From: Vulcanimicrobiales bacterium | GTDB taxonomy: Bacteria; Vulcanimicrobiota; Vulcanimicrobiia; Vulcanimicrobiales; Vulcanimicrobiaceae | Reading direction: 5' to 3' | NCBI GenBank assembly: GCA_038231455.1 | Contig: JBBRLI010000007.1 | Location: 32,001 to 96,000 of the forward strand | DNA: 64,000 nucleotides | Shown here: positions 1 through 64,000 of the stretch, one piece after another | Numbering within the stretch: the first letter of the stretch is position 1 | Layout of the letters: each line of letters begins with the position of its first letter | Notes under the pieces: model-generated | What the model saw: only the letters and a program-made list of their open reading frames with translations | The model's database searches: none | Told to the model about the DNA's origin: nothing | Translations under genes and position numbers: made by a program

Positions 1-118
1 GCGCATCGTCGATGTCGCCCCGCGAATACGCCGCAATGATGCGGGTCCACGTCGCGACTTCGAGCGGTTCGCCGTCGCGTTTGCGTTCGATGGCGCGGCG
101 CATTTCGAGATGATCCAC
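1..118 (-). CDS. pdp: Pyrimidine-nucleoside/thymidine phosphorylase, N-terminal part (runs off window start)
   Basis: Manual translation of minus strand from GTG118 (or ATG103): MDHLEMRRAIERKRDGEPLEVATWTRIIAAYSRGDIDDA, matching the I.KKRDG..L...I..Y..G.I.D N-terminus of PyNP/TP; not in ORF track. Confidence 0.75.
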   Translation of the reverse strand, partial: MDHLEMRRAIERKRDGEPLEVATWTRIIAAYSRGDIDDA

Positions 119-158
119 AGCGCCGGGGTTCGCGGCACCGCAAGCGAACCCCGGTGCA

Positions 159-1778
159 ATGGGAACGCTGCCGATCCCGGTCGTCGACGCCTGGGGCACG
201 GCCGCCATCGTTCCGCTCGCGTGGCTCCTGGGAATCGTAGCGCTCGCCGCAGGAGCATACGGCGCTGCGATACGCGTTGCGGCGCGGCTTCCGCTTCGGG
301 TAGTTTTGCCTGCGATCGGCGCTGCGCTCACGATCGCGCTCGTCGCACCGGCGATTTTTTCAAGCGATCTCTACGCGTATCTCGCATACGGCGAACGCGC
401 AGCCCACGGCTGCAATCCGTGGGGGTCGACGGCGACGTGCAATGCCGGTCCGCTCGCGGAACTCGCGCGCATCGCGTGGCATCACGACCCGCCGCGACTC
501 GTCTACGGTCCGGCGTTCGTCATCGTAGCGGCGCTAGTCGCGCCGCTCGGTGCGATCGATCCGCGCGCCGCAGTTCTCGCCTGGCGGATCGCGATGTGCC
601 TTGCCTTTCTCGGCGCAATCGCTCGCATCGCGCAAGCAAGCGGCATGCGTGCAGCGATTATCGTTGGCGCAAACCCGGTCGCGCTCTGGACGGTCGGCGA
701 AGGCCACAACGACGCGCTGATGCTCCTTTTTGCCGCGTTCGCGTTCGGCGTTACGAACCGGGCTCGGTCGCTTTTTTGGATCGCTGCAATCGCGGTCAAA
801 GGGATCGCCCTCGTCCCGGCGCTTTGGATCGAGCGCAAGTGGGGGGCGCGAGTCGTCGTCCTGGCGGCAACCGTTGCGTGCTATCTCCCACTGTTGCTTG
901 CCGTCGATTCCAGCGGTGGCGTGCGAGCCTCGACGACGACAGCGTACGATATCGCAAGCCTGCTGCCGCTACCACATCTCATCGCGCAAGCAGGCGTCGC
1001 GATATTACTCGGCGGCTTCTTGCTCGTCCGAGCGCCGCGCGACGAACGGATCGCGCGCTACGTTCTCCTCGCGTGGTGCTTGCTACCGAACGCCTACCCG
1101 TGGTACGCGCTCTGGATTTTACCGTTCGCAGCGTATTTTTGGGGAACATCAACCGCAAGCGCGCTCGTCTGGGCCGCCACCGTCTCGATCGTCCGGTACA
1201 TTCCTGACGCCACGATCGGGAACGACCCCGCCCTCCGGAGTAATATCGTTTTCATGCAGTTTCTGCCGCCGCTCGCCATCATCGCCGCAGCCCGTCTACA
1301 AAAGAAAAGCGCCGTCGTAGCGTCTCTCGTTGCCATCGCCGCTACGCTAATGGGCTGCGCAAAACCCGAACCCGGCGCGCAGAACACGCAAGCGACGGCG
1401 CCGCCAGCGCAATCGGCGCAGTCAACCGTCGTGAGTACGCCCTCAGCACAATTCGGCTACGTGCTAACTCCACCAGCCGAAGCAAACGCCCCAGCCGGCA
1501 GCCCGCGCATCCTAGAAATAGCACTGAACGCGCAAACGCTGATTTCACCGGGTCCGGTCCTCGTCCGCATAACAACAACGACCGACGTAGTCAACGTAAT
1601 AGCCAAAGCCCTCGGCCGCGAAATAACAATCCAACAAGCCTCGCCAGGAATTTTTTCCGGCGGCGAAGACATCCCACGTGTGCCAGCCTTCATGCGAAGA
1701 AGCTACGAAGTAGAAATCATCGCCGCTAACGCGGCCGGCAAAACAGCAAAAGCCACAGTCCCAGTAACCCTCCGCTAA
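159..1778 (+). CDS. Polytopic GT-C-type glycosyltransferase (MptB/polyprenol-phosphomannose mannosyltransferase-like) with C-terminal lipoprotein-like domain
   Basis: Many TM segments; SSDLYAYLAYG, YGPAF, NP...EGHNDALM, YPWY motifs; late KK-hydrophobic-LMGC segment followed by Pro/Ala/Gln linker and beta-rich domain. Confidence 0.7.
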   Translation: MGTLPIPVVDAWGTAAIVPLAWLLGIVALAAGAYGAAIRVAARLPLRVVLPAIGAALTIALVAPAIFSSDLYAYLAYGERAAHGCNPWGSTATCNAGPLAELARIAWHHDPPRLVYGPAFVIVAALVAPLGAIDPRAAVLAWRIAMCLAFLGAIARIAQASGMRAAIIVGANPVALWTVGEGHNDALMLLFAAFAFGVTNRARSLFWIAAIAVKGIALVPALWIERKWGARVVVLAATVACYLPLLLAVDSSGGVRASTTTAYDIASLLPLPHLIAQAGVAILLGGFLLVRAPRDERIARYVLLAWCLLPNAYPWYALWILPFAAYFWGTSTASALVWAATVSIVRYIPDATIGNDPALRSNIVFMQFLPPLAIIAAARLQKKSAVVASLVAIAATLMGCAKPEPGAQNTQATAPPAQSAQSTVVSTPSAQFGYVLTPPAEANAPAGSPRILEIALNAQTLISPGPVLVRITTTTDVVNVIAKALGREITIQQASPGIFSGGEDIPRVPAFMRRSYEVEIIAANAAGKTAKATVPVTLR

Positions 1779-1788
1779 AAGCAAAAGA

Positions 1789-2192
1789 GCCCCTTCGGGC
1801 CCCCCAAGGGGAATCGCGACCGCGCCCCCGTGTCGGCGGGGCCCAGCGACATGGGGGCCCCACGCAAAGCGTGGGGGGCGCGCAGCCCGGGGCGGAGCGC
1901 CTTTACAACGGCACGCCTCGATCGTGCTGAACGCAACGCACCGGCGCACCGCCCAGCGCGCGCTCGGGCGCCAGGGCTAAGTCAAGCCACCATCCCGGCA
2001 TGCCGGTGCGTTGCGTTCGGCACGATCCAGGCGTGCCGGTGCGTTGCGCTTGCCACCGTCCCCGCATGCCGGTTGGAAAGGCGCTCCGCCCCTGGCTCCG
2101 CGCCCCCCACGCTTTGCGTGGGGCCCCCATTGTCGTGGGCCCCGCCGACATGGTGGCACGTTCGCGATTCCCCGCGGGGGGCCCTAAGGGGC
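1789..2192. repeat. ~404-bp imperfect palindromic element (REP/REPIN- or MITE-like) with internal 33-bp tandem repeats
   Basis: 1789-1904 is the near reverse complement of 2077-2192; 1909-1945 pairs with 2002-2038; tandem units at 1986-2018, 2019-2051 and partial 2052-2073. Confidence 0.9.
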
Positions 2193-2278
2193 GTTATCGT
2201 GTCTATCGAGGTGCGCGCCTAGCCTGTTCTCGGCTTTGATCTTGCGTGGTACGATAGCAATCCGCGCAAAACCCGAGG

Positions 2279-5200
2279 ATGTCTACCATCGCGACCCTGG
2301 CCCCGACTCTTGTTCGTGCTCTTCCCAGTTCCAGTCGATCGCTTGCGGGCTTGATCGAGCGGCTCCGCACGCCACTTGAAGGCAACCGTGGCCTCGCTTT
2401 CGCCCTGCACGAGACAACCGCATCGGCCCGGCCGTACCTCATCGCCGGTCTCTTTCGCGCTCTCGGCGGGCAGCTATTCATCGCGACGCCGACCACAGAC
2501 GTCGCTGAACGCACCTTTGCCGATCTGCTCTACTTTTTGGGCGAGGGCGAATCCGACACCGTCGCGCTTTTGCGTGCGCGGGACGAAACCGTCGGCGCGA
2601 TCGAAAGCCCAAGCGAACGCAGCGCACGTATGACGCTGCTCGCGGATCTCTGCGCGCGCAAAGCGCGCATCATCGTCGCTCCGGTCGCCGCACTCCGCCA
2701 ATACGTCATTCCCCGCGCGATGTTCGATGAACTCAGCCTCACGCTCGCCGTCGGCGATGAACCCGGCTGGGACGACATCCAAAACCGCCTGTATCGCCTC
2801 GGCTATTCGCGTGCTGACGTGGTGAGCGCCGCCGGTGAATACGCGGTGCGCGGCGGCATCATCGACCTCTATCCCGCAACGAGCGACGCACCGGTTCGTT
2901 TAGAATTCTTCGGCGACACGCTCGAATCGATTCGCCCCTTCGACCTGCAATCGCAGCGCAGCGACGGCGAACGCGAACTTATCCACATCACGCCGTGGCT
3001 TGAGATCCCGCGCGACGACATCTACCGCGAGCGCGTGATCGAGCGCGCAACGGGCGAGCCTGCGATGGTCTCCGCGCTGCGTTCTTATCTTGCAACCGGC
3101 GCTGAGGTTCCCGATCCGTGGCTCTCGCTTGCCTTCGATTCGCGCGCCACGATCCTTGACTATCTCGACCCGAACGCCGTGATCGTCATCGACGAGCCGG
3201 GAATGCTCGCAACGATCGATCGCAGCCTCGATGAAGAACGCTCGCGCGAAGAACAAGTGCTGCTTGCGGGCGTCGAATCCGGCGAACTCGACGTGCGTGC
3301 CGAGGAAGTCGGCGAAGCGCTACTCGCCGATCTTGTCGCACCGTTCCCGCGCCTCGATGATTTACGCGAAGCACTTGCGGCGCGCCGCGTGCTCACGATT
3401 ACCGGCGGCATCGAAGCGGCAGGCGATCTTGCTTGGCTACCGCGCTCGCTCGATGATTTCGTTCTCGAAACGCGCCCGGCCGAACACTTCAACCGCCGTA
3501 TCGAACTCTTCGTCACCTCGGTCAACGAGTGGCTTGCGGCCGGTGAAACGGTCTGGCTGGTCGCCTCGGGTGCATCGCGTCTAGCGGAACTCTTACGCGC
3601 TGCGGGCGTGAGTGTCGAACGCAGCGCAAACGCGATTCACTTGCGCGCCGCCGGCCCGCTGGGCGTCGCGGGGAACGATGGGCTCGCGATGGGTACGACG
3701 CAGACGCGCGGCACCGTTTACGTCGATCAGGGTTCGCTCGAAGCCGGCTTTTCGATTCCGGGCCTTCGACTGCATGTGCTCGGCGACCGCGAGATCTACG
3801 GTCAGCAGGCGAAGCGCGTCAAGCTGCGCGCGGTCAAAGAGGGCGTGCCGATCACGCTTGCCGATCTCAAAGTCGGCGACTACGTCGTGCACGCGGTGCA
3901 CGGCATCGGCCAGTACTTGGGCTTGCGCGCGGAGACGATTCTCGGCGCAACGAGCGACTATCTCGATTTGAAATACGCGGGAACAGACCGCATGCTCGTG
4001 CCGGTGTTGCAAATGCACATGGTCACGAAGTACAGCGCGAACGAAGGCGTCGCGCCCAAACTCAGCAAGATGGGCGGCGCCGATTGGGCGCGCACCAAAG
4101 GCCGTGTATCCGAGGCGCTCGGGAAAATCGCCGACGATCTCGTCGCACTCTACGCCCAGCGCGAGATGGCGCAAGGCCATACGTTCGGCCCCGATACGCC
4201 GTGGCAAGCCGAGCTCGAAGAATCATTTCCGTACGAACCGACCGTCGACCAAGCAAAAGCCATCACCGATGCAAAAGCCGACATGGAACGCGCGCGGCCG
4301 ATGGATCGCCTCGTGTGCGGCGATGTCGGGTACGGCAAAACAGAAGTCGCCGTACGCGCGATCTTCAAAGCGATCGCCGACAAGAAGCAAGTCGCGTTCC
4401 TCGTACCAACGACCCTGCTCGCCGCGCAACATCACCGCACGCTCACCGGCCGCTTCGCGAGTTTTCCGACGCGCGTCGATGAACTCTCACGTTTCAAAAC
4501 CAAGAAAGAACAGCAGGCGACGCTCGCGGCGCTCGCAGCGGGTCAGGTCGACGTCGTCGTCGGCACGCATCGTTTACTGCAGAAAGACGTCGTCTTCCGC
4601 GACCTCGGCCTCATCGTCGTCGACGAAGAACAACGTTTTGGCGTAATGCACAAGGAACGTCTCAAGCAAATGCGCGCTTCGGTCGACGTGCTCACGCTCT
4701 CGGCAACGCCGATCCCACGCACGCTGCAGATGTCGCTGATGGGCGTGCGCGATCTCTCGCTCATTCAAACCGCGCCTAAAAATCGCATGTCGATCAAAAC
4801 GGTCGTCGTGCCCGCATCCGATGCCGTCGTGCAGCGCGCGATCGCAAACGAACTCGATCGCGGCGGTCAAGTCTACTACGTCCACAACCGGATCGAATCG
4901 ATCCACGCGGTCGCGCGCGCCTTACAGCAGCTCGTCCCCAAAGCCCGCATCGGCGTCGGTCACGGTCAGATGACCGAATCCGAACTCGAGCCCGTCATGG
5001 GCCAATTCATCGAGGGCGAGCTCGACGTGTTCGTCTCGACAACGATCATCGAGAACGGCATCGACATCCCCAATGTCAATACGATCATCGTCAACGACGC
5101 CGATAAGTTCGGCCTCGCGCAACTCTATCAACTCCGCGGACGCGTCGGGCGCTCGAACCACCAAGCCTACGCATATTTACTCTACCAGGCCCACAAGACG

Positions 5201-5854
5201 CTCTCCGAGGACGCCAAGGCACGGCTCGAGGCGATTCGCGAATTCACGCACTTAGGTTCCGGATTACAGATTGCGATGCGCGATCTCGAGATCCGCGGGT
5301 CGGGGAATCTGCTCGGTTCCGCGCAGTCGGGTTTCATCGGCGCGGTGGGTTTCGAGACGTACGTCTCGCTCCTGGCCGACGCGATCGCCGAGCGCAAAGG
5401 TCGCCCGGCCGACTTCGAAGAGAAGCGGGAAGCCGTCATCGATATCAAGCTCGACGCGTTTGTCCCCGCGGATTACATCCCGCAAGTCTCGCAGAAAATC
5501 GCGGTCTATCAGGAACTCGCAAGCGCGCGCAGCGAAGCGCAAGTGGAGGAAATCGTCAGCGGCGTCATCGACCGCTTCGGTCCGCTTCCCGAACCGCTGC
5601 AGAATCTCGTCGAAATCACCAAACTTCGGACCACCGCCTTGCGCAAAGGCGTCACGCGCGTCGTGATCGCGGAAACACGTCTGACGCTGGGCGTCGGTTC
5701 GGCGTTCTCGATCGATCCCGCGGCGATCCCGAAACTCCAGTCGCTCACGCGCAACAAATTCCGCTTTGCCGAAGGAAAGATTCTCGTCGACTTGCCGCCG
5801 CGCAAACCGGCCGAGCAAATGCCGATCCTTCGCGCGCTGCTCGAGGCCCTCTAG
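2279..5854 (+). CDS. mfd: Transcription-repair coupling factor
   Basis: 1191 aa; UvrB-like module (RGGIIDLYP), CarD/RID ([12 protein letters not shown]), [34 protein letters not shown]-terminus. Confidence 0.98.
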
Positions 5855-5903
5855 CATCGAAGGCAAAAACGTCACCGACACCGTTGCGGAAACGGTCTCA
5901 TCG

Positions 5904-6368
5904 ATGGTCGAGATCGAACAGCGCGCCGAGGCCGACCTCTCGGCCCGTCAACGTGCGATCGAGCGCGTCACCGCGAACCTCGGCCGACCGCGGGCGATCG
6001 ACGCCCTCCTGGTCCTCGTCGCGATCTGGACGGCAACCAATCTCGCGCTCAAGCATCCGCTCGATCCCCCGCCGTTCTACTGGATGCAGGGGGCGGTTGG
6101 CCTCGGCGCCCTGGTCATGACCATGCTGATCCTTACAACGCAGAACCGAGCGAGTGCGCTCTCGGAACAGCGTGCGCGGTTGGCACTGCAAATCAGCCTG
6201 CTGACCGAAAAAAAGGTCTCGAAACTCATCGAACTGCTCGAATCGCTCCGGCGCGACGATCCGACCATTGCCAATCGCTACGACCCGGTAGCCGCGGAAA
6301 TGCAAAAATCGCCCGATCCGACGGCGGTCGTCGAGGCGATGGAGCGGAACGTACCCACCGAGCCCTAG
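5904..6368 (+). CDS. DUF1003-family small membrane protein (start uncertain)
   Basis: Two TM helices around DPPPFYW, then QNR...EQRARLALQISLLTEKKVSKLIELLE pattern typical of DUF1003. Confidence 0.7.
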   Translation: MVEIEQRAEADLSARQRAIERVTANLGRPRAIDALLVLVAIWTATNLALKHPLDPPPFYWMQGAVGLGALVMTMLILTTQNRASALSEQRARLALQISLLTEKKVSKLIELLESLRRDDPTIANRYDPVAAEMQKSPDPTAVVEAMERNVPTEP

Positions 6369-6472
6369 GAGGGGATGGCCGCCGTGCGGCCCGAATTCAC
6401 GGGACGTTTGCGGAGCCCTTGAGCTCCGTTCTTTACGCCGCCGGCTGTCTAGCAGTTTGGCTTGGAGTTGAC

Positions 6473-7450
6473 ATGTTTTCGATTGGTAACCGCGCTCTCG
6501 CGGGTTTCGCGACAGCGACGCTGTGTCTTGGTCTGGCCGCTTGCGGTTCGGGCGGCGGTGGCGGCGACATCGCCGCGGTGAACGGACAGAAAATCTCACG
6601 CGCCGACTTCGACAAGAAGCTCGAAGCAGGCCCGGCCGGAAAGTCGACGCTCACGCAACTCGTGCAGCAGTCGCTTGTCGACCAGTATGCAAACGACAAC
6701 AAAATCACGGTCGCGGACTCCGAAATCGACAAACGCGAGAACGACATCAAAGCGAAGTACCCCGCCGGTCAGTTCGATCAGATCCTCAAACAACAGGGTC
6801 TTACCGAACCCGATGTACGCACGATTCTGCGCCAGCAGATCGTGATCGAGAAGGCCGTCAGCAAAGACGTCCACGTTTCGGATACCGACATCAAAGCGTA
6901 CTTCGATAAGAATCACGCGACGCTCGATAAACCCGAGCAGGTGCGCGCGCGCCACATCCTCGTTGCCGATCTCAAAACGGCAAACGACGTCGAAGCCAAG
7001 CTTAAATCCGGTGCCAAGTTCGAAGATCTGGCCAAACAATATTCGACCGATCCCTCATCGAAAGATAAAGGCGGCGAGCTCGGCTTCTTCGGAAAAGGTC
7101 AGATGGTCCCGGCGTTCCAGGATGCCGCGTTCTCATCGCCCATCGGCAAAATCACGGCGCCCGTGAAATCGCCGTTCGGCTTCCACATCATCCAGGTCGA
7201 AGAGAAGAAAGCCGCGGTCAAGGCGACGCTGGCCAACCAGCACGATACGATTGCCGATCAGCTCAAGCAGCAGCAGAACGCGCAGCAGTTCCCGGTCTTC
7301 CTCCAGGGTCTGAAGGCGAAAGCCAAGATCGAAGTTTACGACGACCGTCTTAAGGACGCGTTCCCGCCGGCCGTGCCTGCGGCAGCGACCGCACCGCCCG
7401 CCGCCGCTCCCGCTGCGACCCCCGCGGCCAAGGCGACCCCCGCGAAGTAA
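6473..7450 (+). CDS. prsA: PrsA-like foldase, parvulin PPIase lipoprotein
   Basis: GGAG RBS before ATG6473; lipobox LAAC; VRARHILV, FEDLAKQYSTD, GGELGFF, MVPAF, FGFHII. Confidence 0.92.
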   Translation: MFSIGNRALAGFATATLCLGLAACGSGGGGGDIAAVNGQKISRADFDKKLEAGPAGKSTLTQLVQQSLVDQYANDNKITVADSEIDKRENDIKAKYPAGQFDQILKQQGLTEPDVRTILRQQIVIEKAVSKDVHVSDTDIKAYFDKNHATLDKPEQVRARHILVADLKTANDVEAKLKSGAKFEDLAKQYSTDPSSKDKGGELGFFGKGQMVPAFQDAAFSSPIGKITAPVKSPFGFHIIQVEEKKAAVKATLANQHDTIADQLKQQQNAQQFPVFLQGLKAKAKIEVYDDRLKDAFPPAVPAAATAPPAAAPAATPAAKATPAK

Positions 7451-7479
7451 CGACCGCACCCCGCCGCGAGCGGAACTCC

Positions 7480-7510
7480 AAGCGCCGACGGTTCGCCGTC
7501 GGCGCTTTGT
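7480..7510 (+). terminator. Intrinsic terminator after prsA
   Basis: Perfect 12-bp stem aagcgccgacgg/ccgtcggcgctt with TTCG loop and short T tail. Confidence 0.75.
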
Positions 7511-7551
7511 CATAGGTCGCCCCACCCCGGGCGGCGGAATCTCTAGGCGCT

Positions 7552-8742
7552 ATGATCCGGATCGTCGGCCTCGGGCCCGGAGACCCAGGGCTCCTCACCC
7601 TGGGCAGTCTCGAATCGCTACGGGCCGTCGGCCGCGCGGTCACCGTGCTGACCCCGCCCGAACTCACGCTGTTCCTGGAGACGCAGGGCGTAGCGCTCGT
7701 ACGCGACCGGGTTACCGATCAGCAGCTTTTCATCCGCGGCTCGAGCGAAGTGATCGACCACTTCGTCGAACGCGTCGACGAGGCGGATCTAGGCCTTGCC
7801 ATTCTCGGCAACCCACTCTCGGATTTTCCCGGTCTGCCGCAGTTGCTGCGCGCGCTCGAACGTCGCGGCGTCAGCGTGGAAATCGTCCCCGGCATGCCGC
7901 GGGCAACGCTCCAAGCCGCGATTACCATGCCGCTCGTCCCGCTGCCGCCGGGATCGATCCACCACTCGTGGGACGATCTGGTCGAAGTGATGGCGCGCCT
8001 GCGCCGCTCGTGTCCGTGGGATCGCGAGCAGACGCATCGTTCGCTCGTTCCGTATCTCCTCGAAGAGTCGTACGAAGTCACCGAGGCGATCGAAAACAAT
8101 AGTGAAGCCGAACTCTGTGAAGAACTCGGCGATCTCTTACTGCAGATCGTCTTTCACTCGCAGCTCGCAACGGAGACGGGTAAATTCTCCGTCGCCGATG
8201 TGATCGATGGACTTGCGAACAAGATGATCCGCCGTCATCCGCACGTGTTCGGCGACCAAGCCGCGAACAGCGTTGCCGAAGTGTGGACGAATTGGGAAGA
8301 ACTCAAATCCAAAGAAGCATCGGCCGCAAAACGCGAGTCGAAACTCGATGGCATTCCAAAAGCCCTCGGTGCGTTGCAGCGCTCACAAAAAATGCAAGAT
8401 AAAGCCTCGCGGGTCGGCTTCGATTGGCCCGATGCGCGCGCGGTCATCGACAAAATCGATGAAGAACTCGCCGAGCTTGCCGAAGCGCGCGCAAATGCCA
8501 AAGGCAAGCCCTCGGAGGACGCGCACATCCGTGAAGAACTCGGTGATGTACTCTTCTCTGTTGTGAACTTCTCGCGACAGCTCGGCATCGATGCAGAGGG
8601 CGCGCTGCGCGAAGCAAACGAGAAATTCTACCGCCGCTTCGGCTTCATGGAGACGCTCGCGCTCTCGCAAGGCCGCAAACTCGGCGATCTGTCACTTAAT
8701 GAACTCGAGGATTTGTGGCAGCAAGCCAAACGCGCGGCGTAG
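7552..8742 (+). CDS. mazG: YabN/MazG nucleoside triphosphate pyrophosphohydrolase with degenerate N-terminal tetrapyrrole-methylase-like domain
   Basis: [14 protein letters not shown]-terminus; [32 protein letters not shown] and second EELGD motif. Confidence 0.93.
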
Positions 8743-9134
8743 CGGTGACCTTGCGCGTGCGAATGAGCGCGCACGACGCACACTACGGCGGCAATCTCGT
8801 TGATGGCGCACGTATTCTCGGACTGTTCGGCGACGTCGCAACCGAACTCCTGATCCGCGCGGACGGCGATGAGGGGCTCTTTGCTGCCTACGATCTGGTC
8901 GAGTTTAAAGCGCCGGTGTATGCGGGCGATTACATCGAAGCGCGCGGTTGGATCACGAAAACCGGCACGACGTCGCGCACGATGGAATTCGAAGCGTATA
9001 AAGTGATTTCACCACGACCCGACCTCTCGCCGAGCGCCGCCGACGTTCTCGAGGTGCCGGTGCTGGTCGTTCGCGCGCGCGGTACGTGCGTTACCCCAAA
9101 AGCGCAACAGCGAGGCCCCGCTGAGACTCGATAA
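8715..9134 (+). CDS. kal: 3-aminobutyryl-CoA ammonia-lyase-like hotdog-fold protein (alternative start 8745)
   Basis: [54 protein letters not shown] signature. Confidence 0.85.
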
Positions 9135-9396
9135 GTTCCTCAAAGTTTCGCGACTTTCGAAACGTCGGGCCGAAGCAAAAGACGGGATCGAAGCGGGCCG
9201 AGTCACGAAGAACGAGCGCGCGCTCAAGCCCGGCTACGACGTGAAGGTGGACGACGTGCTCGTCATCCACTATCGCACGAAGTTCTTGACCGTCCGCGTC
9301 AAGCTCGTCCCCGAGCGCGTGCTACCGTCGCTCAAACCGCTCGACATGTACGAGATCGTAGACGAACGCAAAGACGACCCGGTCGACTGGATGTAA
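9121..9396 (+). CDS. yabO: S4-domain RNA-binding protein (YabO/RqcP, Hsp15-like), CTG start
   Basis: Manual translation (M)[27 protein letters not shown]...[12 protein letters not shown]...MYEIV; GAGG 5 nt before CTG9121; stop abuts whiA start; conserved mfd-mazG-yabO context. Confidence 0.88.
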
Positions 9397-10305
9397 GTGG
9401 CGCGCACGAACCTCTCCGCGGATGCCAAAGACGGGCTGACGCGGCTCTTGCCGGACGCCGTCCACTGCCGCGCTGCACTGCTGGCGGGTCTGGCATACTA
9501 CGGCGCGACGAAATCCGCCCACGGTCCCGTCTTTCGGACGCGACGGCTCGCCGTGGCACGGCTCTTCCGCACGCTCCTGGATGACGGTGCGAGCGGCGGC
9601 ATTCGCAAAGGTGCGGATTTGCGGCTCTACCGCACGACCAACTATGAGATCGATCTGCCGGACGCTGCCGTGCCGCCGAAAGCGCGCGCGCGCTGCGATC
9701 GGCGGATGGAACTGCGTGCGGCGTTTCTTGCGGTCGGGTCGCTCGCGGCGCCGGCCCACGGCTACCATCTCGAATTCGTCCTTGCCGACGCCGATCGCGC
9801 CGCGCGCCTGGAAGCGCTCTTTGCAACGGAGGGGCTGGACGCCAAGCGCACGACGCGCAAAGGCCGGATCGTCGTCTATTTCAAAGGCCTCGATCCGATC
9901 GTCGCCGCGCTCGTCGCGATCGGTGCGCATTCGGCGGTGCTGCACCTCGAAGACGTGCGGGCGATGAAAGAGACCAAAAACCGCATCCATCGTCTGGTGA
10001 ACACCGAGACGGCCAATGTCGTCCGGGCGGCGAGCGCTGCAGCTGCCCAGCGCGACGCGATTACCTACCTTGCGGATGCCTATGGCTTGCGCAATCTCTC
10101 CCCGCCGCTGCGCGAGGCCGCACATCTGCGCCTCAGCTATCCCGATGAGACGCTCGCGGAGCTGGGCCGGCGGGCCCAGCCGCCGGTCGGCAAAGCGACG
10201 ATCAACGGGCGTATCGCCGCGCTCCTACGCCTGGTCAAACGGCTCCGCGAGCCCGAAACAAAAGGGAGCCTCGCAATCGCCCGGCTAACGGAAAAAACTT
10301 CCTAA
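9397..10305 (+). CDS. whiA: DNA-binding protein WhiA
   Basis: LRAAFLAVGSL..P..GYHLEF, NRIHRLVNTETAN, C-terminal HTH (LRLSYPDETLAELG...VGKATINGR); directly upstream of gap. Confidence 0.92.
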   Translation: MARTNLSADAKDGLTRLLPDAVHCRAALLAGLAYYGATKSAHGPVFRTRRLAVARLFRTLLDDGASGGIRKGADLRLYRTTNYEIDLPDAAVPPKARARCDRRMELRAAFLAVGSLAAPAHGYHLEFVLADADRAARLEALFATEGLDAKRTTRKGRIVVYFKGLDPIVAALVAIGAHSAVLHLEDVRAMKETKNRIHRLVNTETANVVRAASAAAAQRDAITYLADAYGLRNLSPPLREAAHLRLSYPDETLAELGRRAQPPVGKATINGRIAALLRLVKRLREPETKGSLAIARLTEKTS

Positions 10306-10328
10306 CGCATCTTCGGAGGACAGCGCAC

Positions 10329-11342
10329 GTGCGCATCGGCATCAACGGATTCGGCCGCATCGGCCGTAATTATATGAAGGCACTCATGGAGCGGCACCCC
10401 TCGCTCGAAGTCGCCGCGGTCAACGACCTCACGAGTGCCGCCGAATGCGCGCATCTCTTCAAGTACGATTCGAATTACGGGACGTTCCCGGGCGAGGTTC
10501 GGGCCGCGGGAAACGGCATCACGATCGACGGTCGGCAAATCGCCGTGACCGCCGAACGCGATCCAGCCAAGATCCAATGGTCGAGCTTCGGTGTCGACGT
10601 GGTGATCGAATCAACCGGCCTCTTTACCGACGCCGATAAAGCGCGCGCGCACATCGACGGCGGCGGCGCAAAGAAAGTCATCATCTCCGCGCCCGCCAAA
10701 GGCGAGGATATCACGCTGGTCCTGGGCGTAAACGATCAGAACTACGATCCCGGCAAGCACCATATCATCTCCAACGCCTCGTGCACGACCAACTGTCTTG
10801 CGACGGCCGTCAAGCCGATCGTCGATGCACTCGGATGGAAAAAGGGCTTCATGTCCACCATTCACTCGTACACGAACGACCAAAACATTTTGGATGCGCC
10901 GCACAAAGATTTGCGTCGCGCTCGCAACGCCGCAACGAACATCATTCCGACCTCGACCGGCGCTGCCAAGGCGTTGTACCTGACGATTCCCGAGATCAAA
11001 GGCACCTTCGACGGCTTTGCCTTGCGCGTGCCGACGGCGACCGTCTCGATGGTCTACCTCGTCGCGCAGACGAAAAAAGAAACGACCAAAGACGAACTCA
11101 ACGCGATTCTCAAGAATGCCGCAAACGGCTCGATGAAACACGTCATGACCTACACCGAGGAAGAACTCGTCTCGAGCGACTACAAGCGCAATTCCTCGAG
11201 TTCCATTCTCGACGGTCACCTCACGGGCGCAAACGGCGATCTCATTCAGATCGGCGCCTGGTACGACAACGAGTGGGGTTACTCGTGCCGCCTCGCCGAC
11301 GTGACGGCGATGGTGCTCGCGAAGATGCCGGCGGGCGTATGA
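10329..11342 (+). CDS. gap: Glyceraldehyde-3-phosphate dehydrogenase type I
   Basis: GINGFGRIGR, ASCTTNCLA, WYDNEWGYS; GGAGG RBS. Confidence 0.98.
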   Translation: MRIGINGFGRIGRNYMKALMERHPSLEVAAVNDLTSAAECAHLFKYDSNYGTFPGEVRAAGNGITIDGRQIAVTAERDPAKIQWSSFGVDVVIESTGLFTDADKARAHIDGGGAKKVIISAPAKGEDITLVLGVNDQNYDPGKHHIISNASCTTNCLATAVKPIVDALGWKKGFMSTIHSYTNDQNILDAPHKDLRRARNAATNIIPTSTGAAKALYLTIPEIKGTFDGFALRVPTATVSMVYLVAQTKKETTKDELNAILKNAANGSMKHVMTYTEEELVSSDYKRNSSSSILDGHLTGANGDLIQIGAWYDNEWGYSCRLADVTAMVLAKMPAGV

Positions 11343-13330
11343 TCGTGCGCCGCGCGCTGCCGGCGCTCGTATTCTTCGCATCGCTCACACTCGCGCCGCA
11401 TGTCGGCGCGAGTGCTGCGTCATCCCCGCTCACACTTGCGGGCTTGCGCGACATCGTCGGCGTCGGATCGCCCAAGCTCTCGCCCGATGGCAAGAGCGCG
11501 ATCGTCACCGTCTCGCACGTCGACTTCAAAGCGAACAAAAATAAGACGCAGATCGAACTGCTCGATATCGCGACCGGCGCGCGGCGCCCCCTCACGTACG
11601 ACCGCAAAGGCATCAGCGATCCGACCTGGTCGCCGAGCGGCGACCGGATCGCGTTCCTCGCCGACGACAACGACGCAACGCAGCTCTTCGTTCTCGACCT
11701 GCGCGGCGGCGAAGCGCGCAAAGTGACAAGCGAGGCCGAAGGCGTCGACCAGTACGCGTGGCGTCCCGATGGCAATGGTTTTGCCATCGTCGTAACCGAC
11801 GCCGCACCCAAGAAAAAACTGCCCGATAAAAATCGCGATGCCTTCGTCGTCACGAACAACGACTATCTTAAAAAAGCGGCCGTGCGGCCCGCGCATCTCT
11901 ACACCGTCGATGCTGCCGGTGGGAACGCAAAACGCCTGACTCGCGGCACGTGGAGTGTCGCAACCGGCGAGGCCACTTCGAGCATTTCGTGGTCGGCCGA
12001 CGGTTCGAAGATCGCCTTCACGAAAGCCCCGAACGCGATTCTCAATGACGCTGACGGCGCGACCGTGCAGACGGTCGATGTCGCAACCGGGACGCTCGCG
12101 CCGATTTCCGCGCACACGCAGCACGAACGCGATCCGCTCTACTCCCCCGATGGGACAAAGGTCGCCTATACCTATTCCGACGGCGACAACCAAATCAATC
12201 TGAACGAAGCATTCATCACCTCACCCGGAAGCGGGAACGGCACCGCCGTCTCGCACGCCTACGATCGTCCGGTCGGCGACTTTGCGTGGCGTCCCGACTC
12301 AAGCGGCATCGTCTTTGCGACCGCCGATCATACCCAGCGCGTGCTGGTCGATGCGCCGTTGAACGGCACGCCGAAGAAAATCGACACGGGAAACATCAGC
12401 GTCGGCTCGCAGCTCGAAGGCGAGATCGGCAAAGACGGGACGATCGTCTTTAGCGGCACGACTCCCAGTCGGCCAAGCGAAGTCTACGTGCTCGCTCCCG
12501 GCGGGACGCCGCGTCAACTCACGCACTATAACGATGCAACGGCCGCGCTCGCACTGGGCAGCGTCGAACCGCTTGACTTCACGACCGACGACGGTATGCA
12601 AAGCGATGCGACGCTGACGTATCCGGTCGGCTACACCGCGGGCAAGTCGTATCCGCTCATGGTACTCATTCATGGCGGTCCGACGGCGGCCTCACTGCAG
12701 ACGTTCGATCGCCTCGGTCAACTCATGGCCGCGCGCGGGTGGTTTGTCTTGCAGCCGAATTATCGCGGCAGTAATAACCTGGGGCTTGCGTACCAGCGCG
12801 CGATTCTCTATCACGCTGCCGACGGTCCCGGCCGCGACATCATGGCGGCGCTCGCTGCGGCTCAGAAAAAAGTCAGCGTCGATCCCAAGCGCATCGGCGT
12901 CTCAGGCTGGTCGTACGGTGGAATCATGACCGGCTGGATGATAACGCACTATCACGTGTGGCGCGCGGCGATGTCGGGTGCGGGCGTGCACGACTGGATT
13001 CTCGACTACGCCGTCGCCGACGATCTCAATGGTGACCGCGAACTCTTCCACGGCTCGCCCTTCGTCGGCAACAACCGCGCCGAGTATCTCGCGCAGTCGC
13101 CGCTGACCTTTGCAAAAGACGTCACGACGCCGCTCTTGATTCTCTCCGATGTCGGCGACGCGCGGGTGCCGATCGTTGAGGGCTACGAGCTCTTCCACGC
13201 GCTGCGCGACATGCATAAACCCGTGCAGATGTATGCGTACCCGATCGCGGGCCACTTCCCCCGCGATCCGGTCCACATCGACGATCTGTACGGCCGCTGG
13301 GTCGACTACTTCGCGGCGTCGTTCAAATAA
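11339..13330 (+). CDS. Secreted S9-family peptidase (acylaminoacyl/dipeptidyl peptidase) with beta-propeller
   Basis: Signal peptide from ATG11339 (ATGA overlap with gap stop); WSPSG/WRPDG propeller repeats; IHGGP, NYRGS, GWSYGG, DARVP, catalytic His in AGHF. Confidence 0.92.
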   Translation: MIVRRALPALVFFASLTLAPHVGASAASSPLTLAGLRDIVGVGSPKLSPDGKSAIVTVSHVDFKANKNKTQIELLDIATGARRPLTYDRKGISDPTWSPSGDRIAFLADDNDATQLFVLDLRGGEARKVTSEAEGVDQYAWRPDGNGFAIVVTDAAPKKKLPDKNRDAFVVTNNDYLKKAAVRPAHLYTVDAAGGNAKRLTRGTWSVATGEATSSISWSADGSKIAFTKAPNAILNDADGATVQTVDVATGTLAPISAHTQHERDPLYSPDGTKVAYTYSDGDNQINLNEAFITSPGSGNGTAVSHAYDRPVGDFAWRPDSSGIVFATADHTQRVLVDAPLNGTPKKIDTGNISVGSQLEGEIGKDGTIVFSGTTPSRPSEVYVLAPGGTPRQLTHYNDATAALALGSVEPLDFTTDDGMQSDATLTYPVGYTAGKSYPLMVLIHGGPTAASLQTFDRLGQLMAARGWFVLQPNYRGSNNLGLAYQRAILYHAADGPGRDIMAALAAAQKKVSVDPKRIGVSGWSYGGIMTGWMITHYHVWRAAMSGAGVHDWILDYAVADDLNGDRELFHGSPFVGNNRAEYLAQSPLTFAKDVTTPLLILSDVGDARVPIVEGYELFHALRDMHKPVQMYAYPIAGHFPRDPVHIDDLYGRWVDYFAASFK

Positions 13331-13337
13331 GGACACG

Positions 13338-14537
13338 ATGAACTTCCTTACCTTGCGCGATCTCGACGTTCGCGGCAAACGCGTACTCGTGCGTGAAGAT
13401 CTCAACGTGCCAATGAAGAACGGCGCGGTCGGCGACGAAACACGGATCACCGCCGCCTTGCCGACGCTGCGCTACCTGATGGACGGCGGCGCGCGCGTCA
13501 TCGTGCTTTCGCATCTCGGGCGCCCCGACGGCCACGTCGTCCCCGCGCTTACTCTTGCTCCGATCGCAAAACGGCTTGGCGAGCGGCTCGGCGTCGCCGT
13601 TGGATTTGTCCCCGACTGCATCGGTGAGGCATGCGTCGATGCGAGCAACGCGCTTGCGCCGGGCGGCATCGTCGTCTTCGAAAACGTACGCTTTCATCCC
13701 GAAGAAGAAGCGAACGACCCGCTCTTCGCGCGTGAACTCGCCGCCAGCGGCGATTGCTATGTCAACGATGCATTCGGCACGGCGCACCGCGCACACGCAT
13801 CGACCGCCGGCGTCGCAGCGGACCTCCCCGCAGCCGCCGGTTTGTTGATGGAGTCGGAACTCCACGCACTCGGCGCGCTCATCGACCACCCCGCGCATCC
13901 GTTCGTGTGCGCGATCGGGGGCTCGAAAGTCGCCGACAAGGTCGGCGTCTTCACGCATCTGATGGATCGCGTCGATGCCTTCGTGGTGGGTGGCGGAATG
14001 GCGAACACGTTTCTTGCCGCACAGGGGATCGACGTCGGCACGTCGCTGCGCGACAAAGACTTGGATCCCGCGACGAAAATTATCGCGCTTGCCAAAGCGC
14101 GAAACGTCGCCTTGCATCTGCCGACGGATGCCGTCGTCGCCGATGCGTTCGATGCTGACGGCAGCGCCAAAACGGTCGACCTTGCCGACCTCGGATCGCG
14201 GATGATTTTGGATATCGGTCCGAAGAGCGCGGCGCGGTATGCCGACGTTTTGCGCGCGGCAAAGACCATCGTCTTCAACGGCCCGATGGGCGTCTACGAG
14301 AAGACGCCCTATCAAGGCGGCACGCGCACGATCGGTGAGGCGATAGCTGCTGCGACCAGCGCCGGCGCAACAAGCGTCGTCGGCGGCGGCGATGCAGCAG
14401 CAGCCGCGCACGAACTCGGTTTTGCCGACGCCATGACGCACGTCAGCACCGGCGGCGGCGCGACGCTCGAATTTCTCGAGGGCAAGACGTTGCCGGGCGT
14501 CCAGGCACTCATCGACGCGACGAAAGCCGCGCGCTAG
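13338..14537 (+). CDS. pgk: Phosphoglycerate kinase
   Basis: [46 protein letters not shown]. Confidence 0.98.
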
Positions 14538-15290
14538 GTGCGCAAACCCTTAATCGCCGGCAACTGGAAAATGCACAAGACGATCGCCGACGCACTCGCG
14601 TTCGTCGGTGCGTTTCTCGCCAGTGGCGATGCGGGCGGCGAACATGTCGACGTCGTGATCGCGCCGCCGTTTACCGCGCTCTACGCGCTCGCGACGGCCG
14701 TCGAAGGTTCGACGATCGCACTCGCCGCGCAAACCATGCACTGGGCCCAACAAGGCGCGTTCACCGGCGAAATTTCCCCGCTCATGCTCAGCGACATCGG
14801 CGTGAAATACGTGATCCTCGGACACAGCGAACGGCGCGCGATGTACGGTGAGATGGACGACGACATCAACCTCAAGGTAAAGTCCGCGCTCGCACACGGC
14901 CTTACCCCGATCGTCGCGGTCGGCGAGACCGCCGCCGAACATCATTCGGGTCTAGCACACGAACGCGTGGTGGCGCAGACGCGCGCAGCTTTTGACGATA
15001 TCGCACCGGGCGACATCGCGCAGTGCGTCGTCGCCTACGAACCCATCTGGGCGATCGGGACCGGTCATGCCGACAGCCCCGCAAGCGCCAACGCCGTGAT
15101 GGGCACGATCCGCAACTGCGTTGCGGGACTTGCCGACGCGCGCATTCTTTACGGCGGCAGCGTCAAACCCGAAAATATCGCCTCACTCATGGCGCAACCG
15201 AACGTCGATGGCGGCCTCGTCGGCGGTGCCAGCCTCACCGTCGATTCGTTTGTGCCGCTCGTTCGCCACGCACGGAGAATCCTTGCCTAA
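14538..15290 (+). CDS. tpiA: Triosephosphate isomerase
   Basis: AGNWKMH, GHSERR, AYEPIWAIGTG, LYGGSVK, GGLVGGASL. Confidence 0.98.
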   Translation: MRKPLIAGNWKMHKTIADALAFVGAFLASGDAGGEHVDVVIAPPFTALYALATAVEGSTIALAAQTMHWAQQGAFTGEISPLMLSDIGVKYVILGHSERRAMYGEMDDDINLKVKSALAHGLTPIVAVGETAAEHHSGLAHERVVAQTRAAFDDIAPGDIAQCVVAYEPIWAIGTGHADSPASANAVMGTIRNCVAGLADARILYGGSVKPENIASLMAQPNVDGGLVGGASLTVDSFVPLVRHARRILA

Positions 15291-16824
15291 TCGACGTCCG
15301 CCCCTCGTGCTCTGCATCCTCGATGGGTGGGGAACGCGATCCGAAACCTACGGCAACGCCATCGCCGCCGCCGACTTACCGAACTGGCATCGTATCCTTA
15401 GTACCGCGGCGGTCACGGATATCGATGCAAGCGGTGAGGCCGTGGGTCTGCCCGCAGGTGTCATGGGCAATAGTGAAGTCGGGCACATCAATATTGGCTC
15501 GGGGCGCGTGGTTCCGCAGGGCCTTGTCGTGATCAACGAGAGCGTCGAGGACGGATCGTTTGCAAAAAACGGCGTCCTTGCCGACGTCATCGCTCACGCG
15601 CGAAAAAATCACGGGACGGTCCGCTTCATCGGTCTTGTCTCCGAGGGCAACGTCCACTCTGCGCAAACGCACCTCGAAGCGCTCGTTGCCGCCGTTCCAG
15701 CCGACGTGCCGCTACTCGTGGATGCGTTTCTCGACGGCCGCGACGTGCCGCCGCGTTCGGCCGAAAAATATCTCACCAATCTCGATGCGTACTTAATCGC
15801 ACACGGGCGACCGAACGCAATTGCCACGATCGGCGGGCGTTTTTACGCGATGGATCGCGATAAGCGTTGGGATCGAACGCACAAAGCCTACGAAGTGCTG
15901 GTTAACGGCAAAGCCGATCAGCACGCAGCAAACGCTCTCGAGGCACTCCACGCTGCCTATGCGCGGGGCGAGAACGACGAGTTTGTCGTTCCCACGATCG
16001 TTGGCGAGGCGCGGCCGATTCAAGACGGCGACGCGGTCATCTTCTTCAACTTCCGTCCCGACCGCGCGCGTCAACTGACGATGGCGTTCTCGGGCGTCGA
16101 TTTCCACGAGTTCCCCGTGCGCAATTTTAGCGACTTCGTGTTCGCAACGATGACCCGCTACGAGGAGAACTTCACCAATCCCATTCTCTTTGGCCCTCGG
16201 CCACAGTCGGATACCTTCGGTGAGATCATCGCGCGCGCCGGGCTCAAACAACTGCGCCTTGCTGAAACCGAGAAGTACGCGCACGTCACGTACTTCTTCA
16301 ACGGCGGACGCGAAGAAGTATTCGCAAACGAAGACCGCGTGCTCATCCCGAGCAATCGTCGCGTCGCAACGTACGATCTCGCTCCGGAAATGTCGGCCCA
16401 AGACATCACGGCCGCCGCGATCGAGGATCTCGCGCACCATCACCACGACGTGATCGTGATGAACTACGCCAATGCCGACATGGTCGGCCATACCGGCGTG
16501 TGGAACGCGACCGTCTCGGCGCTCGAAACGCTCGACGTTGCACTCGGCCGACTCGAACACGCCGTGCGATCCGCCGGCGGCATCCTTGCGATCACGGCCG
16601 ACCATGGGAACGCCGAGGAGAAACTCGACCCGGACGGCAACCCGCTCACAGCCCATACGACGAATCTCGTGCCTTTTGTCCTCATCGCGGAGCAGCCGCT
16701 GGGAACGCTCGCCGCCGGCGGAAAACTTGGCGATGTCGCCCCGACACTTCTCCCGCTGCTCGGTCTTGAAACGCCGCGTGAAATGACCGGAACCAATTTG
16801 CTCGCACCTGTAGGGGGAGCATAA
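15283..16824 (+). CDS. gpmI: 2,3-bisphosphoglycerate-independent phosphoglycerate mutase
   Basis: LCILDGWG, MGNSEVGH, AMDRDKRW, AETEKYAHVTYFFNGG, ADHGNAE; TTG start after GGAG. Confidence 0.97.
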   Translation: MPNRRPPLVLCILDGWGTRSETYGNAIAAADLPNWHRILSTAAVTDIDASGEAVGLPAGVMGNSEVGHINIGSGRVVPQGLVVINESVEDGSFAKNGVLADVIAHARKNHGTVRFIGLVSEGNVHSAQTHLEALVAAVPADVPLLVDAFLDGRDVPPRSAEKYLTNLDAYLIAHGRPNAIATIGGRFYAMDRDKRWDRTHKAYEVLVNGKADQHAANALEALHAAYARGENDEFVVPTIVGEARPIQDGDAVIFFNFRPDRARQLTMAFSGVDFHEFPVRNFSDFVFATMTRYEENFTNPILFGPRPQSDTFGEIIARAGLKQLRLAETEKYAHVTYFFNGGREEVFANEDRVLIPSNRRVATYDLAPEMSAQDITAAAIEDLAHHHHDVIVMNYANADMVGHTGVWNATVSALETLDVALGRLEHAVRSAGGILAITADHGNAEEKLDPDGNPLTAHTTNLVPFVLIAEQPLGTLAAGGKLGDVAPTLLPLLGLETPREMTGTNLLAPVGGA

Positions 16825-17651
16825 TGAAACGGAAGTTACTGGATGAAGCCGCGGCACTTCTGCGCGATCGCGCGGGTGGGGCCATCGATTGCGCGGTGGT
16901 GCTCGGCTCGGGGATGGGCAACGTCTTTGCCGGACGGATCGATGCGAAGCCGATCGCGTACAAGAAGCTTGCGGGCATGCCCGAGCCGAGCGTACCCGGT
17001 CATGCGGGCGAAGTCACGATCGGCGAACTCCATGGACGAATGATAGCGGTCTTCTCAGGCCGCTTTCATCTTTACGAGGGGTACGATGCCCGCGAGGTGA
17101 TCTATCCGATCGCGGTCGCCGCCCATGCCGGCGCGCGAACGGTCGTACTCACCAACGCCGCGGGCGGACTCAACCGCGATTTCAGTCCGGGCGATTTGAT
17201 GATGCTCGACGACCACATCAACTTGACCGGGACGAACCCGCTCGCGGGCCCGCTGTTGCACGGCACGCAAACGCGCTTCGTCGACATGATCGATTGCTAC
17301 AACGTGCACTTGCGCGAACTCGCGCGGCATATCGCGAGCGAATACGCGATCATTATGCACACCGGCACCTACGTTGCCGTACCGGGCCCTTCGTATGAAA
17401 CGCAAGCTGAAGCAAAGGCGCTGCGTTCTCTTGGCGCGGATGCCGTCGGGATGTCGACGGTTCTCGAGACGATTGCGGCCCGCGCGCTCGGCTGCGATGT
17501 TGCTGCATTTAGTTTGATCACGAACATTCTTAGCGGCGCGCCAACGACCCACGAAGAGGTGCTCGCCGTCTCACAACGCGGCGCGGAGAGTATCGCGAAA
17601 CTCATCGAAGGCATCGTAGCGAACCTCGCCATTGCCTCCACCACCGTTTAA
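16824..17651 (+). CDS. punA: Purine-nucleoside phosphorylase (trimeric PNP/XapA type)
   Basis: VLGSG, VPGHAG, GRFHLYEGY, TNAAGG, GPSYET.AE, GADAVGMSTV. Confidence 0.93.
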   Translation: MKRKLLDEAAALLRDRAGGAIDCAVVLGSGMGNVFAGRIDAKPIAYKKLAGMPEPSVPGHAGEVTIGELHGRMIAVFSGRFHLYEGYDAREVIYPIAVAAHAGARTVVLTNAAGGLNRDFSPGDLMMLDDHINLTGTNPLAGPLLHGTQTRFVDMIDCYNVHLRELARHIASEYAIIMHTGTYVAVPGPSYETQAEAKALRSLGADAVGMSTVLETIAARALGCDVAAFSLITNILSGAPTTHEEVLAVSQRGAESIAKLIEGIVANLAIASTTV

Positions 17652-17722
17652 AAAGACCGGCACCATCGGTGCCCGCGACGCGTTCCTGCCGGATGGCGGA
17701 GAAATCGTGTAAAATTCTCGCC

Positions 17723-17750
17723 TAAATAGTGGCACGATTCGTGCCGATTA
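17723..17750 (+). promoter_or_regulatory. Sigma-28 (FliA/SigD)-type promoter for the MCP gene
   Basis: TAAA-N16-GCCGATTA, ending 10 nt before ATG17761; overlaps palindrome ggcacga-t-tcgtgcc. Confidence 0.65.
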
Positions 17751-17760
17751 CCGCTAGATA

Positions 17761-20101
17761 ATGAGACGAATTTCTGTCGCGCGGAAGATGCTTCTCATCG
17801 CGGCACTCTTTACGTTGCCAATTTTGCTTCTTGTCATCGTCCTCTACGGTCAAATCAAGGGCGATGTCGATTTTGCAAGCCAAGAGCAGTTGGGCGTCAG
17901 CTACACCCGGGCGTTTTAAGCCGCTCTTGCTCGATCTTGAAGCCCTTCGCTCGGTCTCCAAGGCCGATCGCGATGCGGTCGATCAGCGCGTTCAGGCTGA
18001 TTTTGCAACATTGCACGGCCTCGATCGGACGGTCGGAGCCGCTCTCGACGTAGCAAAGCCCTTACAAGAGCTTCAGAAATCATGGACCGATAAACAACCG
18101 ATCGGAACCGTGATCGGGAGCGCAATCGCGTTTCTCTCGACCATTTCGGACAATTCGAAAATTACGCTCGACCCGATCCTCGACGGCTACTATGTGGGCG
18201 ACACGATGGTGAACAAGGGGCCGGGCTTAATCGACGGTATCGCCCAGTCGCGCATCCTCGGTGCTGAGGCCCTGCGTTCCAAAGCGCTCGGCCAGGACGA
18301 TCGCATTACCCTTGCCGTGCTCTCAGGGCAACTTTCGGGGAATATTGACGGCATCGCGCACAACGTCCCAATCGCCGTTGGTGCCGCACCCACGCTTAAA
18401 TCAAGTCTCGGCGCCGCCGGGGATCGCGTTCATACGAGCGCCACGGCGTACGTTGGCACCATTCAATCACGACTCCTGACCGTTCAACGATTTACGGCCG
18501 ATCCGAAGACGTTTTCGAGTCAAGCGGGCGATTCCGACGATGCGGCCGTCGCACTCTACGATGCGAGCATCAACGGAATGCGCGATGTTTTGCAAATGCG
18601 CATCGACGGCCTCGTCCGCCGTGAGGCGATCATTTTTTCGGTCGTTCTTGCACTCATCCTCGGTGCTGCAATCATGATGCTCGTGACCACGCGTTCTCTT
18701 GCAAAACGACTCGGCGACGTTACCGCGGCGATGCACCGCGTTGCCGAGGAGGATATGCGGCACCTCGCTGAACTCGCGAGCGCGGTCTCGAATGGCGACA
18801 TTCGGACCCGCACGTTCCTCAAACCGGAATTGCTGGAAGCAACGGGATCCGATGAAGTTGCAAAACTCGCGCGAAGCTACAACGTCCTCGTCGAGCGTGT
18901 CGAAACGGTCAGCGCCGATTTCAATCGCATGACGCTCTTCCTCTCCTCGCTCATCACCGGAGTCAGCGAGGCCGCCTCACGTCTCGTCGATGTCACCGTC
19001 GATATGACCGGTGCGATTTTGTCTGTCGATAACGAAATCCGAGAAATCGCCGTTGCATCGGATGGCGTCGCGGAGGATACGCGCCACCAGTCACTTCGCC
19101 TGCGTGAAGCGCGCATCGCCGTCACGGAAATTTCGCGGACCGCATCGCAAATCGCCGACGGCGCCGATCAGCAATCGAGGGCCGTCATCGAAGCCTCCGT
19201 TGGCGTCGAGGGACTCGACGTTCAAATCGGTCATGTCAGTTCGCTTGGCACGTCCCTTGCGACCTCGGCCCTCCGATCTGCAGAAGAGTCGATCAACGGA
19301 GCAAAGTCGGTCCGCGAAACCGCGCAAACGGTCACGCGACTGCGTGCTGAGTCGGAAGTTCTGCAAACGATCATGCTTTCGCTCGAAGAGCGCTCGCACG
19401 CGGTCGTCGAGATCGTCTCCGTCATCGAGGACATCGCCGATCAGACGAATCTTCTCGCGCTCAACGCGGCGATCGAAGCCGCACGTGCGGGTGCCCATGG
19501 TCGCGGCTTTTCCGTCGTGGCGGACGAGGTTCGCAAGCTCGCGGAGCGTTCGGCATCGTCAACCCGCGAGATCGGGTCGATCCTCAACAGTATCCGAACC
19601 GAGACCGTACGCGCTGCCGGCGCGATGCGCGACTCGTCGAAATCGATGGATTCCGGCATTGTGATTGCGGAACGTGCGAGCGCATCGCTCGATCAGATCG
19701 CGAGCGCCATCGATGAAACGCGCCGTATCTCCGTTGAGGTTTCCGAGGCAACCTCAACGATGAAATCGATGAGCGCACGCGTCGCAAACCACATGGGCAA
19801 CGTTTCAGCGGTCGTCGAGGAGAACGCTGCTGCCGCTCGGCAACTCGAAGCCTCCGGGAAATCCGTTGACGAAACGATCGGGGAGGTCGACGGATCGGCG
19901 TCTCAGCAGTCCGAAGTCGCCGGTCGTGTCGCGCGTTCGACGGATGGAATCGCAGCGGAAACGAAACGCATCGTTGCGGTCACGAGCAAACTCCATCAAA
20001 GCGCCGAGCAACTCCTGAGTTTGATCGAACATTCGGGCGGGCCGCAGTCAGCAATCGTCCCAACCGAGCAGGTGCCTCGCGCGCTCCAGGAATCCGCGTA
20101 G
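17761..20101 (+). pseudogene. Methyl-accepting chemotaxis protein interrupted by a +1 frameshift at ~17914-17919
   Basis: ATG17761 frame encodes TM1 ([29 protein letters not shown]...[18 protein letters not shown]) ending GCG TTT TAA; +1 frame continues FKPLLL... with TM2, HAMP and [40 protein letters not shown]. Confidence 0.85.
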
Positions 20102-20245
20102 CATCTAGCTCTCACGCTCTCCGATGCATCGGACGAGACCGGACGTCACCGTCGGCGGTATCGCTGCTGCCGAGGGTTTGCGCGTCATGGCCTTGGCGAT
20201 CACGCGTTGTTCGAAATCCGAACCCTAGTCAACGGATCCGGCGGG

Positions 20246-20452
20246 CTAACGCGTGAGATTCGCACGACGGAATAGCAGGCCCGCCGTCGCCGCGAGCACG
20301 CCGTCGGGGAGCAAGAACAGTCCGAAGAGTAGCCCATCGGCGCTTGCCAAAACCGCGCCCGTTGCGAAGCGAACGACGAGTAGCGCCACAACGAGCGTTC
20401 CAAATGGGACCGGAAACCGCAACAAAACAAACCGGTCGAGGATCGGAAGCAT
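20246..20452 (-). CDS. Small hydrophobic hypothetical membrane protein
   Basis: MLPILDRFVLLRFPVPFGTLVVALLVVRF...LLFGLFLLPDGVLAATAGLLFRR, two hydrophobic stretches; same strand as upstream operon. Confidence 0.4.
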   Translation of the reverse strand: MLPILDRFVLLRFPVPFGTLVVALLVVRFATGAVLASADGLLFGLFLLPDGVLAATAGLLFRRANLTR

Positions 20453-20493
20453 CGTTTGCGCTTCGCACGTTTGCGACCGAACTCCGTTGCCTG

Positions 20494-20778
20494 CTAGCGC
20501 AGCCGATACGAGCCGCTCGGATCGATCCCGAGCATCCGGCCCCCAATTCGCAGTTCGCGCAACTGATGGTCCCAGAATCCAAACACGCGAAACGCTAGCG
20601 GTTTGAGATTCGCGATAACGGCCCGTGCGCGGGCGGAGATTGAGAGCACGTCGCGTTGCCAAGCGGGATGATCGCGTGGCAGAACTGACGCTTCAATCTC
20701 CGGGTCCACCGCAACTGGGAGAACCGACGCATATGCGATCGGATCGAGGCTGACCCGCGCGGCGCTTGGTTCGTTCAT
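20494..20778 (-). CDS. Hypothetical protein (94 aa) coupled to the sigma factor
   Basis: ATGA overlap with sigma-factor stop; no recognised motif. Confidence 0.55.
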   Translation of the reverse strand: MNEPSAARVSLDPIAYASVLPVAVDPEIEASVLPRDHPAWQRDVLSISARARAVIANLKPLAFRVFGFWDHQLRELRIGGRMLGIDPSGSYRLR

Positions 20779-21440
20779 CGTGTCGCAGCCAGCACGCCGC
20801 GTAAGCGTTTGATACCAAGCAAATGCAACTGCGAGACGCGCTGCGGCGAGATGGCAAGGTCCGCGCTAAGCTGGCGCAGCGACCGATCCGCAAAGTAATG
20901 CTGCGTGATGACGCGCCGCTCCCGATGCGGGAGCCGTTCAAGCGCGCCGTACATCGCGGTGCGCGCAATACGCGTTTCGACGAGCAACTGCGGGTTGAGT
21001 GATGGATCGACATCGAGGTGTTCGTCGCCGGGAAGCGGAGCGTCGATCGAGAGCGGTACAGCGCGATACACCATCGCGCGTGCTTGCGCAAGTGCCGGAT
21101 GACGCTTTTCCATTTCGCGCTGACCGGGCAGCGAACCCCGCTCGCTTGCAAGCGCGAACCGATCGCGTTCGGCATAGCGGATCGTGCGGCGTATGCGTTC
21201 GGAAACAAAGTCCATCCGACGAATGCCGTTGAGCATGGCCCCGGCGATCAAACGTCGAGCGTATTGTTCGAGCGAAGGGCCGCGTGTCGGATCGAACGAG
21301 TCGACGGCACGAATGAGCCCGACCGAACCATCACCGATCAGATCGTCAAGATCGCTCGTGCCCAGCAGACGCGCGGTGCGCCGCGCGATCGTGCGAACGA
21401 GCGGAAAGAGAAGACGGATATGTTCTTCGCGGTCGATCAT
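20775..21440 (-). CDS. FliA/WhiG-family RNA polymerase sigma factor
   Basis: PLVRTIARR, DDLIGDGSVGLIRAVDSFDP, YARRLIAGAMLNGIRRMD (region 2); region 4 LPHRERRVI...ISPQRVSQLH. Confidence 0.88.
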   Translation of the reverse strand: MIDREEHIRLLFPLVRTIARRTARLLGTSDLDDLIGDGSVGLIRAVDSFDPTRGPSLEQYARRLIAGAMLNGIRRMDFVSERIRRTIRYAERDRFALASERGSLPGQREMEKRHPALAQARAMVYRAVPLSIDAPLPGDEHLDVDPSLNPQLLVETRIARTAMYGALERLPHRERRVITQHYFADRSLRQLSADLAISPQRVSQLHLLGIKRLRGVLAATR

Positions 21441-21622
21441 CGCGCTTCACGCACGAACGTCTTCTCGACAACGGCATCAATCGCAAGATCGCCGAGGGGG
21501 CCGAGCGACTTTGCCAGCGGCTTGAGTACTTGCGCGAAGAGCAGCGCATTCACACGCTCGGCGACGAGGGCACGGTCGGCACTAACTGCGGTGGAGGTTG
21601 TTTGCGATGCGCAGCATTTCAT
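21437..21622 (-). CDS. Small protein between flgG and sigma factor, possibly a reduced FlgJ rod-binding domain (start uncertain)
   Basis: Stop overlaps sigma ATG (ATGA); VNALLFAQVLKPL loosely resembles FlgJ FE.LF...MLK.M; position downstream of flgG. Confidence 0.4.
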   Translation of the reverse strand: MKCCASQTTSTAVSADRALVAERVNALLFAQVLKPLAKSLGPLGDLAIDAVVEKTFVREAR

Positions 21623-22310
21623 CCGCGGCTTGCACTCCTTTCGCGTTTGCCTCGTACGCGCGCTGGGCGCCGAGGATCTGCATCATCGCCTCGACGATCG
21701 AGACGTTCGATTTCTCGAGCATGCCGAACTGAATCGCCGGACCGCCCTCACCACCGGGAGAAAAGCGGTGCGCCGTCCCCGATTGTGTTGTCGCGGCAAA
21801 GAGAGTTGCGCCGAGCGGACGTAGATTCTCGGGTGAGGGAAACGATGCGAGTTGCAGTGTTCCAACGATGCGATTCTTCGCCGTCGGCGTATCGATCGAG
21901 ACGCGACCGCTGCGTTCGACCCGCACCGTAAGCGCATCACTGGGCAAACGCACGCCCTCGAGCTGCCAGCCTTTGCTGTTGCGTAAGGTTCCATCCGGCG
22001 CCCGCGTGAATTCGCCGGCCCGTGTATATGCGCGTTCGGCGCCTCGGTGAACGATGAAAAAACCGGCTCCGTCGATTGCAACATCAAAGGGGCCGCCGGT
22101 CTTCATCAGTTTGCCTTGTTCGAAAAGCGTATGACGTCCGAGCGTCGTCGTTCCAAGCCCGAGCGATCCGCCGGCGCGCACGTCGGCAAAAGACGCTGCC
22201 ATGCCCTTGAAGCCCGCGACATCGGCGTTGGCGAGATTGTCTGCTACGATTTCAAGATTGGTCTGCTGCGCCGCCATCCCCGAGGCGGCCGCATACATCG
22301 CTCGATTCAT
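21582..22310 (-). CDS. flgG: Flagellar basal-body distal rod protein FlgG-like
   Basis: MYAAASGMAAQQTNLEIVADNLANADVAGFK, DVAIDGAGFF, YTRAG.F, LEKSNVSIVEAM..I..QRAYEANAK..QAADEML. Confidence 0.88.
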   Translation of the reverse strand: MNRAMYAAASGMAAQQTNLEIVADNLANADVAGFKGMAASFADVRAGGSLGLGTTTLGRHTLFEQGKLMKTGGPFDVAIDGAGFFIVHRGAERAYTRAGEFTRAPDGTLRNSKGWQLEGVRLPSDALTVRVERSGRVSIDTPTAKNRIVGTLQLASFPSPENLRPLGATLFAATTQSGTAHRFSPGGEGGPAIQFGMLEKSNVSIVEAMMQILGAQRAYEANAKGVQAADEMLRIANNLHRS

Positions 22311-22316
22311 GTCGCG

Positions 22317-22337
22317 ATGGTACGCGGTGAATGTTAC
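22317..22337 (-). promoter_or_regulatory. Leaderless promoter of flgG: GTAACAT-N8-TACCAT-N6-ATG
   Basis: Same motif and spacing as upstream of the second rod gene (24816-24836). Confidence 0.6.
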
Positions 22338-22590
22338 CGGTAAACAACCGGTGCATGTCCGGAAAATCGCGCTTGGCAGCGGTGCTCTACCTTGTGCGAT
22401 ATGCTAGACTAACGAACCACACATCGAAAACACGGAACCGCGAACGGATTGGAACGACTGGTGAGTGACGAATTGCTCGACGCGATCGCGACGGCAGTTG
22501 ACGTCTCGACGATCGCGCGTCGAATCGAACGGCACGAAACGCGAATCGCCACGCTCGAAGGCCGGCCTTGAAGTGCGGCTTGGTCCCGTC

Positions 22591-23457
22591 CTAGAGGACG
22601 ACGCGCAAAATGCCGGCCGCAAGGACGCACGCCATCCCAGCGATCGAACGCGGCGTGAGTGTTGCGTGCAGCAGCACGACCGATAAGACGACCGTCGAGA
22701 GCGGTTCGAGCGTGCCGAGAATCGAGCTCCGCTGCGCGCCGATGCGCGGCAAACCGATCGAGAGACCGAGGATCGGAATCGCCGTTGCGACGAGCGCCAT
22801 CGAACCGCCGAGCACCAGTTGGTCGCGGTCGAGCGGAAGCACGGGAAGTCCGCGAACGAGCGTGATGATGCCGTAGACGACGGCCGCGGACGCCAGCAAC
22901 GTCGCCGTCGAGCGCAGCGGCGGCAGGCCGGCAAGCACGCGAACGGCGATCAGAATGTACGATGCGTACACGGCGGCTGCGGAGAGTCCGAACGCAAGAC
23001 CGCTCGCGTGCAAACCAGAACCCGGAGCGGCAACCATTAACCACACACCGCCGCATGCAAGCGCCACAGAGAGGATGCTCCGTTTTCCACCACCGCGTCC
23101 CGCAAGCCGTTCGGCGATTTCGATAATTACCGGAAACGTGAAGAGTAACATGATTGCAATCGGCGGACCCGCATCGGCGACGCTGCCAAGAAAGAGGCCG
23201 GCTTGCAGCGTGTAAATCACGCCCAGGCCGCAGAGCGCGAGCAGCCGATTCCGCGGAATCGGTCCTTCGCGAAGGGCAAGCGCCGCGAGATACACGATGA
23301 GCGCTCCGCCCGCGAAACGCCACAAGAGCAAGGTGGGGATCGCGATGCCACGCGCGAACGCTGCCTGGCCAAAGAGGCCAAGCGATCCAAAGGCGATTGC
23401 TCCGATGGTCACCGCCCATAAACCCAGGCGCTCATTGCGATCGACGGATTGATTCAA
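22591..23457 (-). CDS. EamA/DMT-family transporter (start TTG23457 or GTG23412)
   Basis: About 10 TM segments; LLLWRF, LLFTFP, GLAFGLSAAAVYASYI, LGTLEPL motifs. Confidence 0.88.
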   Translation of the reverse strand: MNQSVDRNERLGLWAVTIGAIAFGSLGLFGQAAFARGIAIPTLLLWRFAGGALIVYLAALALREGPIPRNRLLALCGLGVIYTLQAGLFLGSVADAGPPIAIMLLFTFPVIIEIAERLAGRGGGKRSILSVALACGGVWLMVAAPGSGLHASGLAFGLSAAAVYASYILIAVRVLAGLPPLRSTATLLASAAVVYGIITLVRGLPVLPLDRDQLVLGGSMALVATAIPILGLSIGLPRIGAQRSSILGTLEPLSTVVLSVVLLHATLTPRSIAGMACVLAAGILRVVL

Positions 23458-23501
23458 CTCCGGCTTGTGCGGCGCGACGGCCGCACGTTCATGCCGCGGG
23501 C

Positions 23502-24137
23502 TTAGAGCTGAGCTAGTCGCGGAGCGATGGACACCGCTTCGATGGCGTGAATCGCGCCCGATGAATCGCGCCAGGCTGCGGTAAGGATTCCGAGCAGCAC
23601 GCCATCGGAAGTGAAGATTCCCGAGCCCGAATTCCCGTGTTCGCACGTCGTGCACTGGATCATGAATCCATCGATGCCCGAGCCATCGGGCACGTTCGGC
23701 GGCGCATCGATGATCGTCGCGTCGGCGATCTGCCAAAAGCCGCTCGCCGGATGTCCGTAGAGAAAGACCGCACCGTCGCGTTCGGCTCGTCCGAGTGGGG
23801 CGATCTCGAATTGGCGGCGGTTCGCAATTCGCGCGGTGATCGTCGCAAGATCGTTCCCGATCACGCGCGTGCTCAGCACGGTCATCTCGTCGCGCCGGTC
23901 GTCGATGACACGGACATGACCCGGCGCGATGATATGTGCGGCAGTCGCCACGGTTACGATGTCGCCGCTCTGCGCGATGATCACACCCGTGCCGATTGCT
24001 GCGCGGCGCGCGTCGAGCATTGCCTCGACGACCACGGTAAGCGTGTGCGCGCGATCGGCCGGAGCGGTTGAGGCAATCGACACGGTTGGGAGAACCGCGA
24101 GGCACAGTGCACTCGCCAAACCCAGAAAACGCAGCAC
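23502..24137 (-). CDS. Secreted trypsin-like serine protease (S1)
   Basis: Signal peptide; TAAHI (His), DLA (Asp), GNSGSG (Ser). Confidence 0.85.
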   Translation of the reverse strand: MLRFLGLASALCLAVLPTVSIASTAPADRAHTLTVVVEAMLDARRAAIGTGVIIAQSGDIVTVATAAHIIAPGHVRVIDDRRDEMTVLSTRVIGNDLATITARIANRRQFEIAPLGRAERDGAVFLYGHPASGFWQIADATIIDAPPNVPDGSGIDGFMIQCTTCEHGNSGSGIFTSDGVLLGILTAAWRDSSGAIHAIEAVSIAPRLAQL

Positions 24138-24152
24138 GGCCGACCCCCGTAC

Positions 24153-24190
24153 CTTAAGATAATCTTAAGTTTTCATAAGATGCTCTTAAT
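24153..24190. promoter_or_regulatory. Operator-like repeats upstream of protease gene
   Basis: Perfect palindrome cttaagat-a-atcttaag (24153-24169); hexamers cttaag/cttaag/cataag/cttaat at 24153, 24164, 24174, 24185 (10-11 bp period). Confidence 0.6.
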
Positions 24191-24218
24191 CCGTACGTTG
24201 GTCCTGTTGCCGCTCGAC

Positions 24219-24809
24219 CTATTTTAGCCGGGCGACTTCACTCGCCGTTTTCTGGCGCGTCTCGTCGATCGCCGAGAACGTTTTTTGCGCGGTTTCGAAG
24301 GCGCGCTGAGCGCTTAGGATCGCGAGTGTTTCGCCGACCGCGTTGACGTTAGCCGTCTCCAGGAACCCGGTTTGAAGCGATGCGCCCGCGGCGAGTGGAA
24401 TGCGCCCGGCGATGCGTCCACCCTCGCGCACGGTCCCGTCGCGTTCGATTGTCGCTACGTCCGAGACGCGGATGGCGCGACCGTGTGCGTCACGCAAGCG
24501 TTCGCCGCGATCGTCACTCAGGTACCCGAAGCGATCGCGCACGAAAGCGCCGCTGCGCGTTTGATGGTCGCCGATGCGGAACGAACCGGGTCCCAAAATC
24601 GCAACGTCGAGCGCACGGCCCGTATGCCGCAGGGCGCCCTGTTCGGTCGATGTGGTTTCGCGCGCGATGAGACCGCCCGCTGCAAGTTCGACGTGCGAAT
24701 CAAAGCGGCGATACCCGTCGCTCGAGACGTTCGCAAGGTTGTGCGTTGCCGAATCGAGTTGGGCTCGCGCGGCGCGCATGGCGCTGGTCATCCACTGCAT
24801 ACCATCCAT
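24219..24809 (-). CDS. Short flagellar basal-body rod protein (FlgF/FlgG-like)
   Basis: LDSATHNLANVSSDGYRR, TGRALDVAILGPGSF, TRSGAF, FLETANVNAVGE...AQRAFE. Confidence 0.85.
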   Translation of the reverse strand: MDGMQWMTSAMRAARAQLDSATHNLANVSSDGYRRFDSHVELAAGGLIARETTSTEQGALRHTGRALDVAILGPGSFRIGDHQTRSGAFVRDRFGYLSDDRGERLRDAHGRAIRVSDVATIERDGTVREGGRIAGRIPLAAGASLQTGFLETANVNAVGETLAILSAQRAFETAQKTFSAIDETRQKTASEVARLK

Positions 24810-24815
24810 AGCGCC

Positions 24816-24836
24816 AGTATGACAGGCCGATGTTAC
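24816..24836 (-). promoter_or_regulatory. Leaderless promoter of second rod gene: GTAACAT-N8-CATACT-N6-ATG
   Basis: Identical heptamer and spacing to the flgG upstream region. Confidence 0.6.
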
Positions 24837-24854
24837 TGCACGGTGATCGTTTCG

Positions 24855-25424
24855 TTAACGTCCGGTCTCATCGCGCACGAGTGAGGTCAACACGTGATCG
24901 CGCCACTGCCCCGCTAAGAATAAGTAGTCCCGTGCGAAGCCTTCGACCGAAAAGCCGAGCTTGCGCAGCACGCTCGCACTACGCTCGTTGTGCGGCTGGT
25001 AGTTCGCCATCAATCGGTGCAGATCGAGCGTGCCGAAGGCATAGGCGATGACGGCCGTGAGGGCTTCATGCATGTAGCCCGAGCCAACCCCGTTCCGATC
25101 GAGCGAATAGCCCAGATGCGCGGCGCGAAAAGCGCTGTACACGACGTTGGAGAGACCGATCGTACCGACAAACGGTCCGCTCGAATCGCCGCGCATCTGC
25201 AAGATGAAATGAAATCCCGCACCGCGCATCGCAGCATCGCGGTTATCGCGAATCCAACGTTCCATGCGATCGAGGGTGTAGAACGAGGCATCGCGCGTGG
25301 GATCCCACGGTGCGAAGTGTTCGCGATTGGCCTCGTAATACGCGAGCTGGCGCGCTGCATCTTCGATGTCGGGCAAAACGATTTGCAGTCGTTCGGTGAG
25401 AATCGGTGCGAACGGTCGGCTCAT
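24855..25424 (-). CDS. RimJ-like GNAT N-acetyltransferase
   Basis: NREHFAPWDP, AAHLGYSLD..G.GYM.EAL, LHRLMANYQPHNERSASVLRKLGF..EG.ARDYL...G.WRDHVLT. Confidence 0.88.
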   Translation of the reverse strand: MSRPFAPILTERLQIVLPDIEDAARQLAYYEANREHFAPWDPTRDASFYTLDRMERWIRDNRDAAMRGAGFHFILQMRGDSSGPFVGTIGLSNVVYSAFRAAHLGYSLDRNGVGSGYMHEALTAVIAYAFGTLDLHRLMANYQPHNERSASVLRKLGFSVEGFARDYLFLAGQWRDHVLTSLVRDETGR

Positions 25425-26323
25425 GCCAGGCCCGCTGCGATTCCGGAACAATCTTGCAGACGCTCGCCAAGCGATGCCGGCACGACGTGACACGCGGCGG
25501 CGACCGACGGCAAGACTTGCGAGCGAAAGCGCGACCCCACGTCCGCGACCCAGCCCGCGCCAAGATACATCGCGGCGCTGCCGAGCACGATGCGCTCGAC
25601 GACGAGCAAATCCGCAAGCAGCGCACACGCATCGCCGACGACGCGTGCGTTATAGCCCAGCACGTCTCGCGCGTCGGCATCGCCACTCGCGGCAAGCGCA
25701 CCAAGTTCCGGGGGCGTCGGCGTACGGACACCCCAGCGCGCCGGATGCCGCCACGCCGCAATCGAACTGAGGGCACGGCCCGGACCGAGGGCTTCAAAGC
25801 ACCCGGGCTTTTCGAAAAACGCCGGACCGTCATCGACGTAACGAACGTGTCCGATCTCGGGTGAACGGCCGCGAGCGCCGCGGTAAAGCTTGCCCGCGAG
25901 CACCAGACCCGTTAAGAAGCCCGTGCCGCACGTGAGGTAGGCCAGATGTGTGACGGCGCCGTGCTCGCCGAAGCAAAACTCCGCCCATGCGCATGCGCCT
26001 GCATCGTGCTCGACTTGCACCGGACGATCGAGTGCCCGTTCGAGCCGCGCGCGTAACGGAAGCGCCGTCCACCCCGGTAAATTCGGGGGATCGTAAATGA
26101 TGCCGGCTTGCGCGTCCATCGGTCCGCCGATTGCAACACCGATGCGTTCGATCTGCGGAAAGCGGTGGATGTATGTTTGGCCGGCGCTCACGATCTGCGC
26201 GATGAGCGGCTCCGGGCCGCGCGGCGAATCCGTGGCGAATGCGATCCGTTCGAATATCGCGCCCGTGCGATCGCCCACGACAACGCTCGTCGTCGTCCCA
26301 CCGACGTTAATCCCGAGTAGCAT
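25421..26323 (-). CDS. ROK-family sugar kinase
   Basis: GINVGGT, IGVAIGGP, EHDAGACAWAE, TCGTG, PEIGH, GCFEA. Confidence 0.85.
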   Translation of the reverse strand: MLLGINVGGTTTSVVVGDRTGAIFERIAFATDSPRGPEPLIAQIVSAGQTYIHRFPQIERIGVAIGGPMDAQAGIIYDPPNLPGWTALPLRARLERALDRPVQVEHDAGACAWAEFCFGEHGAVTHLAYLTCGTGFLTGLVLAGKLYRGARGRSPEIGHVRYVDDGPAFFEKPGCFEALGPGRALSSIAAWRHPARWGVRTPTPPELGALAASGDADARDVLGYNARVVGDACALLADLLVVERIVLGSAAMYLGAGWVADVGSRFRSQVLPSVAAACHVVPASLGERLQDCSGIAAGLA

Positions 26324-26326
26324 CGA

Positions 26327-27061
26327 TTAGACGAAGCTGTATGGGGGGCGCGGGCCTTCGAGGTAGACGGTCAGTCCGGCGCTTTGCGCGTTCGCGGAAA
26401 AACGTTCGAGCACCGCGCGAAACCCCTCGACGCGCGAACGCTGCACGAGAAACGCACCAGAGAGCAGATGTTGCGGGAGCGCGCTTGGATCGAGCGGTCG
26501 CGAAGCGTTCGCGAACAGACCGCAGGCGCGCCAGAGTTTTCCGATGGTCTCCGTCGCCTCGGCAGTCGCGTACGCGGCGATCGAGGGCGTCTTCGAGCGC
26601 GAATGCGCCGAGCGCAAAACGTACGGATTTGCACGCGGTACGGCATGCGGGCCGAGGTAGGCGTGAATCGCCCACTCGTCTTTTCCGCTGATGCGCGCAA
26701 GCGCCCGGCGCCAGCGGTCGTACGACTGCTGCGCGCGTTCGTTCAGTTCGGCCATGCTTTCGTAAAACGTCAGAAACGGCGCGGGTACGACGGCACCGCG
26801 CGCCATCGCGCGATCGAGGACCGTTTCGTGCACGTGTGCTTGCCCGACGAGCCACTGCGGATCCGAGCGCTGACGCGCGATCGCATCGTTTGACCATGCT
26901 TCTTCATCGACGTACCGCACCAAGAGAGCGACGCGCTGATAAGGCACGGCGGTCGCGCGCGAACCGTCGATCACGAAGCGCCGACCGGCAAGCGCAGCAT
27001 CGCCCACGCCGAAAAACTGTAACGGACGCGAGGGGCGAAGCCGCGCCTGCGCCGAGCTCAC
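26327..27061 (-). CDS. GvpL/GvpF-family (gas vesicle-associated) protein
   Basis: GTG27061 overlaps divIVA stop; WL...A..HE.VL..AM..G.VVP..F.T.Y, L.RI.GK.EW, L..AFLV, GP.PPYSFV C-terminus. Confidence 0.75.
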   Translation of the reverse strand: MSSAQARLRPSRPLQFFGVGDAALAGRRFVIDGSRATAVPYQRVALLVRYVDEEAWSNDAIARQRSDPQWLVGQAHVHETVLDRAMARGAVVPAPFLTFYESMAELNERAQQSYDRWRRALARISGKDEWAIHAYLGPHAVPRANPYVLRSAHSRSKTPSIAAYATAEATETIGKLWRACGLFANASRPLDPSALPQHLLSGAFLVQRSRVEGFRAVLERFSANAQSAGLTVYLEGPRPPYSFV

Positions 27062-27597
27062 GGCGTGCTGCTCGTCCGAGCGGCACCGTTCTGATGCACG
27101 GAGTCGAAAAGCATCGCGGGCGCGGACGGAGCGCTCTGCACGCTCGGGCCGGATTTGCCTTCGAGCAGCGAGAGATGCGTGTACAGCAGGCTGCGCAGTT
27201 CGCTCTTGGCTTTCTCCACGTTCTCGTGCCAACGCTGGAGTTCACGTTTAGCGTCTTCGGTTTGCGCGACGAGATGGCCGTATTCTTTTTCGCCCGAGAG
27301 CCGCGCTTCGGTCTTGATCAGGTCGGCCTCTTTGTGCGCGGCCGCTTTTACTTCATCGGCCGTGCGCTGCGCGAGCAGCAAGGTCGACTGCAGCGACTCT
27401 TCCATCGCCTTGAAGTGGCTGATGCGCTCGCGCAGATCGCCATTCTCCGCTTCGAGCGCGGCGCGCGCTTCAGCGCCGTCCTCGAGCGTCTCGATGACCT
27501 CATCGAGAAACTGGTCGACTTCGGTGCGGTCGTAGCCTTGGAGCTGCTTCTTGAATGTCTTGTGCTGAATGTCGACGACGGTAATCTTCATCATCAA
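27058..27597 (-). CDS. divIVA: DivIVA-domain cell division protein
   Basis: ITVVDIQHKTFKKQLQGYDRTEVDQFLDEV followed by coiled coil (LQSTLLLAQRTADEVK..A.KEA). Confidence 0.93.
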   Translation of the reverse strand: MMMKITVVDIQHKTFKKQLQGYDRTEVDQFLDEVIETLEDGAEARAALEAENGDLRERISHFKAMEESLQSTLLLAQRTADEVKAAAHKEADLIKTEARLSGEKEYGHLVAQTEDAKRELQRWHENVEKAKSELRSLLYTHLSLLEGKSGPSVQSAPSAPAMLFDSVHQNGAARTSSTP

Positions 27598-28043
27598 CCT
27601 CGATTCGTTCCAAACGTGACTTTCGCGCCCAAGTCAAGCATCCCGTCGTTATCGAGCGAATCGCGCAGGCCCGCCGCGCTCACGCTCACGCCCGCCGGGA
27701 CGATCAGATAAATGGCGTCGGCCAGTTTTTGAATGCGCCCGTCAATCGTGTACGCGACGCCTGAGGTGAAGTCGACGACGCGCTGCAAGAGACCGCGGTC
27801 CGCACCTTGCAAGTTCACGATCACGACTTGGCGTCCGCGCAGGGCATCGGCAATCTCGGTGACCTCGGCAAAACTGCGCGGCGCAAAAACACCGACGGAA
27901 GCTCCGCCCGCTACCGGGCGCCGGTTTGCATCGGACAGGTTGACCACGTTGCGTTTGGGCGCCGGGGCGTCCATCCCGTCGTAATCTCCGTCTTCTTCCT
28001 CATGCAATGAGAAAAACGAACCGAGCTTCTGAAACAGACTCAT
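27594..28043 (-). CDS. sepF: Cell division protein SepF
   Basis: PRSFAEVTEIADALR..VIVNL...RVVDFTSGVAYTIDGRIQK...YLIVP. Confidence 0.93.
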   Translation of the reverse strand: MSLFQKLGSFFSLHEEEDGDYDGMDAPAPKRNVVNLSDANRRPVAGGASVGVFAPRSFAEVTEIADALRGRQVVIVNLQGADRGLLQRVVDFTSGVAYTIDGRIQKLADAIYLIVPAGVSVSAAGLRDSLDNDGMLDLGAKVTFGTNRG

Positions 28044-28729
28044 GCGGGTATCCTCTCTCGCCCGGGACGCGGCCCGAAGATCGCCGTGCCAAGACGAATC
28101 ATAGTCGAGCCGTGCGCGATCGCACGCTCCCAGTCACCCGACATTCCAAGTGAAAGCGTAGCACCGCCGACGGCGGCGAAAACATCCTGGGCGCAGGCAA
28201 ACGCCGCATCGGTTTCCGCTCCGTTTTCGGTGATCGGGCCGATTGCCATCACGCCGTCGACGTGCAGACCCTCATCGCGCAACCGCGCGGCAAGCGCCGG
28301 TGCTTCATCCGGTGCAACGCCGAAGCGTTCGCTCGGCGAGATATTCACTTGCACGAGCACGGAAAGCGGCTTGCCCGAAGCGCGCGCGGCCTTTGCAAGC
28401 GCCAGGCCGGCATCGAGTCGGTCGACGCTTTGCACCACATCGAAGAGCGCCGCGATCGGCTTTGCCTTGTTCGTTTGCATGTGACCGATGAAGTGCGTGC
28501 GTACCGTCGGCAGCGCCGCAAGCTTCTCGCGCGCCTCTTGCAAGTAGTTCTCGCCGATGTCCACGAGCCCAGCATCAAGCGCCGCGAGAACCGATTCTCG
28601 CGGCTGCATTTTCGTGACGCCGAGAATCCTCACAGAATCCGACGGCCGCCCTGCGGCGGCGGCGACGGCATCGACGCGCGCTCGAAAATTCTTCACGCGC
28701 TCGCCGATCGTCAGTGACGCGAGCTCCAT
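28040..28729 (-). CDS. yggS: YggS-family PLP-binding protein
   Basis: LGVTK, GENYLQE, HFIGHMQTNK, QSVDR, LSLGMSGD, GSTMIRLGTAIFG. Confidence 0.95.
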   Translation of the reverse strand: MELASLTIGERVKNFRARVDAVAAAAGRPSDSVRILGVTKMQPRESVLAALDAGLVDIGENYLQEAREKLAALPTVRTHFIGHMQTNKAKPIAALFDVVQSVDRLDAGLALAKAARASGKPLSVLVQVNISPSERFGVAPDEAPALAARLRDEGLHVDGVMAIGPITENGAETDAAFACAQDVFAAVGGATLSLGMSGDWERAIAHGSTMIRLGTAIFGPRPGRERIPA

Positions 28730-28741
28730 GGACCGACGTCT

Positions 28742-29551
28742 TCAAGACGCAGGAACGGTCCTCCCGCGTCGCACCGCGTAGACGATGAGAACGATGCCGA
28801 TGATAATTTGCGGAACGGTTAAGAGCTGACCGTTCGTAAGGCCGAGAAACGTGAAGCCCGGATCGCGCCAGATCTCCGCGATCGTGCGTCCGATCCCGTA
28901 AATCGTAAACCACGTCCACGCGACGACGCCAGGCGCCGGATGGCGGCGATAGACGTAGAGCACGATCGGAAGCGCGACGATGTCGAGAATGCCCTCGAAG
29001 ATTTGCGAGGGGTAGCGGTAGCCCGAGAAATTCGGAAATTGGATGCAGTAGGGATGATCGGGATTGCAGACCGTCCCCGGCAGCTCGTCGTTGATAAAGT
29101 TGACGATGCGCGTGAGCGCGATCGGAATTGGCAGCAGCACGACGACTTCATCGGCCAGCGTCCCGAACGTGAGCCCGCGATGTTTGCGCAAGAACGCAAG
29201 AATCGCCAGAATCACGCCGACGAGCGCACCGTGGAATGCCATGCCGCCGTTCCACACGGCGATGAAATCGAGCGGATGGGCGAGGTAGTCGGCGAGGTTG
29301 TGTCTCGTGATGACGTCGGCGATGAGGAAGCCGATGCGCCCGCCCAAGAGCACGCCGACGAGCGCGTAGACGAGGAAGTCCTGGATTTCGTCGGTTGTCA
29401 AACCAAGCCGGCGGCGGCCGGCCGGCCGGTTCATCCACAAAAAGACGCAGATGAAGCCAAAAAGGTAAGAAAGCCCGTACCAATGGATGGCGAGCGGCCC
29501 AAGGCGAAACGCGATCGGGTCGATGTTCGGATAGGTAAACCAGTGGGTCAT
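28742..29551 (-). CDS. lgt: Prolipoprotein diacylglyceryl transferase
   Basis: PNIDPIAF.LGPL.IHWYGL, GGRIG, GGMAFHG, RIVNFINDEL, YPSQIFE. Confidence 0.95.
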   Translation of the reverse strand: MTHWFTYPNIDPIAFRLGPLAIHWYGLSYLFGFICVFLWMNRPAGRRRLGLTTDEIQDFLVYALVGVLLGGRIGFLIADVITRHNLADYLAHPLDFIAVWNGGMAFHGALVGVILAILAFLRKHRGLTFGTLADEVVVLLPIPIALTRIVNFINDELPGTVCNPDHPYCIQFPNFSGYRYPSQIFEGILDIVALPIVLYVYRRHPAPGVVAWTWFTIYGIGRTIAEIWRDPGFTFLGLTNGQLLTVPQIIIGIVLIVYAVRRGRTVPAS

Positions 29552-29603
29552 GTGCCGCCGCTTACAGGCATGGAGATGCATCCGTCGTAGAATTCGGGTT
29601 GCG

Positions 29604-30329
29604 ATGCACCCGACTTTGAATATCGCGACGGCGTTTCTGGCAGGCCTCGTTTCCTTCGTCTCGCCATGCGTCCTCCCGCTGATCCCCGCCTATCTCTCGT
29701 TCCTGACTGGTTCGAGTTTAGAAGAACTCAAGACCACGCAGACGGCCGATGAGAAGCGCCGCGTGCTCTTGCACGCCCTCAGCTTCGTCGCCGGTTTCAC
29801 CGTGATTTTCTTGCTGCTCGGCCTTTCCGCCAGCGCCATCGGTTCGGTCTTCCTCAACTACAAGGACTGGGTCGCGCGCATCGGCGGCGCGATCGTGATC
29901 GTGCTCGGTCTCAACATGGTCGGTCTCTTCAAGATTCCGTTTCTCGCGATGGACAAACGCCCGCAGTTTCGCTCGGCCACGCGCTCCTATTCCGCGTCGT
30001 TTCTGGTCGGCATCGGGTTTGCTGCGGGCTGGTCGCCATGTATCGGTCCGATCCTCGGATTTATCTTACTGCAGGCATCGCAACAGAAGTACGGTGAGGC
30101 GACGCTGTTCTTGCTGGTCTATTCTGCGGGACTCGCGCTGCCGCTGATGCTCACGGCCGCAGCCGTTTCACAAGCGCTCGGCGTGCTCAACCGCGTGAAG
30201 CGCTACCTTGGCGCAATCGAAATCGGCGCCGGCGCGTTTCTGGTTGCGACCGGTATCGTGATCTTTACCGGCACGTTCACGCGTATTGCGGGCATCTTCT
30301 ATCAATACGTGAAGCCGCCATCATTGTGA
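29604..30329 (+). CDS. ccdA: Cytochrome c biogenesis / thiol-disulfide transporter CcdA
   Basis: AFLAGLVSFVSPCVLPLIPAYL and GWSPCIGPILG. Confidence 0.92.
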   Translation: MHPTLNIATAFLAGLVSFVSPCVLPLIPAYLSFLTGSSLEELKTTQTADEKRRVLLHALSFVAGFTVIFLLLGLSASAIGSVFLNYKDWVARIGGAIVIVLGLNMVGLFKIPFLAMDKRPQFRSATRSYSASFLVGIGFAAGWSPCIGPILGFILLQASQQKYGEATLFLLVYSAGLALPLMLTAAAVSQALGVLNRVKRYLGAIEIGAGAFLVATGIVIFTGTFTRIAGIFYQYVKPPSL

Positions 30330-30769
30330 GCAGCGTGCTCGTCGCCGCTGCCGTTTTTCTCATTGACCGCCTCACCAAAGCCCAGATCGCATCGACGTTC
30401 ATGCCCGGAGAAAGCCGCCTCATCGTGCCCCATCTACTCTATTTGACCTACGTCCAAAACACGCACGGCGCGTTCGGCCTCTTCGGCGACCGAACGTGGC
30501 TCTTGATCGCCCTCGGCATGGTCGTCCTCGGCGTTTTCTATTTTGCGTTCCGTGAAGCCGCGGCACAGTCGCTGCTCGTACGGCTGGCATTCGGCGCGAT
30601 CCTCGGCGGGGCGCTCGGCAACATGATCGATCGCCTCCAGCGGCACTTCGTCGTCGATTTCATCGACGTGCGCGTCTGGCCGGTCTTTAACGTCGCCGAT
30701 TCGTTCATTACGATCGGGGTAGGACTGCTGTTGCTTGCAAGCGCAAAGCGCCGCCCGGTGACCGCGTGA
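30326..30769 (+). CDS. lspA: Signal peptidase II, copy 1
   Basis: DRLTK, N.HGAFG, GGALGNMIDR, VVDFID, FNVADSFI. Confidence 0.92.
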   Translation: MSSVLVAAAVFLIDRLTKAQIASTFMPGESRLIVPHLLYLTYVQNTHGAFGLFGDRTWLLIALGMVVLGVFYFAFREAAAQSLLVRLAFGAILGGALGNMIDRLQRHFVVDFIDVRVWPVFNVADSFITIGVGLLLLASAKRRPVTA

Positions 30770-31215
30770 TCGAACTTCTTGCCGCAATCGTCGCACTCAC
30801 TCTCGATCAGATAACCAAGCTCATTGTCCTTCAGCGCCTCGCGCCGATTGGATCCACCGTCGTCATCCCGCACGTCCTCTCGTTCACCTACGTGCAGAAT
30901 ACGCACGGGGCGTTTGGCATCGGGCCGAGCTCCACGTGGATCTTTGCACTCGTCGCCGCCGCGGTGCTCGTCGCGATCAACGTCATGTTCCGCGATCTCG
31001 CCGCAAAATCGCGACTCGCGCAAATCGCCCTCGGCCTCATCGCCGGCGGCGCAATTGGGAACATCGTCGACCGCTTCCGCCTGCACTTCGTCGTCGACTT
31101 CATCGACTTCAAAATTTGGCAGTACGTTTTCAACGTCGCCGATACGGCGGTAAACGTGGCCGCCGTCTTACTCGTCATCGCCTACATGCGCCGCTCGTCG
31201 CGCGCTCGCACCTGA
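30766..31215 (+). CDS. lspA: Signal peptidase II, copy 2
   Basis: DQITK, NTHGAFG, GGAIGNIVDR, VVDFIDF, FNVADTAV. Confidence 0.9.
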   Translation: MIELLAAIVALTLDQITKLIVLQRLAPIGSTVVIPHVLSFTYVQNTHGAFGIGPSSTWIFALVAAAVLVAINVMFRDLAAKSRLAQIALGLIAGGAIGNIVDRFRLHFVVDFIDFKIWQYVFNVADTAVNVAAVLLVIAYMRRSSRART

Positions 31216-32114
31216 TGCGCGGCAACTTCACCATCGACGAAGTCGATGTCGGCACGCGCATCGACGTCTTCGTGACGCGCCATGCCGAAGGCATTTCCCG
31301 TTCGCGCGTGACGCTTGCGATCAAAGACGGCGCCGTCACCGTCAACGGCCACAAGATCAAACCGAGCCATCCGCTCGAACTCGGCGACATCGTCGAATGC
31401 GAAGTCTACGAAGCCGTCGCCCTCGATGCAAAGCCGCAGAACATTCCGCTGGACATCATCTTCGAAGACGACACGCTGCTGGTGGTCAATAAGGCCGCCG
31501 GGATGGTCACGCATCCCGCGCACGGCACGACCGATGGTACGCTCGTCAACGCGCTCCTCGGACACGTCATGGAACTGCCGGGCGAAACGGTGCGCGCGGG
31601 ACTGGTTCATCGACTGGATCGCGATACGAGCGGTTTGCTCGTCGTTGCAAAGACTCCGGAGGCGCTGGCCACGCTCGGCCGCGCGATGCAGGCGCGCTAC
31701 ATCAAGCGCGAGTATCGCGGCATCGTAAGCGGCATCCCGCGCGATCCCGAAGGCACGATCACGGGCGCGATCGGCCGGGATGCTCGAAACCGTTTACGGT
31801 ACGCGATTCGCACCGACGGCAAACCCGCCGTCACGCACTACACGGTGCGCGAAGAACTTATCCAGGCTGCCGAGTGCGTTTTTCGTCTCGAAACCGGACG
31901 CACGCACCAGATTCGCGTACATCTCGCGGCACTCGGACATCCGCTGCTCTGCGATCCGCTTTACGGCCGTTCCGATACGCGCTTCCCGATCCCGGGTCAA
32001 GCGCTGCACGCCTGGCGCCTGGGTTTTAAGCATCCCAAAACAAAAGAGATGCTGCAGTTCGAGGTGGATCCGCCGCGTGAGTATCTCGTTACGTTGGCGA
32101 TGCTGCGCGCGTGA
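31215..32114 (+). CDS. rluD: RluA-family pseudouridine synthase (RluD-like)
   Basis: N-terminal S4 domain; NKAAGMVTHP, VHRLDRDTSG, LETGRTHQIRVH, QALHA. Confidence 0.92.
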   Translation: MRGNFTIDEVDVGTRIDVFVTRHAEGISRSRVTLAIKDGAVTVNGHKIKPSHPLELGDIVECEVYEAVALDAKPQNIPLDIIFEDDTLLVVNKAAGMVTHPAHGTTDGTLVNALLGHVMELPGETVRAGLVHRLDRDTSGLLVVAKTPEALATLGRAMQARYIKREYRGIVSGIPRDPEGTITGAIGRDARNRLRYAIRTDGKPAVTHYTVREELIQAAECVFRLETGRTHQIRVHLAALGHPLLCDPLYGRSDTRFPIPGQALHAWRLGFKHPKTKEMLQFEVDPPREYLVTLAMLRA

Positions 32115-33217
32115 GCGCGGTCGGCACCTACACGCTGCACGCAACCTCCGGCGCGGCGCGGCGCGGCACGCTCGAACTCGCTCATGGAAAGCTCGAGACG
32201 CCGGCCTTCATGCCCGTCGGCACCGTCGCAACGGTCAAAGGCCTCGCACCACGCGATCTCAAGGAGATCGGCGCGCAGATCATCCTCTCCAATACGTATC
32301 ACCTGTGGTTACGACCGGGGCACGACACGATCGTCGAGGCGGGCGGCCTGCACCGGTTCATGAATTGGGATCGCCCGATCCTTACCGATAGCGGCGGATT
32401 TCAGGTCTTCAGCCTCGAGTCGCAGCGCAAGCTCGACGACGACGGCGTCACGTTTCGCTCGCATATCGACGGTTCGCAGCACCGCTTCACACCCGAAAAC
32501 GTCGTCGCGTTCCAAGAAGATCTCGGCGTCGACGTCGCGATGGTGCTCGATGAGTGCATCAAGCTCCCCGCCACCCCCGAGGCGGTCGCCGAATCGGTTC
32601 GCCGCACGACCGCGTGGGCGCGGCGGGCGGCCGCCTCCTGGCGACGCGGCAATACCGCGCTCTTTGCGATCGTGCAAGGCGGGCTTGACGAACGCGCGCG
32701 CGCGCAGAGTGCCGCGGAGCTGATCGAACTCGATTTGCCCGGCTATGCCATCGGCGGACTCTCCGTTGGTGAGACGCGCGAGGAGATGGTGCGCCTCGCT
32801 CGATTCAGCGCAAGCCTGCTCCCCGAGCGCAAACCACGCTATCTCATGGGCGTCGGAACGGTGCGCGATTTGCTTGCGGCTATCGACTGCGGGATCGACA
32901 TGTTCGACTGCGTCTATCCGACGCGCAGCGGGCGGCACGGCCGCGCGATGACTTCGGTCGGCGAACTCAATATTCGCAATGCGGCATTCACGCGCGATTT
33001 CGGGCCGCTCGATCCGGCGTGTACGTGTGATGTCTGCACGCAGTTTTCACGAGCGTACCTATCGCATCTCTTCCGGGCAAACGAGCTACTGGGACCGCGC
33101 TTGCTTTCGTATCATAATCTCTTTGCACTCGACCACCTCATGAGCGAGGCCCGCGTGGCGATCGAGCGGAACGAGTGGCAGGCCTTTCGAGCGCGCATGG
33201 CTGAGGAAAACACGTGA
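32111..33217 (+). CDS. tgt: tRNA-guanine transglycosylase
   Basis: TPAFMPVGT, NTYHL, TDSGGFQVFS, IGGLSVGE, DMFDCVYPTR, CTCDVC, HNL. Confidence 0.97.
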   Translation: MSAVGTYTLHATSGAARRGTLELAHGKLETPAFMPVGTVATVKGLAPRDLKEIGAQIILSNTYHLWLRPGHDTIVEAGGLHRFMNWDRPILTDSGGFQVFSLESQRKLDDDGVTFRSHIDGSQHRFTPENVVAFQEDLGVDVAMVLDECIKLPATPEAVAESVRRTTAWARRAAASWRRGNTALFAIVQGGLDERARAQSAAELIELDLPGYAIGGLSVGETREEMVRLARFSASLLPERKPRYLMGVGTVRDLLAAIDCGIDMFDCVYPTRSGRHGRAMTSVGELNIRNAAFTRDFGPLDPACTCDVCTQFSRAYLSHLFRANELLGPRLLSYHNLFALDHLMSEARVAIERNEWQAFRARMAEENT

Positions 33218-33495
33218 GATTATATGTTGGCGGGCTGCCGCGCACGGCAACCAAAGAAGAAGTCACTCGGCTGTTCCGCCAGTTCGGCGCGACTGACGAG
33301 AGCGTCGTGCTCCCGCGCGACCGCCGCACGCGCCGCCGCAAAGGCATGGCGTATATCGATTTGCCAAGCCGCGGTTCGGCCGATTCGGCGATTGAGATGT
33401 TCAATGGTTTTGAGATCGACGGCAAACCGCTAACCGTCATGCTTGCGGAAGATCGTCCGCTCAAGCGCCCGCGCCAGCGTCCCATTTCGCGGTGA
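33214..33495 (+). CDS. RRM-domain RNA-binding protein
   Basis: RNP2 LYVGGL; RNP1-like KGMAYIDL preceded by DRRTRRR; AIEMFNGFEIDGKPLTV. Confidence 0.88.
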   Translation: MRLYVGGLPRTATKEEVTRLFRQFGATDESVVLPRDRRTRRRKGMAYIDLPSRGSADSAIEMFNGFEIDGKPLTVMLAEDRPLKRPRQRPISR

Positions 33496-34223
33496 TTCGC
33501 CGGCTTTGGCTACTCGCCGCATTGCTTGCAATCGCGGCGCCGAGCGTTGCGCGCGCGGACTCCGTTTATGCCGGGATTACGCTCAACCCACTCTTCGGCG
33601 AGCACCAGAGCTTTAACGATAAAGTCAACCCGCCGCCGATTCCAGCGCCGCTACTCGATGTAACCGCGCGACGCGGACGCGCGGAATTCTATTTCACCGG
33701 ATTACCCGCATCGGTGAGCGTCCCGTACCAAGACGCAAAGCAGAGCCACACTTCGACGACACTCTCGATTCTCGACGGCACGGCACGCTTGTACCTCACG
33801 CGCAATTTTTCGCTTGGCATCGGCGAAACGATCTATAACCAGACCACGCACTACTCGGTATCGATTCCGGTCAGCGGCGGCGGCGAGCGTCAATATTCGA
33901 AAATCGTCGGCGCCCACTACGAACTGCACTACGTCAAACCGGCGGGGATCGGCCGAATCGAGGCATCGTTTGCGTACGCGCCGACGCTCTACGGTACGCA
34001 GACGACGACGTTCGATGTCGGTCCCGGATCGACGACCCTCTTCGACCCGGAAAAAGGCAAGCAAATCGATACGTCGGTGCGCTACGTGCGACGGCGCGGT
34101 AAGCTCGAGACGATCTACGGAATCCGCTACATCAACTTCACCGCGATTTATACGGCAAACGGCAGCCTCTCCGACCGCAACGTGGGCATCCTCCCGACTT
34201 TCGGACTGCGAACCCGCCTCTAG
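33492..34223 (+). CDS. Secreted hypothetical protein, possible outer-membrane beta-barrel
   Basis: Signal peptide (VARA-D); Tyr/Gly/Thr-rich amphipathic beta-strand pattern; ends GILPTFGLRTRL. Confidence 0.65.
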   Translation: MIRRLWLLAALLAIAAPSVARADSVYAGITLNPLFGEHQSFNDKVNPPPIPAPLLDVTARRGRAEFYFTGLPASVSVPYQDAKQSHTSTTLSILDGTARLYLTRNFSLGIGETIYNQTTHYSVSIPVSGGGERQYSKIVGAHYELHYVKPAGIGRIEASFAYAPTLYGTQTTTFDVGPGSTTLFDPEKGKQIDTSVRYVRRRGKLETIYGIRYINFTAIYTANGSLSDRNVGILPTFGLRTRL

Positions 34224-34226
34224 CCC

Positions 34227-35878
34227 ATGATTACGACCGAAGATCTCAAGACCGTCTCACTCTTTGCCGACGTCGATGCGAGGCTACTCGCGCGCATCGC
34301 ATCGCGCGTCGCCGATATCCGCGTCAAGAAAAATGAGTGGATCTTCCAAGAGAGCGATCCCGCCGCGTTCTGGGCCGTGATTGCGGGTGAAGTCGAGATG
34401 ATCAAGGTGATCGGCGGCGTGCAACGCCAGACGACGACGTTCGATCCCGGCGAATTTTTCGGCGAAGTGCCGCTGATGCTCGGCGCTGCGACCTTCTCGG
34501 GCTGCCGGGCGCTACGCGATTCGCGGCTGCTTCGACTCGATGCGAACGACTTTCACAACCTCGTGATCGAATCGCCCCAGGCAAGTGCCATTCTCGCGCA
34601 AACGCTGGTCCGGCGCGTCAACGCGATTCAGGAGATCTTCCGCGAGGCCGAGGTCACGCGGGCGACGATCGTCGGCGACCGGTACGATCTTGCCTGTCAC
34701 GACGTCCGCGACTTTCTGTATCGCAACCACATTCCGTTCGAGTGGCTCGATCCCAATAACGATGCGGATCGCACGTGTATCGCACCGGAGATTCTCGCGA
34801 GCGCGATTATCCCACGGTCATCGTCGACGATGGCTCGACACTTGTGGAACCAAGCGACCGCGACATCGCCGTTCATCTGGGTCTGCAAACCAAACCCGAT
34901 AACGAAGAGTACGACGTCGCAATTATCGGCGGTGGTCCCGCGGGACTTGCGGCGGCGGTGTACGGTGGCTCCGAGGGCTTGCGTACGATTATGATCGAGC
35001 GCGAAGCGCCGGGTGGCCAAGCGGGCACATCCTCGCGTATCGAAAACTATCTCGGATTTCCCGGCGGTATTTCGGGCGATGAGTTGGCAAATCGCGCACT
35101 CATGCAAGCAAAGCGCTTCGGCACCGAGATCCTCGTCACACGCGAAGTGCAGTCGATGGAGCGTTGCAACGAGGGCTTTTCGATTGCACTCGATGGCGGC
35201 GACATCGTGCGAACGCGCGCGATCGTCATCGCAACGGGCGTGACGTGGCGGACGCTTGAGATCGAAAATGCCGATCGCCTTGTCGGGCGGGGGGTCTACT
35301 ACGGCGCGGCGCGCACCGAGGCGCTCGGCATGCGCGGCAAAGAGATTTTTTTGATCGGCGGGGGCAACTCCGCAGGTCAAGCGGCGATGTTTTTTGCCAA
35401 CTACGCGCATTCGGTGAGGCTTCTCGTGCGGAGCGACGATCTCGCAAAGAGTATGTCGCACTATTTGATCGAGCAGCTCGGCAGCAAAGACAACGTCCAC
35501 GTCGAGGTCAGCACCCAGGTGATCGGCCTAGGTGGCGACGGTCACCTCGAATCGATCGTCACGCAAAATGGAATGCAGACCAGCTCGGCGCGGAAGGCCG
35601 ATGGGCTTTTCGTCTTCATCGGTGCAGACGCCGTCACGACGTGGCTGCCAAAAACGCTCGAACGGGACGCACGCGGCTACATCAAAACCGGTCGCGACAT
35701 CGCGGGGTGGAGCGACGAGCGGTATCCGTTTTCGCTCGAAACGAGCATCCCCGGAATCTTTGCCGCGGGAGACGTGCGCAGCAACTCGGTCAAGCGTGTT
35801 GCCTCCGGCGTCGGCGAAGGCAGTATGGTCATCGCATACGTCCATCAATATCTCGAAACGCTCCGAACACCCGCGTAA
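34227..35878 (+). pseudogene. cNMP-binding-domain thioredoxin reductase-like FAD oxidoreductase, frameshifted near 34800
   Basis: Frame 1: cNMP domain (GEFFGEVPL) and DFLYRNHIPFEWLDP; shifted frame resumes [10 protein letters not shown]...[52 protein letters not shown]; one base appears missing at ~34800-34805. Confidence 0.88.
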
Positions 35879-36014
35879 CGTTTCGATTACGATTGGGCGT
35901 CGCCAATCACACCTTCGAACCACTCCGGTTGCAAACACCCGATCGTAAGCGATCGGTAAGTGTGCTCCCGTATGCTGATGCGAGTCACACCGCGCTCATC
36001 TAGGAGAACACCCG

Positions 36015-36155
36015 ATGGAATCAACTCTCGCGCACGCCCACCCGCTCGTCAAAACCGGCCCGACCCTCGTCGCACCGCCGTGGGCCCTTGCGGCGCTGAT
36101 GTTCGTTCTGCTCGCAGGCGCGTTTGTGGGAGCGGTGCTGCTAGCTGCGCGTTAA
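36015..36155 (+). CDS. Small single-pass membrane protein (46 aa)
   Basis: AGGAG RBS; MESTLAHAHPLVKTGPTLVAPPWALAALMFVLLAGAFVGAVLLAAR*; stop overlaps convergent ileS stop (TTAA). Confidence 0.6.
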   Translation: MESTLAHAHPLVKTGPTLVAPPWALAALMFVLLAGAFVGAVLLAAR

Positions 36156-38965
36156 GCGCGGCACGAACGACCCGCGTCGATCTCCCGGACGATCGCGGCG
36201 CACGAAGCGCAGATCGTCGGGTGATCGAGGTCCGCTCCAAGCGGCAGCAGCTTCCAGCAGCGCGCACACTTCTCACCGGTAGCCGGCTGCAGAATCACCG
36301 TCGACTCCGTCGACGGACTCTTCTCCAGACTTGCGACCTGCGAGACGATCAGCGCTTCGCGCAAGTTGTCACCGAGCGCAACGAGCGCATCAAAATGAGC
36401 GGGGTCGACGAATACGCGGGCGTCGGCTTCGAAGTCGCGTGGGCTCTCGCTCGATGCGACCTGCGAACGCAGATTCTTGAGCAGCGTCCACTTTGCAAGC
36501 GCATCGGCATCGATCTCGTGAACCTTCGGGAAGGCAACGTCGAAGATGCTTGCGTGATCGCCGCGCAGCGTGGCGGACAAATGCTGCCACGCTTCTTCGG
36601 CGGTGAACGAAAGCACCGGTGCGAACAGCACGCCGAGCGTCCGGAAGATTTCGAGGACCGCGCTCTGCGCACTACGCCGGCGTGAGGAGTTCGGCCCGCC
36701 CGAGTACAGCCGGTCTTTAAGCGCATCGAGGTAAAACGACGAAAGATCTTCGGAGTCGAACTTCATCAGCGCAAGATACGCATCGTGCAGACGATAGTGA
36801 CGGTAGTGGTCGACGACGTCTTTGGCGAGTGCATCGAGCGCCGCGAGCGCGAGTTTGTCGATTGGCTCCATCGCGCTGCGCGGCACGACGGCAGCCGCGT
36901 TCAGGTCGTAGAGCAAGCTCAGCATGTAGCGTAGCCGGAAGCGAAAATTCTTGTAGACGTTCGCGACATTGTCGAGCAGTTTGTCGCCCAAACGTACGTC
37001 AGCGGTATAATCGACCGATGCGACCCAGAGGCGCAGGACGTCGGCGCCGTACTTCTCCATGCCGTCTTGCGCGGCGATGTAGTTGCCCGCGGACTTGTGC
37101 ATCGCACGCCCGTCGGCATCGACGACCCAGCCCGTCGAGACGACTTCTTTATACGGCGGCGCGCCCATCGTCGCCACGGCCGTGATCAGATTCGAGCGGA
37201 ACCAGCCGCGATACTGATCGCTGCCTTCCAGATACAGGTTGGCCGGCCACGGCAGGCCGCCGTTCTTGAGCACCGCCCGGTGCGTGACGCCCGATTCGAA
37301 CCAGATATCGACGATATTCATTTCTTTCGTGAACGTCGCGTTGTGGCAGTGCGGGCACGTGAAGTCGGCCGGGATGAAAGCGGTGAGGTCTTCTTTCCAC
37401 CACATGTCCGAGGCGTTGGTGTAGGCGCTGCCGCGTTCGCGGAAGGCTTTGGCAAGATTGCGCGCGACCGCGGGATCGACGATCGAATTCTGACAGCTAT
37501 TGCAGACGAATGCCGGGATCGGCGTGCCCCACGTGCGTTGACGCGAGACACACCACTCCGGATGGTTCGCGATCATCTGTTCCATGCGGCCTTCGCCCCA
37601 CGTCGGCAACCATTTGACATCGCCGATCTTGTCTTCGATCTTGGCGCGCAACCGGTTGACGTCCATCGCGATAAACCACTGCGCGGTCGCACGAAAGACG
37701 ACCGGGTTCTTGCAGCGCCAGCAGTGCGGATAGCTGTGGTTGTATTTCTCGTGGGCGATCAAATGTCCCGAGGCGCGCAAATCATCGATGATCTGCTGCT
37801 GTGCATCGAAGATGAACAGCCCCGCATACGGTCCCGCCTCGGGCGTGAATTTGCCCGCGCCGTCGACCGGATTGAGGATCGGCAACCCGTACTGGACGCC
37901 GGTGTTGAAGTCATCGGTCCCGTGTCCGGGCGCGGTATGAACGGCGCCCGTTCCGGTTTCAAGCTCCACGTATTCGGCGCCAACGATGAGCGAATCGCGA
38001 TCGAGGAATGGATGGCGCACGCTCGTCCCCACAAGCGCTGCCCCTGCAACCGAGGCGAGTTGCTTGCCAAGATCCATTTCATGCGCGATGCGCTTGATCA
38101 GCGATGCAGCCAGGGCATCGGCGACGATCACACGTTCGTTACCGACTTCATAGAGTCCGTACGCCGCATCCGGCTTGAGCGCGATTGCGACGTTCGCGGG
38201 CAAGGTCCACGGCGTGGTGGTCCAGATCGCAACCGAGACCGGTTTGCCGTCGTCGGCTACGCCGAACTTCGCGAGCAGAGCGGCGCGCTGCGCATCGTTT
38301 GCGGTGAAGCGCACGTAGATCGAGGGCGAGACCCGGTCGGCGTACTCGATCTCCGCCTCGGCGAGCGCCGTCTCGTCATGAACGCACCACAGCGTCGAGC
38401 GCAAGCCCTTGTAGAGTTGCTTCGATTCGGCAAGGTCGGCGAGCGTCTCGACGATCGTCGCTTCGAACTCGGGGGCGATCGTCATGTACGGGCGATCGTA
38501 ATGACCGAAGACGCCCATGCGCAAGATCGTCGATCGTTGACGGTCGAGCCAATAGAGCGCACGTTCGCGACAGGCGGCGCGCAGTTCGATCGGATCGATC
38601 TTATGGAAGTCGATGCCCAGATGCTTGAGCGTTTCGCGCTCGATCGGCAAGCCGTGCATGTCCCAACCCGGGATGAAATCCGCCCAGCGTCCATCGAGGA
38701 GGTTGATCTTGATGAACGCGTCTTTGAGCACGCGGTTGAGGAAGTGCCCCATGTGCAGATCGCCGTTCGCGTACGGCGGTCCATCGTGCAGAATCCACGG
38801 CTCGTTCTTGCGATTGGCGGCAAGGCGCCGCTCGTAGGTGCCGTTCTCTTTCCACCACGCGACGCGCGTCGGCTCGCTCTTGGCCAGCCCGGCTCGCATC
38901 GGGAAATCTGTTTTCGGAAGATTGAGAGAATCGCGGTAGTCGCGCACGGTGGTTAAGTCCGACAT
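36152..38965 (-). CDS. ileS: Isoleucine--tRNA ligase (type 1)
   Basis: HDGPPYANGDLHMGH, WTTTPWTLPAN, GTGAVHTAPGHG, EGSDQYRGWF, AMHKS (KMSKS variant), C-terminal CARCW..C..C zinc finger. Confidence 0.98.
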   Translation of the reverse strand: MSDLTTVRDYRDSLNLPKTDFPMRAGLAKSEPTRVAWWKENGTYERRLAANRKNEPWILHDGPPYANGDLHMGHFLNRVLKDAFIKINLLDGRWADFIPGWDMHGLPIERETLKHLGIDFHKIDPIELRAACRERALYWLDRQRSTILRMGVFGHYDRPYMTIAPEFEATIVETLADLAESKQLYKGLRSTLWCVHDETALAEAEIEYADRVSPSIYVRFTANDAQRAALLAKFGVADDGKPVSVAIWTTTPWTLPANVAIALKPDAAYGLYEVGNERVIVADALAASLIKRIAHEMDLGKQLASVAGAALVGTSVRHPFLDRDSLIVGAEYVELETGTGAVHTAPGHGTDDFNTGVQYGLPILNPVDGAGKFTPEAGPYAGLFIFDAQQQIIDDLRASGHLIAHEKYNHSYPHCWRCKNPVVFRATAQWFIAMDVNRLRAKIEDKIGDVKWLPTWGEGRMEQMIANHPEWCVSRQRTWGTPIPAFVCNSCQNSIVDPAVARNLAKAFRERGSAYTNASDMWWKEDLTAFIPADFTCPHCHNATFTKEMNIVDIWFESGVTHRAVLKNGGLPWPANLYLEGSDQYRGWFRSNLITAVATMGAPPYKEVVSTGWVVDADGRAMHKSAGNYIAAQDGMEKYGADVLRLWVASVDYTADVRLGDKLLDNVANVYKNFRFRLRYMLSLLYDLNAAAVVPRSAMEPIDKLALAALDALAKDVVDHYRHYRLHDAYLALMKFDSEDLSSFYLDALKDRLYSGGPNSSRRRSAQSAVLEIFRTLGVLFAPVLSFTAEEAWQHLSATLRGDHASIFDVAFPKVHEIDADALAKWTLLKNLRSQVASSESPRDFEADARVFVDPAHFDALVALGDNLREALIVSQVASLEKSPSTESTVILQPATGEKCARCWKLLPLGADLDHPTICASCAAIVREIDAGRSCRA

Positions 38966-39012
38966 AGAACGCGCACATTTACGTGCGCCGGGAAGTCGGG
39001 CCTCTTGGGTCG

Positions 39013-39942
39013 CTACCCGGCTAGCGCAAGGGCCCGCGTGCGCATCAGCCGGCCGGTAATCCGGCCTTCCTCAACGACATCGATGAAGGGGCGGTCGCTC
39101 GCGCGGAACGCGGCCAGTGCTTCGAGACCCGTTGCCGTGCGCGGCAAGGTTGGGCCGGCTTCGGAGGCGAGGATCTCCGCGCCGTGCGGCTCCATCAGGT
39201 CGCCGACGGTCACGCGTTCGAGCCGTTCCACGAGCCGCGCGCCGCGGTACGCGCCCCAGCCGTTGCGGATCAGAAAGCCGCCCATGAGGACGTACCAGCC
39301 GTATTGCCACTCACGCGTGCTTGCGACCAAAACGATGCCGGTGATGACCAAACTGATCGCGAGAACCAAGCCTGCAAGCGAGGCGATCGCCGTCCCCGAG
39401 GCCTGGCTGTGACGCAGCCGCCACAGGATGGCGCGCAGCACCCGGCCGCCGTCCATCGGAAAGGCGGGGATTAAGTTAAACGCGCCGAGGCCCGCGTTTG
39501 CGATTGCGCCGTAGGCAAGGACCGTCGCGACGGATTCGCCGAACGCCCCGCGCAGGACGAGTGCGGCGCCCATCGTCGCTACATAAAACAGGCCCGCGAG
39601 CGCAAAACTCACGGCCGGACCGGCTAAGGCGACGGCGACTTCTGCTCGCGGCGTGGGCGGCTCGGTCTCGAGCGTTGCGACGCCGCCGAACATGAAGAGC
39701 GTGATCGAATGCGTGCGAACGCCGAAGCGGCGCGCGACGAGCGCATGTCCGAACTCATGGGCGATAACGCTTGCAAAGAGCAAGAGCGCGCCGATCGCCG
39801 CGAGCAACAAGCCCAAGTTGTGCGGCACATCACGTAATTCGCCGACGAGCGACGACGTGACGAGCGCATAGACGACGATCCACGAAACGTGGACATCGAC
39901 GGCGATTGCAAACAGCTTTCCGAGTCGAAGCGTTTGGCGCAT
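39013..39942 (-). CDS. Site-2 (M50) metalloprotease with degenerate CBS domain
   Basis: HEFGH, FGGVA, AGPAVS, FNLIPAFPMDGGR; C-terminal VTVGDLM. Confidence 0.9.
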   Translation of the reverse strand: MRQTLRLGKLFAIAVDVHVSWIVVYALVTSSLVGELRDVPHNLGLLLAAIGALLLFASVIAHEFGHALVARRFGVRTHSITLFMFGGVATLETEPPTPRAEVAVALAGPAVSFALAGLFYVATMGAALVLRGAFGESVATVLAYGAIANAGLGAFNLIPAFPMDGGRVLRAILWRLRHSQASGTAIASLAGLVLAISLVITGIVLVASTREWQYGWYVLMGGFLIRNGWGAYRGARLVERLERVTVGDLMEPHGAEILASEAGPTLPRTATGLEALAAFRASDRPFIDVVEEGRITGRLMRTRALALAG

Positions 39943-39985
39943 CAGTCCATTTAGTATTGCACGCGTCGTGCGCGCACGCAATCGG

Positions 39986-41089
39986 TTACGGGAGTTTTTT
40001 TACGAGTTCGTCGAGCGCGACGAAGTTGCGTTCCGCGAGCGCCGTCATTGCTGGCATTTTCGCGCTGAGATGACCGGCGACCGATGCGCGCTGGGACCAC
40101 GCATGATCGACGGCCCGCTCGATCGCTATGGGATCGGGCGTGCTCTTCGATGCGGGCACCCAAAGTGGCGGAAGCGGATAGGCAAGGTCATCGCAGAGCG
40201 CGTCGATTTTTGGATCGTAGGGGACGGCAAGAAACGGAACGCCAAGGCGCGCTGCGATGATCAGCGCGTGAAGCCGCATGCCGATCACCAGTTGCGCCGA
40301 GCCGATCACTTGCGCTGCCTGCGCGAGCGGATAGTCCGGTAAGAGCACGGGCGAGGTTCGGCAGCGCCGGATTACGACGGTCGAGGCTTCGGCATCGGCG
40401 GCACCGCCGAGCGGCAAGAACGCAACGCGCGCACCGTAGCGTTCGCCGAGGTGGTCGACGGCATTCGCGATTGCCGTCGCCGTCGCATCGCCGCCGGTCC
40501 AGCGGCGGACGGACACGACGACCAGTGGCGCGTCGCTCGGCCCTAAACCCTCGGCCGCAAGATCCAGCGGCGCAGCCCCCGGCTCGAAGAGAAAGACCGG
40601 ATCGGCCGTCCGTTCGACCTTCGTCCCCGGCAAGAGCGGCCCGAGTAGCGCGCGAGAGCGTTCGTCTCGGACCGTGGCAAGCGAGGCGCCACGGCAGAAT
40701 TCACGCACCACCGACTTGCCCCAGAAGTCGAGCGGACCGATCGATTGCGCGAAGATCATCGTGGCTTTCTTCGCGCGAATCGCCGTGCGGATGACCCCGG
40801 CATAATACAGCAAGCTCTTGAGGCTGGTCACGTTCTGCAAGAGCCCGCCGCCGCCCGAGAGCACGACGTCGGCCTTTTCGATCGCGCGGCGCACCGCGCC
40901 CAGATCCATACGCGCGGTCGCCTCGACGGAATAGGTCCGCTCCGTCTCCTCGGGCGTCGCGCTCAAGACGTCGATCGTGCAGCCCGCAAAACGCGCGCGC
41001 AACTGCGTGATGATAATCGCGAGGAGCGCCTCATCGCCCAAGTTTCCGAAGCCGTAATAGCCGGAGAGAACGATCCGCGGTTCACGCAT
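39986..41089 (-). CDS. csaB: Polysaccharide pyruvyl transferase CsaB
   Basis: SGYYGFGNLGDEA, SGGGGLLQNVTS..SL.YY, AQSIGP, VRDERS, GMRLHALI, YDPK. Confidence 0.92.
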   Translation of the reverse strand: MREPRIVLSGYYGFGNLGDEALLAIIITQLRARFAGCTIDVLSATPEETERTYSVEATARMDLGAVRRAIEKADVVLSGGGGLLQNVTSLKSLLYYAGVIRTAIRAKKATMIFAQSIGPLDFWGKSVVREFCRGASLATVRDERSRALLGPLLPGTKVERTADPVFLFEPGAAPLDLAAEGLGPSDAPLVVVSVRRWTGGDATATAIANAVDHLGERYGARVAFLPLGGAADAEASTVVIRRCRTSPVLLPDYPLAQAAQVIGSAQLVIGMRLHALIIAARLGVPFLAVPYDPKIDALCDDLAYPLPPLWVPASKSTPDPIAIERAVDHAWSQRASVAGHLSAKMPAMTALAERNFVALDELVKKLP

Positions 41090-43076
41090 TCGAAGCGAAA
41101 CGTGCGCGCAGCGCGCGGTAGACCACGATGGCAAGCGCGCCGATGACGACGCCGAGGACCGCGCCGTTAACGATGCGCAAGAGCGAGACGTCGAGCGCCG
41201 TGTGCAAGTGCGAGAACGTGTCGACGCAGTCGGCGAGACCCACGCCGATGCCGAGCACCAGCAACCAGCCGAACCGTTTGCGATCGATCGGCAAGAGCGC
41301 AGGCAGGAGCATCAAGAACGGAAACCCGACGAGAAATTCTTTGAAGCGCGGCCGAACCGAGAGCACCGCGGTGAGATTGGAGCGGAGCGCAAGTTCGAAC
41401 GAACTCGGAGCGATGTCACTCTGATTGCCACTGCGCACGAGCACCACGTACGCGACGCCGAGCAGGGCGGCTCCCGCGATGAGTTGATAGATGCGGATCG
41501 GAGCGTTTGCCGCTTCGCGCGGGTCGTCTAGGCGCGCATTGAAAAGCGGCGTAAGCAAATACAGCGCAAGCGCAACGATCGGCGGCAGCAAGAGCACCAG
41601 TTTGACGCCGGTGAACCGGTCGATCTCCTCCATCAAAAGCGGTGTACTGAGGAGGCCGACAATAACGAGCGCGCCGCCGAGCGTGGTGGCAACGGCCAAT
41701 CCAAGGATTCGCAAACCCGCAAGCATCGCCGCGGGCGTCGACAGGGCCGACGCACGCGAGCGGAAGATCGGCGCCGTCAGACACACGCCGGCGACGGCAA
41801 ACGCGATTCCGCCGGCGAGTGCGAGCGCCTTACGCGCGAGCATGTCGTGATGGATCGCGAGCGTGCCGCCGTAGAAGACGAGGTCAAGCGCGATGAGGGC
41901 AATTGCGAAACGCGCGCTGCCGACGCCGAAGAGCGCGCAGATCACGAGCAGGATGCCGGGCACGGCAAGCGAGGCGAGTGCGACGATTGCGGGGTTGATG
42001 CGGAAGGGCGGAATCGGCGTCGCGCGGCCGAGCGTGAAGCCGCGCGTATTCAGGCCCTCGGCGATCTGCCGAACCATCTCGACGTTGGTCGCCTCGATCG
42101 AGCGATCGCCCCAGGCGTGCGCAAAGGGCCGCAGGTAGACGACGCGCACGTTGCGTTCGCGCGCCCCGAGCAAATAGCGCGCGATGACGTTCTCGGGCTT
42201 GAGTTTATCGAGTTCGAGTTTGGCGATCGCTTGGACGCGCGTTGTTTGACCGGGAATCTTCCGCGCGAGCTCGTCGTTGCCGTCCTGAACTTGCTTTGCA
42301 TCGTAGGTCTCGATCGTACCGAAGTTCAACCGCGTGCGTTTGAACGCATCGGCCGTGCCGTCGATGGCCTTGGGAAATCCGAGCACCGCATTGCGCAACC
42401 CGAAGAAGATCACCGTGCTCACTTTGCGTTTTCCAAGGAAGGCATCGAACGTCGCATCGATTTGCGCGGCGTTGAAGCGTTCGTCGTTCTGGACGCGCGG
42501 CACAAGGAAGAACCCGAGGTGCTTCGCCAGATCCATCGTCTCGATGGGAATTCCAAGACTGACGTTCGCGAAGAAATCGGACTGCGTGCGGATCGCGACC
42601 ACGTACGGTAGTTGCGTGCGCAGCACGCGCACCGCGCGCGGTTCAAAATCGATCGCGAGATGCGCCTTGAAACGCTGCCACGTCCCGGCATTGTAGACGA
42701 CCAGATACAGCTCGTCAGGCGAGAGATGATTGCCTTTGGCAAGCGCCGCAAGGAGCGGATCACCCAGCGGTGCGAGGCGCGCCTGATCGATCAGCGCTTG
42801 GCCCGGATAGACGACGGCATTCTGCGATGCGTTAATGCTTCCGCCGAGCTGTTCTTGCACCGCAAGCGACGTCAGACCGGCGCGACGTAGCGCAACCAGG
42901 AACGCGGTTTGATCGTAGTTATACGAACGCGCAAGCGATGTAAAGTCCGTAAAGTCCATCACGATCTCGACGCGATGCGAGGCACGTTCGTAATGGAGAC
43001 GGGCGACGGCGACGTAGGCGCAGGCCAGCAGTCCGATTGCAAGGACGATGAGCCCGTTGCGCATGCGCGGATTCAC
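41082..43076 (-). CDS. DUF5693-family membrane protein
   Basis: N-terminal TM, large extracytoplasmic domain (ERNVRVVYLRP), C-terminal TMs with F.GVK, VRPRFKEFLVGFP, DTFSHLHT; overlaps csaB. Confidence 0.8.
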   Translation of the reverse strand: MNPRMRNGLIVLAIGLLACAYVAVARLHYERASHRVEIVMDFTDFTSLARSYNYDQTAFLVALRRAGLTSLAVQEQLGGSINASQNAVVYPGQALIDQARLAPLGDPLLAALAKGNHLSPDELYLVVYNAGTWQRFKAHLAIDFEPRAVRVLRTQLPYVVAIRTQSDFFANVSLGIPIETMDLAKHLGFFLVPRVQNDERFNAAQIDATFDAFLGKRKVSTVIFFGLRNAVLGFPKAIDGTADAFKRTRLNFGTIETYDAKQVQDGNDELARKIPGQTTRVQAIAKLELDKLKPENVIARYLLGARERNVRVVYLRPFAHAWGDRSIEATNVEMVRQIAEGLNTRGFTLGRATPIPPFRINPAIVALASLAVPGILLVICALFGVGSARFAIALIALDLVFYGGTLAIHHDMLARKALALAGGIAFAVAGVCLTAPIFRSRASALSTPAAMLAGLRILGLAVATTLGGALVIVGLLSTPLLMEEIDRFTGVKLVLLLPPIVALALYLLTPLFNARLDDPREAANAPIRIYQLIAGAALLGVAYVVLVRSGNQSDIAPSSFELALRSNLTAVLSVRPRFKEFLVGFPFLMLLPALLPIDRKRFGWLLVLGIGVGLADCVDTFSHLHTALDVSLLRIVNGAVLGVVIGALAIVVYRALRARFASNA

Positions 43077-43924
43077 CGGTCGACGAACTCGCGAAGAAAC
43101 GACTGGAGACGCGCGGTCACGGCGTCCGGGCGATCGAGCTGCAGGTAATGTCCTCCGGGGATCACGTCGTACACAAATTCATCCGCCAGCCGCTCACGCA
43201 GCGAGGCCACGAGTTCGGGCGAACGTGGTTTCTTGATCGCCGCACTGCCGTAGAGCAAGAGGGTCGGCGAAGAGAGTTCGCGCGCGAACGGGCGCGTCGG
43301 AAACCCGACGACGCCTTCGAATGCCTCGAAGATCATGCGCGGATATTCAATCGGAATCTGCGTGCGCTGTTGTTGCCACGCTTCCTCCATATTTGCGCGA
43401 TCTTCAAAACTTTGTTCGAAGGTCCAACGTGCGATACTTCGCGCGATGCGGCCGTCGTGCGCGAACGACCGCGCGAGCGGTCCGAGCGCAAACCGCACGA
43501 GCGGTTTGAGCGGTCCGACGTCGTGCCCGGACTTGCCGTCTTCGGGATAGACGGGATCGATCAGCCCAAGACCGGCGACGCCGGCCGCGTTCTCTGCCGC
43601 GAGGGCGAGTGCGAGCAATCCGCCCATTGAATGACCGACGATTGCGACCGGCCGACGTTCCGATGCGATGACCGAGCCAAGCGCTTCGCGAGCATCGATG
43701 AAATAATCACCGAGTCCCGCATCATCAACGCGGGCGGCCGCACCGTGCCCGCGCCCCTCCCACACATAGACACGACGCGTTGCTGCGAGGGCCTCGCGCT
43801 GGGGCGCCCACGACCAAGCGCCGCCGCCGACACCGTGGAGAAAGAGCACCGGGGTGGCTTCGGTGGACGTACCGCCGTCGTGCAAGGCACCGCCGGAGGG
43901 AAGCTGCAGTTCGGCTTGACGCAC
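43073..43924 (-). CDS. Alpha/beta-fold hydrolase
   Basis: FLHGVGG, RGHG, GHSMGG nucleophile elbow, GGHYL. Confidence 0.88.
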   Translation of the reverse strand: MRQAELQLPSGGALHDGGTSTEATPVLFLHGVGGGAWSWAPQREALAATRRVYVWEGRGHGAAARVDDAGLGDYFIDAREALGSVIASERRPVAIVGHSMGGLLALALAAENAAGVAGLGLIDPVYPEDGKSGHDVGPLKPLVRFALGPLARSFAHDGRIARSIARWTFEQSFEDRANMEEAWQQQRTQIPIEYPRMIFEAFEGVVGFPTRPFARELSSPTLLLYGSAAIKKPRSPELVASLRERLADEFVYDVIPGGHYLQLDRPDAVTARLQSFLREFVDR

Positions 43925-43977
43925 GAGCGCGGGGTTCGTTAGACTGTACGGACTTCACTTCACCCCGGGAATATCGC

Positions 43978-45282
43978 TTGTCGCTCTCGCAACCGGCGCG
44001 CGCGGTCGGGATCGGCCTGCTGGGATGCGGGACGGTCGGCGGCGGCGTCGCGCAGCTGCTCATCGCCAACCCCTCAGCAATTACGCGTGTCGCGGGCGCA
44101 GAATTCGTTTTGCGCCGCGTCGCCGTGCGCGATCTGCACAAGCCACGCAATGTCACACTACCGCTTGACTTGCTTACGGGCGATCCCAATTCGGTCGTGG
44201 ACGATCCCGAGATCGACCTGATCATCGAATGTATCGGTGGCGTCGGCATCGCGGGCACACTTGTCGAACGCGCACTCGAACACGGCAAGCACGTCGTGAC
44301 CGCCAATAAAGATCTCCTCGCGACCGAAGGCCCGCGCCTCGCGGCGCTCGCTGCGGCTCGCGGCGTCACGCTTCAGTATGAAGCAGCGGTGGGCGGCGCC
44401 ATTCCGATCGTGCGTGCGCTGACCGATTCGCTCGCGGGCGAAGACGTACTCGAAGTCGGCGGTGTGCTCAACGGCACGACCAACTTCATCTTGAGCGCGA
44501 TGGGTGGCGGCGCCACGTACGCGGGAGCGCTCGCGGAGGCCCAGCGCCTCGGATTTGCTGAGGCCGATCCGACAAGCGACGTCGAGGGCATCGATGCTGC
44601 GCACAAACTTGCAATCCTCGCGCAGCTCTCGTTCAAACACGCTGTCACCTCCGATCGCATTACGCGACGTGGGATTACCGGCGTCTCGCGCGATGACGTC
44701 GTCCTCGCCTCACGGCTCGGCATGCGGGTGAAACTCATCGCCTGTGCGCGCCGCAGCGGCACGATCAGCGCGTCGGTCACGCCGGCATACGTTCCGATCG
44801 GTCATCCATTTGCCGAGCCGACGGGGGCTCACAACTGCATTCGCGTGATCGGCACGTCCTCCGGTTCGCTCACCTTTGCGGGAAGCGGCGCGGGGCGCGA
44901 ACCCACCGCCTCCGCCGTCATCGGCGATGTCATCGCCGCGCTGCGGCGGCTTGCCGGCGGTATTCACGACGCGGTCAAACTCGCACCGATCGACGATGCA
45001 ATGCTGCCGCCAATCGTGCTCCCACGCATCGTACGACTCGCGTCGCTGCGCGACGTGCGCCCGGCAGTAACGGCGCTCGCGCATGCCGGGATTTCTGCGC
45101 GCGCCGCAGCGGACGTACCCGCCGTCATTACTGCTGCGCTCGCACTCGATCGCGATCCCGATCTTCACAGCGCGCTTGCGACAGACGGCTTACGCGCGGC
45201 AAGCATGCATCCGCTTTGGGAAGATGATACGCACGACGCGCCGGGCGAACGTGCCGAGCAGACCGACGCCGTTGCCGTCTAG
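43978..45282 (+). CDS. hom: Homoserine dehydrogenase
   Basis: GLLGCGTVGGG, VVTANK, YEAAVGGAIP, LNGTTNFIL, AEADP..DVEGIDAAHKL, GAGREPTASAV. Confidence 0.95.
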   Translation: MSLSQPARAVGIGLLGCGTVGGGVAQLLIANPSAITRVAGAEFVLRRVAVRDLHKPRNVTLPLDLLTGDPNSVVDDPEIDLIIECIGGVGIAGTLVERALEHGKHVVTANKDLLATEGPRLAALAAARGVTLQYEAAVGGAIPIVRALTDSLAGEDVLEVGGVLNGTTNFILSAMGGGATYAGALAEAQRLGFAEADPTSDVEGIDAAHKLAILAQLSFKHAVTSDRITRRGITGVSRDDVVLASRLGMRVKLIACARRSGTISASVTPAYVPIGHPFAEPTGAHNCIRVIGTSSGSLTFAGSGAGREPTASAVIGDVIAALRRLAGGIHDAVKLAPIDDAMLPPIVLPRIVRLASLRDVRPAVTALAHAGISARAAADVPAVITAALALDRDPDLHSALATDGLRAASMHPLWEDDTHDAPGERAEQTDAVAV

Positions 45283-46336
45283 TCTAGCACCGGTTTTCGA
45301 GGGCGACGTGCGCATCGGCGCACTCACCCTCGCAAACGGCGCGTGCCTCGATGAGGTGGTGCAGCGCGTCACGCGCTACGGCGCAGAACCGCTCGCTGAT
45401 GGGAGCAACGTCGTTCTCGTGCTGCACGCGCTCACGGGTTCGAGCCGCGTCGTCGAGTGGTGGAGCGGCCTGGTCGATTCACTTGTCGATCTCGAGCGCG
45501 CGTGTTTGATTGGGATCAACGTGCTCGGCGGGTGCTACGGCTCCACCGGACCTGCCTCACTTGCGCCCGACGGCAAACGCTACGCCACGCGCTTTCCGAT
45601 CGTGACCGTCGCTGATATGGTCGACGCACAAGCGCTCGCGCTCACGGCGATTGGAATCGATCGTGCCGCGCTCATCATCGGGGGTTCGCTCGGCGGCATG
45701 CAGGCGCTCCAGTGGTCCGTGCGTTACGGCGCGCGTGTCGGCGAAGCGGTCGTCGTCGGCGCGCACGATGCGTTTTCAGCGCTCGGCATCGGTCTGAATT
45801 TTTGTGCGCGCACGGCGATCATGAACGACGCAAACTTTAATGGCGGCGCGTATGCCGAGTCGGCGCCGCTCGATGGCATGAAACTCGCGCGTATGATCGC
45901 AATGCTTTCGTACAAGAGCGACGTTCTGCTCGAGGATCGGTTTGCGAACCGGCCCAACCGCAGCGGCGGCGATCCGACGCGGTTTAGCGCAGACCGATTC
46001 GATGTCGAAGGCTATCTTGCGTATCAAGCCGATCTCTTCGCGCATCGCATGGACGCCAACGCCTATCTTGCGCTGACGCGCGCGATGGATCTTTTCGACG
46101 TGCGCGCAACCCCGATCGTGCATCCGGCACGGACGACGTTTGTCGGGATCGAAAACGATTGGCTCTTTCCGCCCACGTACGTTCGCGCTGCTGCCGATCG
46201 TCTGCGTGCGCGCGGCGTCGACGCGACCTATCTCGAACTTCCAAGCGACCACGGTCATGACGCGTTCCTTGCGGAAACGCAGGCGCTCGCCGCTCTGCTC
46301 GAACCGCATCTCGGTGCGGCACTAACCCGCCACTAG
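45251..46336 (+). CDS. metX: Homoserine O-acyltransferase MetX (start GTG45251 or ATG45224)
   Basis: HALTG, NVLGGCYGSTGP, GGSLGGMQA, ARMIAMLSY, DWLFPP, HGHDAFL. Confidence 0.93.
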   Translation: MPSRPTPLPSSLAPVFEGDVRIGALTLANGACLDEVVQRVTRYGAEPLADGSNVVLVLHALTGSSRVVEWWSGLVDSLVDLERACLIGINVLGGCYGSTGPASLAPDGKRYATRFPIVTVADMVDAQALALTAIGIDRAALIIGGSLGGMQALQWSVRYGARVGEAVVVGAHDAFSALGIGLNFCARTAIMNDANFNGGAYAESAPLDGMKLARMIAMLSYKSDVLLEDRFANRPNRSGGDPTRFSADRFDVEGYLAYQADLFAHRMDANAYLALTRAMDLFDVRATPIVHPARTTFVGIENDWLFPPTYVRAAADRLRARGVDATYLELPSDHGHDAFLAETQALAALLEPHLGAALTRH

Positions 46337-46460
46337 AAACAGGAAAGCCCGCCGGGGGGCGGGCCTTGCACTGTCGTCGCGTAGCAGGTTGCCCCGCTAC
46401 CGGGTGTGGGCGACGTTCAAAATATGCGAAACGTTCGCATAGCCCACACCGCTTGCGCTT
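46337..46460 (-). ncRNA. Candidate structured small RNA of unknown family
   Basis: Promoter at 46467-46495; nested stems ggtgtgggc/gcccacacc and tatgcgaa/ttcgcata; GCAA-tetraloop hairpin 46381-46400; terminator 46344-46367; no coding ORF. Confidence 0.6.
46344..46367. terminator. Probable bidirectional intrinsic terminator (metX and sRNA)
   Basis: aaagcccgcc-gggg-ggcgggcctt; minus strand continues tttcctgtttc. Confidence 0.7.
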
Positions 46461-46466
46461 TAGGCA

Positions 46467-46495
46467 AGTATAGCGGCTTCGTAGCAGCTTTCCAA
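46467..46495 (-). promoter_or_regulatory. Sigma-70-type promoter TTGGAA-N17-TATACT
   Basis: Near-consensus hexamers with 17-nt spacer, AT-rich upstream region. Confidence 0.65.
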
Positions 46496-46510
46496 CCCTC
46501 AATAGTAAAT

Positions 46511-46536
46511 TTAACGTCAGGAATTTCTGAACTTAA
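46511..46536. promoter_or_regulatory. Palindromic operator candidate
   Basis: ttaacgtcaggaatttctgaacttaa, 20 of 26 positions self-complementary. Confidence 0.5.
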
Positions 46537-46626
46537 CAACGATTCTCGGGAGCACGTCAAAATGGTAAGCCCATTCCCGCACGCCAATACGATTTACGAA
46601 GCGATCCAATTGCGCTTCGCAGAATC

Positions 46627-47406
46627 TTACGGTTCCCACTGCGGTGTGCGCTTTTCGACGAATGCATGCATGCCTTCTTGCGCGTCGTTAGCAAGCGCAT
46701 TCATACTCATCACTTCTTTTGCGTATGCGTACGCTTTGGGTTGGTCGAGGTCGACTTGCGCGTAAAATGCCGCTTTTCCGAGACCGACGACGAAGCGGCT
46801 CGCATGGGCGACGCTGGCAGCAAGCGCACGCGTCTCGGCTTCGAGAGCCTCCGGAGCGACGACGCGATTGATGAGTCCCCAGGCAGTTGCGGTTTGCGCA
46901 TCGATAAAGGCGCCGGTGAGGAGCATCTCCATCGCGCGCTTCCGTCCGATCGCGCGCGTGAGTGCCACCATCGGCGTCGTACAGAAGAGCCCGATTTTCA
47001 CTCCGGGGGTCGCGAACTTTGCGTCGCTCGAAGCAACGGCAAGATCGCACGTCGCAACGAGTTGACAACCGGCCGCCGTCGCAATGCCGGCGACCTCGGC
47101 GATCACCGGCTGCGGGATGCGTTGGATCGTCTCCATGAGCCGCACGCACACATCGAAGGTCTCGCGGTACTCCTCGACCGACCGAGCGAGCATCTCCCGA
47201 AGGTCGTGACCGGCCGAAAACGCGGGCCCAAGCCCGCTCAGAATGACAACACGCTGCGCTCGATCGCGCTCGATCTCGTTGAATGCCTCAATGAGTTCGA
47301 GCATGACGCCGAGTGAGAGCGCGTTGCGCTTTTCCGCCCGGTTCATGGTGACGCGCGTGACGCCATCCTGGGTATCGACGAGAAGGTAACGATCGGCGTT
47401 GATCAT
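46627..47406 (-). CDS. Enoyl-CoA hydratase/isomerase family protein
   Basis: KRNALS, AFSAGHDL, ATAAGCQLVATCDL, FATPGVKIGLFCTTP, EGMHAFVEKR. Confidence 0.92.
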   Translation of the reverse strand: MINADRYLLVDTQDGVTRVTMNRAEKRNALSLGVMLELIEAFNEIERDRAQRVVILSGLGPAFSAGHDLREMLARSVEEYRETFDVCVRLMETIQRIPQPVIAEVAGIATAAGCQLVATCDLAVASSDAKFATPGVKIGLFCTTPMVALTRAIGRKRAMEMLLTGAFIDAQTATAWGLINRVVAPEALEAETRALAASVAHASRFVVGLGKAAFYAQVDLDQPKAYAYAKEVMSMNALANDAQEGMHAFVEKRTPQWEP

Positions 47407-47467
47407 CGAGATTAATTCTTTGAAGAAGAGGACGTCCCTCGGCGGTTCTCCGGCGTCACCGTAGTAC

Positions 47468-48346
47468 ATGAACGTTTCTATGACAACCAAGGATCGCGGC
47501 GTAAGCCGCGCCGGCCGGATTACCGGCATCGGCTTACTCGTCTTGCATCTGGGAGCGCTTGCCGCATTTCTTCCGCAGATGTTCTCCTGGACAGCAGTCG
47601 GCGTCGGCTTTTTGTTTTACTATCTGACGATCGCGCTTGGCGTCGGGCTTGGCTATCATCGCCTGCTGACGCATCGCTCGCTGCGCACGTCGAAGCCGAT
47701 CGAATACGGGCTCGCGATCCTCGGAGCGCTCGCGCTGCAGGGCGGCCCGATCGACTGGATCGGAACGCACCGCGCGCATCACGCGCATACCGACGCCGAC
47801 GGCGATCCGCACGACGCGAATCGCGGTATGTTTTGGAGTCACATCGCGTGGCTCTATCGCTATAATACGGCAAAACCCGTCGGCCAAAATCTGCGCCGCC
47901 TCGCACCGGATCTCGCTAGCGTGCCGTTCTACGAATTTCTCGAGAAGACGTACGTCTGGTGGACCGTGGCCCTGGGACTCGTGTTCTTTGCGATCGGGGG
48001 TTTGCCGTGGGTCGTGTGGGGCATCTTCGTGCGCATCGTCGTGACGTACCACATCACGTGGCTCGTCAATAGCGCCGCACACGAGGTCGGCTATCAAAGC
48101 TACAAAACCGGTGACAAATCAACCAACAATTGGTGGGTTGCGCTGCTGACCTGGGGCGAAGGCTGGCACAACAACCACCACGCGTTCCCGTCCTCGGCAC
48201 GACACGGTTTACGGTGGTATGAGATTGACGGCACCTGGATCACGATCAAACTGATGAAGGCGCTCAAACTCGCGCACGACATCAAGCTCCCGACGCCCGG
48301 GATGATCGCACGCATGTCGCTCGAGCCGCGCGCTGCGACGAAATAA
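47468..48346 (+). CDS. Delta-9-type acyl-CoA/acyl-lipid fatty acid desaturase
   Basis: His boxes GYHRLLTH, HRAHHAH, GEGWHNNHH; TWLVNSAAH. Confidence 0.93.
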   Translation: MNVSMTTKDRGVSRAGRITGIGLLVLHLGALAAFLPQMFSWTAVGVGFLFYYLTIALGVGLGYHRLLTHRSLRTSKPIEYGLAILGALALQGGPIDWIGTHRAHHAHTDADGDPHDANRGMFWSHIAWLYRYNTAKPVGQNLRRLAPDLASVPFYEFLEKTYVWWTVALGLVFFAIGGLPWVVWGIFVRIVVTYHITWLVNSAAHEVGYQSYKTGDKSTNNWWVALLTWGEGWHNNHHAFPSSARHGLRWYEIDGTWITIKLMKALKLAHDIKLPTPGMIARMSLEPRAATK

Positions 48347-48350
48347 AATT

Positions 48351-48422
48351 TGGGCGATGACGGATTCGAACCGCCGACCAACTCGGTGTAAACGAGCTGC
48401 TCTCCCGCTGAGCTAATCGCCC
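48351..48422 (-). tRNA. tRNA-Val(TAC), CCA not encoded
   Basis: GGGCGATTAGCTCAGCGGGAGAGCA-GCTCG-TTTACAC-CGAGT-TGGTC-GGCGGTTCGAATCCGTC-ATCGCCC-A cloverleaf. Confidence 0.95.
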
Positions 48423-48477
48423 CTAAGCCCCAGTGCATTCGCCGGGTCGCCGAGCGGCCCTATCTGATGACGGGCGC

Positions 48478-49371
48478 CTAGGGCGAGGGCGCGGGCAGCG
48501 GGGTCGGTTGATCGACCGGCGTCGTCCGTCCAAAATTGCCGAGGTAGAGCGACGTCTTGTGCTTGGCTTGCATCTCGATGAAGCGGAAGCTGACGTTAAG
48601 CAACGTGACTTTTTTGGAAACGACGATCGGCACATCGGCGCGCTCGGAGTCGATATACCAACCGCCATCGTACTGCGCGAACGTCAACGTCCACGGAACC
48701 GTACTTGCCGGCCCACCGGCGATCGCTCCAAGAACGCTCGCCTTGACGACGGTGTAGCGAGCGGTGTCGACCCATAAATCGCGTAAACGCAAGTGCTCGA
48801 CATCGTGCAGCGGAGCGAGTGTTAAATGGTACACCTGGTGCGCGGCAATCGTCTCGGTACCGACGTAATGGACATCGTAGTCTTTCACGACCGACCGAAC
48901 GCGGCCGATCTCACGTAACGTCGATGGCGCTTCCGTTTGCGAAGGCAGTGCCGCCATAGCTGGATTCTTCAACGCGATCGGCGCGAGCCCGTACGTCTCG
49001 TTCGGAGCGATCTGCAAGCCCAAGAACGGTTCGGGATCGCCGCGATCGTGTGCGCCGATCGGCAACCCCATAAAGTTAAACCCGAAACCCTTGGGTAAGA
49101 ACGGGTTCGCAAGTTCTTCGCGTGAAAACTTCTTGAGTTTGAGATCGGTTCCGCCATCGAGCGTCCCGTCGTAGGTCTTCGTGTACGCGTGATCCTTGAT
49201 CGTAAATTGCTGGCGGAACGCGAACGTCAGCTCGGGCGGATAGGAATAAAATCGGAAGAGCGTACGCGCGTGCGCGAAAATCAAATCGGCGTCGGGCGCC
49301 TCTTGCGCCAGCGCCGGCGTCACACCGGCGATCATGATTGCGGCGAAAGCCGCGAGAACACGAGCGATCAT
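48478..49371 (-). CDS. Secreted hypothetical protein
   Basis: ATG49371 overlaps permease stop; signal peptide (ALA-Q); beta-rich with YVGTETI...YHLTLAP...LRDLWVD pattern reminiscent of LolA-like/outer-membrane sorting folds. Confidence 0.7.
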
Positions 49372-50105
49372 TCGAGCCTCATTGCACTGACTTGGCGCGT
49401 CGCAATCCATAAGAGGATGGCCATCGCGGCGAAAATGGAGAGCAGCGCCAAACCGCCAAGGGCGATCAATCCGCCCGCGCCCATGTCGGCGAACCGCGAG
49501 AAGAACGGCGCAATGACTTGGATGTTTTTTCCGATCAGTTGCGTGCCGCCGATCGCTAGCACGACAAAGGTGATATTGAGCGCGAATACGGCCGCCTTCA
49601 CCGTTGGTGCACGTAAGGCGATGATGATCTCGATCGCGCCAAGCAATCCGCCGAGCGTCAGAGCGATCGCCATGACGAGGGCTAGCTGTCCGAATGCGAT
49701 CGTCGAGGATCCCATTACACGCGAGACAATCGACGCCGTAATCGTCGTCGCGAGCATGATGCTCGCGGCGTACGCAAGACCGGCAAACCACTTTCCAAGC
49801 ACGATCTCGCTACTCCGTAGCGGCGTGACGAGGAGGGTCTCAAACGTCCCGCGTTCTTTTTCGCCGGCGAACGCATCAGCCATCGCATAAATCAAAAGAA
49901 AGATCGGCAGGGCTGCCCCGATCAATGGCCCGACGGGAGGGAGGCCGCCGCCGCGCTTTGCGCCCGAACTTCCCACATACGCGAAAAACAGCGGAAAGAC
50001 AATTCCGAAGAGCGCGATGTAGATGAGAAATTCGTACTGTCCGTAGCGGCCGGTTGCGCCGCCCGAAAACCACTCGCGCAAGTCTTTGCGCATGATTGCG
50101 ATCAT
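49368..50105 (-). CDS. ABC-2-type transporter permease
   Basis: [31 protein letters not shown]; about six TMs. Confidence 0.9.
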
Positions 50106-51031
50106 GTCGTCTCCCGCACCAGGTCGAGGAACGCGCGCTCGAAACCTCCGTGGTCACGAACGATCTCGCTCACCTCAGCACCTTCGCCGACGAGTGCTCG
50201 GTTGAGCGCTGCGGAGTTGGGTTCCTCCGAGAACGTCACGAGCAGACCGCGCGGGTTCCGTTCGACCGCGCTCACGCCCGGAAGCGCACGAACGGCAACG
50301 AGGGCCGTATCGGAGACATTCGTTGCGACGACAGTGACCTCGGGCCGACTCGTCCGCTCCGCAAGTTCACGCGGCGATCCCTCGGCAACGAGTTTTCCCG
50401 CGCGAATGACGGCGACCGTGTCGCACAGCCGCTCGACTTCTTCCAAATGATGCGTCGTAAGGAAAACCGTTAGACCGTCCTCGCGAACGAGCTGCGCGAT
50501 ATCGTCGCGAAGCGCGGCGGCGGCCTGCGCGTCAAGTCCGGCAGTCGGCTCGTCCAAGAAGACGAGTTTTGGTTTCGAGAGCAGCGTCCGCGCGATGCCG
50601 AGCTTGCGACGCTCGCCGGTCGAAAGTTTGCTCACCCGGCGCTTCATCATCGCGCCGAGTCCTAACTTGTCGAGCAATGCCTTTGCGCGCTGTGTCGCAT
50701 CGTACGGCGTCATGCCATAAAACTCGCCGAAGATCTCGAGGTTGGTAAGCGCGTCGAGTTTGCCGTACACGCCCGGCGATTCGAGCAGCAGCGTTACCTC
50801 GCGACGCATCGCGCGCATCTCGCGCGGAATATCATAGCCGAGCACGCGCATCCGGCCAGACGTGGCTTTCGACAACCCGACGAGCGTCTTAATCGTCGTG
50901 GTCTTGCCGGCACCGTTGGGACCGAGGAAACCGAAGACGATCCCGCGTGGAACGCGTAGCGAAAGCCCGTCGACCGCCGTCGTCTCATCGAAGCGGCAGA
51001 CGAGATCGTCGATCTCGATCGCGTAGTCCAA
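50102..51031 (-). CDS. ABC transporter ATP-binding protein
   Basis: [14 protein letters not shown] signature variant, [15 protein letters not shown]. Confidence 0.95.
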
Positions 51032-51035
51032 CGGC

Positions 51036-51500
51036 TCACCTCAAAACTTTTGCGAAGTGCCGGTACTCGAGCTCGAATCCGCGAGTTTCATAGAACGCCC
51101 GGCCTCGTTCGTTCTCGCGTACGACGTTGAGCGAGAGATAGCGTGCATCGCTCTCCCGTGCCCATTGTTCCACATATTCGAGCAGAGCCGAGCCGATGCC
51201 CTCGCCGTCGCGAACCGTTGCGATTTCTGAGAGATGCGGATACCGTTCGTTCGTAAAAAAATCGTCGTGCCACGAAACGAACGCAAATCCAAGCCGCTCG
51301 TGGCCGTTCTCCGCAATCAAGACCAGATCGCGCGGCTGCGGGTCATCGAACGCCGCTTGCAATGCGCGTTCGGTTCCGGCGATGACCTCCGTGCGCGAAC
51401 GCCACGCCGTCCCCGCATCGGCGAATCGAACGGACAAGCCGACGACGAATGCGGCGTCCTCAGATCGTGCGCGGCGAACGGTTACGTCTTGCGTCTTCAC
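51036..51500 (-). CDS. GNAT-family acetyltransferase
   Basis: G.GIGSALL..VEQWAR, LNV...N..GRAFYE.RGF. Confidence 0.85.
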   Translation of the reverse strand: MKTQDVTVRRARSEDAAFVVGLSVRFADAGTAWRSRTEVIAGTERALQAAFDDPQPRDLVLIAENGHERLGFAFVSWHDDFFTNERYPHLSEIATVRDGEGIGSALLEYVEQWARESDARYLSLNVVRENERGRAFYETRGFELEYRHFAKVLR

Positions 51501-51553
51501 CCGGTCTGCGGTTCAGCGCACAGCAGAGCTTTCCCCAGCGACCGGATGACGCG

Positions 51554-52465
51554 TTATTTACCGCTTTGCCAGACGTCGAGGATCGGCGCGACGTTCGCTG
51601 CCTGCCCGGCGTGAGCGGTTCCCTCGAGATCTTCGATCGTGCGCAGAACGTCGTAGTGCGTGATCGGCTCGTCGTACCGGCCCGGCTTGACCATCGGCCC
51701 AAGAAAGAACGTCGGGATGTGGTTGGTACGCGGCGAGCTGTCTTCGTCCCACGTGACGATCACGAGAGCATCGTGCGAATACGCCCATGAAACGAGCGGA
51801 TCGAGGTGCGCCTTGAACCAGGCGTCGCCGGACTCGATGCTCGCACTGTGCATATCGTGCACGAGGTTCGGGATGATGAATGCAACATCGGGCAGCGAAT
51901 CGTACGATCCAAGCGCCGCGTACGAAACCCACGACGTTTTGGGAATATTCGTGAAATGCGTCCACGGCGCGTGTTTGGCCGCGTATTGTCCGGCCGTACA
52001 GCCGGTGTAGCCGACCGTGGGCTGGTCCTCGGAGTACGCGCGAAACGTGCGATGCGCGGCGATGAGTTCCGATCCAAGATTCGGCGCATCGGGCGCGACG
52101 CCGACCGGCGGACAGCCATCGCCGTTCCGCGTCGTTTGTCCGGAGAAAAGCGCATAGTAATTCGGCTGACTCGGGTGCGCGAGTCCGTGCGAATTGGTGA
52201 AGATCGCGCCGCGCTGCGAGAGGACGTGGAGATACGGCGCGGAGTCTGCATCCTTGACGATTTGCTTGTACGACTTGTTCTCTTCGATGACGACGACGAT
52301 CGAGCGCGGCCGCTTCGGGAGTTTGCTATGCGCGATCGCATCGCCGACCATGGGCAGGGCCGCCGGAAGACGCGTCAACCGCGTGTTCGTGGGGCGGAGG
52401 AACCAGTAGACAATCCCCGAGATCGCCGCGAGAACGACGACGATGAGGATGGTTCGTTTGATCAA
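51554..52465 (-). CDS. Phosphoesterase / acid phosphatase family protein
   Basis: N-terminal TM; VVVIEENK, HPSQPNYYALFSG, YAAKHAPW, HDMH, VTWDE, THYDVLRTIED. Confidence 0.9.
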   Translation of the reverse strand: MIKRTILIVVVLAAISGIVYWFLRPTNTRLTRLPAALPMVGDAIAHSKLPKRPRSIVVVIEENKSYKQIVKDADSAPYLHVLSQRGAIFTNSHGLAHPSQPNYYALFSGQTTRNGDGCPPVGVAPDAPNLGSELIAAHRTFRAYSEDQPTVGYTGCTAGQYAAKHAPWTHFTNIPKTSWVSYAALGSYDSLPDVAFIIPNLVHDMHSASIESGDAWFKAHLDPLVSWAYSHDALVIVTWDEDSSPRTNHIPTFFLGPMVKPGRYDEPITHYDVLRTIEDLEGTAHAGQAANVAPILDVWQSGK

Positions 52466-52582
52466 GCCGCTGCTTCCTTACTCTTCATCCTCCAGGAATA
52501 CCCCACTCTGACCACCGAGTAAACCACCCGCGCGTAAGACCAGCGCAACCAGTCACGATGCTGCAATAAGGTGGACGCAAAA

Positions 52583-52987
52583 ATGGAACTCGCACCGTAT
52601 ATTTTCTTCCACGGTCGCTGCGAAGAGGCGCTCGAATTTTATAAGGCGGCGCTTGGAGGCACGTACGAAGCAATGCGCATGGCCGACTCACCGATGGGGA
52701 AAGATCTGCCGCCCGCCGCACAGCAGAAGATTATGCATGCAACCTTCAAAGGGGCCGGTATGACGTTTATGGCCTCAGACGGGCAAGAAGAGAAGACATT
52801 CGATCCCGCCTTAGGCAACATTTCGCTCTCGGTTACGACCGCAGACGCAGCCGAAGGCGAGCGGCTCTTCACGGCCCTTGCCTCAGGCGGCACGGTGGAC
52901 ATGCCGCTGAGCGATGCGTTCTGGGGCGGCCGCTTCGGCATGGTAACCGACAAGTTTGGCACCGAGTGGATGATGTCGATTTCCTAA
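52583..52987 (+). CDS. PhnB/VOC (glyoxalase-superfamily) protein
   Basis: PYIFFHGRCEEALEFY, IMHA, MASD, MPLSDAFWGGRFGMVTDKFG.EW. Confidence 0.9.
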   Translation: MELAPYIFFHGRCEEALEFYKAALGGTYEAMRMADSPMGKDLPPAAQQKIMHATFKGAGMTFMASDGQEEKTFDPALGNISLSVTTADAAEGERLFTALASGGTVDMPLSDAFWGGRFGMVTDKFGTEWMMSIS

Positions 52988-52998
52988 TCGACGGAATG

Positions 52999-53685
52999 TC
53001 AGGAGCCGGCAGCGACTTCCGAACCAACTCGATCGATCGTTTGCATGATATCTCTTGCCACGTAGTACTGTGTCCGATTGATATTCGTCAACGGCGTTAC
53101 TATTTCGTATTCTACGAGCTTCTATTCTACGAGCTTCAGTAGGTTTGCCGAAGCGGTCTGAGTCGATTGATTCAAGATTCGTCGCGCTATCCGCACGGAA
53201 ATGATCGGATTCGGAAAAAGGAAGTCGATAAGGCGGCGTAACGCGCCCGCAGAACGAGCTTTCGCTGCCTTTTGATAATAGAAACCACGCAAGATGTTCA
53301 GTTCGCGAACTCGGGCCGTCGCATCTCGTGCCTGCGTTGCAACGCCGCGCAAAAAAAAACAAAATCTAATCGTCCCATTTTCCATCGGCACGTACAGAAA
53401 ACATGAGATCGTTATATTGAATCCGTCGCCGTTCAAAGTACGCCGACAGAAAAAGCATGGGGGCCGATATTGCCGATTCTTTAACCAAAAATAGCGGCGG
53501 TAGTAGCCTACCTCAACGACCGTTTCCATCGAAGAATGGATGAATGGCTTCGAGAGGGCTAGCACGACCTCAGCCGTTAGGACCTTGGCGCCCAGCGACA
53601 AGAGCCTGGGGACAAATGCGAACCCGCCCTCGGAGATCGAAACGAGTTCTCCGGTCCTGCGATCGCTAAACGCCGCCACATCCAC
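52999..53685 (-). pseudogene. Degraded Fic-family protein
   Basis: N-terminal AFVP..L segment joined out of frame to EAIHPFFDGNGR*GRLL (Fic motif with in-frame TGA); further frameshift; 15-bp tandem duplication 53108-53137 creates a TAG in the C-terminal HTH. Confidence 0.85.
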
Positions 53686-53831
53686 GGTGAGCTAGACACA
53701 GGGGAGATGGCATTATCTCTACATGAAACACTGCACCTCTCGACACTCGCTCCATAGCCCTGACTCTGTGCCAAAAAAGAGGCACATGAGTCGACGTGGA
53801 GGCCCAAGAGTACGTTCTTTTTGCGGAGTTC

Positions 53832-54332
53832 TTAGCCCGGCAACTTCCACGACTGGCTGGTGGAAGCGCTGCATTTGCTCATGGTCAGTCGGTCGAGTTT
53901 CGCCGAATTCTTGACGCTCAGGCACTTGCCAGAACCCGCGACTTCACTTGAAATCGCTGCGCGAAACTGCTTCTTCACCGCATTAAAACTGAAGAATTGG
54001 TTTTTTCGGTCCGCGCAGGTCTCCGCAGCAAGTTGCGACGGGTCGGTTGCCTTAACGGCGAAGCAGACGGTCTTGTTCGCGCTGATGATCTTGTAGTAAT
54101 TCGGGCCAACGGTTTGCTCGAACCACTTTTGCGTCGCGGATCCGTTGCATTTTTTCAGCATCACGTCGGCGCGCGCTCCGCCGCCGGGGACGATATCCAA
54201 ACATTTCGAGGAGACGCGGTCGGACTGCATGGTGCCGACCGGAGAATCGAGTTTAGTTAACGTCTGCGCGCTCGCCGGGCACCCGGCAAGGAGCAGCGCG
54301 CCGAACATGAGGGATGCGATAACTTTTGACAA
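53832..54332 (-). CDS. Secreted ricin-B (beta-trefoil) lectin-domain protein
   Basis: AAAGGA RBS then TTG54332; signal peptide; KCLDI...CNGSATQKW, C...C...NQFF, KCLSV...C...SQSW (QxW) repeats. Confidence 0.85.
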   Translation of the reverse strand: MSKVIASLMFGALLLAGCPASAQTLTKLDSPVGTMQSDRVSSKCLDIVPGGGARADVMLKKCNGSATQKWFEQTVGPNYYKIISANKTVCFAVKATDPSQLAAETCADRKNQFFSFNAVKKQFRAAISSEVAGSGKCLSVKNSAKLDRLTMSKCSASTSQSWKLPG

Positions 54333-54381
54333 CGTTGAATCCTTTCCAGCGGGAGCGATCGTGGGAATCACGACCGGCGAG

Positions 54382-54406
54382 AAAAAACCTCGCCGAGGCG
54401 AGGTTT
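54382..54406 (-). terminator. Intrinsic terminator after tRNA-Glu
   Basis: Minus strand aaacctcgcc-tc-ggcgaggttt followed by a T run. Confidence 0.8.
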
Positions 54407-54410
54407 GACT

Positions 54411-54485
54411 TGGTAGCGCCAACGGGAGTCGAACCCGTCTCTTCGCCTTGAAAGGGCAACGTCCTAACCGATAGACTATGGCGCC
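54411..54485 (-). tRNA. tRNA-Glu(TTC)
   Basis: GGCGCCATAGTCTATCGGTTAGGACG-TTGCC-CTTTCAA-GGCGA-AGAG-ACGGGTTCGACTCCCGT-TGGCGCT-ACCA. Confidence 0.96.
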
Positions 54486-54521
54486 GTAGGGTCCAGCCGA
54501 TAGACGGCCGCACAAGGTGTG

Positions 54522-54550
54522 ATTGTTCCATAAGTGCGGGCGTCCGTCAA
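54522..54550 (-). promoter_or_regulatory. Promoter for tRNA-Glu
   Basis: TTGACG-N17-AACAAT with TG extension. Confidence 0.55.
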
Positions 54551-54567
54551 CTAAAAAAAGCGTGGTG

Positions 54568-55291
54568 TATAGCCCCCAAGTAGAGACGTCCGGTTTTGGC
54601 CCCAATAGAAATGTCCGGTTGGATGGTTCTGGAGCTCCTCACCATGAGCCGGTCCGAAACCAAGCGCCTTGAGGCAATGGCCAGCCTCAAAACCAAAGCT
54701 CTCACCCAGGTCCAAGTCGCCCTGCAGCTCCGAATCTCGGAACGCCAAGTCCGGCGACTTTGGCTCCGGTTCCAGCGCGAGGGCGCGGCCGGGATCTTTT
54801 CGCGAAAACGTGGTAGGCAAAGCAACAACCGATTGCATCCCGATATCATCGATCGGGCCGTCGCGCTCGTGGCGGATCGCTACGCCGATTTCGGTAGGCG
54901 CTGCACTCTTTGCGCGAGCGGAGAGCACGCAATCCTATTTCGATCTGATCGAGCAGTATATCTGCCTGCACGGTAAGCCACGAGCGCTCTACGTCGATAA
55001 ACTCTCGGATTTTCACACAACGCGACCAATGGAACTCAACGTCGACACGCAATTCGGACGAGCAATGCGGGAACTAGATGTCGAATTGATCTGCGCGAAT
55101 TCACCGCAGGCAAAGGGTCGCGTCGAGCGAGCTAACCGAACGTTCCAAGATCGGCTCGTAAAAGAACCGCAAGAAAGCGCCACCGCTCCCGCCAAACGCC
55201 TCGGCATACCTCAAAATCGAACGCCCGAGCCAGGCCGAAAACCGGACATTTTAACTTGGGGCGGACCGGACAGAACCGCTTGGGGGCTACA
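54568..55291 (+). mobile_element. Internally deleted IS1202-family (ISNCY) insertion sequence with 16-bp target-site duplication
   Basis: ~53-bp imperfect terminal IRs (t[a/g]tagcccccaag...ccccaa...aaatgtccggtt); flanking direct repeat taaaaaaagcgtggtg at 54552-54567 and 55292-55307. Confidence 0.9.
54623..55170 (+). pseudogene. Transposase remnant (HTH N-terminus joined out of frame to a DDE-core fragment)
   Basis: LTMS...LRISERQVRRL...RGRQSNNR...RYADFG, then HGKPRALYVDK...TQFGRAMRELDVELICANSPQAKGRVERANRTFQDRLVKE. Confidence 0.88.
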
Positions 55292-55302
55292 TAAAAAAAG
55301 CG

Positions 55303-55377
55303 TGGTGGGCCCGGCTGGATTCGAACCAGCGCGCTACCAGTTATGAGCCGGCTGCTCTACCGCTGAGCTACGAGCCC
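55303..55377 (-). tRNA. tRNA with CAT anticodon, most likely tRNA-Ile2 (lysidine)
   Basis: GGGCTCGTAGCTCAGCGGTAGAGCA-GCCGG-CTCATAA-CTGGT...GCTGGTTCGAATCCAGC-CGGGCCC-ACCA; paired G1-C72 and no GGG/CCC anticodon stem argue against initiator. Confidence 0.88.
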
Positions 55378-55443
55378 ACGCACGCGGCGATTTCGCCACA
55401 GGCCAAGCGACCCCCGCGGGGCCGCCACGTGCGGACGGCGCGG

Positions 55444-56757
<1,314 letters not shown>

Positions 56758-57216
56758 CTAATTGCTTACCAGCCACGACTCGAGGTCGGACTTGCGCGGG
56801 AACAGTTCGTTCTTCTCGAACCAGATCGCGATTTCGCGTGCGGCGCTCTCGGGTGAGTCGCTGCCGTGCACCAGATTGCGGCCGATCGTTTGACCGTAGT
56901 CGCCGCGGATCGAACCGGGGGCCGATTTGATCGGGTTCGTCGCGCCGATCGTCGAGCGGCAGCCTTCGATCGCGTCGTTGCCTTCGACGACGAGCGCCAC
57001 GATGGGAGCCGAGGTAATATAGTCAATGAGCCCCTTGAAGAAGCCCTTACCATCGTGTTCGGCGTAGTGCTTTTTCGCACGTGCCTCATCGACCATCAGA
57101 AGTTTCATGCCGACGATTTGATAACCGCGACGCTCGAAGCGCGCGACGCATTCGCCGACAAGACCGCGCACGACGGCGTCGGCTTTCAAAAGGATGAGTG
57201 TTTGTTCGTTAGCCAT
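56758..57216 (-). CDS. ndk: Nucleoside diphosphate kinase
   Basis: QTLILLKADAVVRGLVG, HYAEH, GATNP, GSIRGD, NLVHGSDS. Confidence 0.96.
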   Translation of the reverse strand: MANEQTLILLKADAVVRGLVGECVARFERRGYQIVGMKLLMVDEARAKKHYAEHDGKGFFKGLIDYITSAPIVALVVEGNDAIEGCRSTIGATNPIKSAPGSIRGDYGQTIGRNLVHGSDSPESAAREIAIWFEKNELFPRKSDLESWLVSN

Positions 57217-57232
57217 AGCGGGAGGGACATAC

Positions 57233-58033
57233 GTGCCAAGTGACGCCGCCCCTCTGTCCCCACTCGACCTTGCGCTACTCGAGGCGATGACCGCAGGAAC
57301 AGCATTCGCCGACGTCCGCGTCCTCGACGAGACCGCGAGCACGAATACCGATGCGACCGCGCTCCTCGGAGAAGCGCCCGGGACGACAATCCTCGCAGAG
57401 ATGCAGACCGCCGGTATCGGTCGCACGGGGCGGACGTGGCATGCGCCGCGTTCATCGAGCCTGCTCTTTACGACGCTCTTGCCGGAGCCCATCCGCGTTC
57501 CGGATCTGTGGGCGGTGACGTTTTGGACGGCGCTTGCCGTCGCCGATGGCATCGAGCGTGCGAGCGGAATCCGGGTCGATCTCAAATGGCCGAACGACCT
57601 CTTGCTCGCAGGTCGTAAACTGTGCGGGATTTTGTGCATCTCGCGCGTCAGCGGCGAGCGGGCGTGGGTCGGCTGCGGTGTCGGCCTCAACGTCCATCGT
57701 CCCGCGGATGCGCAGTCGATTGCAGCAATCGAACCGCGGCCCGCGTTTCTCTCCGATGATGCGCCAAAGATCGACCGCTCGCGTCTGCTCGGCGAAGTGC
57801 TCCTTGCATTCGAACGTCTACTGCCGCTTCTCGGAGAGCCGGAAGCGATCGCCCGCGCCTGGGAATCCCGCGCGCAGATCGATGGCACGCCTTATCGACT
57901 CAAACTCGACCGCGACGGCTCGATCCTCGAGGGCATCGCACGCGGACTTGGCCGCGACGGTGCGCTACGCATCACGACAAGCGACGGCGGCGAGAGGGAG
58001 ACCCACCTCGCGGACGCACACGTCCTGCGCTAG
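57233..58033 (+). CDS. birA: Biotin--protein ligase (no N-terminal HTH)
   Basis: GGAGG RBS; STN, QTAGIGRTGRTW, KWPNDL, KLCGIL, GVGLNV. Confidence 0.92.
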   Translation: MPSDAAPLSPLDLALLEAMTAGTAFADVRVLDETASTNTDATALLGEAPGTTILAEMQTAGIGRTGRTWHAPRSSSLLFTTLLPEPIRVPDLWAVTFWTALAVADGIERASGIRVDLKWPNDLLLAGRKLCGILCISRVSGERAWVGCGVGLNVHRPADAQSIAAIEPRPAFLSDDAPKIDRSRLLGEVLLAFERLLPLLGEPEAIARAWESRAQIDGTPYRLKLDRDGSILEGIARGLGRDGALRITTSDGGERETHLADAHVLR

Positions 58034-58034
58034 T

Positions 58035-58250
58035 TTATTTTACGACCCCGCCGAGGGCGATGTTTGCTTTACCAAGTGCGGCGACCGCGCTTGACTCCGC
58101 ACCCCCGTCGATCGACAAACAGAGGTTTGCCGGTGTTGTGACGCTCGCGGGTTTCGGGATCATCTTCGCCGTGACGCCGGAATCTTTGAGCGCTTTGGTC
58201 GCGATCATCGTGTCGGCGTTCGATGAGAAAAAGAGTATGACATCGGGCAT
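58035..58250 (-). CDS. DUF3343-like small protein
   Basis: F.S...M.A.K.LK..G...MIP.P..V....LCL pattern; 3 nt after upstream gene. Confidence 0.65.
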   Translation of the reverse strand: MPDVILFFSSNADTMIATKALKDSGVTAKMIPKPASVTTPANLCLSIDGGAESSAVAALGKANIALGGVVK

Positions 58251-58253
58251 CGT

Positions 58254-59627
58254 CTACGCCGCGGACTTGCCACTGACGAGTTCGTCGAGACCCCGTGCGA
58301 CGTCGTTGAGTTCGTTCACCCGCGTTACCGCGTGTTGCATGCGGCCGTTCATCTCTTGCGCAAGCATGTCGATGACCACGACGTCGCCAAGAATTTCCGC
58401 GTTGAGCTCGGATGCTGCAAGCACGGTGTTTTTGACGCCGGTGTTCGTTGCGATGGTTCCCTCGGATGACATCGGTGCAGTCGTCGCGATCTGCATGAGC
58501 AATTCGCCTTGGCGCTCGACTGCGGCTTTCGTCTGCGCGACATGGTCGCCCGAAACCTCGGTCCCCACAACGATAACGGCCAGTTCTTTTGCCGACTCGC
58601 TCACTTGTTTTGAGCGTTTGATGATCGCGCGCGACACCGCCTCGACGACCGGGATCGCAAGCGCGAGTGCGATCACAAGGCCGATGAGGCCCCATAGCAG
58701 GAGCGACTGCGTCGTATGATTTTGGATGTCGTTGAACTGCGCGAGCGGCACGCCGTACCAGCGCGCGGCTACGACTTCGTTTTGATCGTTGAGAATGGGA
58801 TCGATCTGGGCAAGATACTGCACGCCGGCTTGCGTATCGACGCCACTATAGGACTTGCCGGCTTTGATCTCGGACATCCCGGTCGTCGTCGCAGAATCGA
58901 CGAGCCGCGTGCCGTTGGGACGCGAGATCGTGCTCGAAACGATCGCATTGTCGATGATGAGGGCCGATCTGCCGCCGAGCGCGCGTGAGGCCTGATCGAC
59001 GATATCGTAGTAGTGGTTGATGAGAATGCCGCCGTACACAGCACCGACGGTGCGTTCGTTCGTATCGCTGATGGGCGCTGCGGAGACGAGCGCGAGTCCT
59101 TCGGTCATCTTGCCGGTAACGGCGCCGCTTTCGTTTTTGATGTCGGCGCTAATTTGCGGCGCGAGCGCTTCGGGGGTGAGTTCGTCGAGCGAAAGGCGCG
59201 TTGCGGTGTTGACGCTCTCGCCTTGCAGCGCGCGTTTGATGTACGCGCTCTTGAGCTCGAGCCCAGCCCCGCCTCCGTTCGCGCGCGCGATAACTTTGCC
59301 GTTCCGATCGACGATGGTCAGAAACGAGAGCCCGGCGTTGCGGGCGACACTGGTGAGCGCCGTCTCGAGGGCTTTGGTCGCTTTTGCTCCGACGTTCTTG
59401 CGAATCGCTTCTTGAATCGCAACTTGCTGCGTGAGCAGGCGAACCTGATCGCGCTTCTGCTCCCAATAGCCGTTGAAGCCGAGCGACCCGCTCTGCACGT
59501 TCTTACGTCCAAGCGAACTCAAGTCGTTCGACATCGTCGAACGCGCCGCGAGCGCACTCACGATGAAGAAGACGAGGATCGCGCCGACAATTGTCCCGAT
59601 CAGTCGGGCACGCAGACCGAGCTTCAT
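58254..59627 (-). CDS. Two-TM Cache-domain sensor protein with short cytoplasmic coiled coil and no recognisable output domain
   Basis: TM1; [44 protein letters not shown]...YG (Cache-like); TM2; ~120-aa helical tail lacking the MCP tip or His-kinase motifs. Confidence 0.8.
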
Positions 59628-61162
59628 ACGTTGGTCCCCTCTTGGGCGGCATCGGCAATGCGGTAGCGGCCGAGTTCGCCGGTAATCACCGTTGCTTGGG
59701 CGTTCATTTCTTCAGCCGAACTCAAGATGCGCTGCGCGGCCGAGGTGACCTCAGCGTTGACGTAGCTGAGGACTTCGACCGACGAGGCGTTCTGTCCGGA
59801 GATTCCGGCGATCCCTTCGAACGCACTCGAGACTTCGTTTGAGTGTGCGGCCATCTGCTGCGTTGCCGCGAGATTGGCTGCGACCGATCGCGTGATCTCA
59901 TCGAGCGCCCGTATGACGGAAATGGAATTCTGACTCATCGAGCGCGTCACGTTCGAGATTTGCGTGATCTGATTGTTCGATTTGAGAACCGCCTCGACGA
60001 TCTCGCGTAAGGCAAGCGACGCGTTATCCGTCGATGAAACACTCTCTTCGACGCGCTCGGTGAGACGCTGCATTGCGTGGGTCACCTCGGCGATGACGCC
60101 TTGCGTCGAGCCGATGTGTCCGGCGATTTCTTTGGTAGCCGCCACGCTGCCGTCGGCAAGTTTGCGGATCTCCGATGCGACGACCGCGAATCCGCGTCCG
60201 TGTTCGCCTGCACGCGCCGCTTCGATCGCGGCGTTGAGCGCAAGCAGGTTCGTCTGTTCGGCGATCCGGTCGATCACTTTGACGATGTCGCCGATCTGCG
60301 ATGAGTTGTCGCCGAGTTGACGGATATCGCTTGCCAATTCGCCGATCGTCGCGCGGATGGTGTCGAACGAACCGACGATCGTGTGGATCGCCGAACCGCC
60401 GCGGTCGGCCGTGAGCGACGTCTCCGAACTAATCGTTAAGAGGGAATCGACTTGTTCGGCGACTTCCTCGATCGATGAGGACATCGCCGTTACCGATAGT
60501 GCCGTTTCATCGAGGGTGCGCGTCTGCTGTTCGGCCGAACCCGCAATCGTCACGATGGCGTCGGTCAAGGACGTGATTTTTGCCTGCGCGGCGGAGACGA
60601 TTGAGGATTGTTCGAGGATGCCTTCTTCGAGTTGCTGTTGGGCAACCGAACTGCCCTCGATCACCGCAAGCGAATTACCGGCCGTATCGGTGAGCTCCGA
60701 ACCTGCGACCGCGAGCCGTTCGACGTTGCCTTTCATCGCGGACAGAAAATCGCGCGTACTGAAAATCAATTTATTGAGGGCGATTCCCAGCTCCGAGAGC
60801 GGTCCGTCGGTGACCGCTAGATTCTTCGTGAAATCGCCTTGCGAGACTTCGCGAATTCCCGCAGTCAACGCCGCGATCGTCGCGCTACTTCCGGCGACCG
60901 CACCGTTTTGGCCGCGTGGCAGGGCAACGGTCTTCGTCTTGCCGAGTGCCTCGAGAGCGGGGTTCTCGCCGGAGGGGGCGGTCGCGAAGGCCGCAAGCGT
61001 GAGGGCGGGTCCGGCTAGGAGGGCGGCCACAAGCGAATACCAGAGCAAGCCCGGTATCGTCGCCATCCAGATCGCGAATCCAACGAGCAGGACGCCCACC
61101 AAGGCACTGACGATTCGCGGTGCCGCGTTCATCCGAAGGGGCGAGGGTGAAGGCCCGGTCAT
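59624..61162 (-). CDS. Methyl-accepting chemotaxis protein without extracytoplasmic sensor domain
   Basis: Two adjacent TMs with almost no loop, HAMP (VSQGDFT), [37 protein letters not shown]. Confidence 0.92.
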
Positions 61163-61225
61163 GGCATCCCGTCTTTAAAACGATTGAAAACGCGCCGTTA
61201 GGCACGTTCGGAAGCTTTTCCTAAC

Positions 61226-61252
61226 ACTTCGGCCGTTCCGCTCCGGTTCTTA
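61226..61252 (-). promoter_or_regulatory. Possible sigma-28-type promoter for the MCP/Cache operon
   Basis: TAAG-N15-GCCGAAGT on minus strand. Confidence 0.45.
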
Positions 61253-61786
61253 AGATGAACGGCCCGCTTTGCTCCGCTTCTCGCAGTGTTCGCAGAAATT
61301 CGGGTACTTGTTATCGGTGTCGTAGATCGAATTCGAGAAATACATCGCACAGCGGGCATTGAAGCAGTGCTTGAGGCCGAGCGCGTGTCCGAGTTCATGG
61401 ACCGACTCTTTGAGCAGCCGCTGGAAGAGCATGTTCTCATCCGGCGGCTCGCCGTAGAACTCAGAACGCAGGCGATGGGTCGAGACAACCGCGCAGCGCT
61501 GCGCCTCGCTCGAACTCCCAAAGATGAAGTGCTGCGAGGTCTTGTAGAGATCGTACTCGGTGATCCCCAAGACGAACTCATCGACGCGGTCGTGGACCGA
61601 CGTAAGTTTCCCGACGACCGAGCCGAAGAAAAGCTGGTTGCGCGCGCTGTTGAGGGCCGTCTTCGGAATTCGCAGCGGGACGCGAACGAGCGCCGTTGAG
61701 AGGAAGCGTTCTTCCAGACAGAGCGCAAGCCGGGTGAGCAGGGCCGGATCGATCGTATTGATCGGGACGATGCTGATCTCGCTCAC
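61250..61786 (-). CDS. Archaemetzincin-family Zn metalloprotease
   Basis: VLGIT..DLY....FIFG, VVS..RLR.EFYG, KESVHELGHALGLKHC....CAMYFSNS..DTD.K...FC..C. Confidence 0.92.
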   Translation of the reverse strand: MSEISIVPINTIDPALLTRLALCLEERFLSTALVRVPLRIPKTALNSARNQLFFGSVVGKLTSVHDRVDEFVLGITEYDLYKTSQHFIFGSSSEAQRCAVVSTHRLRSEFYGEPPDENMLFQRLLKESVHELGHALGLKHCFNARCAMYFSNSIYDTDNKYPNFCEHCEKRSKAGRSS

Positions 61787-61846
61787 GCAAATCGCGTTCG
61801 CCCGAGCGCGGAAACGGTCCTGGGGATGGATGCGCGGAACGCCCGA

Positions 61847-62212
61847 ATGATGATCCTCGGACTTGGAATCGATCTTGCTGAAGTCGAGCGCTATCGCTTC
61901 GATGAAGCCGCACGCGAACGGTTCGCGCGCAAAGTCTACACCCCCGAAGAGTGGGCTTACGCGATGCGCAAGCGCCACTGGCCCGAACGCCTCGCCGGAT
62001 TCTATGCCGCCAAAGAGGCCACGCGCAAAGCGTTCGGCCATGCGATCCCGTGGCGCTTGGTCGGCGTGACGCACGAAGCATCGGGGAAACCGACGATCGT
62101 GCTTTTGGGCAAGGCCGAACGTCTCATTGCGGCGCGCGGCGTGAAGTCGATTCACCTCACGATCACGCACACGGCACAGACGGCCGCGGCCGTCGTCGTC
62201 CTCGAAGGCTGA
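61847..62212 (+). CDS. acpS: Holo-[acyl-carrier-protein] synthase
   Basis: GLGIDL.EV.R, AG.YAAKEA..KA.G, GKP, IHLTITH. Confidence 0.9.
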   Translation: MMILGLGIDLAEVERYRFDEAARERFARKVYTPEEWAYAMRKRHWPERLAGFYAAKEATRKAFGHAIPWRLVGVTHEASGKPTIVLLGKAERLIAARGVKSIHLTITHTAQTAAAVVVLEG

Positions 62213-63741
62213 TGCGCGTTCTCGATGCCGCGCAGATGCGCGCGCTCGATGCCGCATCGGTCGCGAAGCTCGGCGAAATCGCGCTGATGCGCGCGGCCGG
62301 GGATGCGATCGCAACGGTGATCCCGCGTTACGCGCGACCGGGGACAGTAGTCGCCTTTGCCGGCGGCGGCAACAACGGCGGCGATGCATTCTCCGCGCTC
62401 GCAGCGGCCGATCTGAACATGACGCGCACGGTGTACGGCGATGCATCTGAGGCCGATTCGCCCGCGCGTAAAGACGCGATTGCCCGCGCGCGTGCGAGCG
62501 GCGTGCGAATCGAGCCGTTCCCCACCGACCCCGCGCACATCGAGGCGATCTGCCGCAAAGCGGGACTCGTCATCGACGGGCTGCTCGGCGTGAACGCGCG
62601 CGTCCCGCTCGGTGATGACATGGCGCAGATTGTCGCAGCGATCGTGCGTAGTGGCGCGCGCGTGCTCGCGTGCGATATTCCAACCGGCGTCGACCCGTCC
62701 ACGGGCGCGGTCAACGGTCCCGCGATCAAAGCCATCGCGACGATCACATTCGGCGCACCAAAGCTCGGGCTGTATCTCGATCCCGGACGCGGACACGCCG
62801 GGCATGCATATCTCGCCCGCATCGAAATGGCCGATGCCGATATTCCGCCCGGCGACCCCGTCTTCTATGCGCTCGACGATGCGGAATTCTGCGAACTCTT
62901 GCCCGTGCGCGCGGCCACGGCCGACAAACGCAGCGCGGGAGCGCCGCTCATTATTGCGGGGTCCGAGCAATTTCCCGGCGCAGCGATTCTTTGCGCGCGC
63001 GGCGCAGCTCGCGCGGGCGCGGGTTACGTGACGGTCGCAACCACGCAGGCCGCGGCTCCGGCGCTGCGTCTCCATCTCATCGAACAGGTCGTCGTGACGT
63101 ATGACGAGCGCGACCCCGACGCCGCGATCGAAACGCTCCTCGATCTTGGCAACCACTGTTCTTCGATTGCAATCGGCCCCGGCGTTGGACTGAGCGAGGG
63201 GATGGGGAAAATCGTTCGCGGCGTCATCGAAGGAACGACGCTGCCCGTCGTTGCCGATGCGAGCGCGCTTTTCCACTTGAGCAAACAACTCGACAAGCTT
63301 CGTTCGAAGCCGATCGTGATTACGCCGCACGCGGGTGAATTCGCGCGGCTCTCCGGCAAAGGCACGCTCGAAGAACGGGACCGCGTCGCGCGCATCCGCG
63401 ACTTCGTCGACGCGCACGGCGTCACGACACTCCTCAAAGGCCGCACGACACTGATCGCCGAGCGCCATGCAACGCACATCAACCCGACCGGGAGTGCCGT
63501 TCTCGCGACCGCCGGCACGGGAGACGTCTTGACCGGCGTAATCGCAACGCTGCTCTCTCAAGGTCTCTCACCACTCGATGCAGCGCGCATCGGGGCATAC
63601 TGGCACGGACGTGCCGGTCATCTCGCGCACGATGCACGACCGTACGGCGTTATTGCCGGCGACCTCCCCGACATGCTCGCCGCGGCGGCGAAAAACGCCG
63701 ATCACCGGCTCGCCGGCGACCGCATCGAACGGTTGTTTTAG
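62212..63741 (+). CDS. nnr: Bifunctional NAD(P)H-hydrate epimerase/dehydratase
   Basis: GGGNNGGD, DIPTG, GAARAGAG, IGPG, DA.AL, TPHAGEFARL, LATAGTGDVLTG. Confidence 0.94.
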   Translation: MRVLDAAQMRALDAASVAKLGEIALMRAAGDAIATVIPRYARPGTVVAFAGGGNNGGDAFSALAAADLNMTRTVYGDASEADSPARKDAIARARASGVRIEPFPTDPAHIEAICRKAGLVIDGLLGVNARVPLGDDMAQIVAAIVRSGARVLACDIPTGVDPSTGAVNGPAIKAIATITFGAPKLGLYLDPGRGHAGHAYLARIEMADADIPPGDPVFYALDDAEFCELLPVRAATADKRSAGAPLIIAGSEQFPGAAILCARGAARAGAGYVTVATTQAAAPALRLHLIEQVVVTYDERDPDAAIETLLDLGNHCSSIAIGPGVGLSEGMGKIVRGVIEGTTLPVVADASALFHLSKQLDKLRSKPIVITPHAGEFARLSGKGTLEERDRVARIRDFVDAHGVTTLLKGRTTLIAERHATHINPTGSAVLATAGTGDVLTGVIATLLSQGLSPLDAARIGAYWHGRAGHLAHDARPYGVIAGDLPDMLAAAAKNADHRLAGDRIERLF

Positions 63742-63747
63742 GACTCC

Positions 63748-64000
<253 letters not shown>

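What the first reader, a model, noticed from the sequence alone, without database searches (positions are those of the whole stretch)
46337..46536. Candidate novel small RNA gene with promoter, upstream operator and terminator
Seen, in a 290-bp gap between convergent metX and enoyl-CoA hydratase genes, on the minus strand: a 26-bp palindrome centred ~63 nt upstream of the predicted TSS; TTGGAA-N17-TATACT; then ~120 nt folding into a perfect 9-bp stem (GGUGUGGGC/GCCCACACC) enclosing an 8-bp hairpin and a UUUUGAACGUC bulge; an 8-bp GCAA-tetraloop hairpin; a single-stranded GCGACGACAGUGC; and a C-loop terminator. There is no downstream gene to regulate in cis. I cannot match it to SRP, 6S, tmRNA, RNase P or common riboswitches. 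Inference: a regulated trans-acting sRNA.
Basis: partly seen in the sequence, partly recalled or inferred. Interest (0 to 1): 0.75.

Follow-up and report, generated by a model that had tools for sequence, protein, structure and literature searches.

The report
New pseudoknotted small RNA family
The flagged gap holds a real, strongly conserved, about 125-base structured RNA gene of a family not in the RNA-family library, found in one family of uncultured soil bacteria, where it usually sits just in front of a cell-wall operon but stands alone in this genome.

Summary
Rfam 15 has no match.

It is one of at least 130 distinct copies of an undescribed RNA family, confined to the window's own bacterial family: 58 of 71 genomes there, 1 weak hit in 79 elsewhere in the phylum.

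Consensus fold: hairpin P1 with a GUGGGC loop, an A-rich linker, invariant helix P2 (CGUCGC/GCGACG) around an invariant 9-nt bulge CCACACCCG that pairs with the P1 loop, covarying P3, and a covarying terminator.

In 109 of 130 copies a DUF5693-csaB operon starts just after the terminator. Here metX and hom, on the other strand, separate them.

Stand-alone copies stay intact across deep divergence, other paralogs face convergent genes, and no antiterminator is conserved.

Best reading (0.5): an autonomous folded RNA that also serves as leader in the usual loci. Main rival: a riboswitch-like leader (0.3).

Two reader claims fail. The palindrome "operator" is not conserved, and the proposed single-stranded seed is helix.

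The parts
46627..47529 (-). Enoyl-CoA hydratase (ECH) gene, upstream of the RNA on the same strand. This is the usual upstream neighbour of the family.
   Evidence: Pfam ECH_1, E = 3.8e-61. ECH lies upstream on the same strand in 107 of 130 copies.
46511..46536 (.). Probably not a functional part.
   Evidence: 10 of 13 arm pairs; 96 of 2000 shuffles do as well. Not conserved in G001.
46467..46495 (-). Promoter-like site TTGGAA-N17-TATACT. The start near 46460 is predicted, not measured.
   Evidence: 9 of 12 matches. Both hexamers and the spacing are identical in G001. In relatives, 33 of 116 upstream regions score 8 or more of 12, against 10% of shuffles.
46337..46460 (-). Predicted RNA, about 124 nt, from the inferred start to the U-run.
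   Evidence: Covariance model R1 hit at 46323-46472, 101.8 bits, E = 4e-26. It is the only hit below E = 0.4 in the window. Fold z = -6.1.
46442..46450 (-). GGUGUGGGC, the 5' strand of the long-range or pseudoknot pairing. It corresponds to the GUGGGC loop of P1 in relatives.
   Evidence: The four core pairs are standard in 107-116 of 117 sequences.
46423..46441 (-). Lineage-specific 8-bp hairpin UAUGCGAA/UUCGCAUA.
   Evidence: The stem is kept and the loop changed in G001.
46416..46422 (-). Linker UUUUGAA. In the family the linker is A-rich.
   Evidence: The 6 nt before P2 are 56% A over 127 copies.
46410..46415 (-). P2 5' strand, CGUCGC.
   Evidence: Invariant in 117 of 117 sequences. One paralog, L152, has a compensatory G-C to U-A change.
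46401..46409 (-). Invariant 9-nt bulge CCACACCCG, the 3' partner of the pseudoknot.
46381..46400 (-). P3 hairpin GUAGCGGGG-CAA-CCUGCUAC.
   Evidence: Four P3 pairs have both-side changes in 8 to 33 of 117 sequences.
46375..46380 (-). P2 3' strand, GCGACG.
   Evidence: Invariant in 117 of 117.
46337..46374 (-). Intrinsic terminator stem-loop plus a UUU run. It abuts the metX stop codon (46334-46336).
   Evidence: Six terminator pairs have both-side changes. Mean stem energy is -26 kcal/mol over 117 copies.
45083..46336 (+). metX (homoserine O-acetyltransferase), convergent with the RNA.
   Evidence: NCBIfam PRK00175, E = 7.4e-96, 321 bits, just under its 331-bit cut-off. The same arrangement occurs in L003, L076, L097, L111 and L123.
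39986..43924 (-). Displaced usual downstream operon: alpha/beta hydrolase (43073-43924), DUF5693 (41082-43076) and CsaB (39986-41134).

Best explanation
The locus encodes an independently transcribed, compactly folded small RNA of about 125 nt. It belongs to a previously undescribed family restricted to one bacterial family of Eremiobacterota (record titles name Baltobacteraceae and allies).

The functional core is the invariant P2 / 9-nt bulge / base-of-P3 module. It is locked by a pseudoknot to the GUGGGC element and ends in its own intrinsic terminator.

I infer that the RNA works as a folded molecule, a recognition module for a protein or a small ligand, rather than through a long antisense seed.

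In the usual locus (ECH, RNA, DUF5693-csaB) the same transcript is also the 5' leader of the cell-wall operon, so its terminator limits how much transcription reaches that operon. In this genome hom-metX, on the other strand, has separated RNA and operon. The RNA therefore persists as a free-standing gene whose product can only act away from its own locus.

Shown: the structure, its conservation, the gene contexts and the absence from Rfam. Inferred: the transcript ends, action in trans, and the nature of the partner.
For: - **Real and conserved.** The fold has z = -6.1. The only strong model hit in the window and the genome is here, at 101.8 bits. The 3' 100 nt and both promoter hexamers are identical to G001, while the flanks and metX (80% aa identity) have diverged.
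- **Family.** There are at least 120 stretches and 130 distinct copies. The RNA is in 58 of 71 genomes of the window's family, against 1 weak hit in 79 from other families of the phylum.
- **Structure.** 94.1% of cells are paired. 198 cells have both-side changes, against 38 in shuffles, and 0 of 500 shuffles reach this. The value drops to 15-54 when the partners are slid. A P1 stem of at least 5 bp encloses GUGGGC in 78 of 117 copies, against 16% of shuffles.
- **Tertiary contact.** The GNRA tip of P3 is replaced in many members by a CCCGACAAAAAGGG insert. That fits a tertiary contact (inference).
- **Autonomy.**
  - Promoter-like sites are enriched upstream.
  - The six 'RNA then convergent metX' loci have metX only 60-73% identical, except the congener pair window/L003 at 80%. 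All keep the P1, pseudoknot, P2, P3 and terminator sequence elements.
  - Paralogs of up to 3 strong copies per genome lie in unrelated contexts. Several face convergent genes: a BNR protein, catalase, an RNase D-like protein and a LuxR-type protein.
  - One paralog lies 210 nt upstream of mraZ, which looks to have its own promoter region.
- **No switch.** No conserved antiterminator was found: mean z = -0.7, duplex -12 against terminator -26 kcal/mol.
- **Genome background.** The genome encodes Hfq and CsrA homologues.
- **Expression (weak).** Contigs from RNA libraries of 2 studies cover the RNA core of relatives. Some short contigs lie wholly inside it.
Against: - In 109 of 130 copies a DUF5693 gene follows on the same strand. 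Where its N-terminal R-T-R-F/Y motif was recognised (76 of 127 copies), the median distance from the end of the terminator stem is 56 nt. That leaves no room for a separate promoter. By the criteria used for riboswitch candidates (passages of PMC10861870) this is cis-regulatory behaviour.
- A highly conserved pseudoknotted core is also typical of riboswitch aptamers.
- No transcript ends, strand or abundance were measured. The RNA-library evidence comes from contigs of relatives and may include DNA.
- No partner and no target were identified. Sites complementary to the invariant block lie deep inside ORFs and look like codon usage.
- Some genomes of the family have DUF5693 but no RNA: G005, G007, G011 and G015. 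The RNA is therefore dispensable.
- The relatives are kin and the six orphan loci may go back to one event, so the counts overstate independence.
Confidence: 0.5

Rival explanations
1. Cis-acting leader, either a riboswitch or a protein-dependent attenuator. The pseudoknotted core senses a ligand or factor and sets read-through of its terminator into DUF5693-csaB. The window copy is then an orphaned sensor that at most gates antisense transcription into metX and hom.
For: - DUF5693 follows on the same strand in 109 of 130 copies.
- The order is promoter, fold, terminator, then about 20-30 nt, then the start codon.
- In G007, which lacks the RNA, ECH and DUF5693 are 45 nt apart, so the RNA unit sits inside an operon-like pair.
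- The invariant junction with covarying stems resembles an aptamer.
- Immediate same-orientation genes and terminator stems are the stated hallmarks of riboswitches (PMC10861870 passages).
Against: - No conserved alternative pairing with the terminator was found.
- Terminators are uniformly strong, with a mean of -26 kcal/mol.
- Orphan copies are maintained across 60-73% metX identity.
- Paralogs face convergent genes or sit far from the next gene.
- No ligand clue exists, because DUF5693 has no literature.
Confidence: 0.3
2. A classical base-pairing sRNA. A single-stranded seed (GCGACGACAGUGC, or the C-rich bulge) pairs with mRNAs, and expression is controlled from the upstream palindrome.
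For: - A promoter-like site and a terminator are present.
- Hfq is present.
- The family is multi-copy.
- Orphan contexts exist.
Against: - The proposed seed is helix P2 plus the terminator stem.
- The bulge is complementary to the RNA's own P1 loop.
- The palindrome is not conserved.
- Complementary genome sites of 12-14 nt lie at codons 55-488 of ORFs, not at translation starts.
- U-tails are short or poor in many members.
Confidence: 0.1
3. A self-cleaving ribozyme of a new class, or a far pistol-like variant.
For: - The connectivity matches pistol: a P1 hairpin loop pairs with the internal loop between P2 and P3, and the P1-P2 linker is A-rich (pistol features from passages of PMC6154101).
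- A pseudoknotted hammerhead shares that connectivity (abstract of PMC11300833).
- The core is invariant, and there are several copies in varied contexts.
Against: - No Rfam ribozyme family matches, even at E up to 10.
- There are no unpaired nucleotides and no G-U step on the 3' side between P3 and P2.
- No hammerhead core motifs are visible in the invariant blocks. This rests on my reading of the sequence and a recalled consensus.
- A promoter and a terminator frame the RNA as a transcription unit.
Confidence: 0.05
4. No function of its own here: a decaying remnant of a leader that survives only as a terminator or insulator between ECH and metX.
For: The RNA is uncoupled from DUF5693 in this genome. 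Some genomes lack it altogether.
Against: - The 3' 100 nt are 100% identical in G000 and G001 although the flanks have diverged.
- The full architecture, with changed but still pairing P1 and P3 sequences, is kept in all six orphan loci.
- A truly degraded copy, L154 (38 bits, bulge lost), looks different.
Confidence: 0.03

Closest known systems
Pistol self-cleaving ribozyme (Rfam RF02679, accession recalled), and the pseudoknot-containing hammerhead with the same connectivity
   Same: Connectivity. A 5' hairpin P1 has a loop that forms a short pseudoknot with the 5' side of the internal loop between P2 and P3. A short linker joins P1 to P2, and the size is similar (PMC6154101 passages; PMC11300833 abstract).
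   Different: No model match. There is no junction and no G-U step on the 3' side between P3 and P2. The conserved nucleotides differ. This RNA is followed by a terminator and lies in a chromosomal operon context in Eremiobacterota, not near phage genes in Firmicutes.
raiA motif RNA
   Same: A conserved, intricately folded bacterial ncRNA of unknown biochemical function. It has strong but not absolute synteny (downstream of comFC 74%, upstream of raiA 66%) and is judged to act as a trans factor (PMC10861870 passages).
   Different: raiA RNA is single-copy, lacks an associated terminator platform and lies hundreds of nt from the next ORF. It is also larger, about 200 nt (size recalled, from no call). 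This RNA is about 125-165 nt, sometimes multi-copy, ends in a strong terminator and usually lies about 20-30 nt from the next start codon.
Transcription-terminating riboswitches and attenuators whose terminated leader also acts in trans (Listeria SreA/SreB, Sinorhizobium rnTrpL; all recalled, no call)
   Same: The order promoter, structured leader, intrinsic terminator, gene. A terminated short RNA could have a second life in trans, and stand-alone copies exist.
   Different: No ligand, leader peptide or alternative antiterminator structure is evident here. There is no sequence or model similarity to any Rfam leader.
ftsZ-DE RNA (RF02985)
   Same: The best Rfam score for a family member: a hairpin, a linker and a terminator-like hairpin aligned, 26.2 bits, E = 0.003 in a 221-nt search.
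   Different: The score is far below the 72.2-bit gathering score and covers only P3 plus the terminator. There was no such hit for the window copy or for L093.

Membership tests
Any Rfam 15 family | A covariance-model score at or above the family's gathering score | tested here: not met
   Gathering mode over the window finds only 3 tRNAs. E-value mode on 46250-46700 gives a best score of 18 bits for a CRISPR repeat, on the terminator only. For relatives L100 and L093 the best is ftsZ-DE at 26.2 bits against 72.2.
Pistol ribozyme | The P1 loop forms a pseudoknot with the junction or internal loop between P2 and P3 | tested here: met
   GUGG of the P1 loop pairs with CCAC of the bulge in 107-116 of 117 sequences. 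The pairing extends to 6-9 bp in the window's clade. There is no covariation, because both sides are nearly invariant.
Pistol ribozyme | A G-U cleavage dinucleotide in a length-conserved junction linking P3 and P2 on the 3' side | tested here: not met
   P3 runs straight into the P2 3' strand (UAC|GCGACG), with no unpaired nucleotides and no GU.
Pistol ribozyme | Self-cleavage activity | not testable with these tools
   Needs an in vitro transcript assay.
Transcription-terminating riboswitch | Lies immediately upstream of, and co-oriented with, the regulated gene | tested here: inconclusive
   Met in 109 of 130 copies, with DUF5693. Not met in the window copy, in 5 further metX-convergent loci, or in several paralogs.
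Transcription-terminating riboswitch | An expression platform with mutually exclusive terminator and antiterminator pairing | tested here: not met
   Duplexes between the P1-3'/linker segment and the terminator 5' strand have mean z = -0.7 against shuffles. Only 17% have z below -2. Other segments were inspected by eye only.
Transcription-terminating riboswitch | Specific ligand binding | not testable with these tools
   Needs in-line probing, ITC or similar.
Hfq-type base-pairing sRNA | A conserved single-stranded seed, a terminator with a long U-tail, and complementary sites at mRNA translation starts | tested here: not met
   The conserved blocks are helical or engaged in the pseudoknot. 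Many members have tails such as CUGUGAUU. Complementary sites lie inside ORFs. Hfq itself is present.
CsrA/RsmA-sequestering RNA | Multiple GGA motifs in hairpin loops | tested here: not met
   No repeated loop GGA motifs appear in the window RNA or the consensus. This was judged by eye. CsrA is present in the genome.

The most novel reading that the evidence does not exclude
The RNA founds a new class of ligand-sensing or catalytic RNA with a pistol-like pseudoknot fold. In Baltobacteraceae it gates the operon for cell-wall polymer pyruvylation and S-layer anchoring (DUF5693-csaB). Its terminated product has gained a second, trans-acting life, which is why orphan and paralogous copies such as the one in this window persist.
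Probability: 0.25. Interest if true: 0.8.

Novelty: new member of a known kind. Interest (0 to 1): 0.6.

Why it matters
- **First RNA of its kind for this group.** My searches of the held library found no paper pairing Eremiobacterota with riboswitch, none that mentions DUF5693, and nothing relevant on csaB riboswitches or Eremiobacterota ncRNAs.
- **A rare degree of conservation.** A roughly 130-nt RNA with more than 25 invariant core nucleotides, a pseudoknot and clear covariation is the type of element that has often proved to be a riboswitch, a ribozyme or a protein-binding RNA.
- **A functional handle.** The link to DUF5693-csaB ties it to secondary cell-wall polymer pyruvylation, and DUF5693 itself is uncharacterised.
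- **A natural experiment.** Leader copies and orphan copies coexist in the same family, which allows cis and trans roles to be separated.
- **Practical use.** The model R1 could annotate this RNA in hundreds of metagenome-assembled genomes.

Tried and rejected
- **Rfam identity.** No family matched.
- **Operator role of the 26-bp palindrome.** Rejected: it is marginal (96 of 2000 shuffles) and not conserved in G001.
- **Second copy in front of the displaced operon.** None was found in the window with filters off. In the whole genome there is only a 16.5-bit, E = 0.2 hit at C10:29829-29972, which I did not follow.
- **Antiterminator search.** Negative.
- **Genome-wide complementary sites to the invariant block.**
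  - There is an excess over reversed-sequence controls: 37 against 11 for 11-mers, of which 8 are the RNA locus itself.
  - The six sites of 12-14 nt that I inspected sit inside long ORFs. Two examples are a G-V-G-D-coding stretch and a V-W-A-T-coding stretch.
  - I read this excess as codon usage, not as targets.
- **Presence outside the family.** A record titled Limnocylindria (L082) falls in the same family grouping as the window's genome. The Acidoferrum- and Acidiferrales-titled records carry the ordinary ECH-RNA-DUF5693 context. There is therefore no evidence for other phyla.
- **Sequencing runs.**
  - Only 3 runs were found, each holding 0.09 of the sampled words.
  - The laid contigs are relatives' copies. 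They show neither ends, strand nor level.
  - Parts without cover mean nothing.
- **Downstream ORFs of several second copies.** For L018, L019, L020, L074 and L011 there were no usable Pfam hits: 9 of the 10 ORFs had none, and one L018 ORF had a sub-threshold Hpt match (20.3 bits against a 24.6-bit cut-off).
- **Earlier findings of this scan.** Three look-ups returned nothing.
- **A coding reading.** Rejected by inference. The P3 length variants differ by 16-17 nt, and the stems covary.

Full report
**1. The observation**

- The gap runs from the metX stop (46336, + strand) to the stop of an enoyl-CoA hydratase (ECH) gene (46627, - strand).
- TTGGAA-N17-TATACT lies at 46495-46467.
- A perfect 9-bp pairing GGUGUGGGC/GCCCACACC and an 8-bp hairpin are present.
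- So are a GCAA-loop hairpin and a terminator.
- The 134-nt stretch folds at -70.1 kcal/mol, z = -6.1, and 0 of 200 shuffles fold as well.

ECH lies upstream of the RNA on the same strand, and metX converges on it.

Two details do not hold.
- The 26-bp palindrome has 10 of 13 arm pairs. It is matched by 96 of 2000 block shuffles of the upstream 156 nt. It is largely replaced in the congener G001.
- The 'single-stranded GCGACGACAGUGC' is helix in the family consensus (section 3).

**2. Not a known family, but a family**

Rfam 15 gives only three tRNAs in the window at gathering thresholds. Nothing meaningful appears at E up to 10 on the locus or on two relatives. The best score there is ftsZ-DE at 26.2 bits against a 72.2-bit threshold, covering only P3 and the terminator.

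How the family was collected:
- A BLAST-type search of 41 related genomes found the 3' 80 nt in 16 of them, twice in some.
- All 20 places carried the same 17-mer and 8-mer blocks without my asking for them.
- Of the 80 rows listed, 73 have titles naming Eremiobacterota, Vulcanimicrobiota, WPS-2 or genera of Baltobacteraceae. Four name other phyla and three are generic.
- After removing duplicates I had 130 distinct copies.

How far it reaches:
- A covariance model (R1) found the RNA in 60 of 151 genomes sampled across the phylum.
- That is 58 of 71 in the window's own family, and one weak hit (E = 8.6e-4) among 79 from 20 other families.
- The 'Limnocylindria'-titled record belongs to the same family grouping.
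- Thirteen family genomes had no hit, including two single-contig genomes that are 97% complete.

Caveat: the 120 scanned stretches were selected for an exact core, so invariance of those letters among them is by construction. Independent support comes from three places.
- The 20 BLAST hits carried the blocks without selection.
- The flanking C and G of P2 were not in the pattern, yet are invariant in 117 of 117 sequences.
- The model-found paralogs deviate only slightly.

Loci L004 and L012 come from unpublished genomes G022 and G020. They are included in the counts, but no claim depends on them.

**3. Architecture**

From the alignment of 117 copies (A1), RNAalifold and pair counts, the order is:
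- a promoter-like site;
- hairpin P1, whose loop holds GUGGGC;
- an A-rich linker, 56% A;
- P2, CGUCGC/GCGACG, invariant;
- inside P2, a 9-nt bulge CCACACCCG, invariant;
- P3, either GNRA-capped or carrying a conserved CCCGACAAAAAGGG insert;
- immediately afterwards, the terminator.

Covariation:
- P3 and the terminator covary. Ten pairs have both-side changes.
- 198 cells have such a change, against 38 in shuffles, and 0 of 500 shuffles reach that.
- Sliding the partners by 1-3 columns drops pairing from 94% to 28-50%.
- P2 has no variation in A1. The paralog L152 shows a compensatory G-C to U-A change.

Pseudoknot:
- The P1 loop GUGG pairs with CCAC of the bulge in 107-116 of 117 sequences.
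- There is no covariation, because both sides are nearly fixed.
- In the window's clade the complementarity is extended to 8-9 bp.
- A stem of at least 5 contiguous pairs encloses GUGGGC in 78 of 117 copies, against 16% of shuffled flanks.

In the window's clade the 5' strand of P1 is missing and a separate hairpin follows GGUGUGGGC. For the window RNA the nested minimum-energy fold (-66.9 kcal/mol) and the family fold (-54.2 with P2 forced, plus about -11 for the pseudoknot duplex) are about equal.

The connectivity is that of the pistol ribozyme, whose P1 loop also pairs with the P2-P3 internal loop (PMC6154101 passages). A pseudoknotted hammerhead shares it (PMC11300833 abstract). The 3' junction and the G-U step that define pistol are absent, and no ribozyme model matches.

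**4. Context**

tblastn against the oriented loci shows a DUF5693 gene (PF18949, E about 1e-130) directly downstream on the same strand in 109 of 130 copies. ECH lies upstream in 107 of 130.

The distance from the end of the terminator stem to the conserved N-terminal R-T-R-F/Y motif has a median of 56 nt in the 76 loci where that motif was recognised. By my reading of the printed sequences, the likely GUG start lies about 20-30 nt after the U-run. That leaves no room for a separate promoter, so DUF5693 must be transcribed through the RNA.

In this genome DUF5693 (41082-43076, -) is followed by CsaB (TIGR03609, E = 2e-79) and preceded by an alpha/beta hydrolase. It is separated from the RNA by hom and metX on the other strand.

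Related arrangements:
- 'RNA then convergent metX' recurs in L003, L076, L097, L111 and L123.
- In L123, DUF5693 follows metX.
- In L094 the order is RNA, hydrolase, DUF5693.
- G007 lacks the RNA and has ECH and DUF5693 45 nt apart. G015 has hydrolase-DUF5693 and no RNA.

**5. Cis or trans**

For a cis leader:
- the tight, co-oriented position in 84% of copies;
- the terminator;
- the aptamer-like core.

Against a purely cis role:
1. No conserved antiterminator was found. Duplexes between the P1-3'/linker segment and the terminator 5' strand have mean z = -0.7 and -12 kcal/mol, against -26 kcal/mol for the terminator.
2. The six metX-convergent loci have metX only 60-73% identical, with the congener pair window/L003 at 80%. 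All keep the P1, pseudoknot, P2, P3 and terminator sequence elements, with changed but still pairing stems.
3. G000 and G001 are identical over the 3' 100 nt and in both promoter hexamers, while the flanks differ.
4. Paralogs scoring 70-81 bits lie in other contexts, up to three strong copies in one complete genome:
   - L153 faces a BNR/sortilin-like gene;
   - L155 faces catalase;
   - L082 faces an RNase D-like gene;
   - L058 faces a LuxR-type gene;
   - L151 lies 210 nt upstream of mraZ, which has its own repeats and promoter-like region (my reading);
   - L152 lies 370 nt from a LuxR-type gene.
5. Promoter-like sites scoring at least 8 of 12 occur in 33 of 116 upstream regions, against 10% of shuffles. 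In one clade they start at the ECH stop codon.

A degraded copy, L154 (38 bits, bulge lost), shows what decay looks like.

I therefore rank an autonomous folded RNA that doubles as leader first, at 0.5. A dedicated riboswitch-like leader comes second, at 0.3.

The raiA motif RNA is the nearest precedent for a syntenic yet trans-acting structured RNA. It differs in lacking a terminator platform and in lying far from the next ORF (PMC10861870 passages).

**6. Further checks**

- **RNA-binding proteins.** The genome has Hfq and CsrA homologues. The RNA has neither a free conserved seed nor loop GGA motifs.
- **Complementary sites.** Sites complementary to the invariant block are more frequent than reversed controls. 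The six sites of 12-14 nt inspected lie deep inside ORFs.
- **Sequencing runs.**
  - Three public runs hold a small share of the locus.
  - When laid, contigs from RNA libraries of two studies cover the RNA core of relatives.
  - One 426-nt contig spans the metX end, the RNA and an upstream conserved block. Several contigs of 49-102 nt lie wholly inside the RNA.
  - This is compatible with expression, but it shows no ends, strand or level, and DNA carry-over cannot be excluded.

**7. Novelty and literature**

The held library has no paper that mentions DUF5693, and none that pairs Eremiobacterota with riboswitch. The 17 papers holding both csaB and riboswitch (10 listed) looked irrelevant by title and abstract. 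A broader term search gave nothing relevant in its top 10. Supplementary files were not consulted. Earlier notes of this scan returned nothing.

**Verdict.** This is a real and well-supported new family of a known kind, a structured small RNA or leader, with unknown biochemical function.

Noticed in passing
window 46560-46587 (-): A 28-nt block (ATTGGCGTGCGGGAATGGGCTTACCATT) about 100 nt upstream of the predicted RNA start. It contains AATGG-N5-CCATT. It is largely conserved in G001, and one RNA-library contig of a more distant relative matches it with 1 mismatch. It could be a regulator site or an ECH 3' element.
   Followed up: partly
window 46597-46620 (-): A hairpin GCGAAGCG...CGCUUCG starts 7 nt after the ECH stop codon. 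G001 has a shifted hairpin at the same place. It may be a weak ECH terminator or a processing site.
   Followed up: no
window 39986-43924 (-): An operon of alpha/beta hydrolase, DUF5693 (664 aa, membrane protein) and CsaB pyruvyl transferase. DUF5693 has no literature in the held library, yet it is tightly linked to csaB and to this RNA family.
   Followed up: partly
L151:3001-3821 (G096): A second full-length copy of the RNA (75 bits) lies 210 nt upstream of mraZ-rsmH, the head of the division and cell-wall cluster. Three GTGGTG repeats sit just before mraZ.
   Followed up: partly
L154:3001-3135 (G068): A variant copy (38 bits) has lost the 9-nt bulge, and P2 and P3 form one continuous helix. 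It is either a decaying copy or a bulge-less variant.
   Followed up: no
L146:1150-1400 (G005): Upstream of DUF5693 in a genome without the RNA there are at least three tandem copies of a GC-rich unit of about 80 nt (CGCCCCGGACGCT...GGCAAGCT...).
   Followed up: no
G000:C10:29829-29972 (+): A weak second hit of model R1 in the window's own genome: 16.5 bits, E = 0.2.
   Followed up: no
window 48351-48422, 54414-54485, 55306-55377 (-): Three tRNA genes, the only Rfam gathering-level matches in the window.
   Followed up: no
L058 and L152: In two genomes a paralogous RNA copy neighbours a LuxR-type (GerE) protein of about 520-540 aa. It is convergent in one and 370 nt upstream and co-oriented in the other.
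   Followed up: no
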